A DNA stretch of 64,000 nucleotides from Klebsormidium nitens (GCA_000708835.1 DF237188.1:62001-126000), one strand, 5' to 3'. Positions 1 to 64,000 are shown, numbered from the stretch's first letter. The notes: generated by a model not told the origin, from the sequence alone. Program-made: numbers and translations.

Positions 1-1101
1 AAATCAACCCTAGCCGTCCCCCGGGCACTCTCCTTAGTCAACACGGCCCTTGTTCCATTGGTCAACATGGATTCGAGACCTAGCTTCGATGAGCACAAAG
101 AATTGTGGCAAGGAACCTGGGAATCCACCCAAATTCACCGTTTCTTATCAAATACTATTAACAGTGAGATCTTTTGGATCCACTGACCATCACGTGACAG
201 TCACATGGCGCGACCGCCTATTCGGCTAAAAATGTAGTCCAGTCCAAGGACTAGCTTGTCCTGCTTTATAGCCATCTGATCTCCCCCCACGTGCTTCTAC
301 ATTATGATATTAAGATGTGGACAGCCATCAATGATCCTTCAATGATGATGATGACGGTGGCACCGTCCCGGTAGCCATCACTCAGCACTGCACCCGGACC
401 TCCTTTGGTTGACCATCATGCAGTGACGTGGACGGTCAATGAATGCCTACGTCAAGTTGGAATATTTCTTACGTATCTGCTTGTAGACCTCATGTCACTA
501 ATTGCCAGGCTAGAAACACACAAGCTGCCACCATGTCACCTCCATGCTGTCAACCATTGAGTTGACAAGATTGATCAATCAGGTTATACCTACTTACTCC
601 CAGGCTGTATTCCTGTATGTCAAGAAATGACCAGCTGCTGCACTGGTGGCTGAGACTGTACCTAGCCTTTCTACTAATCAGATCAGTGCGCGCTGGTGAT
701 GGTACTCAAACGGCCCGACCAGTGACAATGGATAATTGCTCTTGCAGCACTACCAACTCCTTCTGCGAAAGTGCTGGGCATAAGCTGTCTCTAGCTAATA
801 GAGGATTTGCTAAGTCTTTCACCTCAGTAGGTTGGAACAGCCTGCTGTAGGTGCGCATACATACATTGGTGGGCGCATTCGTTTGACGAAGTGTCAGCCG
901 GATAATGTGGATTGATTGAGAGTAGAGGCTTGAATGTGCAGCTTTTCGAAAGGCAAGGAGGTAGCGTCAACTCTTGTCACGGACGATGGAAGCTGTCTCA
1001 GCCGCCTTGGATTGCAATCGCTTCAAGCATCCCTAACAATTAAGCTCCATTTCGAACGCTTGAACGATAGGCTATCTTGTGGGCTGTTTTGATACCACGC
1101 C

Positions 1102-2045
1102 ATGGCCACCCGGACTCCACCGAGGTCACCAAAAGCGTCCGCTCTAGTTGAGAAAGTACCACGATCCTTCCAGACGGATAACGCAGAGACCCTGAAAGAG
1201 AAAGACTTTGCAGCAGCAGCATCGTCTTTGCACCGATCGATGACGGCGGTCACGAGAGGCGATCGCACACGGAGCCTAGAATCTGCACTGGGTCGGACTA
1301 ATGGTCACAGCAATCACTAACGGCGGTCACAAACACACGGAGCCCAGAAGTTGCAGCTGGCCCGGCGGCAGCTTTACAGCAACCATCGGCATCGGCCACA
1401 AGAGTTGATCTCGCACAGAGCCCAAAACCTGCAGCAAGGGCAGCTACTTGGCATCAATCATTGACGGTCGACGTCACGAGAAGCCATCACACACGGAGCC
1501 CAGATTTTGCGGCGGAGGCGGCTAGTCCACCTCAATCGCCCACGTCCAGAACAGCTGGCATTCGCAACGCTGCTGGCAAAGCAGAACGTTCCGCAGCGGA
1601 TCCAGATCCACCGGCCGTCGAGGTTCCGGTCCTGTGGCCGGAAGCCACAGTTGTTGCTAAGAAGTGGAAGGAAGCGGAGCAGTCTGGGGACCCAGACAGA
1701 GTTGCAAAGGCGAAAGCTGAGTTTCTTGGAAAGTTGATCATTCCGCTCTTGGAAGAGGATTGAGGAGGCGCGGTGCTGACGGTGAGCTTTCTCTTCGCAC
1801 CTCCTTGCTACGCCTTTTAAAGTGTCACCACAACAAGTTCGAGATGTCTCTGCGAGTTTCAGATGCAGCGCGAAATGCAGAAGTTGGCAGAAGCACTCTG
1901 TCGGTCCTTCCTTCCGAACACGTGCTTAGGCTTCTGCTATCTTCATAATGTCCTGAAAAGGCCTGGTTTTGGGTGCTTAAATCTGAGGAATCACCTCGAC
2001 AAGCTCTTTCCGGGGGACATTGGCGTTTCTTCAGAATTTCTGTAG
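1102..2045 (+). pseudogene. Decayed or frameshifted orphan gene with four ~25-aa tandem repeats and one probable intron
   Basis: The ATG ORF 1102..1320 continues in the -1 frame from about 1301 to 1763. The repeat unit (H/Q)xSxTAVT..TRSPE/D occurs four times. After TGA at 1761-1763 there is a donor ACG|GTGAGC (~1783) and an acceptor TTTCAG|ATG (1863) in phase 0, leading to ORF 1863..2045. No family recognised. Confidence 0.35.
1238..1510 (+). repeat. Degenerate ~68-78 bp tandem repeat, 4 copies, core CACACGGAGCCYAGA
   Basis: The core is at 1266, 1334, 1412 (variant CGCACAGAGCCCAAA) and 1490. Most copies are preceded by (T/A)GACGGCGGTCAC-like sequence. Confidence 0.75.
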
Positions 2046-3727
2046 AGTTTCTTTGTCGAAAACTACTTCAGCTAAACTGAAATAACCAAGGAAAAATGAC
2101 GAACTAGTACGGTACTGCTCACCGAAAGGACCAACGGAATGGTACTGCCCACCGAAAAGGGTTCATCTTACGAATGGTTACGAATCTGCTTTACTTCCGG
2201 AAATGAGTATGCATGAATGACTCAGGTATATACCATATGTAAGTCAAAGAAGCTGAGAGTATGTCTGCTTTTTCCAGGATCTAGACGTCCGTGCCCGTCC
2301 AAAGGCGACTCGTCGGCACCGATGGATTTAGCAAGGTAAAGAGTTACTTAGGGATCTTCTAGATACTGAGTCACCAAGTAAGCTCGCGCAAAGATATGGA
2401 TGTAGATATACCAAAGGTATAATCTTGTCGGGTTGAGCAAGCCGCCATATAACCCTCCAAGCGGGTTGCGAGTTGCTTTCTGTGGGTACAAAGATCATTT
2501 ACAGGATAGCGCTCGCAGCTGCGTGTATATTGCAGCAGCCGTCTGCCGATATCAGAAGAAATCTGCAGCCGACTTTTCCAGAACGAGCAAAATAGGCTCC
2601 CGGAGTCCGGCTGAAGAGCTTCGATTGGACATTTCGACTGAGTGGAAAAGCACTCACTTCAAGTTGTCAGCAAATGTTCTCGCATGAACCGGTTGCAACC
2701 TGTTCTATGATACTCTGTTTAGGTCTCTACCATACACGCTCTGCAGAAACGAGTACATGATCGTCACTAAACTACTGCTTCTGCAGAGTAATGCCTGCAT
2801 CGTTGCCAGTATCTCAACGTCGATTGCCATGCACCTTGAGCCCACGCAGATATACTATTTAGCTATATTACTCCGAAGTTCCATGGATTGCTCAGTGGGC
2901 CAGCCGCCACTTCCAAGTATGACCACAGAAACTTTAAAGTGATGTGTTAGTGTTCTTCAAGGGACTGATCGAAGACATTCCGTTGAGTTGAATGCGTGCG
3001 CAAAACAGGCCGCCCGGATCGATGGAGCATCATGCACTTGAACGATCGTGGAAACTATCGTTCTTCAACTTTGTCATTCGAATACCCACCTACAAGTCAC
3101 AAAGTGTATTCCTGCAATGACTGCAATATAAGTGCGAGCAATTAGAGCTAGGGCCGCCACGCCCGACTCCCACTAAGTCGAGGCCCGACTGATTGGACGT
3201 ACTGTCTCCACTTACATGCTTGAAGCGTGGCGTCGCATGGCACATGCCAAACTCTGTACTCACAGGCTTCGCATGCAAAACCTCATCTTCTATCAGACAG
3301 CTTATTGTCGGAAGGTGAGGAAGAAACCGTTGCGCTATTCTAAGCAAAAGGTCAAATAGATCGCAGTCGAACACTAGATAACACACGGGAAGACGCTTTG
3401 GTTTCAAAGCCTGCGCAGCAATGTCGATTTGGCACCATCACAATTCTTGCAGACAGCAAGAGACACCGGCCCAAATCGGGTATCCTCATGATTCATCAAT
3501 CAATGACGAACAACGGAAGTTCATGAGATACGTTGGCAGATTACAGAACGTTAACGCAGGCGAAGGTGCTCATCAGCTGGTCCTTGTGTCCAATGGAGGA
3601 GTGACTTTGCCATGTCGACCTTGCTTGTGCTTCCTTGAAGCGAACCTGTTCACCACTTATACCACAGACCGGACTAAACTGCTCATTCATGCGAACCTGT
3701 CTGACCTGGGCTACTCGGTACTGTACA

Positions 3728-6700
3728 TCACGGGTCGAACGGAAAGTACTTCGGGTCCCCAGGACTGTCGTACTCAACGTGCAACTGTTGCAGGAAAGAC
3801 AAGTCAGTCGCCCTTCGACAAACACCCTTCTTACATTTGACAAAACAATCCTGCTATCAACAGTCGGATCTGACGAAGACCTTACACAATGCGCTAGACC
3901 AGAGCGGCGTGTGTTCCAGTGCATATCACCTTTCAATTTTTAGGCGACGCCTTCGATTACAGTTTTGCAAGGCGCAGCCAAAGTGCTTACCTTGACATCG
4001 TCTGCGTCTGACCGCCGCTGCGGGAAGACAACTCGCAGGTCGCCGTACAGGTAAAATCGTCGTCGGTCCAAGTAGTCCGGTTCCTATGATTGACAGAGAA
4101 AATGCACCTTCACAACACCACACGCACAGCACCGACCACCAGATTGCATATGCGTCACAGGCAAAGAAGAAAAAAGGATCGAAAGAGGCGTGCATTCATC
4201 ATAACCGACTACGTTACGTAGATGTTCCGAAGCCCCAGCACCAGCACTTCCAGATCAAGTGTGCGGCTTGACAACGGCAGCAGTGGCAGGAGTGCCGATA
4301 GTCTTTCTACTGCCGCCAAGGAGCACGTCGGTTGCAGATCACATACACTCCAAGAGCTCACCTGTTCCGGGCCAGGCTCGCCCCCCTGCTTGATCTCTGT
4401 GTCGTTGTCCTGCTTTGATCTCGGCCAGCTCTTCCGTTGCCGGGCCTTTGCCGGTGCGCACATGAGCCGCATGTGGAGGGCGTACAGCAGCGCGCCGCTG
4501 CCGAACGACGCACCGGGCTCCGCTCCCGAGCTGGCGGGGCCCGACGAGAGGACCTTCTGCCGGAGGAACGTCTGCAGACAGGAAAACACACGCTCAGCGG
4601 ACTTCAGCTTATGTATATGTTTTCAACATTGTCCGACTGGAGAACATAGTTCGTCCCCAGTATGCAGCAGAGCACATGCTGATGGCACATTCTATAGGTT
4701 TGTTACTCGGTTGTTTCTTATACTTCAGCCTTCTTGATGCAAAGTCTGCACATGAGGATGGTTATATCCAATCACGGAAGACACTGCCGAGTGTCCCAGC
4801 ACTTCGAAGAGGTCACCGTACCTTAGTCCCATGCGGCATGTCTTGCAGGTCATAGCTGCAGACGAACGTGTGCACCGGCGTCTGCTCCGGGTTGCTCAGA
4901 ACCTGCGATAGACGAGAAGGGGTGAGAGACAGAAAGCGAAGTCGAGCCTCTGGTCTGGAAGTAAGTCTTTCCTGCTAGCCAGATAGCAAACGACTTTGCT
5001 CGCCCCCTTGTAAGCCAACCGTACTTGAAAGGGGCCCATGCGATTGACGGACAGCTCACTTTCCCCTCCTTTACTACCATGACGGTGACCATGTCGCCGG
5101 TGCAGAAGAGGGCATCACTCGAATGCCCAAAGCCCCGGTACGTATCTTAGGCCTTTAAAAAGTGATGCACTACCAGATGTTCCATTGCTGCCGATGTGCG
5201 AGCGTCACACAACCCCCTCAAGCGCAAAAGCCGTTTGGCTGGATTGTTATCTGCCCTCCAGTGCTCAAAGCTGACAGCTGCCAAGCACCAGTAGAGCGGC
5301 CAACAAAGAGTCCGGTGCTCACCAGCTGCACCTTCCCATTGGGGGGCACCCTCAGCCTGGCGTGGTGGCCATGCCCGGTGTTGTCCTCTGTCCCGGCTGA
5401 GCTGTTCCTGCGCGGACTCGCTTTGCCTGGCGGCACTGCATGGAAGAAGAGTGCGTTTTCAGGTTCAGCGGCGCATCAAAAAGAGCCACTCTTTCCCGTT
5501 CTTAGAAGGGCCACTGTTCAAGTCGGGGCAGGAAAAGTATGTAGGCATGCTTTCCGTTTGCTACCTGCCTTGGGAGACTACTTTCTGAGCGGCTGTGAGT
5601 ATGCGTTGTGCGAAACTGTAAGACCGTCGCCATGGGATACGCACCACGCGGAGCACCAGCTAAAGGACACGCTGATCAAGCACCCTTCACCACCTTCCTC
5701 CTGAACGTGTCTTTCATTTGAAGCGTGACATTTTCAGATGGCCGAAGAAAATATGCACGAGGCACACCAGATGGGAAGTGAATTGTTGCGCAGTAGAGCG
5801 ACGACGTTCCATCCACGCAGACCACTGAGAAGGGCAGCTTCTGGCGCTCGGGCGTCCACTCGCCGCCACTGACACTCAGGAGGGCCTGGAAGCCATCCAG
5901 GCGCTGTACAGCCCAATGGAGTGATGCCACGCGTTAGCTGGATAGCCCCTGACAGAAGTCCTTGGTTAGGGGTACAAGAGACAAGAACTGGACCAGTTTG
6001 AATGTCCGACAGAGGGCTTGAGTTGTTTGAAGCAGCATGGACAAAGCCAGCCAAAGTCAGCCCCGCATCTGAGGGCAGTGGCAGCTCGAACGATTTGCGG
6101 GCTTGCACGGTTTCTGCGCAGTTCTTCACCAAGCATGCTCCAGCACGAGTGGCCAATGCACAAGAGGATCATGCTTACACTAAGAAAAAGACACGATCGT
6201 GATTTTCTGGTTTGACGGCAAAGGCGTTACCTGAAACGCTGGCGCGGCTCTCGTGATTCGGCCAGACAGGAGGGACTCCTCAAACGACCCGACCAGCGAC
6301 CTCTTGAGCGATCCAAGCGATCCGGGCCCTGTATAGACCAACAAATACAACGGTGAGTTCTTCAGCACTGAGCTATCTAGCACAGACAAACCCCTCTCCG
6401 TTAAAACTTCCGTTCAAAATACATCGAGTAGTGAGAAGCTGCATCAGTCGACGCTGGGCTGGTTGACTGGGTCGGGTCGTACTTCCCAGGATGACCCTCC
6501 TACTTTTACGACTATGCAAAGAGGCGCTGGCTTACCAGGAGGTGTGCCCTTAGGAGGAAGCGACACCGCCTGCTCCAGCATGTGCCAGTCGCCCCCTTGT
6601 GGCGGCGTTATACCCCCCCGGAAAAGGTGCGCAGACTCAGCCCCAGCGACACGGTTCCGGAGGGGGCTCCCCTCTACGGGCGACGGGTCTAGGTGTCGAG

Positions 6701-9700
6701 CCACGAGTTTCGAAGGTGAGACGCTCATAACCGGGCCCGGACGGTGCGGGTGTGCGTAGCCTTTCCACGGCGACTGCTCCCAAGGCCGATTCTCAAGCTC
6801 CGAGAATAAGAGCGCTCGTCGAGCGCCAGCGCGGGCATCTATCGGCGCGACCGGGGGCCGGCCAGCCGTCTTCAACGGGAATGTACAAGGCGGAGACACG
6901 TGGTGTGCTTCTCGCATGGAAGGAATGCCACTGCTGACCGTGCGGCTTAGCGACGTGACAGCCGCCAGGAGGGGGCTGCGGGGGCCGAGCGGGGACAGTG
7001 ACATGGCCGCTCGCCGATGCACAGGCGACGCTGTGCTGGAGTAGCGAAAGAGGCTGGCGGGGGGGCTCAGGGGCTCGGGCCGGCCATTTGTGCTGGGCTC
7101 GTCGGAATCGTCCAACGGGACAGGGAGAGTTTCCTCAGTTTGGGGAGGGGGTGCAGGGATGGGGATGGGAATGGCGCGGCTGGCGGGAGGCTTGGGAGAC
7201 ACTGCAAGTGAAATAGGAAGTGCTCAGTAATCGGACTCAATCAGGAAAAGGCCGGCAAATTAAGCTACAGGGATCGTTTCTGCCGCTGGTACACATAATC
7301 GGCGAGATAAGCAGCTGCAAGCGCGTTGAGCACTCCAGTCTTTCCATGTCTGCACGATGAACCCTTGGGCAAGCATTCAGGGGCCCCCGAAGCACAAAGG
7401 AGCGGTTTGAGAGTGTTATGAGATGCCAAGCGTGCATGAAAAGTCCCATAGAATGTTCCAAACGGTTGCATCAAGAAAATTCTCGATGCGTCAAGCTTTT
7501 GCAACAGTCTTTCTGCTTCGACAAGCTGACTGAGAGGATAAAGCAGATACCGGAGCTGGCCAAAGACACTTGACCTAAAATCTGAGGAATCAACGTTCTT
7601 GGTAGAATGACCAACCAGAAGTTCGCTTCTTCCTCTGCGAAGGGGAGCGCCGCAGAGATTGGGGAGCCGGAGATGGAGAAGAGCTGCAAGAACGACAGGC
7701 AAGGATTTCAATTGCGGGATATCTTGCGCCGTGTATGTTGGTAAAGACATTGGCAATATGAAGGCAATCAGAAAGACCCTAAATCAAGATACTTGTTCGA
7801 AAAATTGCAGGATAGATTTCGCAAATGTGAGAAAGCTTCAATCATTGAATAGTAGGAACCAAAACAGAAATAGGCTTGTCACTTCTTCTTCCAAGGCTCT
7901 AGCTCTGACAAGTCGCCAGGACTGCTTGAAAGTACAGCAACGAAGCATATGCAAGCTCCTCTAAAAGGGACTTCCGACACCAGAGCCTACATATGATCCA
8001 CAGAAAGCAAAGAGATATTTGTACCTCTCAGACTCCTCCTGAGAAGTGCTGTCGTTGTCTAGGTTCAGGTCGTCTGATCCAGCACCGTCAAGGTCGATCA
8101 CGGGAATAGACTGCCAGTCCGTCAGCATCCTCTGCAGGGGCGACAGAGGGTTCCGTTCCCCAACCACTGGTCTCCCCTCCTCGGCGAAACCCTTTCTTTC
8201 CGGTCTGCTCTCGTGCCTCTTGCTGTTCTCGTCACCAAAGGGGCTACTAGGCAAGCTGCCTTTCACTGGACGGCTAGTCGCACTTTGCAGGGGGCCAGTA
8301 CTTGGCAGCTTCGGCTGACCCAAGGAGAATGATGATGCGGCCGGGTGGTGCCTACAATTGGACAGGTCTACCGTCTGCTTCTCAGCCACTGGAGAGGGGC
8401 GCTCAGAAGTCTTGAAGCCGATAACTACAGAAGACGGCCGGGGGGTGCTTGATTGCAGGGCGGGTTCAGCTGGCTTCTGAAAGGAAGTTGCCCGCGGAAC
8501 TCCTGTGCCTCTGCGTGCACTGCTGTCCATGTTGGTGCCCTGGCTGATGGATGAAGCCTCTGGTGCGGCCGCTACCTTGGCTGCAGGACTGCTCTTGGGA
8601 ACGGTCGACATGGATTCAACAGAGACAAGTAGGACGCCACAGGCTAGGGAGACGGGAGCAAAAGTGAACTCATTCGGTTGCCCTGCATGAGAAAATGCCA
8701 GGATTATAATTGCATCATAGGCCACTATTGAAACATGAGCGGACACCAAAAATGGCTTATTCAAGTATCAACAACATTGTCGACAAAGTTGTTTGCAGTG
8801 GAAGCACAGAAGGGAGGTTTATTTTGTTTCACAAAAGTCATACACTGCAAACATGCAATACATGGAGAGCGCAAAGAAACAAAGTTGCAGTTCCACTTAA
8901 TGGTTTGAAAGAGGCAATTGCTGCTAGAAGGAGGTTCTGAAAGGGTGAGGAAAGAGTTACTTGCCAGGGAATGCTCGAAGGAAGGAAGTCTTCGGTCCAT
9001 GGTATGCCTGGTACAGCAGGTTGCCTGTCTCAGACCGCTCTTTGCGGCCCCACATCCTTCCAGGAGCAGGCAGCAGCCGAACGCAGCTGTAAACAGACCG
9101 CAACAGACACGCCACCCCAAGGCTTTCCTGGCTGGCAGCCAGAACGCCTTCGCTGTCAGAATCTTCAGCAGCCAGGAATGCTGCCCCTTCAACTGTGCGC
9201 TCACGTAAACAGCATTCGTCTGGGCGCATGTGGCGGTGGTGCAATTCGGCGTTTGTCTGCGGCAGCTCTTGTATCAGTCCAACTTGACTCCCGCACGATG
9301 AAACTTCCTCTCTTGCGATGTTCTCTTCTCGGCCACTGTGGCCGACGCTACTTTCAGAAGGGGACGGTTGAAAGGAAACCCTCCATCTCTCCAGAAGCAA
9401 CTTCACTCCTGGTTTCTCATCTTCCTGCTCTTTGTAGAAATCCAGATGAACCATTTGCTTGATTGCTCGTGTGGCTGACACTGCCTCCTTCAGCAAAGGC
9501 TCGAGTCCCTGCTGGAGGCTGTTGTAACAGTCAATCTCAAGAAGACACTGCAACCAAGTGGGAGAAAGTCATCAGGATTGCAACCAATGCCATCGTCGGT
9601 CAACCGAGGATTAGGCTAGCCAATGCGCTTGATTGTGTGGGTTTCCATTCACATTGCATTTTCCAGAACAATCATGCTGGACAATAGGCTAACATCTGGC

Positions 9701-9979
9701 TAAAGCAATGCCTCAGCTGGACGAGAATGTTCGATTTCCACTGCACATCGAATCAACCATCACACAACAATGTGTAAGGTATGATGCAAATCTGATGCTC
9801 AAAGTGGTCAAACATGTACGTACCGTCTTGCTTGTGCAACTTGTTTCATGAGTTGGAACAAAGTGCAGCCTACTCTGGATAATCTGCATAAAAAGGTAAA
9901 ACGCACTGTCAAGCAAAAATGCCTTGATGCTGTTCAAGAAATCCAAGTCTAGGGCTCTGCACGCCTTCTCTTGACTCAT
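3728..9979 (-). CDS. Atos/FAM214-family protein (DUF4210 + Chromosome_seg C-terminus) with an N-terminal ATG13-like HORMA domain; about 969 aa, 12 exons
   Basis: Exons (- strand): 9979-9824, 9547-8965, 8682-8025, 7683-7616, 7201-6536, 6328-6231, 5903-5768, 5426-5323, 4902-4822, 4571-4362, 4083-3991, 3784-3728. They total 2,910 nt and stay in frame. DUF4210/Chromosome_seg motifs: [110 protein letters not shown]-like motifs: [47 protein letters not shown]. The true 5' start is uncertain. Confidence 0.88.
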
Positions 9980-10118
9980 TCCGCTGCCTCTGCCTTAGCT
10001 TGCACGTGCAACTATTGCAGGGGCCTTTCGTAAAGTACTTCTCACAGCATTGCAGGTCTTTGCCCATCGATTTACATCAAGCAGTATTTAGACAAGCACA
10101 ACAAGTCCTCAGCATTCC

Positions 10119-10451
10119 TTAAAGTTTTATACACTGCTTCTTGAAACAAGGATGTCTCACCACTTGAAACAGCTTGCTCAAGACTTCGTGCAATGGCTCC
10201 TTGGTCTCATTGTGCCCAACGGAGCGGTGGCTCAGTGCAGTGTCCTTCAGCAGTCCGTACGTGCAGGGGCCTCTTTCTTTCCTCAACAAGGTTTCGCTGG
10301 AAGAGATTTTGGACGCAGGACCTTTTGCTTGCTTGTCTGACCATGTACTCTTATGAATCTCTCGCTGTCTGAGCTTGAGCTGCTGAATAACAACCTGTTC
10401 GCTGTCATCCTCCTCCTCAACATCGTTTGGACCTATTATCGAGCCCGCCAT
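10119..10451 (-). CDS. ATG-initiated upstream ORF, or first exon of the Atos/HORMA gene (110 aa unspliced; 97 codons up to a donor at 10161)
   Basis: caaATGG context, acidic/coiled start (EEEDDSEQVVIQQLKLRQ) and donor GTG|GTGAGA. I found no strong in-frame acceptor into the 9979 ORF. Confidence 0.35.
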   Translation of the reverse strand: MAGSIIGPNDVEEEDDSEQVVIQQLKLRQREIHKSTWSDKQAKGPASKISSSETLLRKERGPCTYGLLKDTALSHRSVGHNETKEPLHEVLSKLFQVVRHPCFKKQCIKL

Positions 10452-10862
10452 TTGACCGACCTGATTGTTCTACATCAAATCATGCTCAAGGATGAAGATG
10501 GGCAGGCAGGAAGTCGTGACTCGCAAACAAGAGTGAGCCTAACGGTATGAGTGACCATATCTGCGTTCCTTTCACCATTTCCTCCACAATCGAGCAGGAC
10601 ACAAGGACATTCCCCCATAGGGTGGAGACCAGGATGGAAGCCTCAAGGCTCGAACCACCTGCCTGCTCCCGGTGACGACCACCATGCGGGCGACCACCTT
10701 GCGGGCCCCGCGACTTATGACCCCTGCTTTCACTGTCAGTGTCAGCGTGCTGTGTACATGCAATAGGTAATCAATTGCGTGTTCAAGTGCTCCGCTCAGG
10801 TTCGTCTGAGCTGGCCACCGTTTTACCCCTCCCCCCCTCCTCGACTCCGAGCCGGGTCAGCT

Positions 10863-10880
10863 CGATCTCGATCGAGATCG
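10863..10880. repeat. Perfect 18-bp palindrome CGATCTCGATCGAGATCG in the divergent Atos/PsbP intergenic region
   Basis: Read directly from the sequence; it equals its own reverse complement. Confidence 0.9.
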
Positions 10881-11101
10881 CCGTCGGCGTGCATACGCAT
10901 GAGGAAATACCGACATAGGTATTCAACATTTGTTAGATAGCCTATAGGTACCTAGCTCTTCCTTAAACCTGGTCCAGACTTGGATCCAGACGCCAGGAAC
11001 TAAAACTTTCTCAGGTCAAAATCACATTCTAGCTAATAATATTGCAAATATTTTGTCATAATAGATCAAGGCCTTCATAATAATTCCATCATTTTCTCGA
11101 A

Positions 11102-11204
11102 GATAAGTGGGCACCATGCAGATAAGTGAATGCAAATCATTGATTTGGGGGGGGTGCCCGTCACAACCAGCCATGACCTCTATGGAGAGAGATGAACACG
11201 TGGC
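11102..11204 (+). promoter_or_regulatory. Two I-box-like GATAAG motifs and a G-box (ACACGTGGC) upstream of PsbP
   Basis: GATAAG at 11102 and 11121 (both within AGATAAGTG) and CACGTG at 11197, about 730-830 bp before the PsbP ATG. Function is inferred only from land-plant light-responsive promoters. Confidence 0.3.
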
Positions 11205-11936
11205 ACTGCAGTGGGGGGCAAATGAAGGCCAGAGGATATTGATGGTACGCTCGTCGGTGCCTACAAATTTTGATCTTTGCGCGCGTATATGTCTTGAACA
11301 GACCGCGCGCGAAATTTGTTGTGCATGTTCAATGCGGGCGGCTGGCCGAGCGCGGCTTTTGAAGTTTCACAAAATCCAAACCCCAAGCCTTGAGTCAGGC
11401 CTTCCAGAAGCTGACGTGGAACTCGCAGTCTTGAAAAGTGCTCTGAGACAGGATCTTTTGAACGCACGTGATTGGTTAGAAGGTCTGAAGTGGCCAATCG
11501 GGTGTTGCAGAAGTCTATCTGGTGAATCTTTTGTGGCCACCAAGTTGCGGGCCTCTACGAGTCCAGGCTTTGCTTGTTGCTGCAATGGCGAGGTGTGAAA
11601 TGTTTTACTTCCTGGGCTAATAGGTTCCAAGTACCTATACCGCCAGGATAGTCCGGCTGCTCGGGGCAACGAAAAAGTGCTGATTTACATTACAAGTTAT
11701 GCTGACAATACCAGTAGCGATTGCCAGAAGAGCCAAAAGACACCTGGAGGCTGAAGTCTTCTCGGCACATGTGCTCTCACGAGTGCTCGCAAGAGCCCCG
11801 TAGGCTTTTCAGCTTTCATTGTGAAGGAGCAAGGAAGCACGACCAGAGCTACCATAGACGCAGGGAGAAATCAAGAAGCAGAGCCACCTGAGTTTAAGAG
11901 TTTAGTTTCCAACACTGTTGCTTTCAGGCACAGGAA

Positions 11937-14381
11937 ATGGCTCAGGCTATCTGCGCTTCGTCCACCGTTGCAAAGACATTTGCAGGCGCGGTGAGTTTTA
12001 TGCACAGAAAAGTCAATCGCATACGTCTAGCATTCATCATGTATTTGAAGAAAATGCTGCTTTTAACTCGTGTGGAAAGTTTGTCAGAGTTTTGCTGTAC
12101 TATATCAGAGTAGGCATTTTCGTTGCATAATGCAGCAACTTTCCCCGCTTTATCCTTTTGTCCTGTTCACTTGGATATGAATCCGGACTTTTGCACATAC
12201 TTATGTCTTTTTATGTTTGTAGTTTTGCCTGCCTCGCTTTTCAAGGTTCTTCTCTGTTGTCCTTTAGTGCTTTTCTTGAGCAATTGCCATTTAATCAGTT
12301 CTTAGAACAGGGTGATTCTTACACAACCTCTTGAAAATGACAAGGACTGAAAAACGCCCGACTCCAAGGTTAGGGTTCCGGAATTTCAGTTGCATCCTCT
12401 TGTCCGCTTGTTAGAGCTGAGTCAATAAATCTATGTATCTGGTTACACAATGGACCACAAGTAACAGGTTCTGTAAAGCTCATTAGGTGTCTAAGTAGAT
12501 TTGCACAAAAGAGTTGACCATGCCCATATTGGGGCACCTTGAAAAATCCTTCTTCTTAAGCAATGCATTTAACGGAAACTACCTTACAACAGGTTCACTG
12601 CAGCATTGCTGCATTCTCCCAATTATGCCACATACTTTTGCAAGAATGCATGAGTTTTGTCCTGGTTCTGCCCCTTCCATTGGACAGAGTCTGTCTTTGC
12701 AATGAGAAGTCCTTGCCAGGCAGGCAATGGCCCAGCGTTCATGTTTCATGTCAACTGCATAGAACACACTCTATTTGTCTGCTAGACTCCTTACTGACCC
12801 CTCCAACTCCCCTCTTCTCAACGGCAGGCCAGCCTGCAGTCTTCTCGCAGCAATGCGGGAACCTCCCTCGCCCTCCCCTCCAAGGTCGTCAGCAAGAGCA
12901 GGGTGATCTGCTCCGCTGAGAGCAAGCCTGTGCAGGCCTCCAGGAGAGCAGCACTCGCCGGTCTCTTGGCTGGCGTGGCCGCTGTGACCCTGCACGAGGA
13001 GCCTGCGCTTGCAGCATACGGACAGTCTGCCAACATCTTTGCAGAGGCAAAGAAGGACACAGGTAAGTGACCAAGGGCGCTGCGAGCTACTGCACAAAAT
13101 ATGCGTGGCCGCATAGTATGTTTTGTGGCTCTGCACACAGTCCATGTTAAGTGCTTCTTTCAAACCAGGCTTGTTAGTTCATTCCCCTATGTAAGGCAGA
13201 TTGATCCTACTCTTTAAAGGTTGCTTGGGACCAAGCGAGCCTGGGTCTGTTCGAAAGACCTTGTTCTGCCTTTAGTCATTCTTTGATTCGACCAATCCTT
13301 ACGCATCTTCCTCTTGTGCAGACTACATCCCTTACAAGGGTGACGGGTTCACTGTGGCCGTACCCTCAAAATGGAACCCCTCCAAGGAGACCGAGTTCCC
13401 CAACACAGTCCTGAGGTACGAATAACTTACAGGGGGATCCCTGGGCAATCCTACTCATGACCAGGCATAGATACTTCTGCAGATTTTGTGTAGAGGCCCG
13501 TGCCCATTCTACTTGGCAATTTGATATTTTCTGCCTATACATTACAACCAGCATTGTGGATTTGGCATACCTATTGTCCAATTTGCAGTTGTGCCGCCTC
13601 TCTCAACCTCTTCAGTGCCCAGAGAAAGAGTGTTTGTGTATTGCGGGGATGTCTCAAGTCAAATCGCGTGTGCTGTGCGTGCAGGTATGAAGACAACTTC
13701 GATGCCCTCTCTCACATGGTGGTCATCAAGGCGCCTGCTGGCGGCAAGTCCAGCATCGATGCCTTCGGATCCAAGGAGGCCTTCCTGGAGAGCATCTCAT
13801 ACCTGCTGGGCAAGCAAGCGTATGCAGGAAAGACGCAGTCGGAGGGAGGGTTTGACGCTAACAAGGTGTCGTCCGCCAACATTCTGGACGCAGGCGAAGT
13901 CACCAGCAACGGCAAGAAGTACTACAAGTACGAGGTGTTGACAAGATCAGGTGCCGCTCTTCGCCCTTGCAAATGCCTCTCAGCAATCTTCAGACAATCA
14001 GGCGTGTTCGTCTTATTTCTTGTTACTTTTTATGGAACTTCAGTTTTCTGTCGGCCACAATTTTGAAGGATTACGTAAGTTGTTGGCCACAATGAGTTGT
14101 CTGTACATACGCTGTAGTAGGGCAACAGTTCGCAAGATGCTGACCATGTACAAAGTTGTTTGGTTTGCCTCTTGGCTTGTTTTCCACTGCAAAGTACCCT
14201 GATGGATCCTGGGTACTATGGTGCAGCTGACGGCAACGAGGGAGGCCGGCACCAGCTTGTAGTGGCGACCGTTAGCAACGGGACTTTGTATCTGATGAAG
14301 GCTCAGGCTGGAGACAAGCGCTGGTTCAAGGGGACGGAGAAGCTCGTCAGGAATGCCATCGATTCATTCCAAGTTGCATAG
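11937..14381 (+). CDS. psbP: Photosystem II oxygen-evolving enhancer protein 2 (PsbP, 23 kDa) precursor; 5 exons
   Basis: Exons 11937-11990, 12828-13062, 13322-13415, 13685-13950, 14227-14381. Bipartite transit peptide with twin-Arg SRRAAL and ALA|AYG cleavage site. Motifs [68 protein letters not shown]. Confidence 0.97.
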
Positions 14382-15110
14382 GTTGTCATGTTGAAGGGAG
14401 GGTCTCGAGCGTGGGAGCATTCTCAGTGGGCCATGCAAATAAGTGTAAGATGCGAGTTTTCCGTCTCCTCCGGTCAAGGAGAGGGTCCGAGCTCACCGAG
14501 TGTCACACGATTGGTACCATATAGATGCTGTAGGCATGCAGTCTACGTGCCCGCCAGCAGCGTGTGTTGTAGATCTAGGACTGTGTTTGCACAACCGGAT
14601 ATAGGACGTCAACGGAAGCCACTCCGAACCCAGGGTATGCCCAGTCTTGGTACCATAGCAGCTGGAGGGTTTGTATAAATTGGAATTTGAGTGAGTTGTG
14701 TTTGCTAGGGCACCAATGGTTGTTGGGCATCATCCTGAACTCTTCGATTGACAGCAGTGTTTCGTTGTGCAATCACTTACTGAATTGATTTCGCCCTACT
14801 CAAACTTGTTTCGATCTGCCATCGTCACTACTTTCTTCAAGTCGAGGGATGGCGTTTATTGACTCCAACATTCTCGCAATCCTGAAAAGATCTGCGAAAC
14901 ACATAAAACTGTATCATTTTAAAATGGGCCCGTACTTTGCTCGAATTACGCATGTTCTGAGCTTTTCGTAATCTGCATATTGCTAAATATCGTTTCGCGG
15001 ATTGAATTAAATTGATGACTTCGGCACTGAAATTTTTGATAAGCATGATATCCAGTCTCCGATAAATATGTCAAACGGCCATAGGCATGCCAGTGAACAT
15101 ATGTGCGCCC

Positions 15111-15329
15111 ATGGCATGGTGTCAAAACATGTGTGCAAGGGCGTCCGGAACTCCGAAAATCGGCCCTCGTTGGGGGGGGGCTGGTGGCCGGTTGGGGCAA
15201 CATCTAGGGGCCAATATTTACCCCTAGGTAAAATGGTGCATTGAGAGAAGGAGGGGGGGCTGGTGGCCGGTTTTCTTTTCGGAGCTCCGGACGCCCGTGC
15301 ACACATGTTAATTTTGACACGATGCCCAT
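15111..15329. mobile_element. Fold-back / MITE-like element with ~50-bp imperfect inverted arms
   Basis: The left arm 15111-15159 (ATGGCATGGTGTCAAAACATGTGTGCAAGGGCGTCCGGAACTCCGAAAA) matches the reverse complement of 15276-15329. There is an internal direct repeat GGGGGGGCTGGTGGCCGG (x2). No TSD identified. Confidence 0.6.
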
Positions 15330-15770
15330 CATTCGAATGAAGAATCATGCAATGATTCAATACTATATTCATTTCCATGCACCACTCAAGTCTTGAACTG
15401 AAAAACAAAGGCCGGCGCCTGTTGACGTGGGCCGCCCCATGTGGGTCATGTGTTGACAAGAAAGCATGATTTAACACCATACCATTGGTATAGATTGCAC
15501 CTCATGCTTGCATGCTAAGGGACCTACCTTGATGCAAGCCATGCTGATACGGTAACGATCTTATAGAATCCTCTTAACAGATCCGATGCAGCGTATGAGT
15601 CAACATGACAGCATCAAGAATACAAGTGACAAGTACAACATGCTACAGCTCTATCTATTGCCCCAATCTAGCTTGCGCACTTCGAAGCTTCTCGTAAGTA
15701 CTAGCGCTGATGTGAGGCTCAGGCATCCTATGCAAGCAAGCGAACTGTCTGCAGGTCCTACTGGCAAGTC

Positions 15771-18700
15771 TCAAGAAATGTTTTGCCCGTAGGTCGCACA
15801 GTATCTTAGCAAAGCATCTTGATGCTTCTTCTCTAAACTTTGCTGGATCACGGGCAAAAACTTCCCCGGGTTCTGCGCCGTAAACTTGGCAAGGCTTTCC
15901 GTCAAGTATCGCCGCGCATCCTCGACCTCGCTAAGCGGATCCTGGTACTCTTTGTGCGCATTGTGGAGTTGAGCGTACGAAGCCGCATACCCCGGTATCT
16001 CGTCCACTTCGAGCACGTCATTCTCTTCTTGGGCGACCGTGGCTTCCTCCGAGCGCTCTAGCAGCGCAACCTCGGTGTCCAGCAGCTTGCCCCACAGTTG
16101 GAGGGAGGCGTCGTCGGCCATTGGGGGGCACTCGCACAACAGCTTTGTGGTTGCCACGCTCGTGACTTTGACCTCGATGTCCCCCGTGATGCTGATGGCG
16201 CCACCCCGCTCCGTGCTGCCCAGCCACACGCCGCCCAGCAGCTCCCGATAGATGCCCGCTTGCAGCTTTTCCAGGCTCTCCACCAGCTGCAAGACGGGGA
16301 GGAGGAAAAGTCGTTACACCGTGCTCCGGAAAAAGTAGCAGAACACTGGCAGCTGCGTGTGGGACAAAGATATGTGCACTCTAGTCGATTGCTGTCGGAA
16401 ATACCTGGTCTGCAAGGCGCGATGACTTACAAATGCTCGGAAGTGACCAGATTCTCGTCTTTTGAGAGCAAAATCTTCGCTCTGGCAACTGAGGTGCTTC
16501 CGCTGCCAATACAAAAAATACTTCGCCATGACTATGAGCGGGATCCTTATGGAAATGCCTGAAAAAGGGGTAATCATATGCGTAGCCTCACTTCCCCAGT
16601 AGACTGTGCGCGTGATCCGTGCGAGGATGCCCACAAACTACCAAACAGGAGATCGTCGAATGCGTGGCCTTACCTCCGTGGCTCCGTATTTGAGTATGAA
16701 CAGGGAGAGGAACACCACCAGCGCCTTGACGAACTTGACGGTCCGGGACTTGGAGAGGCGAGTGAAGAGCAGCGTCCACAGCGGGGTGAGGTACGGCCGC
16801 ACAGCCTGCGGAAGAGACGCAAATCGGGTAACAGCGAGTTTGAGGGTCACTAAGTGCAATTTGAAAGCAAGCAGCAAGCGGCCAGCAAGTCGCCGCAAAC
16901 TCTTCGAACAGACTTCGAATTTGCCAAGGCCCTCAGAGCCAAAGCCAGGTCTGGAAGCGGGTATGGCACAATGCGATATAGACACTTAAATTCGAAAGAC
17001 TCCTTCCCTCTTTATGACAGTTGCCTTTCATTCAACGAAAATCCTACATATTCAAGAGTTCCATCGTTTTGGCAGCTTCCAGGATCGAAAGAAGGATGCG
17101 ACACCCAATCGAAGCTGGGAGGCGCAGCATTCCGTGCATGTGACTGAGCTTCTTGAGAACGTCGTCTGCTAACCAGCAGCCTGTGCTGCCAGAGACATCG
17201 CCTCGGAAACCCTTAGCACCTAGGCGACCGTCCCTACCCAACAACCCTATTACGCCTCAAGAGTGTTGAAACCAACTCACGTCGACGGGAAGGCTCTCCA
17301 CGACGGTGTTGAGGATGAAGAAGCCCTGGTGGTCGGTGTGGCGCGACGCGATGAGCTTCTGGAAGACGCCCAGCACGGCGGGCAGCTTCTGCTGGCTGAT
17401 GATCTCCTGGGGCGCCTTTTGCAGGTACGCCTGCAGGAGCCGAACTAGAGCGGGCACGTTGGCGCTGCGCTCCCACAGCAGCGGCGTCAGCAGCGGGCTA
17501 AAGAGGGCCATGTAGATGGTGGGCAGCGGCGCGGGGCGCAGCTCCACCAGCTGCGACAGTATCTGGAACACGTACGGCATGAACTCCGCCACGTCTGCGC
17601 AGGAAGAGAGCAACAGTGGGCGTCAGCAAAGGGATCGTGGCGGCGGTTAGTAGCGGCCAAGATAATGTAGCACGTTGTTTGTAGCCCAGAGCGATACGTC
17701 CAGACAAGGGCCAAAGGTGGTAGGAAAAGTCAAGAGGAAAGGGTCGCTTTTATCGAACACACGCTGTGATTGAGCTCATGACCAACTTTACAAAGTGGCC
17801 AGACTTGGCGGGTTGAAACATGTGCCTATAGGCCGCCTCGAAAGCCTTTCAGTAGCGCGATTTGGTTGATTTGACTAATCTAACTTCCTGAACAGCCACG
17901 AATGCGACCATGCTGACAAGAATTGAATGAAAGACCGGGAAAAGTTTCGAGGTACGGTCGACAGCAGGAGAACGCGGAAAGGCGCAAAGTCCACCATCTC
18001 AAGGTAACATGATTCAGATTCGAAGCTCGGTGGAAGGCCCAGACGAAACCATACAAGCGTGAACAGATACCAAGCACGCTGCAACATCCCCGCCTTACCA
18101 TCTTGCAGCACGATGTCGAAGACGGGGAACAGCTTCTTCTCGAAAACGTCCAGCCGCGCGGGGTTGGCGGCGCACGTCTGCTTGATGAGCGCCGCGACCG
18201 CCTCAAAGAGGTAGTGGTTGAAGCCGGGCTGCGTGGGATTCTTGCACACGGCCTTCAGGATGTCGGCCAGCTGCGCGAGCACGCCCTCCGCGTACTGGGC
18301 CACGGGGGACGACGAGATCATGCGCATGACGCACTTCATCACGTAGTCGTTCTCCTGCACCACGTGGCGGCCAAGGTCAGCATAAGCCATTTCCTTTGAC
18401 CCATATGCAGCCCTCACTTTGGCAGAGGTTGTTGTTGCGACATTTGCACTAAGAACGGCTAAGAGAAGCAACTATTTCAAGGGAGGTCGAACAGTCCAAC
18501 AACAAACGGTTGACGCAGGATGAAGGGTGTCAGCACATGCGCATACGTTGTTGTCTCAGAAGCTGTACGCAGTTGCGTCCGAACCAAGAGTCAAGGCCTA
18601 ACTGATCTGCAAAGAGACATAGAAGCAATATGGGATGCGAGCTGGCCCTAAATCCAGCCGAATACTGACCTGAGAGTCGGGGAGCTTGAGTGCCCCGAAG

Positions 18701-21700
18701 AGGTTGGAAAGAAGCTGCTGCGTGAACGGGGCCAAGTCCTACAAGCAACAAACCGTTGGGTCAGAGCAAACCCAGCTGCGTCAGCGAAAACCCAGAAGCC
18801 GGACTGCCGCGCAGTACTCCACATAGAGGCCGGGCTTGCATCCGCGTTGCAAACATGTCAAATCGTGAGAACCAAGAAGCAGCACAACATGTAACCCAGC
18901 GACTGGCAGCAAAATGTAACCTCGTTCAACAAAGGCTGGTCGAAAGCCCTCAAGCGACCTGTGAATGACTGCATAAGTGCCGTAACAGAGTGCCAGAATG
19001 AACTGTACGGGGTAGCCACCCCACGAGTTCTCACCTGGGGAGTGAAGCGGGGCCTGCCCCCGTCCTTGACGACCAGCAGCCGCTCAATCGCATGCGCAGC
19101 GTACGAGTGGACCACGTTGTGCTCGTCCAGGAGCAGGGCAACTAGGTGCGGGAACAGGGACAGACACGCCGCCTTGGGAATCTGCAGCAGATGCACAGCA
19201 GCGAGCTCAGAAAAGACGCAACATCACCAACTTTGGGATTAAAATGGAGCAAATGTGGTCTTGACTACAAAAAAGACGAGGAGCTAAACGGGAGTCGTTT
19301 GAAGGAGACCTCGACCGTCTTTAATCGCGACGCAACTCGAGGCGTAAGTGGTACCTAGATCGCCCAGCCGGCCTCATGAAGATCCTTCATCTTAACGGGC
19401 TGGACAAGACTGCGATGCAGAAAGCTAGCGTCCCTTCCTGCGACCACTTCGCTAAATCCATGCCCTCTGTCACCGTCAAGTTAAGTTGAACGCCAAACGT
19501 AAACGCTCACAGACATTCGACCCGGGACCTTTGTACGGGAATAGGAGCAGCCAAACAAGTTCGCAACCGCTTTGAAGAAGCGTTTTGAAGCCAAAGATGA
19601 AGCCGCGGCTCTCAGTAAGCGGCGGTCCCTCACCTGGCTGCGGAAGGTGGTGACGAACTTGAGCGCGTCCGCGCGCAGAACGGGGCTGCCGTCCGTCTTC
19701 TTGAGCTCCGGCTCGATCTGCGCCGTGAAGAAGTCCCCGATGTTGACCAGCTGATTGGTGGCCGTGGCGCCCTGCGCGGCCGTCTTCTGGCGCACCGTCA
19801 GCGCCACCACCAGGTAAATCGCGCAGTCCTTCTCCTTCCAGTTGACGGCGGGGTTCGCGGCGTACGTCTGGAGCATCAGCGTCACGTACTGACCAAAGAG
19901 CTGCGTCACCTGGGGACAAAACGAAGACGAGGCTAACACGGGAGCGAGAGAGACGAGGGCTCCAGACTCTTGATACTGCTCACTGCGACTTTTCCATTCA
20001 CGGGTTCGACCACCCGAAACCAATCATTGCTTCAAATCAGAATCAAACAACATATGACTGGTTGTGAAGTTTAGGCTCGACAAGACGAGCCAAGCCCGAT
20101 CGGGCTCGGATCAGGCCCAAAAATACAAAGTGCGAATGTCCAACCAAGGCCGCTCCTGCACCATAAAACAAGGTTGACGACTTGAGCCCGTTCGGAGTGC
20201 GGTGTACAATGGTACCCATGCGTCCATTGTGGACACAAAAGTATTCCCCCGAACCGAAAAGGGAGATGCTAGAACTCCCGGCTCCTTTGAGTTTGTACAC
20301 CCGCTCACCTGCTGCTCATAGTATGTCGTCAGCCCCTTCACCAGTTCGCACGCGGTCCTCCTCCGTGTGTCTGTGTCACTGCCCTCCATGTCCCTGCAGA
20401 GAAACACGAAAACGATGCCGTTCAATTCATATTCCTGACTGTTTGCTACTCAGATCGCACGTTGGCGCTCGTCCTGAAACTCGTCCGAGTTTGACGTAGG
20501 TTGACCCACAAGCAGCCTCGTTCGCTTCGTTTCGATCAGGACCTTCATTGATCGTAGGATTCGCAAACAAGAATCGACGGGTCCTTCTGCAACGCTTGCA
20601 CGAACCAGATGGCGGCTATACATTTGAACATTTTTATAGAAACCAGCGAGCAACACAAGTGCCACATAAGCGCACTTAAGCCTTGCCAGTAATAGACACA
20701 CGAGAGGGCAAGCGACCACACCTTCGGATGTACTCGACGTGGTTCATCTCAAAAAGCTCCTCGTCGTCGTCCCTCATGCGCAGGTTGGGCACCACAATTT
20801 TCTCACAGATCTGCTGCACCACCTCCGCCTGGTTGAACAGCTCATGGTGCACGCTGCGGGCCACCGTCGTCAAAAACTTGATGGACGTAATTGCCAGTTT
20901 GTCGTGGCTGGCGGACAGGCCCACCTGCCATTCACCAGAGACCGTATGTTTGTCTGATGCCCCTCAGCTTGTTGGAAGACAAAGCATATTTCTCCCAAGA
21001 TGGTCGGTTTGTAGCTGATCCTCCTCCCTTTATATCTGATTGCGTTGAACTTGTCATCGGGATCCAAGAGCATGGTTCCTAATCCTGAACCGTCGGACAC
21101 CCTTCTTGTTTGTCAAATGACAAGGAACTAATTGTTGTTGATCAAGAGCCGCGCTCGGAGCAGTTGGAATCCAACAGCAGATATAAAACAAAGTTATAGC
21201 ATGGCATGGAAGTGCGCTAGCTGCGCAAGGCTTCACCCTCGAAAGCTGCCCCTTTTAGTAGTGTTAGGGTGATTGTGTGTCCAAAACAACTTGATACAAA
21301 CCGGCATTTAGTCAGACCTGCTCTTGCGGTGTCTCACCGAATTGCCAATTCTTGAGTGGTGTAGAAAGTTCACGCACTATGAATCACCAACTTACCTTCA
21401 TCAGAAGACTCCACACATCAGTCACAAACGTTTGCAGGTAGCTCCGGAACTCCTCCTCGTACTTGCTCATGTACAGATTGATGTTCTCGCACACCGCAGC
21501 CTTGACCTGCGCAGCACATATGCATGCGATCTTCAGTCAGAAAAACAACACTCGGCTTCCACTTGCTTAGGACTGACAGGTGCACCGAACAACGCTGCCA
21601 TCGTCGCATTCCATCCAGTGGCACTGACTGACCACCATCTAAAGCCCAAAATCATCAATTCCACACGCATGGGCATGGGTCTTACCCCGACTGAAAAGAG

Positions 21701-22787
21701 CATGCTGAGAGGAATAGGATGACTCCAGGTACTCCACGCATGTGCACTTTGTGTGTCAGCTTGAAGATGCAATGCAAGCCATACCAGCACTCAATCCTTA
21801 ACCTGCGGAAATCTTCGGTGGTCGCAACTGAGCTATTGCTCGCTGATGATCGATGAACACTTTCATACCAGTGTGCTGTTTCTCATACCATACCTGGTAA
21901 TGGTGAGCACACTCCTATCAGAACGTTGACCACCTTCCAAACCGTTCATAGAAGCACTAAGCTTGGTGTCTCACCTGGTCAGCCACCGACTCCTTGTCAG
22001 GATCGCTCTCCTCCAACCGTGGATTGTCATATGTCAGATACAAGTGGAATTGATCCATCCATTCCTTCATGTGATCCTCGAAAAACTCTGGCAGGTCCTG
22101 AAAGTTAAGCGAGTAGAAGATCCTGCATGCCAGCCGCAGGCAGGGGAACAGCGCCCTCAGCGCAACCGCATCGTTTGCGCTAGCCGCAATCAACTGGCCC
22201 ATGCGCTGGACAAATTCAAGGAGGGGTTCGCAGAACAGGTTCAGGACATACTTGAGCTCCCCAAAGAGCTCGTCTGACTTGAACTGGAACCTGAAGCGCT
22301 TGAAGATGGAGTTGGCGGTTTGGAGCACGCCATTGATGACCACGGGGTCCGTTGCAGACCGCAACTTTTCTACAAGCTCTGGTAAGAGAGACGGCCATTT
22401 CGAGGGGAAGTCATAATTTGAGATGATGGACAGCGCTTCGCTCAATTGTGCCTGGACCTGAGGGGGGGTGCTCAGCATCAGAGTTGTAATGTGCGTTTTG
22501 ATCTGCTGCTTCTCTGCATCCTGCATAGGCGCCACTTGCAGCTCCTCGTGCTCTGACGCATCCCAATGATACTTGACATGGTTCTTGAAATTGACCGCTG
22601 CCGCTAGCCTGATCTGAAGGTCCACGCTGTGTGCCGCCACCAATTGAAGCACCGTCACTCCGTAGTTTGGTTGGTTCGCCGCCTCCTTAAGAAAGTCCTC
22701 CGCCCGCTTCCTCGGGACAGGGTCCGGGAGGAGGCTCTGTCTAAAGCATTCCGTGAGCTCCTGAAGGGGGTTCCCGGCTGCAGCCAT
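15771..22787 (-). CDS. CSE1: Exportin-2 (CAS/CSE1; importin-alpha re-exporter); about 11 exons
   Basis: IBN_N-type start ([19 protein letters not shown]). Motifs [153 protein letters not shown]. Stop at 15771. Confidence 0.97.
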
Positions 22788-23112
22788 GGCTAGATCATCA
22801 AATGATGTTGGCTCTCTTCGCGCCTCTAGGCTCTAGGCTCCAGCTGTTCCCAACTTTCGTCTGCGCCTGCTTCTGCTTGGTTGACCTGCCAAACAGTTTC
22901 TCATAGGTATGCGTGTTGCCAAAATTGGACCAACCGGGCACCGACGGGAGACCTGGTGTCGATCTATTATGGTCCTACTTAGATCGCAACATTTGACACT
23001 CGTTTTTAATCTCCTAGGCACCTCGAAATACATTGTGAATATGAAAATTATAATGCCAATGGATTCTAGCTCACTGCTGATCAGAACCGGCTGACTGAAG
23101 GGTGAGCACAGC
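22788..23112. promoter_or_regulatory. Compact 325-bp bidirectional promoter region (CSE1 / homoserine kinase)
   Basis: The divergent ATGs are at 22787 (-) and 23113 (+). Confidence 0.6.
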
Positions 23113-25723
23113 ATGGCGGCAACTGGCGTTTTGCGGGCCCCTGGTCTCCTCCCCTGCGGTTACCAACTATCTGAGGGCTGCCATTATGGTGGCCCTGTCC
23201 AGTCTAGCATCCCCATTCCTTGCATTCCCCAGTTCAGCACTGAAGCACCTCTCCGTGCTCCAACGGGCGTGTCCCCTGCATCCTATCCTCGCAGACTTCA
23301 TTCCCCATTGAAGCGCGTCTCTCGGAAGCAACTACGGCATGTGTGCAAGGCCTCCTTGGTCGTGACTGCTGAAAAGTCTGCAGACATCATACAGTTGCAG
23401 CGTATTACAGAAACTGTTCCGGAGGTGGCCCTAAAGTCCGTGCGAGCGTTCGGGCCTGCGACTGTGGCAAACCTGGGGCCGGGCTTTGATTACCTGGGGT
23501 GTGCGCTCGACGGACTGGGGGACTACGTAACAGCGGAGGTGAGCAGAACTTGTCAGACATACTGGTCCATAGGGTGGATGCTGCGCATGAGATGTCGCGT
23601 CAGCATACTCCTTGAGTGACCTTGCCGTCAATTGCTCTCAGCATTTCTAGGAAGAGGAAGGATGAGGAGATTGTTTGGAGATGGAGGTTGCCAATAAGAA
23701 GCGCAACCTATTCAGATGGCAAATGATGTTTCATCATGTTCGTGACAGCTCCATCATTGTGGTGGGGGCCGTATGTGGAGGAAGTTTGCCAGGACTTGAC
23801 CGGGTGCAATGTGTGCAGGTGCGGGACGAGCTCGAAGGGGGTGCAATTGTCATCAACTCAATAACCGGCGACGGTGGCCGGCTGAGCCTAGAAGCCAACG
23901 ACAACTGCGCAGGAATAGCCGCGAAAGCCACCCTTCAGCTTCTAGGCGTTACGGACGTCGGCATCGCATTGACACTCGAAAAGGGTCTTCCTCTGGGGAG
24001 CGGCTTGGGCTCAAGTGCGGCGTCAGCCGCTGCCGCCGCGTGGGCCGTGAACGCGCTCTTTGGGGGGGTGCTGACTCGGGCCCAACTAGTGGAGGCGGGG
24101 CTGGTGTCGGAGGCGACCGTGAGCGGGTACCATGCGGACAACATCGCACCGGCGATCATGGGCGGCTTTGTGCTTGTCAGGAGTTACAACCCGCTGCAGC
24201 TGATCCCTCTGCAAGTAAGACAGCTGTTTGTGTCGCTTGTCTCAATCTTCCGGAGTAATAGTAGACGGTATCTGTTCCATGACAAAACATGGTTTGAGTA
24301 TACTTTGGCTGCAGACGGTCAATCACGACTCATCTTCGCCATAACGTCTGTGATTGCCACAAGATAGATGCTTCATGCCTTTTGACTTGGATAACCCCTT
24401 AGAGGGTGGCCCTATGGAGGTTGGCAAGACCGTGACGCCTTTCAGAAGCCTGTTCCGGGCTCATACCTTCCATCCTTTCTTCTTCCAGTATCCGGAGGAC
24501 CGCTCGCTCTACTTTGTGGTGGTCACACCCGCGTTTGAGGCGCCTACGCGGGAGATGAGAGCCGTCCTGCCACAAGAGGTGAGTGCCGTTCTTCCCACCT
24601 CGAACCAGACCCATCCTGAATCCTCTACAAACTGCTTTGTGTCTGGGCTTGATGTAGATTGACAACTTCAACATCGCTCAAAGGGGACGGTCTCCACTTC
24701 CTGACTGTCGGCGCTCGTGACGCGAGCAGCACAAGAGGACCACAGCAAATCTAGAGAACAGTCAGTGAACACGCCTCTGCACGCTGAGATTTGTTTCGGA
24801 AATTCGTCCTCATCTTGCTCCTAATCTGCTGTGCGCCCTTCTTCTTCCGCTCTCCTCCAAAGCTCCAAACTGGAAGATGAAAGCCCGCGCAGAACGGGCT
24901 TAGCTACCCTCTGCAGGTGACTCTGAAGAAGCACATCGCAAACTGTAGTCAAGGGGCGGCCCTGGTTGCGGCCATTCTGACGGGGCAAGCGGATCTCTTG
25001 GGGTCGGCCCTTTGTGAGTATGCTCCGCTCTTTGTCAGATCGTGATTCTGCGAAAATCAAGAGGACGCAGAAGAATCTTCGTTAGGCTGACTCATGCATT
25101 ACACCTCCTGCGTTCTTTGTCCCTCGTCTTGTCGAAAATAAGCGAAGGCTAGTGCGGGTCAAGCGTTGACATATTGCTCAGAGATTCTGTACCTCTGCCT
25201 TTCTGACCCCGCGGAATCTATCAGCGCTGTCCCGTGAGAGTTTTTTTGTCGCATCGTGCAGAAAGAAGTCATTAATTCGATCCTCATTTCGTGTTTCCAC
25301 CCCCCAGCTTCCGATACCATTGTTGAGCCCCGGCGAGGACCTCTCATCCCGGGCCTGGCAGCGGTCAAAGTCAGCGCCATGGCGGCAGGAGCGTTTGGGT
25401 GCACCATCAGGTAAGCCATGTCGCTCGTCATTTTCCCGTAACACAATTTCACCCAGACGTTCTGGTGTTTTTACGTCGGCTGCTTGCTTTCTTGGCTGGA
25501 AAACCGGTTGCAGAAGGACGTTACCCGCCGCTTGCAACTAAGATGATGCTTTCTGTTTGCTTGTTGCAGTGGGGCTGGTCCGACGGCCGTTGCAATTACG
25601 GATTCGGAAGAAAAGGGGAAGCAGATTGGGGAGGCGATGCAGGCTGCTTTTGCGGAGAATGGCCGTTTAAAGTCAACAGCGGCCGTCTTGAGCTTAAACA
25701 GGGAGGGAGCCCAAGTCGTCTGA
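23113..25723 (+). CDS. HSK: Homoserine kinase (GHMP kinase family) with a plastid-transit-like N-terminus
   Basis: Motifs FGPATVANLGPGFDYLGCA, NCAGIAA, GHMP motif PLGSGLGSSAASAAAAA, SGYHADNIAPAIMGGFVL, PTREMRAVLP, EPRRGPLIPG, AGAFGCTISGAGPT. Stop TGA at 25721-25723. Confidence 0.97.
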
Positions 25724-26077
25724 TGTCCGATCGCTTCTTAGAGGGAGATGACAACATAGCCTGTGTTTGTGAGTTGTAGCCTATCCCGTTATTATGCAAG
25801 TGATCATCAAATAATGATCATCATGTAATGCGCGACGTTCTTCCAGCTATACTGCCATTGCTATTGAACTTTTGTGACAATCCTTGCACATTGCTCACTC
25901 TGCATGTCGGCGAGCCGCCTCGGTTCATTTTTTCCTCGATGACACACGAGCAGGGCAATTCCCATGCAGATTCGTGACACAGATGCAGAATTCATGAGAG
26001 CAAAGCCGCATATGTCGGATCATATCGAATAATTGGGAAGATTGCAAGTTTGCATGTAAGGTCAATTGAACTGTGAG

Positions 26078-26433
26078 AACCCGTGGAAAAAGAACGTGGA
26101 CTCCAGTTTTCGTTTGTGACCCCCACACCTTTTGGTACCCCTATGCGCGAGCAGCTGAAGGCTCCGGACTGGCACGTGTAACCTAGGGGTTATTCAATGG
26201 TAACGTAACCTCGACTGCACTTGATGTCGACCGACCGATTGAACTCTCACCGAGGGTTCCATTTCAGTATGCCGCATGGTATCGATGTGCAGTTTCGGCC
26301 TCCCGGATGTAGAGACAAGCGACCGGGTGATTTCGCGCAGTAACCAATCTACTGAGACGCACGCGCAGGGGGTACCAACCATTGTGGGGGTCCAGAATGG
26401 AAAACTGGAGTCCACGTTCTCCTTCCACGGGTT
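26078..26433. mobile_element. MITE-like non-autonomous DNA transposon with ~75-bp imperfect TIRs and a 7-8 bp TSD
   Basis: The left arm starts AACCCGTGGAAAAAGAACGTGGACTCCAGTTTTC..GACCCCCACA..TTGGTACCCC and matches the reverse complement of ~26358-26433. A direct repeat CTGTGAG(A) flanks it at 26071 and 26434. Confidence 0.8.
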
Positions 26434-26824
26434 CTGTGAGATCGTTGAGCGTTGTAGAGGCGCATGACTGCTACACGACAGCCTGGCACATGTACGGCAC
26501 CATATACAGGGGCCGGCCCAGCGGATCATATGAAACATTGCTGAAAATCTTGCCACTAACACCGAATTTCCAATGGACTCAATCAACCCAAATGAAATTT
26601 TGCTGCCTTGTGAAAGGACGTACTTCAATTCTCGATAATAAGACGTAGTTCTCACCTGAAAGGCGCGATCTGCAAGATTGCAACTAATCTGCATGGCCAG
26701 CAGGATCTGCTCTTTACCATATCGCAAAACCGTTCTTATATTCGCAACACTGCAAGTTGTACAACAAGCTGCTTCAATTTGCCGGCGGCTATGTAGCGCT
26801 CAAACCACCGCCCCCTCGCTCGCA

Positions 26825-29800
26825 CTACAAAAAGAGCGTCCCTATGTAGTCCTGGAACCGCTGCGAGTACGTCCTGGGGTCCACCGCAGACATGGCCTGG
26901 CTGTCCCCGAACTTGAGGCTCTTGTACGTGTGCTCAACGCGCTTCGACACGTCCCACTCCTGCAGTATGTCAATGATCCCAAAGTAAAGCACCACGTCGC
27001 GCGCCCCGCCCTGCGACGCCGCAGAGTCTTGGCGCTCGTTTTTGGGCAGCGCGGTGGCCGCCATGTTGACGCCCAGCTGCACGCGTGAGCGACCGAAGCT
27101 GTACGCGAGCGCGTCCGTCCCGCCGCGGCTGCCCAGCACGGGCCGCAGCGTATCGGTGCGGTCGGGCGCCATGGCCGCGATCTACAAGGACGAAATGCGC
27201 GGTCAGGATGATGCAGTCTTTCCTCTCCATCGCGTGGATTAGTGCGGCTGGTTAGTCTCGATCATCACCGTCAGCTTCTCCGCACCACTTCTGCATCTGG
27301 CACGCCCACACCTCTTTCCCGCATACTCGATCAGCAAGCAGCCAAATACTGTAAAGACAGAGATCAACTGCCGCTGCCAAGGTAACCGTGTCTCCTCAGC
27401 TTCTAGTCGTCCAGATCAACTGATTCCAACGCTTTTGCGAATGTTCATACAGAGAAGCAACCGAACAAATACGAGCAAAGTTCCGAACAGTGCACTCATG
27501 CACTCCCATCCCTTGCTAAACCCCACTCACCACGTGCCCGTTCATCCCGTACGGCAGCCGCGGCGCCGCACCCCGGGTCCCTAGCCTGGTGAACGCACCC
27601 CCCCGCTGCGTCAACGTGGACACCTCCTCCTCGCCATCGTCGACCGTGACGGCACTGAATGTCGACACCCCACCCGCGCTCTCCTCGGTGAGGGTGGACA
27701 ACTGCGACTCGTGCTTGATGTCGCGGTAATGCACCTGTGACGCCGAGGTCAAGGCAAGATGAGTGTCCTGCTTTTTATCGGAACCGGGTGTTACACTGCC
27801 AATGAAGTGCCGGTCTGGAAAAACGTCCTTGTGAAGTTATATCGTTACAAGAGGTACTCGGTGAGCGCCGAACCTGTCAACCGTTTATGCAGCAGCGAGT
27901 TCACCGACTCAAAGCGGTGAGCGGCTCGAGTTTGCACCATGCTGACCCACCTCAATTGCGGTGTAACAGAAACACATAAGCCTCAGAACATGGAACTGAT
28001 GTTGATCGCCCCATCTCTGAAGCCGGCCTCACCCCGAGCAGCAGCGAGTAGTCCATGATGTGCAGCTTCTGCAGAAAGTCGCAGTCCTGCGCCAGCTGAC
28101 GGGCCAGCCGCTCCCGCCAGCCCTCCTCCAGCTTGAATGCCATGTCCAGGTCCAGGTCCTTGAGCGTCGTGGCCGCGTCGCGCGCGGCGGGGTCGGTGGC
28201 GCGGCCGTGCGAGGAGCCCTTGAGGTCGAAGCGCGCGTCGATGCGCAGGTCCGTGTGGAACATGTTGCCCATCACCATGAACCGCACCTGCGACAACAGG
28301 GAGGACACCAGAGCCTGGATCAGCACAGCTTTCATAGCCTTTCGCTGATCGCCCCAAAAAACAATTGAGTTGACAAACTTTGTCAATTTGAGTATCCCCG
28401 CACAGCCTTCTCTGGTAACCAGAGGGAAACTTGAATCGACATTCTTGTCGACTTGGGTGCGAGGAGGAGGGACCACATCTCATAGAGCCAGACAGGGAGG
28501 ATAGCAAACGTGCGCAGGAAAAGAAAAGGAAAGGATCCAATCAGGGACAGAGGCCAGACGCAACTGAGAGCGACATCCACGCAATCTCTGGTCGATTTAT
28601 TGGTGCACGTTCGAGTGCTTCCTTCAACATGAATCGATGCCCCCTAGACACCCTGCACTCCGCTGCGGAAGCGACGCGCGCACCTTCCTGCCGTGCGCGG
28701 GCTTGATGCGGTGGAGTCCAAAGAACTTGGTGAGCAGCGTGTTGTCGTGCGTGCGCACGTGCTGGTAGTAGGCGGGCAGCATGTTGAGCAGCACGTGCAT
28801 CTCCGTCTTGCGCATGGTCTTGATGAGGAAGCGGTCGTCGTGCGACAGGTAGAACACGGAGCCGGACTTGCCGGGCGACGACAGCTCGCGCAGCGCGTCG
28901 CTGCCGGTCAGCGACATCATATAGTCCGCCGCGTCCGTGCCAAACAGGTCGCGCAGGTGCCTGCACCCATAGAGCGGCCGTGCGCGATCAAAAAGGTGGC
29001 AAGTACGAGTGGAAGTATAATCCGACCGTTTTGTGGTGTGCGCATTTACCTCTGTCAGCAGGATACTTCCGACAGCCCGCGATGTGGAGTTGATCAGCAA
29101 AAGAGCAGAGGAGAGCCGATGAGCAGGTTCCTCGTAGTTCTCAAACATCGAAGGTTGGGAACGTTGAAGCCCACACCATCTGGCTCTCATGTGCTTGTTG
29201 TTCTCGGCCGGCACCGTTTCCGTCAGGGCGTCTCCAGCCAGCCAGTCAGCCGCCAGCTGACATATCCACGGCAGGCGTCAAATTTGACAGAAATGATGCC
29301 AGAATTCTACATGTGGCATGGCCCAAAGCCGAATCCGTACGAACAAACGGAACATCCCGCTTGACTGCGGATCTCAATGACAAACCTCGCCTGTTCGTCT
29401 GCAAGCACTTGGAGAATATCCAACAGCACTAGTGTGAGGATGCCACGGCAAGCGCCTTGAGCGATGTCTTCCGGGTAGCATGTTTCCAAGAGTAAAGCTT
29501 TGCTACCTGAAGACCATGGGGCAGTAGTCCTTCCACTTGAAGTCGTGCGAGCGGTGCGGCGGGGTGGTGCTGGAGCCGTTGGGCGGGAAGCGCTGGCTCA
29601 TCTGCGCCTTGAAGTCGGACGGCCGGATCTCGCGGAACTTCTCGGGCGTGATCTTGCCCACCGTGTACCTGCAAAGTAGTTTCGAGGCTGAGGCGAGGGA
29701 AACGGGAACGTCAGCGGGTAGGCGCATTTGGAGTAGTCAACAAAGCGGAAAAGGCGACCCGAATAAGCTCCCTGGTGTCTCTGTCGCATGGGAACACTCT

Positions 29801-32496
29801 ATACGAAAAATTCAAGGAGCAGAGCTTTGAACATCACCCTGCCCAAATAATCACCAGTCAACGACTTGATCACGAACCAGGCAGGCCGAATCAAGCACCC
29901 CAGCAGGAGGGAAGGACCTATTACAACGCCACCGGTTGGTGTAACCTTCAAGAAACAGCATCTGTCGGGTTCAGTCTCGAGGGCGCGCCTCACCGGATGC
30001 CCGTCTGCAGGTTGAGCATGAGGTCGTAGCTGCGGTGGCCCTTGAAGATGGTCTCCCCCGGCCGCTTCACCTCGCGCGTCCCGCGCCGCGAGTGCCGCTT
30101 CACGCGCTCGCCGCGCGGCTCCGCCTCCGGCATGGCCTGCTCCTCCTCCGACACCAGCTTCCCCTCCACGTACTCTCGCACAACCACGCGCCGCACGCCC
30201 CCCTCGCCCCTCCCCCCGCCAAAGTTGCGCGCCAGCGTCATGTCGACAGACTGCCGCGCAGCGGCCCCCGCGTGCATGCCCGACAGCCGCCGGTTCGCCG
30301 AGTCCTCTTCGGGCGTCGCGTGGCCGCTGCCGTTCTCGATAGTGGTCCCGTTCTGCACCCCGCTGCTGCTGCCAGAGGACTGCCCGAACAGGTCTCGCGC
30401 CAGGCCGTCGCCCGGACGGGGCACCGGCGGGCGCTGCGAGGCGAGGCGGCTGCGTGGGACCAACGGCGAGTAGACGGGCGTGCTGGCGCCGCTCTGAGAG
30501 TCACCAAAGCTGGACTCGCTCAGAGTCGTGTCGGAGTCGTATGTCAGCCCCAGGGCTGAGTTGCGGCTGCCAAAGGGGCTCGCCGCTGTTAAAAAGCGGC
30601 CGTCCTCTGGGAGGGGTTCGGAGCCTTCCCGTGGGAAGCTGAAGGAGTTCCCGTCTGCGGAGATGCTGCGGCGGTGGCTGGCCGGTGGGGGGCTCGAGAT
30701 GATCGTCTTGTCTCCAGGCGGGGGAGCCTCAGGGATGCCCGCAGGGTGCGACGCCTCGCTGACGCCAACCAGTGGCGTTCTGGCGGCATTCCAGTCCGAG
30801 AAGCTGGTCACCTTCGCACTCCGCAACTTGGGCGCGTTGCCCTCGGCCTCCCCATCCTGGCCCGGGCTATCCTCAGGGAGACTGCTACCTGCCGCCTTTG
30901 TCGCAGCCTCGTCTGAAGCCTGGCTTTCATTAGCGCCTGTCCGCGCCTGTTCCTCTCCACTCTCAATGGAATCTCCCTTCCCTTCGTCCATTCCGTTCCC
31001 CGCAGCCTGCTGCTCATGGCTGCTTGCCCCTCCGTCCTCACTCTCTGCTTGCCCGCCCGCCCCAAAGTCCCCGCTGCTTGTGGGCGTTTCCTCCGGGACC
31101 CTGGGTGGCATCAGATCCTTCCTGCTGCCCTTTCTGCTGCGCAGCGCTCCAGGGGGGTAGTACACTCCCCGCCCATGGCGCAGCCCGTTGAGCCAGCTCC
31201 CCTCAAACACCGCCCCGTCCGCCCAGGTGAACACGCCCTTGCCGTTCTCGCGCCCCCCCGCCCACTCCCCGTCGTAGCGGTCACGGTTGGCCCACACAAA
31301 GATGCCGCGCCCGTCCATCTTGCCCCCCCGCCAGTTGCCGCTGTACGAATTCCCGTTGGCCCAGATGTACCGCCCCGGGCCCTCGAACGCGCCGTTCTGC
31401 CAGAGCCCGTCGTACACGTCTCCGTTCGCATACTTCTTCTTGCCCAGCCCGTGCTTCTGGTTCAAGTGCCAGCTGCCGCGATACGACTCCCCGTTGGGGC
31501 TCCGGTACGTCCCCCACCCCTCCATGACCCCCCCCATCCAGTCGCCCTCGTATACAGCCTGACTGGGCCATTGGAACATGCCTTTCCCGTGCTTCTTCCC
31601 AGCGGACCAGTCCCCATCATACGAGCTGCCTTCGCGCCACATGTACCGGCCCTTGCCATGTGGCACGCCCGCAGCCACATCCCCTGTATACGAGTCTCCG
31701 TTGGGGAACTGCTTGCTCACGACGGTGGTGCGCACGCTGCCCCAGCTGCTGGTGCGTGAGTGGCCGCGCTCCCTGCACGAATAAATGCAGCATATGCCTC
31801 AGCGGCCGATTCCTGCTATAAAAACATTTTGAGGGACAGCCAAGGCCCTCTGAGCCCACCTAAGGGCAACTCTTGTGAAACTGGGGGCCCAGTGTCGATT
31901 GATCAGGGTTGAACTTTGCTTAGAACAAGTCTGCCAAAGCTCCTCAAAGGGGGTGATTGCTTTCCAGATAGCTTGCCCTGATGTCCCTCACATTCACTTG
32001 CCACATCTGACGAAAGTAGCCAGATATGTAAAAGAAGGCAAACAAAGTTGAGAAACGTGGCATTTCTTATTCCCTAAGAAGTATGTCTTGTAGGAGTCTA
32101 GTAGCCCTGGCCTCAAGCGCAACGCAGGACAATAGAACAATCCCACCAAGATATGAGCAAGTGGACACAACAAAGAGTATTCTTAAGGGAAAGGGTTTGT
32201 TCACGGGCATTGCCAATTGTCTTACATTCCTCCTTATCCTATAACAGGACTCTTCCAGCATGTTCAAGCAGCATGGTTACATGCCGGTGCTTTTCAAGAC
32301 AGTCCTTAAAACGAAAAACCCTTGATTAAAACTCGAAACTTGCCGCTGGTGACATCACTAGTGATTTCTGAACCGTGCAACGGATGCACGCTCACCCATA
32401 GCGGACGATACTGCTTGTTGGGGAGATGGACGGCGACGCCGTCTCCTCCGCCGGCGTTGCGGGGGGGTCATCGTCAGTGGGCTGGACCCCCGACAT
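26825..32496 (-). CDS. PIP5K: Phosphatidylinositol-4-phosphate 5-kinase with 8 MORN repeats (plant subfamily B); about 7 exons
   Basis: The probable ATG at 32496 ([10 protein letters not shown]) splices in phase 2 into the large exon. There are 8 MORN repeats (YxGxWxxGxxxGxG). Kinase motifs: [99 protein letters not shown]. Confidence 0.97.
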
Positions 32497-33187
32497 ACAG
32501 AACGTGCGTGGAGTGGACGACCCCGTCTCGCTGGCACGTGCCGCAACCCTTTACAACCTTGCACCCATGATGTCCATCTGAGGCACTTTCAATCAGGAAA
32601 GATGCACTGGGCGGAGCTGCAACCGCGTCAGAATCAACGCACGAGGGTTTTTGCGACGAGCGGTCTATTGTCGGACCACCAAAAGTAGATCTGCCACAGA
32701 AGGAGCAGCCCTGTTTCAAGGAAATGTGTGATGAGAGTCTCTAGCTGAAAGCAGACCCTGCGGAGCAAGCGCTGCAGATTGGCCCAGCACAATGTATCAA
32801 CCACTATGGCAAAACAGCTTCCAGAGGTTTATGAAGAGCGTTATTTTGTGAAAGGCAGGCTTCTATGTAAGCTTCAGACCGTTGGAGCATCGATTGCACT
32901 TCACATTGATTCTTGGTTTCAAGAAGAAGCTCTCGACCAAGAAGCTTGATCAAGCATTCCGGGGGTTGATCAGAGGGAAGTATCTCAAAGAATCTCAAGC
33001 TTCCCCAAATTCTGATCAGATAACTTGGCTCGCAGAAGGTCTCTTTGCAATTGCTCTTGTCAGGTTTTGCACGCCTCTCTTGCTCAAAGCCTGCTTGCAG
33101 GAACCAACTTGTAAACCATTTTGCTCAAGAGATTGCAGCATGGGCAAGAGGCGTCCTTGAATGTCCAACTTGAAGTTAAACGTACCC

Positions 33188-33289
33188 ACTCGGAATGAGT
33201 CGGAGGAGGGACTCGGACTCAAGAGTCGAGTCGGAGTCGGAGTCGGACTCGAGGTCCGAGGATACGGTTGGGAAAATTAATTCCGACTC
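33188..33289. repeat. GAGTCG/CGACTC hexamer cluster (tandem and inverted) between the divergent PIP5K and maspardin genes
   Basis: GAGTCGG at 33197, GACTCGGACTC at 33210, GAGTCGAGTCGGAGTCGGAGTCGGACTCGAG at 33223-33253 and CCGACTC at 33283. Confidence 0.75.
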
Positions 33290-34245
33290 AAATTTTTGGG
33301 TCATTCACAGATTTGGCCTGGGTTTGCAGCTTGCTAGCCCGGAAACTATGTACCAGTCACCTTTCGGCTGAGATTCAACTGTACGTGCTGCTCGGAAAAG
33401 CCTACCGGGTTCCGGAGTTGGCAGCCTGGAGGTCAGGTTAAGAGCGGTTAAGTGCACAATTGTTGTTGAGAGACCAGTGAAACCACCAGGCTTGCCAATG
33501 CTGTGCAGAGTCCGCGTGTGCCCCGCAGACTCGCGCGCAGGAGAGGAGCAGCTCCAGCCTCAGGCTCCACCACGGTGACCACCACTGCCAGGCTCCAGCT
33601 GGGCCAGCATGCGGGAGCGCGGCCTCTTGACTCATGAATCACCGCTGGATGGGAGCAGAAGAGCTATGGATTGTGACTCGTGTAGAGCGGGCACCTGAGT
33701 GCATGATGGTGAGTATCCCTCCATGACTTCTCCATATTCTGCATTTCCAATGCTTGGTGTATTTGATTGGCGAGTAGGTCTACTTGCAGTGGCATGTAAA
33801 TGGCATTTGCAATTGAACAGCTTCCAAAGTCCATTTGCAGTTTGCAATGGTCCATTGATTGGTTAATTTGTTGTACGAGCGATTTGCTGTGCTACTTCAC
33901 ATATCCAACCAACAATGCCAAATCCAAGATAGACAGCAATACAGGGAGGATCTGCCTCATGCCCTGATTGTCTCACGCATTGCCAGCTTCATGTCTCCCT
34001 CAGAACACATTTGAGTGCACAGGCTTGGAGGCCACCTCACAATGTTGTCTTCTGCTTGCCATCTCTCCTGATTGCTAAGAAGCATGGATTTGCAATGAAG
34101 CCTATGTCCTTTGGGCAGCCCCTGGATCTAAGCGTTGCAACATTCAAGGATGCTAGAAGCAATTGAAAGAAACATTGATTCTCATGCAGTGAAGTGATGC
34201 AAGGAAAGCTTTGAAATATCAGGCGCTATTCTGAAGGGGTCCAGC

Positions 34246-37200
34246 ATGGCGTCTCCGGGTGACTATCAACACTTCCGGGGCATAGTCCCGGAAAGAAAGA
34301 TCCAGGTGAGATCCCCATGAAGTGATTGTAGGTCGGAGTTCGATGAAACCTCAAGGGGCTCTAGCTTGCAATCCTATGTCAATATGCAAAACGACGGTGT
34401 GGCATTCTGTGCGGGGCACCTGCCAATGACACCACTCTGAGGTGCCATTCGCCGAAGCGGAGACTTCTCAAAATGTTCAAGACTTGTCTAGCAGCCACCA
34501 CGGGTTCTCCATTTCTGGGGCCACCCTGAGGGCCCACCTACCAGCCACCCGGTGCCCGCACTCTTTGGTGATGTTCTTATAAATGTCTACTTTTGCGCTG
34601 ACCACGGCTAAATGTTTCTGCTGATGCAGGTGGGCATGCATCAGAACAAGCACTTCCGCTACTACGAGTTTGGGCCCAAGCGGCTGGACCCCCTCATCTG
34701 CCTGGGCGGCGCCGCCTCCACTGCAGACTGCTTCTACAAGCAAGTGCTCGCGCTCTCCTCCAAGGTGGGCACGACCACCGCCGTGGCATGGTGGACACAT
34801 CTAGAGAAGTTCCGAGTACTATGTTTCCACATCTTGTGTCTGCCTCATTCACAAGTTTGAGGATTGGGGGATACCACAAAGTGTCCATCGGTCCATGTTT
34901 TCGATGCTCCGGTGGTGTTCTTGACTTTTATGGTCTGAAAGTTAGAAATCTGTTTAGAGGCTTGAAAGTCCATCAGGTGCCGACCAAGCGTTTGGTCTGT
35001 CTGGTTGCCCTTTTGGTGGGTTGTGCTTTGCTAAACCAACCTGCGGGTCAGCGGGCCCCCCGCAAAGTTCCAACTTGCACACTAGCAAAGCGCAAGGTCT
35101 GAGTTACTTCTTCTCAATTGGCGCAGGGCTACCGGATCATGGCCGTTGACGCCCCAGCTTTGTGGACACACGCGGAGTGGATGGCGGCCTTCGACAAGTT
35201 CCTGGACTCCCTCCGCATCAACCAGGTCCGCGCTTTGACCTCACAATAGGGCCCGGTCTCAAAGCTCTGAAGCCCATGTGCGTTGGGTCCACTCTTTGTG
35301 GAGCTTCGTCAAGGGGCCACTTGCAAGCATTCTTACTCGTGACCTCCGGCCTTGGCATTAAAATTCTATCCCAGATGCTTTCCAATGGGATCTTTCCCCA
35401 GCAGATCACGCTTACGTAGGAAGGTTCCGTCAGAGTGCTGCAAAGTTCCTCTGAGACCCTTTTATATTACAAAATGGGCCGCGCTCCCCAGAATCAGGTG
35501 TTTGAGGTTTGCGTTGCAGGTGCATCTGTATGGCACCTCCCTGGGCGGCTTTCTGTGCCAGCTGTACGCTGCATACCGGCCGCGGCGCGTTAGGTCGCTC
35601 GTCCTCTCCAACACCTTTTTGGACACCAAGAACTACCACGAAGAGCTCAGCTGGAGCTCTTTGTAAGTTCCGCCTCCCTTTGTCGACGTTCTCTTTGGCT
35701 GTAAAATGATCAATATTGTACAACGAATCATCTGCCGAAGCCTGAGACTGGGCAGGGGTGCACGTGGGAAGCAAGCGCAGCCGGCTGGTTTGCATCGAGG
35801 ATTACTAATTCATCAGGAATCTCGCTCGATTGCCAATTCTCAGGGTGCAGTAATGGTCGCATCCCTTGTCTTACGCGTTCCTTGAGGGCCCTCCTGCCGC
35901 TAGCCTAGCCTTCGCTCACCCCCGTCTGCCTCTCGTGCCTGTGGGCCAGGTTTCAGTGGACCCCCGAGTTCATGCTGAAGCGCATCATCATGGCCGGCCT
36001 GGGGGAAGGCTACCGAGAAGCACATATTGCAAACTCCATCGACTTCGTCGTCAGTCAGGTGAGAAGGCCCTGCTGGATCCCAGGCTTTTCTGCTTTTATG
36101 CCGATTCCCAAGCCAGGGTTGCAACACAGAGCCAGCGGCAGAGATAGATTTTGGTAAATATGACGCAGTCTGGTACCAGCAATCTGGGCAGTCTGGCTTA
36201 AAGACGCTTTCCAGAGTGAAACGCAACGAGGACCGTCACTGATCCCACAATACGTAGACAGCGAGCTTTTCACTGTAAACAACTGTCTGGAGGCCAGTCC
36301 AAGCGCCTGGAGGCTCGACGTCTGAGAGTGCATAAATTGCTCACACGTTAATCGAGACTACTTGGTAATCTGTGCATGTTTCAAACTTTGTTGCGTGTCC
36401 CGTGCAGTTGGAGACGCTGCACCAGCAGGAGCTAGCGTCGCGCCTCACGCTCATGAGCCAGCTGGGCGCCGTGGGGCACATCCATGTGTCAGATGACGTC
36501 ATCACCATCATGGACGTGAGCACTGCTCAGTAACGATCCCCTGTCTTCATCACAGCCTGACCGAGTACTGCCGGAATGAGCGGGCACCTGACACGCTTGC
36601 CCTAAGGAATTTCGAAATGCTCTTGAGTGTCCTCTTCTTGTTATCGAAGGCGCTGGCAGAAGGGTTTCGGCACTCACTGCACGAGATTTTGCTCTTCTTC
36701 GAAGGATCTCTGCTCGATAGCGCACTCTGTTCCGTGCAAGTGCTGTTTGCTCGGACGTCGATGACTGAGCGGTGCGCGGTGCGCTGACGTGTGCAGACGA
36801 ACGACTACTGCGCAGTGAAGCAGGACGCACGGGATGCACTGTATATACGTTATCCCGGGGCGCGGCGCGCCTTCCTCAAGAGCGGCGGCGACTTCCCCTT
36901 CCTGAGCCGCGCCGACGAGGTCAACCTGCACCTCCAGGTAACTTGCACGGATTGAACAAATGCTCGGAAAAAAAACATCTCGGAAGCGGTGAGGTGGATG
37001 GAGCGATACCCGTCTCTTCAAGCTGCAGCAATATACCCGACAGAACATTGTCTGCCGCGGATCTCATTACTACTACTTGTGAGAAGCCAAGTGAAAAGTC
37101 GAATTGCCTCTGCTAGTCTTTCCCATTCGCTTCACATCATCTTACTTCCAGTGACTGCTGTGTTCATCAACAGCTGCACCTGCGACGCGTTGGAGTCGAG

Positions 37201-37977
37201 CCCGATGCGTCCGCAGCCTCCCCTGCGCCCTCCCCCGCCCGGGAGACCGTCTTCTCCTCATCCCGCTACGACTCTGATACTACGACCACCAGCGCCGACG
37301 AGGGACCCCCCCTAGAAAGGCCCTCGCGCAGGGAGCAATCCGGGGGGGTGAGCGAGGCGCCCCCTGCAGGGCACGACGAGCAGCGAGCAGCCCCCCACGA
37401 GGAGGAGAGCGTGGGCGCGCATCTGGCGTACAAAAAGGACCCGCTCTGGGCGGCGCTGGCGGATGCGGAAGCCAGCGTGTGGGAGGACGCGCTAGAGGAA
37501 AGGGCGGGCTCTGGCCGGGGGGGCACCCCAGGGTCGAAAGAACAGGAGAAAGCGCACGGGGAAGGACCCCGGGAGAGCGAGCCGGGGCCTGAGGCGCAAA
37601 GCCCTGCCTCGCCTGACGCGGGAAAGACCGCTCACGCTGATCAGGACGTGGCTAAAGCACGCGAGAGCGGCGCACCTTCTGATGGTCAGGGAGAGGCGAA
37701 CGGAGGTCAGGAAGGAGACAAGGAGCGAGCGCAGGAGAGGCACGGCGGCGGTGCGGTGGCGGCATCTGGGGAGAGCGACGAAGGGGGGTCGAGCGAGGAG
37801 GACGAGGAAGGGTGGCGCAAGGAAGAGGGCGCTGACCCGCTGCTGTGGGGGGCGGGGCGGGCCGGGGACAAGGAGCGGCAGGAAGGGGCGGGGGATCCCC
37901 TGTCCCGGGCGAGCAGCCTTGCGGACCGGGAGGAGGTGCCGGACACGCTGGGCAAGCGGACAAGCGGGCGGCTGTGA
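34246..37977 (+). CDS. SPG21: Maspardin (SPG21/ACP33-like alpha/beta-hydrolase fold) with a ~270-aa acidic C-terminal tail; about 8 exons
   Basis: [142 protein letters not shown]. The last exon (from ~37174) reads through into ORF 37348..37977. Confidence 0.92.
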
Positions 37978-40238
37978 GAAGTGCCGCTCGGGGAGGACGG
38001 GAGAGCGGTCGGGGGTGCGTGTATGGGGGCACGGAGAGTCACTCAAAAAAGGGAGTCGGCATGGAAGGATGCCCGGCGGTAGTCGGGGTGAGCGGTCAAT
38101 TCTTGACGGCTGATACGGCCACAGTCCAATTGCGGGTAGCAAACAATATCTTTCTTGTATACACTCATAGGTTCGTTAGCACGCAAGCTGAAGAAGAGGC
38201 GATTCTGACTGGAAAATAAAAATAAACCCGTGATTTAGCATGGATTGACAGATGGTCGATGATCGGGCACTTTGCTCAGTAGTGCCAGCTGTAAGACTCC
38301 CGTATGCGCTTGCTGCTGAAGTGCCTCAATGCAAACAGTCACGCCCTTCGCAAACCGGATTAGTGCACCTTTGGACGCTTTGTCCCTTTACCAGCTTAGA
38401 TCAACCATGACGCACGCCTTTAGCTCATGAGCGTAGATGATGCGTATATGGATTTGCCCAGCCGCATCCCAGAGTCAATTGACATGTGTTACCGCAGCGT
38501 GGCTTGCATGACTATTTGTGCATCACCATTTTCATGCCCTTGCCGTGGTGTTTGACGATGGAACAGACTGAGTCTCACGCACCATTCGTTGGGTCCCCAA
38601 ACGTCACAAATAGGTTGCAAGAGCGCTGCGCATGGATTTGATATAATTTGCTGACTCAGTGATACAGGCTGGTTTGAAGCATGCATGATAGCGGCATGGA
38701 GGTATGCAAGCATATGCATAGCGACGAAGTCAAATGTTGATCAATCGAGCACGAGCGCTGTATATGTGTGAGTGAGTCATAAGCGGGAAGCAAACGCTGA
38801 TGGTGTAAAGCAGGTCATGGCCAGCTAGAATTGGCCTTAAGTTACTCCATGTTGACCGGGCCTTGATGCTCCAGTACATCTGCTTATAGCTATGATACTG
38901 AGTTCGATTGATCTTGATTTTAGCTATATGGCATGACCTTTCTGACCCGCCGTGCACGGTTTCAGCATATTCTTTCCGACTATAAGTTGGCCTCTGCATC
39001 AACATGATACATGGCCGGCCCAATTCTCTATAGATACAATGAATTATGTAAGAATCAATTACAAGGATGAATTAAGCATTGGAGCGTCTCAGGCGTTTGT
39101 CAGCCGTCCGAAATTCGAGTCTACGACAGAATTTACTATCCTAATGCTCTTCAATTAAAGTAAGATTGCTTGGGAAGTAATCGAAGTGCTTCACATGGCG
39201 GTAAGCGGGTCCTGCTTCCAAGCAGCAATGGACGAAAGTTGTGAATACGGAACGTCCTAACTTTCAACCATTTGAACCAGCCAAACAAAAGAGAGTGCAG
39301 GACTGAGGACGCAGGTGTGTCGATTGACAAGATTATTGTGCCCTTGTTCAGGCTACACGTCGACTCGTAGTGCCAGGTGTCGTCAGTTGATTGGAAGCAC
39401 TGCTTCAATGAGCCGTTAATTCTGCCAGGTGTACGGCCTTGACGGTGACATATGAGTCTTGAGGCCGGGACTGCGGGAGCATATCAATGTCATGCGGTGC
39501 TACACTTCTAGTGCTTGACTATGTACCGCACTGGCTATTAGTGAATTAGTAGATACGACTCCAAGCTGCTTCTGGATCGCCTTTCGCTTTGAGATTTGGG
39601 GAAGAACGGCATCCTTAGGCTTTGATCAGAGGGTAAACGCGACTGAGTAGCCAATGCTGAAATGCACGCAGCAATATCGGAAGAGCGGTTGAAACCAGAT
39701 CATGAGAATGCTGAGCCCGCAGGTGAGCATCGGCCTTGGACTCATGTCTGGCACCAATGGTTTTGCCAGTTGAACGGAACAAGAAAGCAGAGCACTTTCT
39801 GAAATGGATTGCCACTTGTGTGTTACGCCGTGTTCCTTGCACGGATGCCTAGCTGTTGCCTCAAATTGCCGGTAAGCCGCTCAAGTTTCTGAGATCTTCG
39901 GGAGGACAGACAGCTTTTGACTTTAAACCATTTCTTCAGAAGAGCAAAGGGTTTTGAGCCCGCTCTTACGTTCCTAAGTTTTGAGGATCATTGGGAAACC
40001 TTCGAGTGCTGATTAGGAGCCTGACTTTGATCACCAAACAGGCCATCATTGCGTTTAAATCATAAATGTGGCAATTGCATAACCTGCTCTTATTTGAGAA
40101 GGAGAAAGAAGGTTTGGCTTATCTTTCACCCTCTCTTCGCAGGACAGCGCAGGAGAGTCAGTGCGCTGATGCTGTGGATGTTCAAAGGTACATAAAGCGC
40201 GGTGTGACATCTGGTGGAGACAGCCGAAAGATCGCAGC

Positions 40239-41600
40239 TTGCTTAAGAAGAGGTCCAACCGGACCCTTGAAGAGGAGGCAAATCAAAGCAGGAATTCCAA
40301 TGCTCAGCAGAGCATGGAGACCTCCAAGGGTCCCCTTGCGGACGGGAAGCAAGCTGCAGGAGAGACGGTGGCTAGCTTTGCACGCATCGAGGCCTCCCTC
40401 TCGGAGTGTGGCAAGAATGAGGAAGCCTTATCATCAGCATCTACAGGGTGGAGTAAAGCAAAGCACTCCTTGGACAAAATGTCCATTGCAGAGGCTGAAC
40501 AGGATAGTCTCGAAATCCTGCTCAAAGATCGAGAGAAGAAACTTGCACGATTGGCAGGTCTCGAATTCGATCTGGCCCAGCACAAGAACCAGGTCTCTTT
40601 TCTGGAGTCTGCAGTGCGAAGGTTCAGGCAAGATCTAGAGGCGTTGAGAGAGCTCAAGGAGCAGCCCAGGGCTGTTTCAGAATGCTCGACCCCCGCAGCT
40701 TCCGTCGAGAGGGGTCAGCGTAAGACGGATCCGCAGGGCACAGGACACGCAGCAAGTGATCCGGTGACTGAGGGAGCTGAAGACGCAGTAGGACCCAGGG
40801 TTTCGATGCTGAGTTCTCAGGGCAATCTGGATAATCAAGAAACCGAGTGGAAAGACAGTCAACCTGCGCAACTAGATCGTCAGAGCTTTGAAGTACTGCT
40901 GCAAGATCGAGAGAAAAAAGCAGCACTTATTCGGAAGCTGAGCTTTGACCTGATGCAGCAGCAGAGGCGGGCTTCGTTCTTCGAGTCGACACTAGAACGA
41001 TTCAGAGAGGATGTCAAGATGTCGGACGCCCTTAGAAATGACAGCTTCACTCTAATGAGCAATTCAACTGAATCAATCTTGTTATCTCGGAAAGAGAGTG
41101 GAAGTGGTTGTCTCGTCTGTGGATGCACAAGCGCAATCCAGGGGGTGGAAGAGAACTCCTTTCTGGACGCGAACGAAGCAGATCCCGTCTCGTCCATCAG
41201 GCGCGATGAAGAATCTTTGCTCCAGCGAGAAGGCCTTGAAGCTCTGCTGAGAGATCGAGATGAAAAGCTGGGGCTAATCAGCAAACTGCGCATGGATCTA
41301 AGACATAAAGCATCTCTCGTTGAAATAGTCATCTGGAAGCTTTGCCAGGAAGCGGAATCAACAGAGTCATGCTTGGAAAAGGGAGATTCTCATCTCATAT
41401 CTACGGAAAGGGCACTAGTGACTGTTGAAAGCAAGGTAGAATTGCTGTCTCAGAGATTAAGCGAGGCAGCTGACAAGGTGTGCTGTTTGCGGAACGAGAA
41501 AAAGGCTTCAACATCCAGGAGAAGCATCAAACGGAGGTTGACAAGCTGGTTGATATGTGGCACCAGGTCAATACAACAGTATAACGGCAATGTAGATTAG
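40239..41600 (+). CDS. Orphan coiled-coil protein (~430-450 aa in one uninterrupted ORF) with three internal ~45-aa repeats
   Basis: 453-codon ORF; the first ATG (METSKG) is near 40314. Repeats: LEILLKDREKK..., FEVLLQDREKK..., LEALLRDRDEK... No family recognised. Confidence 0.7.
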   Translation: MLKKRSNRTLEEEANQSRNSNAQQSMETSKGPLADGKQAAGETVASFARIEASLSECGKNEEALSSASTGWSKAKHSLDKMSIAEAEQDSLEILLKDREKKLARLAGLEFDLAQHKNQVSFLESAVRRFRQDLEALRELKEQPRAVSECSTPAASVERGQRKTDPQGTGHAASDPVTEGAEDAVGPRVSMLSSQGNLDNQETEWKDSQPAQLDRQSFEVLLQDREKKAALIRKLSFDLMQQQRRASFFESTLERFREDVKMSDALRNDSFTLMSNSTESILLSRKESGSGCLVCGCTSAIQGVEENSFLDANEADPVSSIRRDEESLLQREGLEALLRDRDEKLGLISKLRMDLRHKASLVEIVIWKLCQEAESTESCLEKGDSHLISTERALVTVESKVELLSQRLSEAADKVCCLRNEKKASTSRRSIKRRLTSWLICGTRSIQQYNGNVD

Positions 41601-42629
41601 CAAGCTATAAGTAGCTAGGAATCTGTCTCCTCCGATGTAACGAAGTGCTTACAAGTATGCGTTTTAGAACTCGAACCTTATAGCACGAAGCTTAGGTGAG
41701 AACTTTGGTGCCCGAATCTTGAGGGTGTCACATCATGAAGCCGGAAGAGTTATTGGTATCCGTCAATCTGAAGGCCTCGCGCCTGATCAACAAGACCAAT
41801 GCATTGGATCCTATATAGTCCACAATCCTATCTATAGTCCACGATTTTGGCATCTAAAGATCCGAAAAAAGTGCGAGATCCTCTGATTGTTTTGTCAATC
41901 AAAAAGCACTGCCACTGATTTGACACGTCGCTTCGTGGCAGGATCGAGCCCCATGTACACAGCTTTCAACTGAAAATGCGTGCAGATAACGACACGCTAA
42001 AAGTCTTCTTTTGAGGCAAATGGACATTTTCGAAGCTTTAGATACGCATCTTTCTCATGGGAGCCCATCAAACTTCCAAAACCTTGTCACTAGACCTAGC
42101 CCGTTGCCGCGGTCCAGCTTGTTACTAGCTTCAGCTGATCAGCGGCCTCCTGAGCTCTTCGCATGTTTGATGGGAATGAAGCCGGCAGCGTTTCTTTTGT
42201 GACCTGCGCCCGGACGTACGATCGCTGTGTTCACACTAGATATCATGAATTGCCTTTCCGCGGATCAACGTCGCTGGTCTGTTGACAACCCATCGACACA
42301 ATAACACTGTTGCTGAGTACCCGATGAAGTTCCATTCACTGACGTTTCGTATACAAGTCATCGACAACAAAGACATTCGTAGAATCGAGGAGCATTGACA
42401 AGATTTCGATTCTAAGAGCTGCCCGAGAGCTGTTGGACGTCGTGCTACTAGGACCAAGAGGTCGATCAACATCTATACCTATATTTACCTCAAAGGTTCA
42501 GATTATCTACCGCGTACAGTCGATCAGGCACCCACCTCATAATTCCTCGCAGTACGTCCAGTACGTATTTGCATTGATGTCGGTCAACTTAACCGCCGTG
42601 TGACCATCGTATCCACGAAGCTATGCTAC

Positions 42630-43160
42630 TGGTTCCGTGCATGAACGCAAGGCCCTTGGGCGCGGCCCACCATGCCGGGCCTGCCGCAATATTGTTTCAC
42701 TGGATGCATGGCCGCCACTACGGCACCGCCCCAAACCGTGGTCAGCTGACGGATCGACTCTGATCGGTCTGGACTAGCCTCGTTGAGTGGCCGTCCGCTC
42801 GCGGAGCTCCCCGCCCGTCCACTCAGCAACGTAGTACGGCCGCGCGTAGTCGTGGGGGCCGGGCGCGCCTTTTGGCGGCTCGCGGCCGCTCTGCGGCACA
42901 GAGGGTTTGGGGAGTCCATTATTGTTGAAGCTTTATGGGTTAGGTTTTAACCGCAGATGTTATTTTCAAACAAACGTACCCGCTCGGGGCCCTGGGCAAA
43001 ACTACCGGGCACTGCCCTTATGTATTTTCCGGGCCGAGGCGACCGGCTGTGCCGTCCAGCGCGGCCCGCCAGGTACTTAACGGCATGCAGAGTCGCCGAG
43101 TGACTTTCCGGCCAGGCCTTTTGTGACCGGGGGACAAGACTCGTACTGCATGGGCTAGCC
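42630..43160. promoter_or_regulatory. GC/CpG-rich island, probable promoter of the downstream zinc-finger/ULP locus
   Basis: CG-dense segment within CG-poorer flanks. Several splice-donor-like sites between it and ATG 45251 (AAG|GTTAGC ~43363, CAG|GTGAGT ~43728) suggest a spliced 5' UTR. Confidence 0.3.
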
Positions 43161-45250
43161 GGGCTCGACAAAAACAGTGGTAGGTTTATTGAAACTTCGA
43201 TCTGGGAAGCGGTGGCTTTTCACACTGAAGCCGTACGGGCAGCTCACTTGCTCGCTGAAACCGGCACATACGACGGCTATCTCGACAGGGTACAGCGAAC
43301 CGCCGGTACAAACCACCTTCTTCTTGGTTGGATTGTGAATAACACCCAGAATAACCCAAATAAGGTTAGCGAGGTTTCCGGGATCCGCTCGCTAGAGTAT
43401 CTTTCGTCTGTTGCCGTTTCTCGTCAGGCTTTGAACAGTAGCCCTCCAATGGGAAAGGGCGTCCCTTCAGATCTTGTTCAGGAAGCTGGCCATATGGAGC
43501 CTGAGGAGCCCTGCAAGGCGCTCTGCTAGCAAGCTCGTGTGCTCCCTTGTTTGAAGCTTCTCAAACATCGCTTGGGGACTCCGAAGAACGCCCAGGCTAC
43601 AGAATCTGAGCTATGGGTTCCATTCATCCAAAGGAAGTTGACAGCGATTGCATCGCGTGCTCTCTTTGCCTGAGCTGATTGGAGCGAAAGTGCGTTGTGC
43701 TTGAAGCACTCTGAGAACTACTTTTCAGGTGAGTTCCAGTTCCCAGATGTACTGGGCTCTTTCAGCTGTGTCTACTGTGCTGGGCCTTTGCACATACTGA
43801 AAGCTGTGGTTCCTTGGAGGCTTCCTAAAACCAGAAACCTTGGTCTGGTTGCTTTTTACAAGACCACCCCGCAGGTCTTGTGGAAGAGATAAGTCTCTAA
43901 CGTAAACAAGTTCTGTCAGTGTGTGCTGGCTTTAGCTGGGGCTACACCCTTTACCAGCACCATGAAGAGGGGCTAGGACAAGCTTTCTCTTGTGATTCTG
44001 GCATTCACCTGTCAGTGTACAGAGGACTTTGTCGACAGTTCAGCTAGCTTGAGGAGTCATCTCGTTTATCTGAGCTGCCTGTGTACCATTATGTGAGGTC
44101 GTGCATTATCCTAGCCGTTCCCTAGTCTCCAGTCATCAGTCTGTATGTCAATGCTTTTGATGAGTTTGACTCGATCAACTTACTTATTGTTGTTAGTTGC
44201 AAGCTGCAAATCTGACGCCCGGCATTTCCTTGGCATCACATGAGTTGTATAGCTGTCCCCTTCCAGTGAAGCTGCGCGGAACTGTCCAGCATGGGGACAG
44301 TGGGGGTCTGTTTCTGCCAATGCCTGCTCGCAGAGGCTTCGTAGCTCCTTTCCAATCTTGAAAGTTGGTAGTTCAAGCTCGTTGACAATGCATTCTTGAC
44401 AGGGAGGTCAGATTCAAAGAGCAGCGTTTGCTGGCAAAAGCCAGCAAGAGATGGACCTAGTGTCATTCCAATTGTTGCAGCTTTCGAACAGCCATGCTTT
44501 CCATCTTTCAGATCAGGTGCTTGGTACTGTGATTTAGAATAGGAAGTACTTCAGGCTTCTTCAAAGGTCCATTAGGTTCATGCGGTTCGCCAATGTGCAA
44601 GGAGGCCAAGCATGCGGCCTTTGTTTGGGTAGAGGGTCATTCCATGTGCGTTGTTACCGGCATGTCCGCAGGCTGGTAGTGCTGGCGCTAGACCCCTTGC
44701 AATTGGGCAATATCCATGATTGTGGCAGGTGTTCCTGCCCTGGGGATTGGATTATGTAACTGTATAACCATACATTGGTCAATGAGCTCTGGGATGGACT
44801 GAAGGCTGCCCTGCTGCTTCTGTATCATGTCTGGCAGTTACGTAGCATTTGCCAGGTCAGCCTTGCTAGGCGCAGCTCATGCTTGCAAAGGGCGCTTTCT
44901 TGTGTCGGGGTTGATTGCACTGCCAAAGAGACTGTGAACTGCTTTCTGGGTCGTACTCTCAGGCCAGGAATGAATCTCAGTTGGCTGTCTGGCATGCTAA
45001 TGAAAGCCAAGAGCATGCGACCTGGCTTGTGACGCAAGGACTTGCCTCTACTGGCGGAGTCTGCAGAACTCTCTGTTAATTCTTCCTTTCTATCCACTCT
45101 TGGAAGCAGTGTCCAAGACAACTGGGAAACAGAGATGCTCTTCAATGACATTCACTCAGCCAATCACAAGGACATTCAATTATGATTTGGCAGGTGTACC
45201 CTTTGTGATTGATTACCTGCCTGATCTGCAGGTATCTGCAACAGAACCTC

Positions 45251-48200
45251 ATGGAGGACGCAGTCGACAAAGCAGAAAAGCCAGCAGGTGCAGGTCTGGA
45301 ATCCCCGCCAGCTGATCCTCCCAGCAACCCCAAGGACATGGAGACTGAAGACGAGACCAGCAACGCCTCAGCCTTGCCTGAGGGCTCTGCTGTGGTGGCA
45401 GACGCTGCATCAGACCTGCTCCCAGCAATTCCGATAAAGAAGAAGCGCTCCCAGATGCGCACGCGTGATGACGGGGCGGCCAAGTGGAAGGGCCCCGTGC
45501 TGGATGGGGCCGCTGCAGGCGCAGCCGCAGTCCCAGTGGAAGTCAAGGTGGAGGAAGTGGGGTCCGAGGCAGAGAGCGAGGATGTGCGGGGGGAGGCGCA
45601 GCCGCCAGAGCGGCCGGGAGAGCGGCGGCTGGCCAAGCCGGGGACCACCATCAACGGCAAGGGGCCACTGCAGGTGTGCTCCATCTGTGGCTTCAAGAGC
45701 CGCCACGGCCCTGCGCTGACAGCGCACCAGAAGGGCCACAAGAACGAGAAAGCGCCGCGAGTGGAGAAGCGCAAGCACAAGCTGCTGGCGGATGTGGTGG
45801 AAGCGGAGCGCAGCGATAAGAAGGGGGTGAAGAGCGAGCAGTCGGAGGGGGTGGCGGCGAGCGAGGGGGAAGACGACGGGGAAGAGGTGACACAGGAAGG
45901 TGGGGCAAAGGGGGAGGCGTGGGGCGCCAATGTTTGTAATATCTGCAACAAGAAATTCAAGAATGACAAGGCGCTGTTTGGGCACAAGGGGCGCGTGCAC
46001 AGTAACCACAAGCAAGAGCTGGAGAAGCAGGCCGCTCTTGCAGGGGGGCCGGAGCGCAAGGTGCGGCGGCGCGGGGGCGAGGGGAAGGGCCGCAAAAGGG
46101 CGGCGAGCGAGGAGGGGCGGGGAAGCGAGGAGTATGTGTCGGCAGAGGAGAACGAGCTGAGCGGGGATGAGGGAGGGCCAGGAGAGGAGAATGAACAGAT
46201 GGAGATGCTGCAGGCGGCCGAGGTTCTGATGGCGGTGGGGTTTTTCAAACGAGACGATGAGAAGAAGGAGGCGTGGAAGAAGGGGGGGAAAGGAGAGAAG
46301 GTCACGGAGGAGAAGGGGAAGGGAAAAGATTCCACCGGGGCTGCTGAGAAAGAGACTGAGGGGCAGACAGAGGGCAAGAAGGGCGAGGCGGAGCCTGCTG
46401 CAGCGGGCGAAAAGGCGACAGGGCCTGCGGAGAAGGACGAGAAGCTCGCTGATGGTGGCCAGGAAGAAGGGCGCGCAGGCGGAGGTCAGACGCAGGATGC
46501 GAAGGACACTGCAGCACAGGCGGAGGGGGAGACACCAGGAGTAGGGGATGGGGACACTGGAGATGAGATCAAGGAGGGGGGCCCTGTGGAGGAGGCTGCC
46601 CTGGCCCTGCCGTCCAAGAGAGCGGAAGCAGCGGACGAGAAGGCCGCAGGAGAAGCACCTGGCAAGGAAGACCCAAAGGACGAAGGGCCCCCTGGCGCCG
46701 CACGGGACGACGAGCCTAAGGGTAGCCAGGGGCCGGAGGGGGCAGAATCGATGGACACCTCTGATGCGCCCAAGGAGGACGCCAACGGGGCCTTCAAGGG
46801 AGATGGCCCCCAGGATGCTGTGGCGCCTTCTGCCCCTGTTGAGGTAGCAGCCTCAGAGCCTCAAGACGGGCCAACCCACAAGCAAGCGGAGGGGGTGACA
46901 GTGGCAGCAAAACCAGCGGGGGTGGACACTGATGGCCCTCAGGGGGTTGAGGAAGCAGAGCGTGAGCCCCCTGCTGCGACGCCTGTGAAGGGAGTGCCAG
47001 AGGAGACCGCGGTTGCAAGGGGGCAGTCAGAAGGAGTAGCTGCCCCTGTGACAGAGGCTGTCGAGCAAGCCGAAGCCAAAGATGCAGTCATGGCAGAGGC
47101 AGAAGGAGAAGCGGTTGCGGATGAGATGGAGGTGGATGTTGAGCTTGAGCTGGCCTCCCCGCCTGTGGAGCTGGAGCCAGAGGTGCCAGTGGCACTCGAC
47201 TTGCCTGCTGGAATCAAACAGAGCGCACCAGGGCTGGCAGCAGCAGCAATCGAGCCAGCACCAGTGGCGGGAGGGGCGATGCCCGAGCAGAAAGCGACGG
47301 TGGGAAAAGGTAGGACACGCCGCGGGGCGGCGGGGGGCCTGCCTGGAGGAGCGAAGGAGGAGGGAGATGCAAGAGAGCAGGTGAGCGCTAAAGCAGTGTG
47401 TGATAGGTCGACTGTTCGTATGCCTCCTTCCCTGCCAGATTTTATGGGTGACCGCACCTTGAGGCCTCCTAACTGCCGCAATAAAAGCATAATAGGACGA
47501 CTCGGGGATGGTTCGAGTGCTCTGCCTATCATGAGTCGATTTTTCCTAACCGTTATTCAGCGCTGTAAGTGATGAACAGTCAGCAAAGTTCTGGTTGACA
47601 ATGTGGCTTCAATAACATAGCCTGAGCATGTTATGCAGTTGCACTGCGGCTAAGCCTCTAAGTCCAGAGGCTTTTACTGCTGTTCAACTTGAGATCTGTC
47701 AGAGTAGTCTGCTGTGGACTTGAGCACCTGCTCAATAGAGCTCTGTCTGTCTTCTCAATGCAAGAATGTTCCTTTTCATGTCAAACTCGTTAAGACTTTG
47801 TCTACTGCTGTCAGTACCAGCAACTAGGAATGCAGCACCTAATGCACCGCCCTTCACCTGACCTCTCTCCTCGTTTCCCCTGTCCAGGCCACCATGGCCC
47901 CAGTTCCTAAGAAGGCAAGCGCACGCTCCCCCAAGCTGCGTCGCCACGTCCCAGAAGGCCCCCTGCCCCTGCCCGCGCTGTGGTCCGAGAGCCAGGAGGA
48001 TGCGCCCCTCGCGCAGCCCCTGGCGCGCAGCAGTAGCAGGGGCTTCAACACCGCCCACAAGTCCAGCATGGTGCACGCACCCTCGCCCCAGCTCATCCTA
48101 GCGGACGGGCCCGCTCTCGCCGTAGTGGGTACCGCAGAGCCAGGAGGGGGCTTTGCCACCGAGGTGGTGCCATTTGCTGCCCACCCAACTTCATTCGAGC

Positions 48201-51200
48201 CTTTCCCGGAGAAGGGGATGCATGACCTGGGGGCGTACGTGGAGGCGCCAGCTGTCCTGGGGGCGGGGTTGGCTGGCCCGCTCCGGCCTGCCTCCTTGGG
48301 GCGGTGGTTCTCAGGAATCCTCAAGAAGGTGGTCCCCATGGGGGGCAAGGCGCCCTCAGATCACGAGCTGGCCAGCGCCCCTGCCGAAGGGGGCCTGGGC
48401 CAAGCAGACATGCCGGGGGGTGCCGCAATGCAGGGGGAGGGGCCAGGGGGGGCGGTTGATGAGCCCAACCTGGGAAGCAGCGAGCCTGTGAGTGGACCCT
48501 CAGAACCCAGCAAATATGTTCCAACACTAGAGAGCGGGCCTGCGAGGGATGGGACAAGGGGCGAGCCTGGGGGGGAGGCCGGGCAGGGGGAGACAGGGGC
48601 AGGCCAGGAGGTGAGGCAAATGAAGGCTGCATCGAATGAGGAGGCGACTCCTGAGGAGAAGCAGAACACCAAGCCCGCTGCAGAGCAAGAGGCAGGGCAG
48701 GAAGGTGACCCAGAAGTAGAGGATCCGCCTGGTGATCAAGTAGTCACAATGGAGGACGCGGAGGGGCTCGCTCAGGAGGCTGTTGTTGCAGCAGGCACAG
48801 GCAGCCAGCCCCAGACCTCTCTGGAGCCAGGCAATCTGGACCATGCAGCGGTGGTGGGGCTGGAGAGCGGGGCACCGCTGGGGCTGCCAGAGGGCAGGCC
48901 TGCCGCAGCCACAGAGCAGCCTGCCGCAGATAAGGAGCCGGCGCCAGCTGGCGGGGCGGGAGAAAGCGTGAGCGACAGCGATAGTGAGCGGCGGCTGAGT
49001 GACCAGCCCATCATTCCTGTCAAGGCGGCCAAGAAGGCGGCCAAGGACAAGGCGGGCAAGGCGCCCCGCGCCAAGAAGAGCAAGAGCAAAGCGGCGCAGC
49101 GCGCGGAGGAGGAGCGCCTTCTCGCTGCCAGCGGGCTCATCCTGCCGACCGCCCCACCCAGGGTGGTGCAGGCGGAGCATCTGACACTCATGGCGCCCAA
49201 CACATTGGCGCCAATGGCACCGAGCTACGGCGGTGTCAATCCTGAGAGCGAGGCCGGCCAGGAGGGCGGCCTGGCGAGCTTGTACAACGCGGCCAGGGAC
49301 ATTGTGGCGGACTTGCAGCGCGCGCGCAGCCGGCGGACGACCGAAGGGGGCAGCGGGGCGGATGTGGCGGCTGCGGTGCGGGATAAGGTGCGCGAGTACT
49401 TCCAGTCCAACCTAGTTCGCTACCAGCGCTCCTTGGACGACCTGGACGACTACGACTTCATTGTTACGCCAACTGCGGGAGAGGGGCGCACACGCGACTG
49501 GGAGGTCGAGTTTGAGGCGGCGCCCAACGTGGCGGGCCTGCTGGCGGTGCTGGCCGAGTTCGACCGCGAGTATGCGGCCGTTAATGCAGCCGTGGTGGAG
49601 GCGACCAGCAAAGTGGTGGAGGCAGCAGCTAAACCCCCTGCTAAGAGGGGCCGTCCCAAGAAAACGTCCACCGGGGAAGGACCCGCAAAGAAAGCACGGG
49701 GGGAGGCAGTGTCGGATCCGATGTGGCAAGACGTTGGGGCCCAGGGCGTCACGTCTGCCGGCGGCGCGGGGGAATTGAGCGAAGCGGGCTTCTCGTCGTT
49801 TTTGGAGGCCATGGGGTCGCAGCAGTCGGCAGGAGACTCCATGGGAGGGGCCGGGCCAGACAGCGGCCAGGGCGGCGACTCACACCTGGGGGGAACGCCG
49901 GGCTTCCCAGGGGGCCAAGCTGTAGCGCAGCATGTGGCGGGGGTGTACGACTTTGGTGCAAAGGGACCCCCCCCTGTGACGGTGGTGCAAGTGGGCAAGC
50001 GCGGCGGCAAGAAGTCCCCCAAGACCGTCAAGGCGGATCCTCTAGAGGGCCTGATGAACTTCCCCGTGTCCCAGGCAGCTGCGCGCGCGCCCGCCCAGAT
50101 GCTGAGCGTGTACGCGACCAAGCCGCGCAAGAACGCGGCCGTGACGCTGACGTCGGAGCGGCAGGCGGCGGACCAGTACCCGCAGCAGATCGGGGACAGG
50201 CTGGTCGTGTCGGAGGAGGGGGCAATCCTAGAGCAGGTGAGTAAAGCATCTGGGACCCAATACCTCGCAACCTGGTGCAAGTGTCGGGAGGCGTGTGCAT
50301 GTCTTCCGAACCAAAGCTCTTTTAGTCGAACACTTCGACGGTCGACAGGGAACCAGTCTCGATGTGGTACTCTTCTTCCTTCTGGTCAGAGGCGAACGTG
50401 CTAACAATGCAATTGTGGCAATTACTCAGCTTCACTTTCATGACCTATGCCGGAACAAGATGCGAGCCATTCGGTGTGACAGTCTGCGCTTTAAGAGTAT
50501 TGTCCATGGCGCAAAGCTTAATTCTCTTTTTCGTGCAGGTGACGGGCAGCGGCGTGGGCCCGCTGCAGGTGATGCAGCGCGTGGGCGACCAGCTGATCCT
50601 GCTGCCGTACCGCAAGGCCGCCGCCGTGAAGCGCCAGCTGCTGCGCCGCGAGAAGGCGCCCGTGCAGGTCGTCACCAAAGCGCGCCGCGCCAAGGAGCGC
50701 ACGCTCGCCAAGAAGGGCCTCCTTGCGGTCGCAGGGGCCGCGTCGGCGGGGCTGACGCCGCCCCCCTCGGGGAGCACGTCCTCGGGCGTGGCGCAACCCG
50801 CAGAAGCGAAGCTGGCGGCAGAAGATGTGACGGAAGAGCAGCTGAGGGCGGCACTGGGGCTCTCCGGCCCGAGCGAGGGAGGGTCAGAGTCGCTGTCGTG
50901 GATGGGGGGGGCCAGTGGGGCCCCGGCAGAGAGTGGGCTCGACCCGGGGTTTCAAGCAAGCAGCGCGCCTGATCTGATGCCGGCCTCAGGGGCTTTGCAA
51001 GGGCTGGGCCAAGGGTTAGGGCAGGGTTTGGGGCCGAGGTTTGACACGGGCTTAGGGCAAGGTTTAGGGCCGGGGTTTGACACGGGCGCAGCGTGGGGCG
51101 GGCAGCAGTACGGGGCCCCTGGAGCGCAGCACTTCGGAAGCCAGAGCACGACGGGGGGTGCTGCGACTCTCAACTTCGACCTGACAGGAGAGATGGACCC

Positions 51201-53024
51201 TCTTGCGCTCCCTCTAGATACGGGTGCCAGCAACCCGCCTGCAGAGGGACTGAGGCAGCCAAAGCGGGCCCCCCAGCCCAGAGGTCGAGGGGGAGGGGGG
51301 GGCACGGGGCTCCTGGGGGGTAGCGAGCAGTGGGAACTGACAGAAGGGCAGAGGAAAGAAATTGACATTCGCAGTGAAGATGAGGAGTCGGAAGAGGACC
51401 CAGCCCAGGGTGGGGGAAAGCGGAGCGCGGATGCGGCGTTCCTGGACGAAACTGGCTTGGAGGCTCCTGCTGAGAAGTGGTTTCCCGAGCATGCCGTGAA
51501 AAAGCGGAGGAAGTTCCTCGAAGTCGGTCTCGAGGGCGGGGCTGCCAAAGGTGGGGGGCAAGAGACACTTAGCGTGCAGCTTCCCTTGTCAGAGAGGCGA
51601 GAGGATGACAAGCCCCGCGAACGGAACCTATCCATCCGTGGGGGTGGCATCGAGATGACCAGGAAAATTGCCCGGCGGCCGCGGAACAACAGCGCCACCT
51701 CTCCCGGGGCGCTGAGCCCCTTCGCCTCCGCGGCAGAGCAAGGGCTGCCCAGCCCGGCCTCGGCTGTGACCCCCCGGCAAAGCAAGCGGCTGCGCAATCC
51801 TCAGACCCCAACCTCCCAGGAGGAGCCGCCGAAGGCCCCTGAGCCACCAGTAAATGCGGCACCGGCGCCTGTTCCGGTCACCGTCACCCAAACCATAACC
51901 CCGGCGGATGTCGTGCTCCCTGCGCCCGGCCAAGTCGTTCTTGCGCCGCCCGTGCCGGCCGTGCCGCGCCCGCCCGCCCCCCCGACGGTGACGATCAACA
52001 CGCGCGCCGTGCCCATCACCGTACAGGGCCCTCCTCCACGAGCCACGGGGCCGCTCGCCGGCCGCCCCGCGCACCCTCTCGCCAAGGGCGGGCAGGGCAA
52101 GTCCCAGAAGGTGGTCACCCTGGACGCGATCCTGGGGCGGCCCCTGGAGGCGGCGCCCCCCGCGGGGGCGGCGGTGCATGCGTGCAGCTGGCCGGGGTGC
52201 CCGCGCGTGTTCTCCACGGTGCAGGCGCGGTGCGGGCACATGAGCAGCCACAAGCCGGTCAAGAGCCGCGCCTCCGAGATGGCCACCAAGCAGGCAGCCG
52301 CGCCCGCGCCACCGCAGCAGCAGGGCGGCGGAGAGAAGGTGCTGGACAGCCGCGTCTTCTTCGGGGGGCTCAAGAAGGACGAGGAACCGGGGGAGAGAGA
52401 CGGTGACGCGGACGGGGAGGAGGGGCTGCCCGAACAGGGGTGGAACGGACTGTGCCGACTGGTGAGTAGGGGGTCACCTGAAGCATTGGTGGAGGGAGAG
52501 TAATACCATTCAAAGGACTGGCCGCATCAGCTTGTTCTGTTTCACAAAAGGAGGTCTTTCACCTTCTGAACCGTTGTGCGATGCCTTCCTGTTTGCTCCC
52601 ATCACTTCTGCAAAAAGTGGTACCCGATGGCTCACAAGATGCATTTTGTATGTTTCAGGTGGGCGACAGCCTGGTGTGGCTGGACGAGCACGGCCAGACG
52701 GTGTCCATCCGCTACGTCTGCACGGAGCCCGGCTGCAAGCGGCGCTTCAAAACGGTGCAGGCGCGCAGTGCCCACGCTCGGAGCCACCGGGGGGAGCGCC
52801 CCTCCAGTGGGGGCCTGCCCGAGGAAGGGAGCCCCGCGGAGGGGTGGCGCAAGATGTTAGAGGACGGGGGGGAGGACGAGGAGGAAGAAGCGGACGAGGA
52901 CCCCCTGCGGCACCTGCTGGAGAGCGAGGGGGGCAGGGACGGGGAGGCGGGGGGCGCCGACCCTGCCGGCCAGGATTTTGGCGGGGGGGTAGGGCCGGGC
53001 CCGCAAACTACCCCACAACACTAG
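45251..53024 (+). CDS. Large multi-C2H2 zinc-finger / AT-hook nuclear protein, about 2,255 aa; 4 exons with all introns in phase 0 (0-frame product)
   Basis: Exons 45251-47380, 47888-50236, 50539-52461, 52659-53024. Fingers: CSICGFKSRHGPALTAHQKGH (~45677), CNICNKKFKNDKALFGHKGRVH (~45935), CSWPGCPRVFSTVQARCGHMSSH (~52183), CTEPGCKRRFKTVQARSAHARSH (~52719). AT-hook KRGRPKK at 49643-49663. L-box-like EMLQAAEVLMAV after finger 2. Confidence 0.85.
51001..51084 (+). repeat. In-frame 12-bp telomere-like tandem repeat (7 units, with a 36-bp higher-order duplication) encoding GLGQ/GLGP/(R/G)FDT
   Basis: GGGCTGGGCCAA GGGTTAGGGCAG GGTTTGGGGCCG AGGTTTGACACG GGCTTAGGGCAA GGTTTAGGGCCG GGGTTTGACACG. Confidence 0.8.
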
Positions 53025-53030
53025 GGCCAG
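52973..53030 (+). other. Putative -1 programmed ribosomal frameshift cassette (G_GAU_UUU, 6-nt spacer, stem-loop/H-type pseudoknot)
   Basis: The heptamer 52973-52979 is phased to the zinc-finger frame (CAG GAT TTT). Stem 1: GGGGTAG 52986-52992 with CTACCCC 53008-53014. Stem 2: GGCCC 52998-53002 with GGGCC 53024-53028. The 0-frame TAG is at 53022-53024. The -1 frame is open up to donor CAG|GTGAGA at 53030. Confidence 0.55.
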
Positions 53031-53341
53031 GTGAGACAGTTTTAGATTTTGCCGCTGTGCTGCCGACTTCGTCGGAAAGACGAAGAATCACCTTTGATAC
53101 TTTCAAAGCAGTCAAGTTGTGTAACCAGCTGCTGATGAAAAACTTCTGGTTCGTGGAAGCCAACGTTAGGCAGGCCACTTGAACCGGGTCCTGCGCTTTG
53201 CTCTGCTGCGTTTGCAGAGTCCCAAAGGCATCTTGTGTCTCACATGCCTTGCTTCCCTGATTTTGACCGCAGTCCGTCGAACGGGACAGCAAAGGTGCCT
53301 CATCCTTTCCTGACGGCTCCGTCTCTCGAATGTGCTCCCAG

Positions 53342-56300
53342 CGCGGCGCCGCCGCCGGTCCAAACGGCGGTGGGGCCCGTCGGACGCGGGTGGTCCGCGT
53401 CCGTGGGTGAGGCGCGCGCCCCTGGCTCACGTGTACGGCCGCATCGAGGCCCCGAGCGGCCTGGCGGCCCGCTTGACCAAGGTGCAAACAACGCCAGTGG
53501 CGCGCCCGCACAGGCGGCACGGCATGCGGCTTAGGATGGTCGTCAAGGGGAAGTCCGAGTGGTGGAAGGCCGGGGGTGAGCGCGGGGCGCAGGTCGTTCT
53601 AGAGAGGGGAGAGGATAACGAGGAGGCCGGGGCGGACGGGCCTGCGAGCGCGCCCAGCGACCGTGAGGCGGAAATGGTGACGGGGGAGGTGACGTTGGGG
53701 CCGCAGGAGGACCTGGTGTTTGTGGGGGAAAGAAAGCGGGGCGAAATGGAGCTGTCCAGGGGGCTAGAAGTAGAACCGCTGGAGTGCGACGTTGTTCTGG
53801 ACTGCGAGGTTGTCGAGGAGCTGGTGACCCAGCAGGAGGCACGGGAAAGCGGCGTGGCTGCACGGGAGCAGGCAACGGGGGTACCCGCAGAACAGCGGAC
53901 TAGAAAGGCGCGAGAGCCCGGGCTTGAGGAGGGCCCGCAGACACGTGGCAAGAGACAGCGGGACTGCTACCCGGCGGAGATGGTGCTGCGGAGTAAAGTA
54001 GCGAGGACCGGGCTCGGAAGAGCCTGCGCCGAGGGCATTCTGAAGCGGAGCACGCGGCTGGCGCAAACCAAGCAGCGCAAGCCGGCATCTCCCGAAGGCG
54101 TGCTTCCTCTGAACGTCGTCAAGATACGCCCGCCCAAGAAGGTGGTGGCCTTGGCTTGCCAGGAGGCGAGGCGAAGCAGCGCGAGGGGCCATCACCGGCA
54201 GCGGCAGCGCTCCTCGCCCGCAGTGGTGGAGCTGTGCGATCTGACGGGCGACGAGGCGGGACACGTGGCGGACCCAGAGGAGAAGCCGGCCGTGAGCCCG
54301 GCGAGCATCTGCTACCCCGCCGGCGAGGGTGGATTTGAACTGCACGAAGCGGTGAGCAGGGACAGTCAGTATGAGGTGCAGCGCAGCGCAGCCTAGCCGT
54401 TTCGAGACAGACCTGAGGTGGTTGCCCCTTGAATCCTTCGATTTCGCTTCCTAAATGCATTCTTGTATATCTAGACCTTATTCAACAAGGCGCTGAGATC
54501 CCTGTGATCGCCAGTGTGTGCTGCTCGCTACTTGTATTGCCGATCTTGACGTCCATCACACGTGCTGCGCGCAGGAGCTGCTCGCGCTGGCGCCCCTCAC
54601 CGACCTCAACGGCTCTCTCATTAACTTCTACATCAGGTGCGTTGCACAGATCTTTTGGAGGCGCCCTGCGTGAACCAACCGTCAATCCATGCCGTATTGA
54701 GGTGAAAGCCGCCAGCGCCTGGCAGCAAAGAACAGCGACGGATCAGATCGTATACCATCCCGCATCCTGGAAGGCGTTTGTGCGGCTTTGGACCTGAGCC
54801 CCCAACAAGCTTGAAATCAGCTCCTCCCATTCGTCAGACCCATGTGTCGCAAATCTCAGCAAGTGTGCGACTCCCCCCCCCTCGAATGCTTTCATCCGTG
54901 CCTCGCAGGCACCTGCAGCAGCACGGCGCGGTGCGGCCCGGCTTCTTCGTGGCAGACACGTACTTCTACGCCAAGCTGTGCCAGGTGGCCGCCCGCCCCT
55001 CCCCTGCCGGTGCTGCGCACGACTTGCGCTCCCTGCTTGCTTACCTGGCCTGCCCGGACCTTTTCGCGCACAACGCCATCGCCATACCCGTGCACGCAAC
55101 CGGTGGGTCCCAACCCGATGGAGTTTCCGGGCTGACGGGGCCAACTTTTATCTGCTCGTTAGGGGTGGTCTCGGTTGTTGATTGATCCAACAAGCATTTG
55201 CGCCGCCTGCTATAGCGAGCATGCCCCTGGACAGCACTCCTCACTCGTTCGTTGTTGCGATTGCCCACAACATTCCTGCCCAAGTGTAACGACGTTCACA
55301 GCTGCAAGTGTCTTCTCGTTTTCGCAAGACAATGCTCTCTTGAGCTTTGCCTATCGTGCTCGCGTTTTGCCTGGTAACCACCCTTTCTCTCCTGAGTGGC
55401 CGTTTCTCGGTGCTGCGCGCAGGCCACTGGAGCCTGGCGGTGGTGTGCGCGCCCGGCCTGCTGGCGCCGCTACAGCCGGGCAAGAAAAGGGCGGCGCAGG
55501 GCCCTGCGCCCTTCATCCTGCACCTGGACAGCCTGCCCAAGGGCCGCGGCGGCCACGACACAGCCCTCGTGGCGCGACGCCTCAGCAGGTGCGCTCAGGT
55601 TGGCACCTCGTAGATTCAAGCACGTGAACGTTTCGCCAGCGTACAGCCTGGGACACGTGTCGCTGACGGCAGAGACCAGGACTGCTTGGTTGCGAAGGGG
55701 CTTCACAGCTGTGGTACTCGCTCACCGGCTGTTGCGTAACAGAAGGCAAGGCTCGCAGGATCTGTTGTTGCAGCTCATCCAAGGGCGTATCGGACGAAGC
55801 GGACCCGTTTGTGGCTGTCTGCGCTCTGCGCTTACCATCTCTGCGTGCTTGTTGCCAGGTTCGTGAAGGATGCCTGGCGTGCACGGGAGGCTGCGCGGCT
55901 GGTGGCGGCAGGCCGGGCCGTGCCCAAGGCATGGCACCTGCCGGACCTCAAAGAGCGCAGAGTCCAGGTGAGGCCCCCGTCACAAGAATTCTGCAATGCT
56001 TGGTCTGGGCGCCGCTGCCTGCCCTTAATATGCTGGCTTGGGACTGCATGTCGGCTAGCCTAGAGGGAGGGCGTTGGAAAGGGCAGACAGTTGGAGTGTC
56101 GAGCCAGCCGCATGGGAACTTGCTCCGCATCCTCCCATGTTTCCGGTCCGCGTCCTCTTGCGAATTCTCGTGGCCCCAGCGTGGATGCTCGGTGGCAGGA
56201 TCCGGTGTTGTTCTCTACCAGTGGAGCCCAGGACGAGGGCAAGGGTCGTTCCTGCGTCCGCAGGGTTAAGTAGGTCCTTTATGGTCCTCTCTGCCGCGCT

Positions 56301-56903
56301 GACGTTGCTCTGCGGGTGCGTCGCTGGCAGGTCCCGCAGCAGGACAACAGCTGCGACTGCGGCCTCTTCCTGCTGCTCAACCTGGCGCGCTTCCTCGCGG
56401 CCGCGCCCGACGTCATCCACTGTGCCCAAGTCGACCACGTCGTAAGTGCAGCCTCGTCACGGCCAGCGTCGTGCTTGTGGCACCGCTTGCCAAGACGGTG
56501 TACGGCTGTTGTTGAGAGCAGCAGCCGCCCTCTTGTTCTCACAAACGCCTTGTGTCTGCGAAAGAATCTCGGGGCGATCGTTGCATGCAAGAACTGCAAG
56601 TGGTCAATATTCTGCTTCTATGCGGAAGCTCGCAAGGTTGCTTGCGTGCTTGCCCGGATTGCCGTTCTGCCTATGTGCTGACCGCCTCCCACGCGCTAAC
56701 TGCAGTTCCGGGGCCATGACTACCCCCTGACAGACGCCGGTCTGCTGCGCGCGCGCCTGCTGCAGCTGGCGTGGCGCGTCTTCCGACAGCAGCACGGCCC
56801 GCACTGGCGGCCCACTGTGTCGGCCGCAACAGGCGCTGCGCTGGGCGTGCAGCTAGAGGCGGACCCTCGGGACGAGGTGGAGGAGGAACACTCCGCGTGT
56901 TGA
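53342..56903 (+). CDS. Ulp1/SENP-family SUMO protease (peptidase C48) exons with an N-terminal SIM-rich region; probably the -1-frame extension of the upstream zinc-finger protein
   Basis: Exons 53342-54351, 54575-54636, 54909-55102, 55423-55588, 55859-55967, 56331-56441, 56706-56903, all in frame. Motifs LNGSLINFYI, TYFYAKL, DLFAHNAIAIPVH, HWSLAVVC (His), ILHLDS (Asp), PQQDNSCDCGLF (Gln/Cys). An independent start at ATG 53524 is possible. Confidence 0.9.
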
Positions 56904-59498
56904 GATACGTAGTGTAGAATGGTTTTGTTTCCGTCTGCAGAAGTCCTGCAGCGAGACGTGTCATTCGTTTCTAAGTTTTGCTTTTCTTGTAGAAATGTAC
57001 TTCTTTTTGCACCTTAATTTCATAATTACAATGATGTGTGTTCATAAGAGTCCTCAAGTGACACGATCCGCGTCAAATCTTGCACAGCGGATATCAAGTA
57101 CGATTGAAATCTTGGATCCAGGCTATGTAGCATCGACCGACCTGACCAATGATGGATCGCGCACAGCACTGCCAAATCGAGATCGGCTTACCGGCGCCCG
57201 TGTCATTTTTCATTCTGAGAAATGATATCAATAAATGCTCGTGTGCGAGTGCCATATGACCAGTTCATGCATTTAATGTTTATCTACGTTGTCTTGACAC
57301 AGTCACTTTCGGGCCATCCTATCATGAGACATTTGTGTAGGCAACTTCTTTATGCCTGCTAGCTCGGCAAGCTTGACATCTATTCTATGAGCCGCTTGTC
57401 TAACAACGATGGTGCTAAATCATCATTGCCTAGGTTGAGATAGACAGCTTCGTGTAGTCTGCCAAAGGCGCGGCCAGCTTGAAATCTACACATGTGTTCA
57501 ATAACCATGCATGACCCTAGGGAACTCAGGAGCTAGTGCATGAGACAAACCGTTTGACTGCATTGCACTTTGTGCTCAGTACATGAATTCGTTGTCCTGC
57601 AGATTATTTCGCCTTGGGCTGACTACTGCATATGAAATTAAGGCTACATGCCGATGAGCCGCGGCTGCGGGTTGCCATTCATGCTTAATTCATTCCATTT
57701 CACACCTGATCGGAGAACATATTGTTACAAGCAGTTGAGCGAGCGGCTTGTGCGTAAATTTTGCAAGACCAGTGATTCCTGCACAGGGTGAGCCACTTCT
57801 GCTGGCTGGATCGTGCCAACGATCGCATTGGCAAAGGATTGACATTACAATGTTAAACTGCGGGAAATGCATGATGCGTGCAACAGATAGCTTCCCGCTA
57901 CTTTGGCAACAACCCAGGCAAGGACTAGTGCAACAGGTGTATAGGGGTCAGGGCCCGTGCAGAGTGGCGAGAGGCCGCGTCCGGACGTACATGCTATATC
58001 CTTGCATGCATGTCCTTCAGCCGTTCGCATGCGCGTCTTTACGGCTGCACTCACACTGGACGAGCTGGAAAGCACGCGGCGGGGCACACCTCGCCAAGGG
58101 AGACTGCCATGGGCATATTGTGCTACGAAGCTGCTACAATTGAGTCAATGGAGACGGTGTGCACAACATCTGCGTACAGGTCAGCTTTCCCCTTTTAACC
58201 GGCAAGGCTCTTATTGAGGTTCGTGCTGTCAAGTTGCACATAAGCAACTTAACTAGTCGTGCTTCACCTTTCAAGCTACGAGGAGCATACCGGTACTCGG
58301 GTGGGAGTTCCCTCTGCAACTAGCTTCTCGACTCTGCAGATCGCCAGAAATCACCCATGCGCGGCGCGGCTCTGGCTCCTATTCTGCTTGCTACAAGCTG
58401 CTCACGGTCGCTCCTCTGATGAAGATAGACTACTGGTGTCCTCTACAGGAGACGAGACAGCTGCTCCCTCCACTTAGACTGAAGGTCTGTGCAGACCCTC
58501 AGACTGCCTTTCCCATAGTGGCCTACACGTTTGAAATAACCGCCCAGGTCCAGGCCGTTTTTCAGTCTTGAGCCGTGCCTGATGTAGATCAGTGAGCACG
58601 ATCTACCAGCGCAATCCATGACGTGTCAGTGATGAGGTGGCAGCCATAGTACTTTATCGGAAGTATATATTATGTATGTATGCATACTTAGATACATACA
58701 GCACCTTCGCACCTCTTCAATTCGAATGATTGCCCTGCAATTATATATATACTGGATTCGGAATCATGCGCCAATCCTGGCATTGAGTAACGTTCGTTAA
58801 AATTTGATCGTACAGGAGAAATGGAATTTTAGCTGCAATGTAGCATGCGTCTTATCCCTTAGAAGTGCCTTCGTTGGTAGACGTGTCTCACGGTGCAGGC
58901 AGTGCAGTCTAACATGAGCGACTGCTCGACTAGCCTCAAGTACTGCCAAGGCTCCACCCAATGGCACCCACACTCGTTCCGCTAAGACAAGGTGTGGGCT
59001 GACTCGTGCGGTATAACTAGTACCTCCTGTGCCCAATGATAAGCCGGCATGAACCAGACATGGGTATATCCACGCTAAGAGCACGTCTGCATCCATCGTC
59101 GCCATTGCCATCCTAGGTCATCGCAGTCCGGCTAGACATGCATAACGAGTGCCTATGTACACTGGGTACCTACTTGGCAGTACTGCTGCTGAAAGCACAG
59201 CTTCTCCCGAGCATCCTACCAGTTTCAGTGTCGACTAGTTTTAGACTGATTTCACTCAGCAGAAGACTGTCCAACCTACACACTTTTCTTTTGCAGATTC
59301 CTCAGGAGAAGCTGTACTACCTAGGCAGGTACTGCCTAGCGCTTTTGGGCTCACGTACCAGCTAGCGGAAACCATGTAGGCCCGCCCACTGTGCCTATAA
59401 CCTATCAGATTTCAGTACATTGGATCGTCAGATCAGGGTCAGATCCATTATTGAATCGGCGAGTCAGGTCAAGGGTCTCTTCAGAGTCTTCACTGTCT

Positions 59499-60408
59499 CC
59501 AGGTATTTTCGGCTACCCAGTTGGCAGTGACGAGCCAGGCTCCCCGAGTCCTGGGCACCTACTTTCACGTGTACCACGTACGCAGCGTACTGCATCCGGA
59601 CTCCGGGGACCGGAGGGGGTCTAGCCCAACCATCGTTCCCCTCCTTTCCATGGGGGTCGTCTTGCCACCTCAAAGTCTCCCCCCTTGTATCAGCGGGGTG
59701 AACGTGTTTGCCAGTGACGTCAGCACGGGTGACACCCAGCGGCCGATGAGCTTCTCGACAGTTACCCCTGCACGTACGACCGATCGAACGGCTGCGATTG
59801 AAGCCGATACCGAACGTGGTTCAAGAATTTCAACCCGACAATTTCTCCGTCACGGCATAGACGCGTCAGGTTACATTGACGCAAAAGAACCGTCCGTGTG
59901 TTCTGAGAGCTGCCATCGACGGTTCACGTAAGCGTACGGACTCGTACCCCCTTCGATTGTTGAACTCCGCAAAATGTACGTCATTGATTGCTCGCGTCAA
60001 TGTACAGCGGACTCCGGAGCCGCCTGATCCCGAAACCTGTACTAGGTCCCATTGATTTCGTACCCCCAAAAGCGCAGAATTTTCCAAGGCCACCAGTACG
60101 TGCGCACACAGGCTGCAGAGCCCATGCATGACGACCTTGACATTGAAAAAGTGCACCGACGTCACTCCTTGGTTGAACGAGCTCGACATTCGCTGCAGCC
60201 CTTCTTGCGATCCACCGCACTTCCCAATGCACGCAGGCACCCAGCAGGGAGCATTGTCTTGAAAGCGACTGAAGGTACTCCGCCCTTGTCTCCCCTCGCC
60301 CTGCCTTGCTTGCCCCAGCTGCGCGCCAGCAAGAAAGAAACAGCAGGCAGCAGCTCGCTGCCTCACTCCACCATCGCCACCGCAAAGGAGCACTGCTGCA
60401 CAAGTTGA
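59499..60408 (+). pseudogene. Possible decayed spliced gene remnant (ORFs 59521..59931 and 60052..60408)
   Basis: Acceptor CTCCAG|GTA before a long open frame and a donor AC|GTAAGC at ~59927. The frame upstream of 60052 is broken by TGA and TAG. No homology recognised. Confidence 0.2.
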
Positions 60409-61916
60409 GGCGCCGCCGAAAGATCACAGCGCAGCTTGGAGCAGCTGGAATTGATCAGGGGCCCGGCATGTGGTGGCACCCCTGACAGCGTAAGGCAAGG
60501 CGCACGACGCTGTGGCATTGCGCAAGCTGGTCTGTGCTAGTAAAAGCAGCTAGCTGGGAGCATTGTGGGCACCAGTCGCCTTGTTTGCGTCTCTTTGTAA
60601 TGTCTGGCAGCAATATGCAGATCTTGCTGGAAACTTTGGAGTCCTGTGGAACAGCTGGGCACTGCGTTCCTGATCTGCCCAGTCCCCACAATGACCAGTT
60701 TTGCACCAGCATTGCTCTTTTCTGCTCATGGGCACTCCCTAGATCCCTGCAAGAGCATCCACAGAAGAGCTCCTGGGCTTCCTCTACTACAACGCATCTG
60801 GAGAAACAGCTTTACTGCGTGGTGGTCTCACTACCTTCCGGTATGTCATCACCAGGGGCTAAGGTGCAGTACTCCTCTTTGCAGGCACATGCTCACAGCC
60901 CTGGCGGGGAGCATTGTGGTGACCACACCATCAGGACTACCGATTGAAACTCTGAGGCTGCAACACAGGTGAGGGCCGGCACATTGCGCAGCACGCGGCA
61001 GGCAGTGGGCTTGCTTTGGAGCTGGTTGGGGATCAGTGCACAAGCCCCCGGCCTGAAAGGGGCCAGATCTGGGCCTGCCAGTCCCTGTATCAGATGTCCC
61101 TGCGGTCATGAGAAAGCAAGAAGCAGGGGTTTACTGGCCTCACTCGTGATTTGTCCCCTCAATGTAACTGCTCACCTGTGGGTAAATCCAGGATAAAACA
61201 GGCTGGGTGGGAGTCGCGCCTTGTGTCCTATCAACCACTTGTGAGAGACACATTATGCACAATGGGATGGACATGACTATGCACGAGGTCCTGACACTTC
61301 AAGTTGGAGGGCAGATCTGTCTGTGGTTCATTCCCAGAACTGTTTCACAGCTAAGAGCAGGTTGAAGTATCCAGATAGGTACTTACTTCCCTCCCCCCCA
61401 AAAAGCTCTCCTTTCCTTGGCTACTGAAGATCTTAGCAATGGCATTGTCGTAATGGACAACTCCCCTCCTTGCAGAACACCTCTTCACAATCCCTTTCAA
61501 AGCAGAGTGTCTTGACATGTTTTCTAGCAATAAGCTCAATCAAGCAAACCACTGACATAAGCAGTGTGAATCCTCCAGAAAGATCATCCACCAAGCTCTT
61601 GTCCAGGTCGCCGTCAAGCTTCCTCCTGTTGCTCCTAGACTGGCAGCCCAACTGGGTGTGCTCTTGGGTGACGACATCCAGTCAGCTGTACTGAGAGAAT
61701 ATCCCTCAGGATTCTGAAATGAGGCAAGCTGTAAGCGTCCTCTGGTCCAGGCCCATACTGGATTCAGTGTCTCGGTGTGCTTATAACCAAGGCGCTTGCT
61801 GCTCTAAGGTCTCTTCCCACACAGGAGACCCAAGGCCAGTCGCTCCAGCAGTACACACCCGCAGCCAGTCATGCCTTAACCTCAGCTTAATCCAGAGAAT
61901 CTGACCATTTTTCGGC

Positions 61917-63901
61917 ATGTCTCTGCAGGCTCACATCATGGCTGCCTCGCTCTCCCTGCTGCTCCTGGCGCCGCTTGTGCTCCTCTGCTCCCTCCTGGTG
62001 GGGCTGCCTGCGGCGGCCGCACTCGACATTTTCAACCCGGGCTGGACTGCGGGGCAGGCCACCTTCTACCCGGATGCAGCACAAGGTGCGACACACGCAC
62101 ACGTGGCAGCTCCACCACAGGCAGCCAGACTAGTCTCTTGATTCTCCAATGGACGGGCAGGGTATCCTTTCCAATGTGTGAGCTTTTGAGGGGTTGCTTC
62201 AAGGGATTTTGGCACCATATTCGATCGTCGACAATCCTTTGGAGCCTTTCCGAGGCCCTTTTTCAGCTCAAGGAAAGCCAGAACTTTTTGAACTAGTTGG
62301 ACGTCTTTCTCTTGCAGACTCTCTCTTAGCCTCCCTTTTCAGTGGATTATTAAAATAGTAAGCTGGGTAAAAGAACCGAGTTGAAAGAGACAGGAAGCAG
62401 AAAACCTGAGTAAAAATAGCACGGTCCCGAACTGTGTCATCATTTATGGGGACCTTCCTTGCAGCAGAGAATTCGCTCTGCAGTTCAAGAGGCGCTGCCT
62501 GAAAGTGGACTTGTCAACTGCTTCTAAAGTACTCCCTCATTTTACGACATCGATGAAGTAAACGGTACCTTCGGCCTTTGAATTGTCTTGTGAGTGAGGC
62601 CCGCGGATCGCCGTTCGCTGTCCTTCTGGTGCTTCCACATAAAAGACGTCAACTCCTCGTTGACGTACAGGCGGGCAGTGCCGGTACTTCGGGTACTACG
62701 GCAACGCGATCGTGGCGATCGGCAACGAGTACTGGGCCAACGGCGGCGCGTGCGGCTCGTGCTTCGAGCTGCAGTGCGACCCGAGCAACAACGGCAACGG
62801 CAATGCCGTCTACTCCTCCGGCTGCCGCCCCGGCCTGCCCGTGCTCAAAGTCACGCTCTCCGACATCACCGACGAGTGCTAGTGAGCCGCCCAGCAGCCA
62901 TGAACAACCCAATGCCACCAGCAAGTGTCTTCGTTTGCGTGCGTCGTCCTTGAAGCCGCCGAACTTGCGCAGTTGCTTTCACCAGCTTCTCAACTCTAAG
63001 TTCGGTAGCACGCAGTTTATGCGCCCTTCGCAACCGACTTGCTGGGAACTGGTACAACTGGCAACGTTTCATCTTGCTGTCAAGAAGTGGATCACGCGTC
63101 CCACTTGTACCCTTCATAGATAAGAGTCTAGCCGTTCCCCTCGTCTCCTGCCGCACAAGAGCGGACATCTCCGGCTCCCAGCTTGAATACGTCCTAGAAA
63201 CGTCTCAAGTCTTCCTCGGCACGAGCGGCCATTCGTGCAAGCCCACATTCTCGGCGTCACGTGCATCCCCGTGCGCTACTGACGCCTGCTGACGTGTGTG
63301 TGCAGTGCCGACAACTGCGGCAACACGGGGTACCACTTCGACCTGGACCCCAGCAAGTACGCCGAGTTCGCCAACTTCGCGGCGGATGGGGGCGGCATCG
63401 TCTACATCAAGTGGAGGCGGTGAGCTGCCCTCCGGCTGCCCACAGCTCATGTGTTGCGAGGCCGTCTAAAAGTTTCGCATTCACACATTTGAGCAGGACA
63501 AGATGCTTCTATACCGTTTATCAAGCTGGAGCATGCTTTCCTCCGCGGATCGCGTTCTGTTGTAAAGCTTCAGCTCTGATCCATTGCAAGATTCTCAATC
63601 AGGGGGGTGAAACACAAGTTCTGGGTTGCACATTTAGGGGCCATGCCGCCTTATCTAGGGACTTCTTCTGAAAGTCAACTTGCAACAGACTGGAGGAGAC
63701 AGTCAGGTTAGGAAAAAAATACCCTACCCTGCTAGCGCTAGTCGTCCGACGGCACGAGCTCTGGCCCAACCCAGCTCGTAGCGTCACGTGGCGAGTGACC
63801 CTGTGTCTGATGGTTGTATGCGCATCGATGCAGGGTGCCGTGCAACTATCAGAAGAACCTGTTGCTGCGCGCGCACGAGCAGACCAATCCGTGGTGGCTC
63901 G
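61917..63901 (+). CDS. Expansin (secreted DPBB domain with HFD motif plus the start of the CBM63 domain); 3' end beyond the window
   Basis: Signal peptide MAASLSLLLLAPLVLLCSLLVGLPAAAA (ATG at 61917 or 61938). Then WTAGQATFY, NGGACGSCFELQC, DITDEC, YHFDL, GIVYIKWRRVPC, NPWWL. Four exons are visible; the last is 63834-63901. Confidence 0.9.
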
Positions 63902-64000
63902 GTGAGCCGCACGCTCTCCGCGCAAAGGGGTAGCACGGCCCGTTCCGGACTGGCTGTTCCTTGCACACGACTCGAGTCTATTCTGCTCGACTCCCGTGTT

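Follow-up and report, generated by a model that had tools for sequence, protein, structure and literature searches.

How is the downstream gene at this Klebsormidium nitens locus decoded? Within a 64-kb window (the whole stretch of DNA analysed, in which all positions are counted, on the + strand), a gene for a putative SUMO protease (ULP) follows a very large zinc-finger ORF in its -1 frame, and the first-pass annotation had read the pair as gag-pol-like, joined by -1 programmed ribosomal frameshifting (PRF). We compared the locus with two homologous loci from related algae, L003 and L001, giving a set of three loci, and with RNA and DNA contigs.

Two overlapping frames on one spliced mRNA

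The upstream gene had been described as a single ORF of 2,255 aa. Its terminal TAG is in place, and the single ORF gives way to a multi-exon model of ~2,250 codons in four exons, with many ATGs inside, the last two exons of which are covered by RNA verification (Table 1). Because the intron preceding the last exon is confirmed by RNA, the zinc-finger 0 frame and its TAG are fixed; this intron is missing from L001, which reads straight through as ...NCRLVGDSLVW.... Pfam returns weak C2H2 matches (zf-C2H2, FOXP-CC) for the upstream protein, and, at the last exon, the protein is 72% identical to its L001 homologue and also resembles P0151 of L003 closely.

The downstream gene is annotated on its own as KFL_002390175, a 555-aa protein with a Peptidase_C48 domain. 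Every joint of its exons is seen in RNA contigs, and their spliced translation (P0001) matches Pfam PF02902 (E=1.4e-10, 41.8 bits vs a cut-off of 20.7), with the catalytic His, Asp and Gln...Cys motifs visible as GHWSL, HLDSL and QQDNSCDCG. A score above the curated threshold, together with the His/Asp/Cys motifs, points to a protease of the Peptidase_C48 (Ulp/SENP) type.

The zinc-finger and ULP ORFs share one spliced mRNA. The donor (CAG/GTGAGA at 53030/53031), the acceptor (CTCCCAG, ending at 53341) and the 311-nt intron proposed between them are all present in the sequence; the resulting 53030/53342 junction is supported by RNA contigs of three studies, and a single 5731-nt contig of X5 runs from the zinc-finger exons across it into the ULP exons. 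Word depth is similar in the zinc-finger and ULP halves (58.6 vs 76.9; 41.5 vs 51.4), and the unspliced intron reaches a depth of ~4 vs 59-77 for the spliced form. The RNA contigs of the three studies and the DNA contigs carry no indel, and hence no extra G, so the G7 run at 52983-52989 is real.

Across this junction only the -1 frame of the zinc-finger exon continues into ULP, as had been claimed, and the 0 frame, once the intron is removed, would meet a TGA at 53408-53410. On the spliced mRNA no stop interrupts the ULP frame between 52407 and 56900 (758 codons); its first AUG lies at 53524, and it overlaps the zinc-finger frame by ~420 nt (140 codons). A single mRNA thus carries the 0-frame ORF and an overlapping -1 ORF that stays open from the candidate shift site through to a functional domain. 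The same layout of open frames is found in L003 and L001, there with predicted splice sites.

Table 1. Features of the zinc-finger/ULP locus, in window coordinates
Feature	Coordinates	Strand	Details
Intron before last zinc-finger exon	52462..52658	+	197 nt, GT..AG, phase 0; joint supported by X1, X5 and X7 RNA contigs
Last zinc-finger exon	52659..53030	+	C2H2 finger and acidic tail; 0-frame coding until TAG
Candidate slippery heptamer G_GAT_TTT	52973..52979	+	X_XXY_YYZ phase; unchanged, phase included, in L003 (2021-2027) and L001 (1036-1042)
Spacer	52980..52985	+	6 nt; two bases differ in L001
Stem 1	52986..53014	+	52986-52992 pairs with 53008-53014, 7 bp; 15-nt loop contains the 5' arm of stem 2
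Possible stem 2 (H-type pseudoknot)	52998..53028	+	52998-53002 pairs with 53024-53028; 5 G-C pairs
0-frame TAG stop of zinc-finger ORF	53022..53024	+	6 nt upstream of exon junction; kept in L003 and L001
Intron linking zinc-finger exon to ULP exon	53031..53341	+	311 nt, GT..AG; X5 and X7 contigs cross the joint, and X1 has loose ends that fit it
Pre-AUG stretch of ULP exon 1	53342..53523	+	Open in ULP (-1) frame; without ATG in any frame
Remainder of ULP exon 1	53524..54351	+	Starts at annotated ATG of KFL_002390175; Met kept in L003 and L001
ULP exons 54575-54636, 54909-55102, 55423-55588, 55859-55967, 56331-56441, 56706-56903	54575..56903	+	Peptidase_C48 catalytic domain; stop 56901-56903

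A candidate frameshift signal and its conservation

The G_GAT_TTT heptamer stands in the phase claimed for it, and both the perfect 7-bp stem and the 5-bp stem described downstream exist in the sequence (Table 1). The same heptamer, GGAUUUU, has been attributed to red clover necrotic mosaic virus as a slippery site. It is also the -1 slippery site of Pea enation mosaic virus 2 (PEMV2), where it was validated by mutagenesis (PMC4737148). The sequence thus provides a candidate in-phase heptamer of the kind expected for eukaryotic -1 PRF, one that is not significant by itself: in-frame NNNWWWN heptamers number 28 in 2738 codons (~1.4 expected in the 140-codon overlap) and canonical ones 5 (~0.3 expected). 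Stem 1 is predicted in all three loci (MFE -17.4 to -18.3 kcal/mol, z vs shuffles +0.9 to -0.5), and in K. nitens the stability of the downstream fold is not above that of dinucleotide shuffles (z +1.8 to -1.5); by these predictions, stem stability appears ordinary for the GC-rich sequence found here. In the K. nitens sequence by itself, heptamer and hairpin amount to no more than chance expectation, and the candidate signal appears to exceed chance solely through its conservation in the two homologous loci.

Both homologous loci retain the gene order, the TAG, the donor, the acceptor phase, the -1 offset, the in-phase GGATTTT and both stem pairings, in agreement with what the first-pass annotation had expected of orthologues. 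Across the three loci, 57 of 63 columns of the cassette alignment are invariant, and neither the heptamer nor either stem contains any of the 6 variable ones. Since no stem base varies (12 of 12 pairs invariant across the three loci, 7 in stem 1 and 5 in stem 2), no covariation is found in the stems. The G run following the heptamer is G7 in K. nitens and L003, with the same frames, and G6 in L001. Between K. nitens and L001, no other 60-nt exonic window is as well conserved as positions 52971-53030 (91.7%, with 88.3% for the best catalytic exon), and conservation sets in at the E-site codon, immediately 3' of an indel-rich tail. Synonymous differences are fewer in the cassette (2/15) than upstream (24/66), a marginal contrast (Fisher p=0.13). 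Taken over the three loci, heptamer, phase and putative stimulator appear to be conserved beyond coding sequence. The 0-frame C-terminal peptide of the zinc-finger protein is also conserved, and could explain part of the 60-nt island.

The 182 nt between the acceptor and AUG 53524 would be either a linker of a fusion protein or a 5' leader. This stretch is 85.7% identical to that of L003 with zero indels, and the adjacent 53031-53341 intron is unalignable with its L003 counterpart (46% identity vs 43% for shuffled sequence). Against L001, the alignment gaps measure 18, 27 and 6 nt, each a multiple of three, and positional GC in L001 is 0.67/0.47/0.89. The codon-usage frame score, which is above 0 in all coding windows, is -0.05 in K. 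nitens, -0.04 in L003 and +0.14 in L001 before the AUG. dN/dS is 0.8-0.9 before the AUG (a small sample) vs 0.33-0.57 after it, and BLOSUM scores of the stretch are the same in all three frames, so that neither measure reveals frame-specific protein constraint before the AUG. The gap-free match to L003, the gap lengths and the positional GC of L001 speak for coding-like constraint on this stretch and count in favour of frameshifting; taken together, its coding signals appear equivocal. AUG 53524 itself is conserved in the three loci, and the sequence from the zinc-finger stop up to this codon is free of ATGs in every frame.

Frameshifting weighed against other readings

In the frameshift model, the zinc-finger and ULP genes would form one transcription unit decoded in the manner of gag-pol. 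The majority of ribosomes would translate the zinc-finger ORF and terminate at its UAG, while a fraction, paused by a hairpin or pseudoknot beginning 6 nt 3' of the heptamer, would slip by -1 on G_GAU_UUU, read WRGGRAGPANYPTTLGPA, pass the exon junction and continue through a basic linker into the Peptidase_C48 domain, yielding a zinc-finger-ULP fusion of ~2,870 aa. All predictions of this hypothesis testable here agree with it. Of the gag-pol-like frameshift proposed in the first-pass annotation, the single mRNA, the lack of an extra G, the -1 offset and the conserved cassette stood; the slippage and its efficiency, the pseudoknot and the fusion protein are what we infer from them. In plants, an mRNA whose sole stop precedes seven more introns would be a target of NMD unless ribosomes read on; because the 0-frame stop here precedes seven introns, we count this background in favour of frameshifting. 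The conserved AUG 53524 counts against it, because it fits an independently initiated ULP of 555 aa. So do the ordinary hairpin stability, the invariance of the stems, the chance-level heptamer count, the conserved 0-frame tail peptide, the weak frame-specific signal before the AUG, and the lack of a zinc finger in the 8 close ULP relatives scanned. Cellular cases of -1 PRF are, moreover, very rare beyond genes of retroelement origin. On balance, we consider -1 PRF the best explanation of the locus, and give it an even chance of being correct.

Two cistrons translated without recoding constitute a weaker but substantial contender, to which we assign about a third of the probability. ULP would then be made only from AUG 53524, either through internal entry or reinitiation or from a minority of shorter transcripts that begin within the last zinc-finger exon or close to it, and the long mRNA would give the zinc-finger protein alone, with the ULP exons as its 3' UTR; the 60-nt island would represent a conserved C-terminal peptide, control of the splice donor, or a first exon or promoter of ULP. 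Conservation of the AUG behind a leader that is ATG-free in all three loci speaks for this arrangement, as do the annotation of ULP as a stand-alone protein, the depth of ULP contigs at 1.24-1.31x that of zinc-finger contigs, the conserved 0-frame tail peptide, and codon-usage and substitution tests that are not coding-like before the AUG in K. nitens and L003. A ULP-only 5' end is, however, found in 0 RNA contigs, the intron before ULP exon 1 lacks any conserved block that might act as a promoter, and in L001 a C occupies position -3 of the Kozak context. Nor would ribosomes be expected to reinitiate after ~2,250 codons, or to reach the ULP start by scanning leakily past many AUGs. Two independent cistrons would moreover leave unexplained the invariant GAT TTT and stem arms, the start of the island at the heptamer, the -1 relation and open frame in three loci, and the pre-AUG indels in multiples of three.

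The two frames might instead be joined in the mRNA itself, through a rare alternative 5' splice site or through polymerase stutter adding one G at 52983-52989. In-phase GT sites do exist in K. nitens at 52767 and 52806, the G7 run lies shortly 3' of the heptamer, and minor forms are possible, since contigs drop rare variants; yet no in-phase NGT codon that could act as a phase-restoring donor is common to the three loci, the run in L001 is G6 only, and an alternative joint or indel appears in 0 contigs from the three RNA studies. We know of no appreciable Pol II slippage on G6-7, and neither route accounts for the conserved heptamer. We consider a fusion at the mRNA level improbable. A still smaller probability, close to negligible, attaches to an assembly or annotation artefact, in which one continuous frame lacks a base or unlinked genes are joined by read-through noise. 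Homopolymer runs are error-prone and high GC yields long chance ORFs, but the RNA contigs of three studies and the DNA contigs agree with the window base for base, L003 and L001 were assembled independently and match the K. nitens cassette in length and frames, the 53030/53342 junction is dominant over intron retention, and the whole arrangement is conserved. This reading is largely refuted.

We therefore regard the locus, from its sequence, as a serious candidate for programmed frameshifting in a cellular gene of the plant lineage. The fuller claim is that a streptophyte alga employs, in a nuclear gene not derived from a retroelement, a virus-type -1 cassette (GGAUUUU plus pseudoknot) 51 nt before an exon junction, and so makes from one mRNA both a zinc-finger protein that binds DNA and, as a minority form, its fusion to a SUMO protease; in our judgement this may equally prove right or wrong. 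If true, the green plant lineage would have in it a first conserved example of cellular -1 PRF, and 0-frame termination upstream of seven introns may tie frameshift efficiency to mRNA decay.

Relation to known systems

Polycistronic nuclear mRNAs have reportedly been described in Chlorophyta by Gallaher et al. 2021, the second ORF being reached by leaky scanning over a short first one. They likewise hold two conserved ORFs on one capped, spliced mRNA of a green-lineage alga. For 40S subunits to arrive at the second ORF in this way, the upstream ORF should be short, with few or weak AUGs; that of K. nitens has ~2,250 codons, many AUGs and a ~420-nt overlap at -1, and we rejected leaky scanning on these grounds.

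The closest viral parallel is the p33/p94 signal of PEMV2, a -1 PRF signal with a GGAUUUU shift site (PMC4737148, PMC5009743). Heptamer and phase are the same in both, a 0-frame stop lies shortly 3', a short spacer leads to a structured element, which in K. nitens is a predicted one, and the enzymatic part is encoded by a long -1 ORF. PEMV2, however, is a viral RNA, whereas the K. nitens locus is a spliced nuclear algal mRNA, known here from sequence and RNA contigs, whose -1 ORF, unlike that of PEMV2, crosses an exon junction, 51 nt 3' of the heptamer. No long-distance 3' interaction is known for the K. nitens locus. Among cellular genes, mammalian PEG10 and PNMA use -1 PRF with a pseudoknot (PMC5009743) and make a short major product and a long protease-bearing fusion, a likeness that in K. 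nitens is proposed only. PEG10 and PNMA are domesticated Ty3/Gypsy gag-pol units with an inherited signal. We considered and rejected such an origin for the K. nitens locus: Pfam gives the weak zf-C2H2 and FOXP-CC matches and Peptidase_C48, with no gag or pol domain, and its introns and gene order mark the locus as a host gene. Given this lack of gag/pol domains, a pair of ordinary host genes would have evolved the signal or acquired it.

The ULP domain has SENP7, Ulp2, SENP2 and SENP1 as its best relatives of solved structure (PDB), and shares the Peptidase_C48 catalytic domain with SUMO proteases of the Ulp2/SENP6-7 type. A Pfam scan of close ULP relatives found a zinc finger in 0 of 8, whereas the K. 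nitens ULP shares its mRNA with a zinc-finger ORF. The nearest full-length relatives are ~30-36% identical, and the longest among the 150 relatives listed measures 1348 aa.

The zinc-finger and protease exons on one spliced mRNA

A -1 programmed ribosomal frameshift (PRF) had been proposed in a first-pass annotation to fuse the giant C2H2 zinc-finger protein of this Klebsormidium nitens locus to the SUMO protease (ULP) encoded downstream. The statements made there on the stop, the splice sites, the heptamer phase and both stems all agree with the sequence (see table). We aligned contigs from three RNA studies (X1, X5 and X7) and one DNA run (X25) to positions 51201-57200. The 53030/53342 GT..AG splice joint is seen in X5 and X7, with matching loose ends in X1, and one X5 contig of 5731 nt spans the zinc-finger exons, this joint and every ULP exon, placing both on one mRNA. 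RNA contigs also confirmed the other six ULP introns (6/6) and intron 52462-52658 (phase 0), which fixes the zinc-finger frame and thereby identifies the TAG as its stop. RNA and DNA contigs all match the sequence without an indel or substitution, and the G7 run is therefore real. Depth is similar on the zinc-finger and ULP sides (58.6 vs 76.9 in X1; 41.5 vs 51.4 in X7) and only ~4 over the unspliced intron 53031-53341, indicating that most zinc-finger transcripts extend into ULP. After splicing, ULP lies in the -1 frame of the mRNA, a frame that stays open over 52407-56900 (758 codons) and offers its first AUG at 53524. The 0 frame, with the intron removed, meets a stop at 53408-10.

Features of the zinc-finger/protease junction (window coordinates)
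Feature	Position	Strand	Basis
Heptamer G_GAT_TTT, X_XXY_YYZ phase	52973-79	+	sequence
Stem 1, perfect, 7 bp	52986-92 with 53008-14	+	sequence
Stem 2, possible, 5 bp	52998-53002 with 53024-28	+	sequence
0-frame stop of the zinc-finger ORF, TAG	53022-24	+	sequence
Donor CAG/GTGAGA	53030/31	+	sequence and RNA contigs
Acceptor ...CTCCCAG/	53341	+	sequence and RNA contigs

Conservation of the junction in related algae

An exhaustive representative protein search with the ULP protein (P0001) yielded two short fragments (75-80% identity), leading to locus L001, on a 31.7-kb JGI metagenome contig, and to L002, which comprises ULP exons only. A query with the L001 zinc-finger tail identified a further zinc-finger protein, P0151, and its Logan contig, L003. 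Metagenome scans provided no further orthologues, and word-index protein searches returned only P0001, P0151 and P0002. L001 and L003 are both genomic and intron-containing; L003 is close to K. nitens (84-88% identity in zinc-finger exons, 79% in ULP exon 1) and L001 lies farther away (67-86% across exons). The zinc-finger-then-ULP order and the TAG position are common to both loci, and the donor 6 nt past the TAG, the acceptor phase and the -1 relation are likewise kept. L001 lacks intron 52462-52658 and its ORF is continuous there (588-682); reading straight through, it provides independent confirmation of both the junction and the frame in K. nitens.

The zinc-finger tail diverges among the loci, with several in-frame indels, and near-identity begins at the codon before the heptamer and continues to the donor in all three. 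Within this cassette, 57 of 63 columns are invariant; the six variable columns belong to the spacer, loops or between-stem stretch, with none in the heptamer or the 24 paired positions. Were the six changes scattered randomly across the 51 nt that follow the heptamer, the chance of all of them missing paired positions would be ~0.02 by our arithmetic. When 60-nt windows are slid along every K. nitens/L001 exon alignment, 52971-53030 ranks first (91.7%), with active-site exons reaching 88.3% and zinc fingers 78-87%. Synonymous differences at identical-amino-acid codons number 2/15 in the cassette vs 24/66 upstream (Fisher p = 0.13), and the GAT, TTT, GTA, ACT and CCA codons of the cassette are kept in all three loci, in an exon whose GC3 is otherwise 0.91. 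No covariation was found in the stems across the three loci, because these are invariant.

Taken alone, the K. nitens sequence carries no signal above chance. The cassette combines the heptamer with a 6-nt spacer, a stem that may form part of an H-type pseudoknot, a third loop rich in A and C, and a 0-frame stop close by. Over 2738 confirmed in-frame codon positions we counted 28 NNNWWWN and 5 canonical heptamers, so that ~1.4 and ~0.3, respectively, are expected in the 140-codon overlap. The fold 3' of the heptamer is not more stable than dinucleotide shuffles over 45-120 nt (z from +1.8 to -1.5), nor is that of the 51 nt after the heptamer (z +0.7). Thermodynamics gave the stimulator no support beyond that of composition, and Rfam gave nothing but a chance match.

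Proposed frameshifting and its alternatives

A conserved -1 PRF is, in our view, the best explanation of this locus, with an even chance of being correct. Of the original proposal, the junction, the G7 run, the single mRNA and the conservation in orthologues are observed; a ribosomal slip, a pseudoknot and a fusion product are inferred from them. A slip at GAT TTT would generate a transframe tryptic peptide ending in ...DPAGQDFWR, with AGPANYPTTLGPAR as a further predicted peptide.

The stretch between the acceptor and the ULP AUG (53342-53523) is where one fusion protein can be told apart from two independent products. Its signals, assessed through dN/dS, BLOSUM scores by frame, codon-usage likelihood, positional GC and indel phase, are mixed. 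In favor of translation, the ULP frame is open throughout in all three loci, and K. nitens and L003 share 85.7% identity over 182 nt with no indels, whereas their flanking introns show random identity (46% vs 43% when shuffled) and differ by 164 nt in length. Per-position divergence (15/12/17%) resembles that of ULP coding sequence past the AUG (14/17/21%), gaps against L001 measure 18, 27 and 6 nt in a codon-blind nucleotide alignment, and the positional GC of L001 (0.67/0.47/0.89) follows the coding pattern of the lineage. Against translation, dN/dS is 0.8-0.9, on only 26 substitutions, vs 0.33-0.57 past the AUG, BLOSUM scores are the same across the three frames, and the codon-usage frame score is -0.05 in K. 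nitens and -0.04 in L003 (+0.14 in L001), where true coding windows all score above 0 (10th percentile 0.22) and introns average -0.07. The Met at 53524 is also kept (HGM/HGM/HRM), and from the zinc-finger stop to the ULP AUG none of the three loci contains an ATG in any frame (~0.7-1.7 expected per locus), a combination compatible with a leader that is scanned. At Kozak -3, this AUG has G in K. nitens and C in L001.

The conserved AUG and ATG-free leader are what would be expected if ULP were translated only from its own AUG, through shorter transcripts or an internal route, the cassette being kept for its C-terminal peptide, for splice control or as a 5' exon of ULP. We consider this a serious rival, though less likely than frameshifting. 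It relies on unsupported transcripts, no conserved intronic promoter block was found, and it leaves unexplained the invariant in-phase heptamer, the abruptness with which conservation begins at the shift site, the persistent -1 relation and the in-frame indels. Leaky scanning or reinitiation is not expected past ~2,250 codons. Fusion by other routes seems improbable. K. nitens does have in-phase alternative donors (52767 and 52806), but the three loci share no conserved in-phase NGT codon, and none of the contigs shows such a joint; polymerase stutter on the G run is unlikely, given that L001 has only G6 and no contig carries an additional G. Skipping of the last zinc-finger exon yields the 0 frame and its stop at 53408-10, and an assembly error at the G7 run is excluded by the agreement of RNA and DNA contigs and by L003.

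Frameshifting of the -1 type is commonplace in viruses and retroelements. To our knowledge, nearly all accepted cases among the cellular genes of eukaryotes are domesticated retroelement genes such as PEG10 and PNMA, other claims being disputed. Viral -1 PRF cassettes share the anatomy of that of K. nitens, and Pea enation mosaic virus 2 shifts at GGAUUUU, as validated by mutation (PMC4737148; PMC5009743). Its use is established or proposed in umbraviruses, totiviruses and an insect nidovirus as well. This shift site is already known to be functional on plant ribosomes. The cellular precedents PEG10 and PNMA are retroelement-derived (PMC5009743), whereas Pfam detected no retroelement domain at the K. 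nitens locus. We found no paper connecting Klebsormidium to ribosomal frameshifting, and the excerpts retrieved for Klebsormidium and polycistronic transcripts concerned only chloroplast or unrelated work. If correct, the frameshift would constitute a conserved -1 PRF in a streptophyte alga, affecting a pair of ordinary nuclear genes, and would show plant-lineage host genes using recoding to set how much of a chromatin- or DNA-binding scaffold is made relative to the form that bears the enzyme. It would also offer a natural system for the interplay of frameshifting, exon-junction complexes and NMD, and the annotation of ULP as a separate gene would need correction. Even without frameshifting, it would still have to be explained why a conserved mRNA places a second conserved ORF behind a stop that lies 6 nt short of an exon junction.

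Genes and minor features of the locus

The downstream ORF is annotated as KFL_002390175 ('Ubiquitin-like protease family'; 555 aa), starting at ATG 53524, and contains a Peptidase_C48 domain (PF02902, E=1.4e-10; Pfam); its closest solved relatives are SENP7 and Ulp2. No zinc finger was detected by Pfam in the eight close ULP relatives scanned, and the longest of the 150 relatives listed measures 1348 aa. The upstream C2H2 gene, mostly low-complexity, is multi-exon and not the single 2,255-aa ORF initially described; a total near 2,250 aa fits plausible splice sites (47380/47888 and donor 50237); RNA support within it covers the last two exons. ESM Atlas gave no informative result on the zinc-finger region.

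RNA contigs from all three studies stop at nearly the same point, ~48600-48900, inside zinc-finger exon 2; along the transcript this lies some 2270-2360 nt upstream of 51201. An internal repeat, a variant or a fall in coverage may be responsible. Low-depth RNA contigs (~4 vs 59-77) at 53005-53327 and 54628-54876 retain introns 53031-53341 and 54637-54908, pointing to a few percent of intron retention or to pre-mRNA. The former intron contains a TGTAA, the chlorophyte-alga type of polyadenylation signal, at 53128-53132, with no sign of its use in the contigs. The 197-nt intron 52462-52658, present in K. nitens and L003 and not in L001, represents a gain or loss among close relatives. L001 also carries a threefold 15-nt tandem repeat (1930-1990) encoding KVQ(N/K)S; the K. 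nitens counterpart is one TKVQT, and the resulting length difference is in frame.
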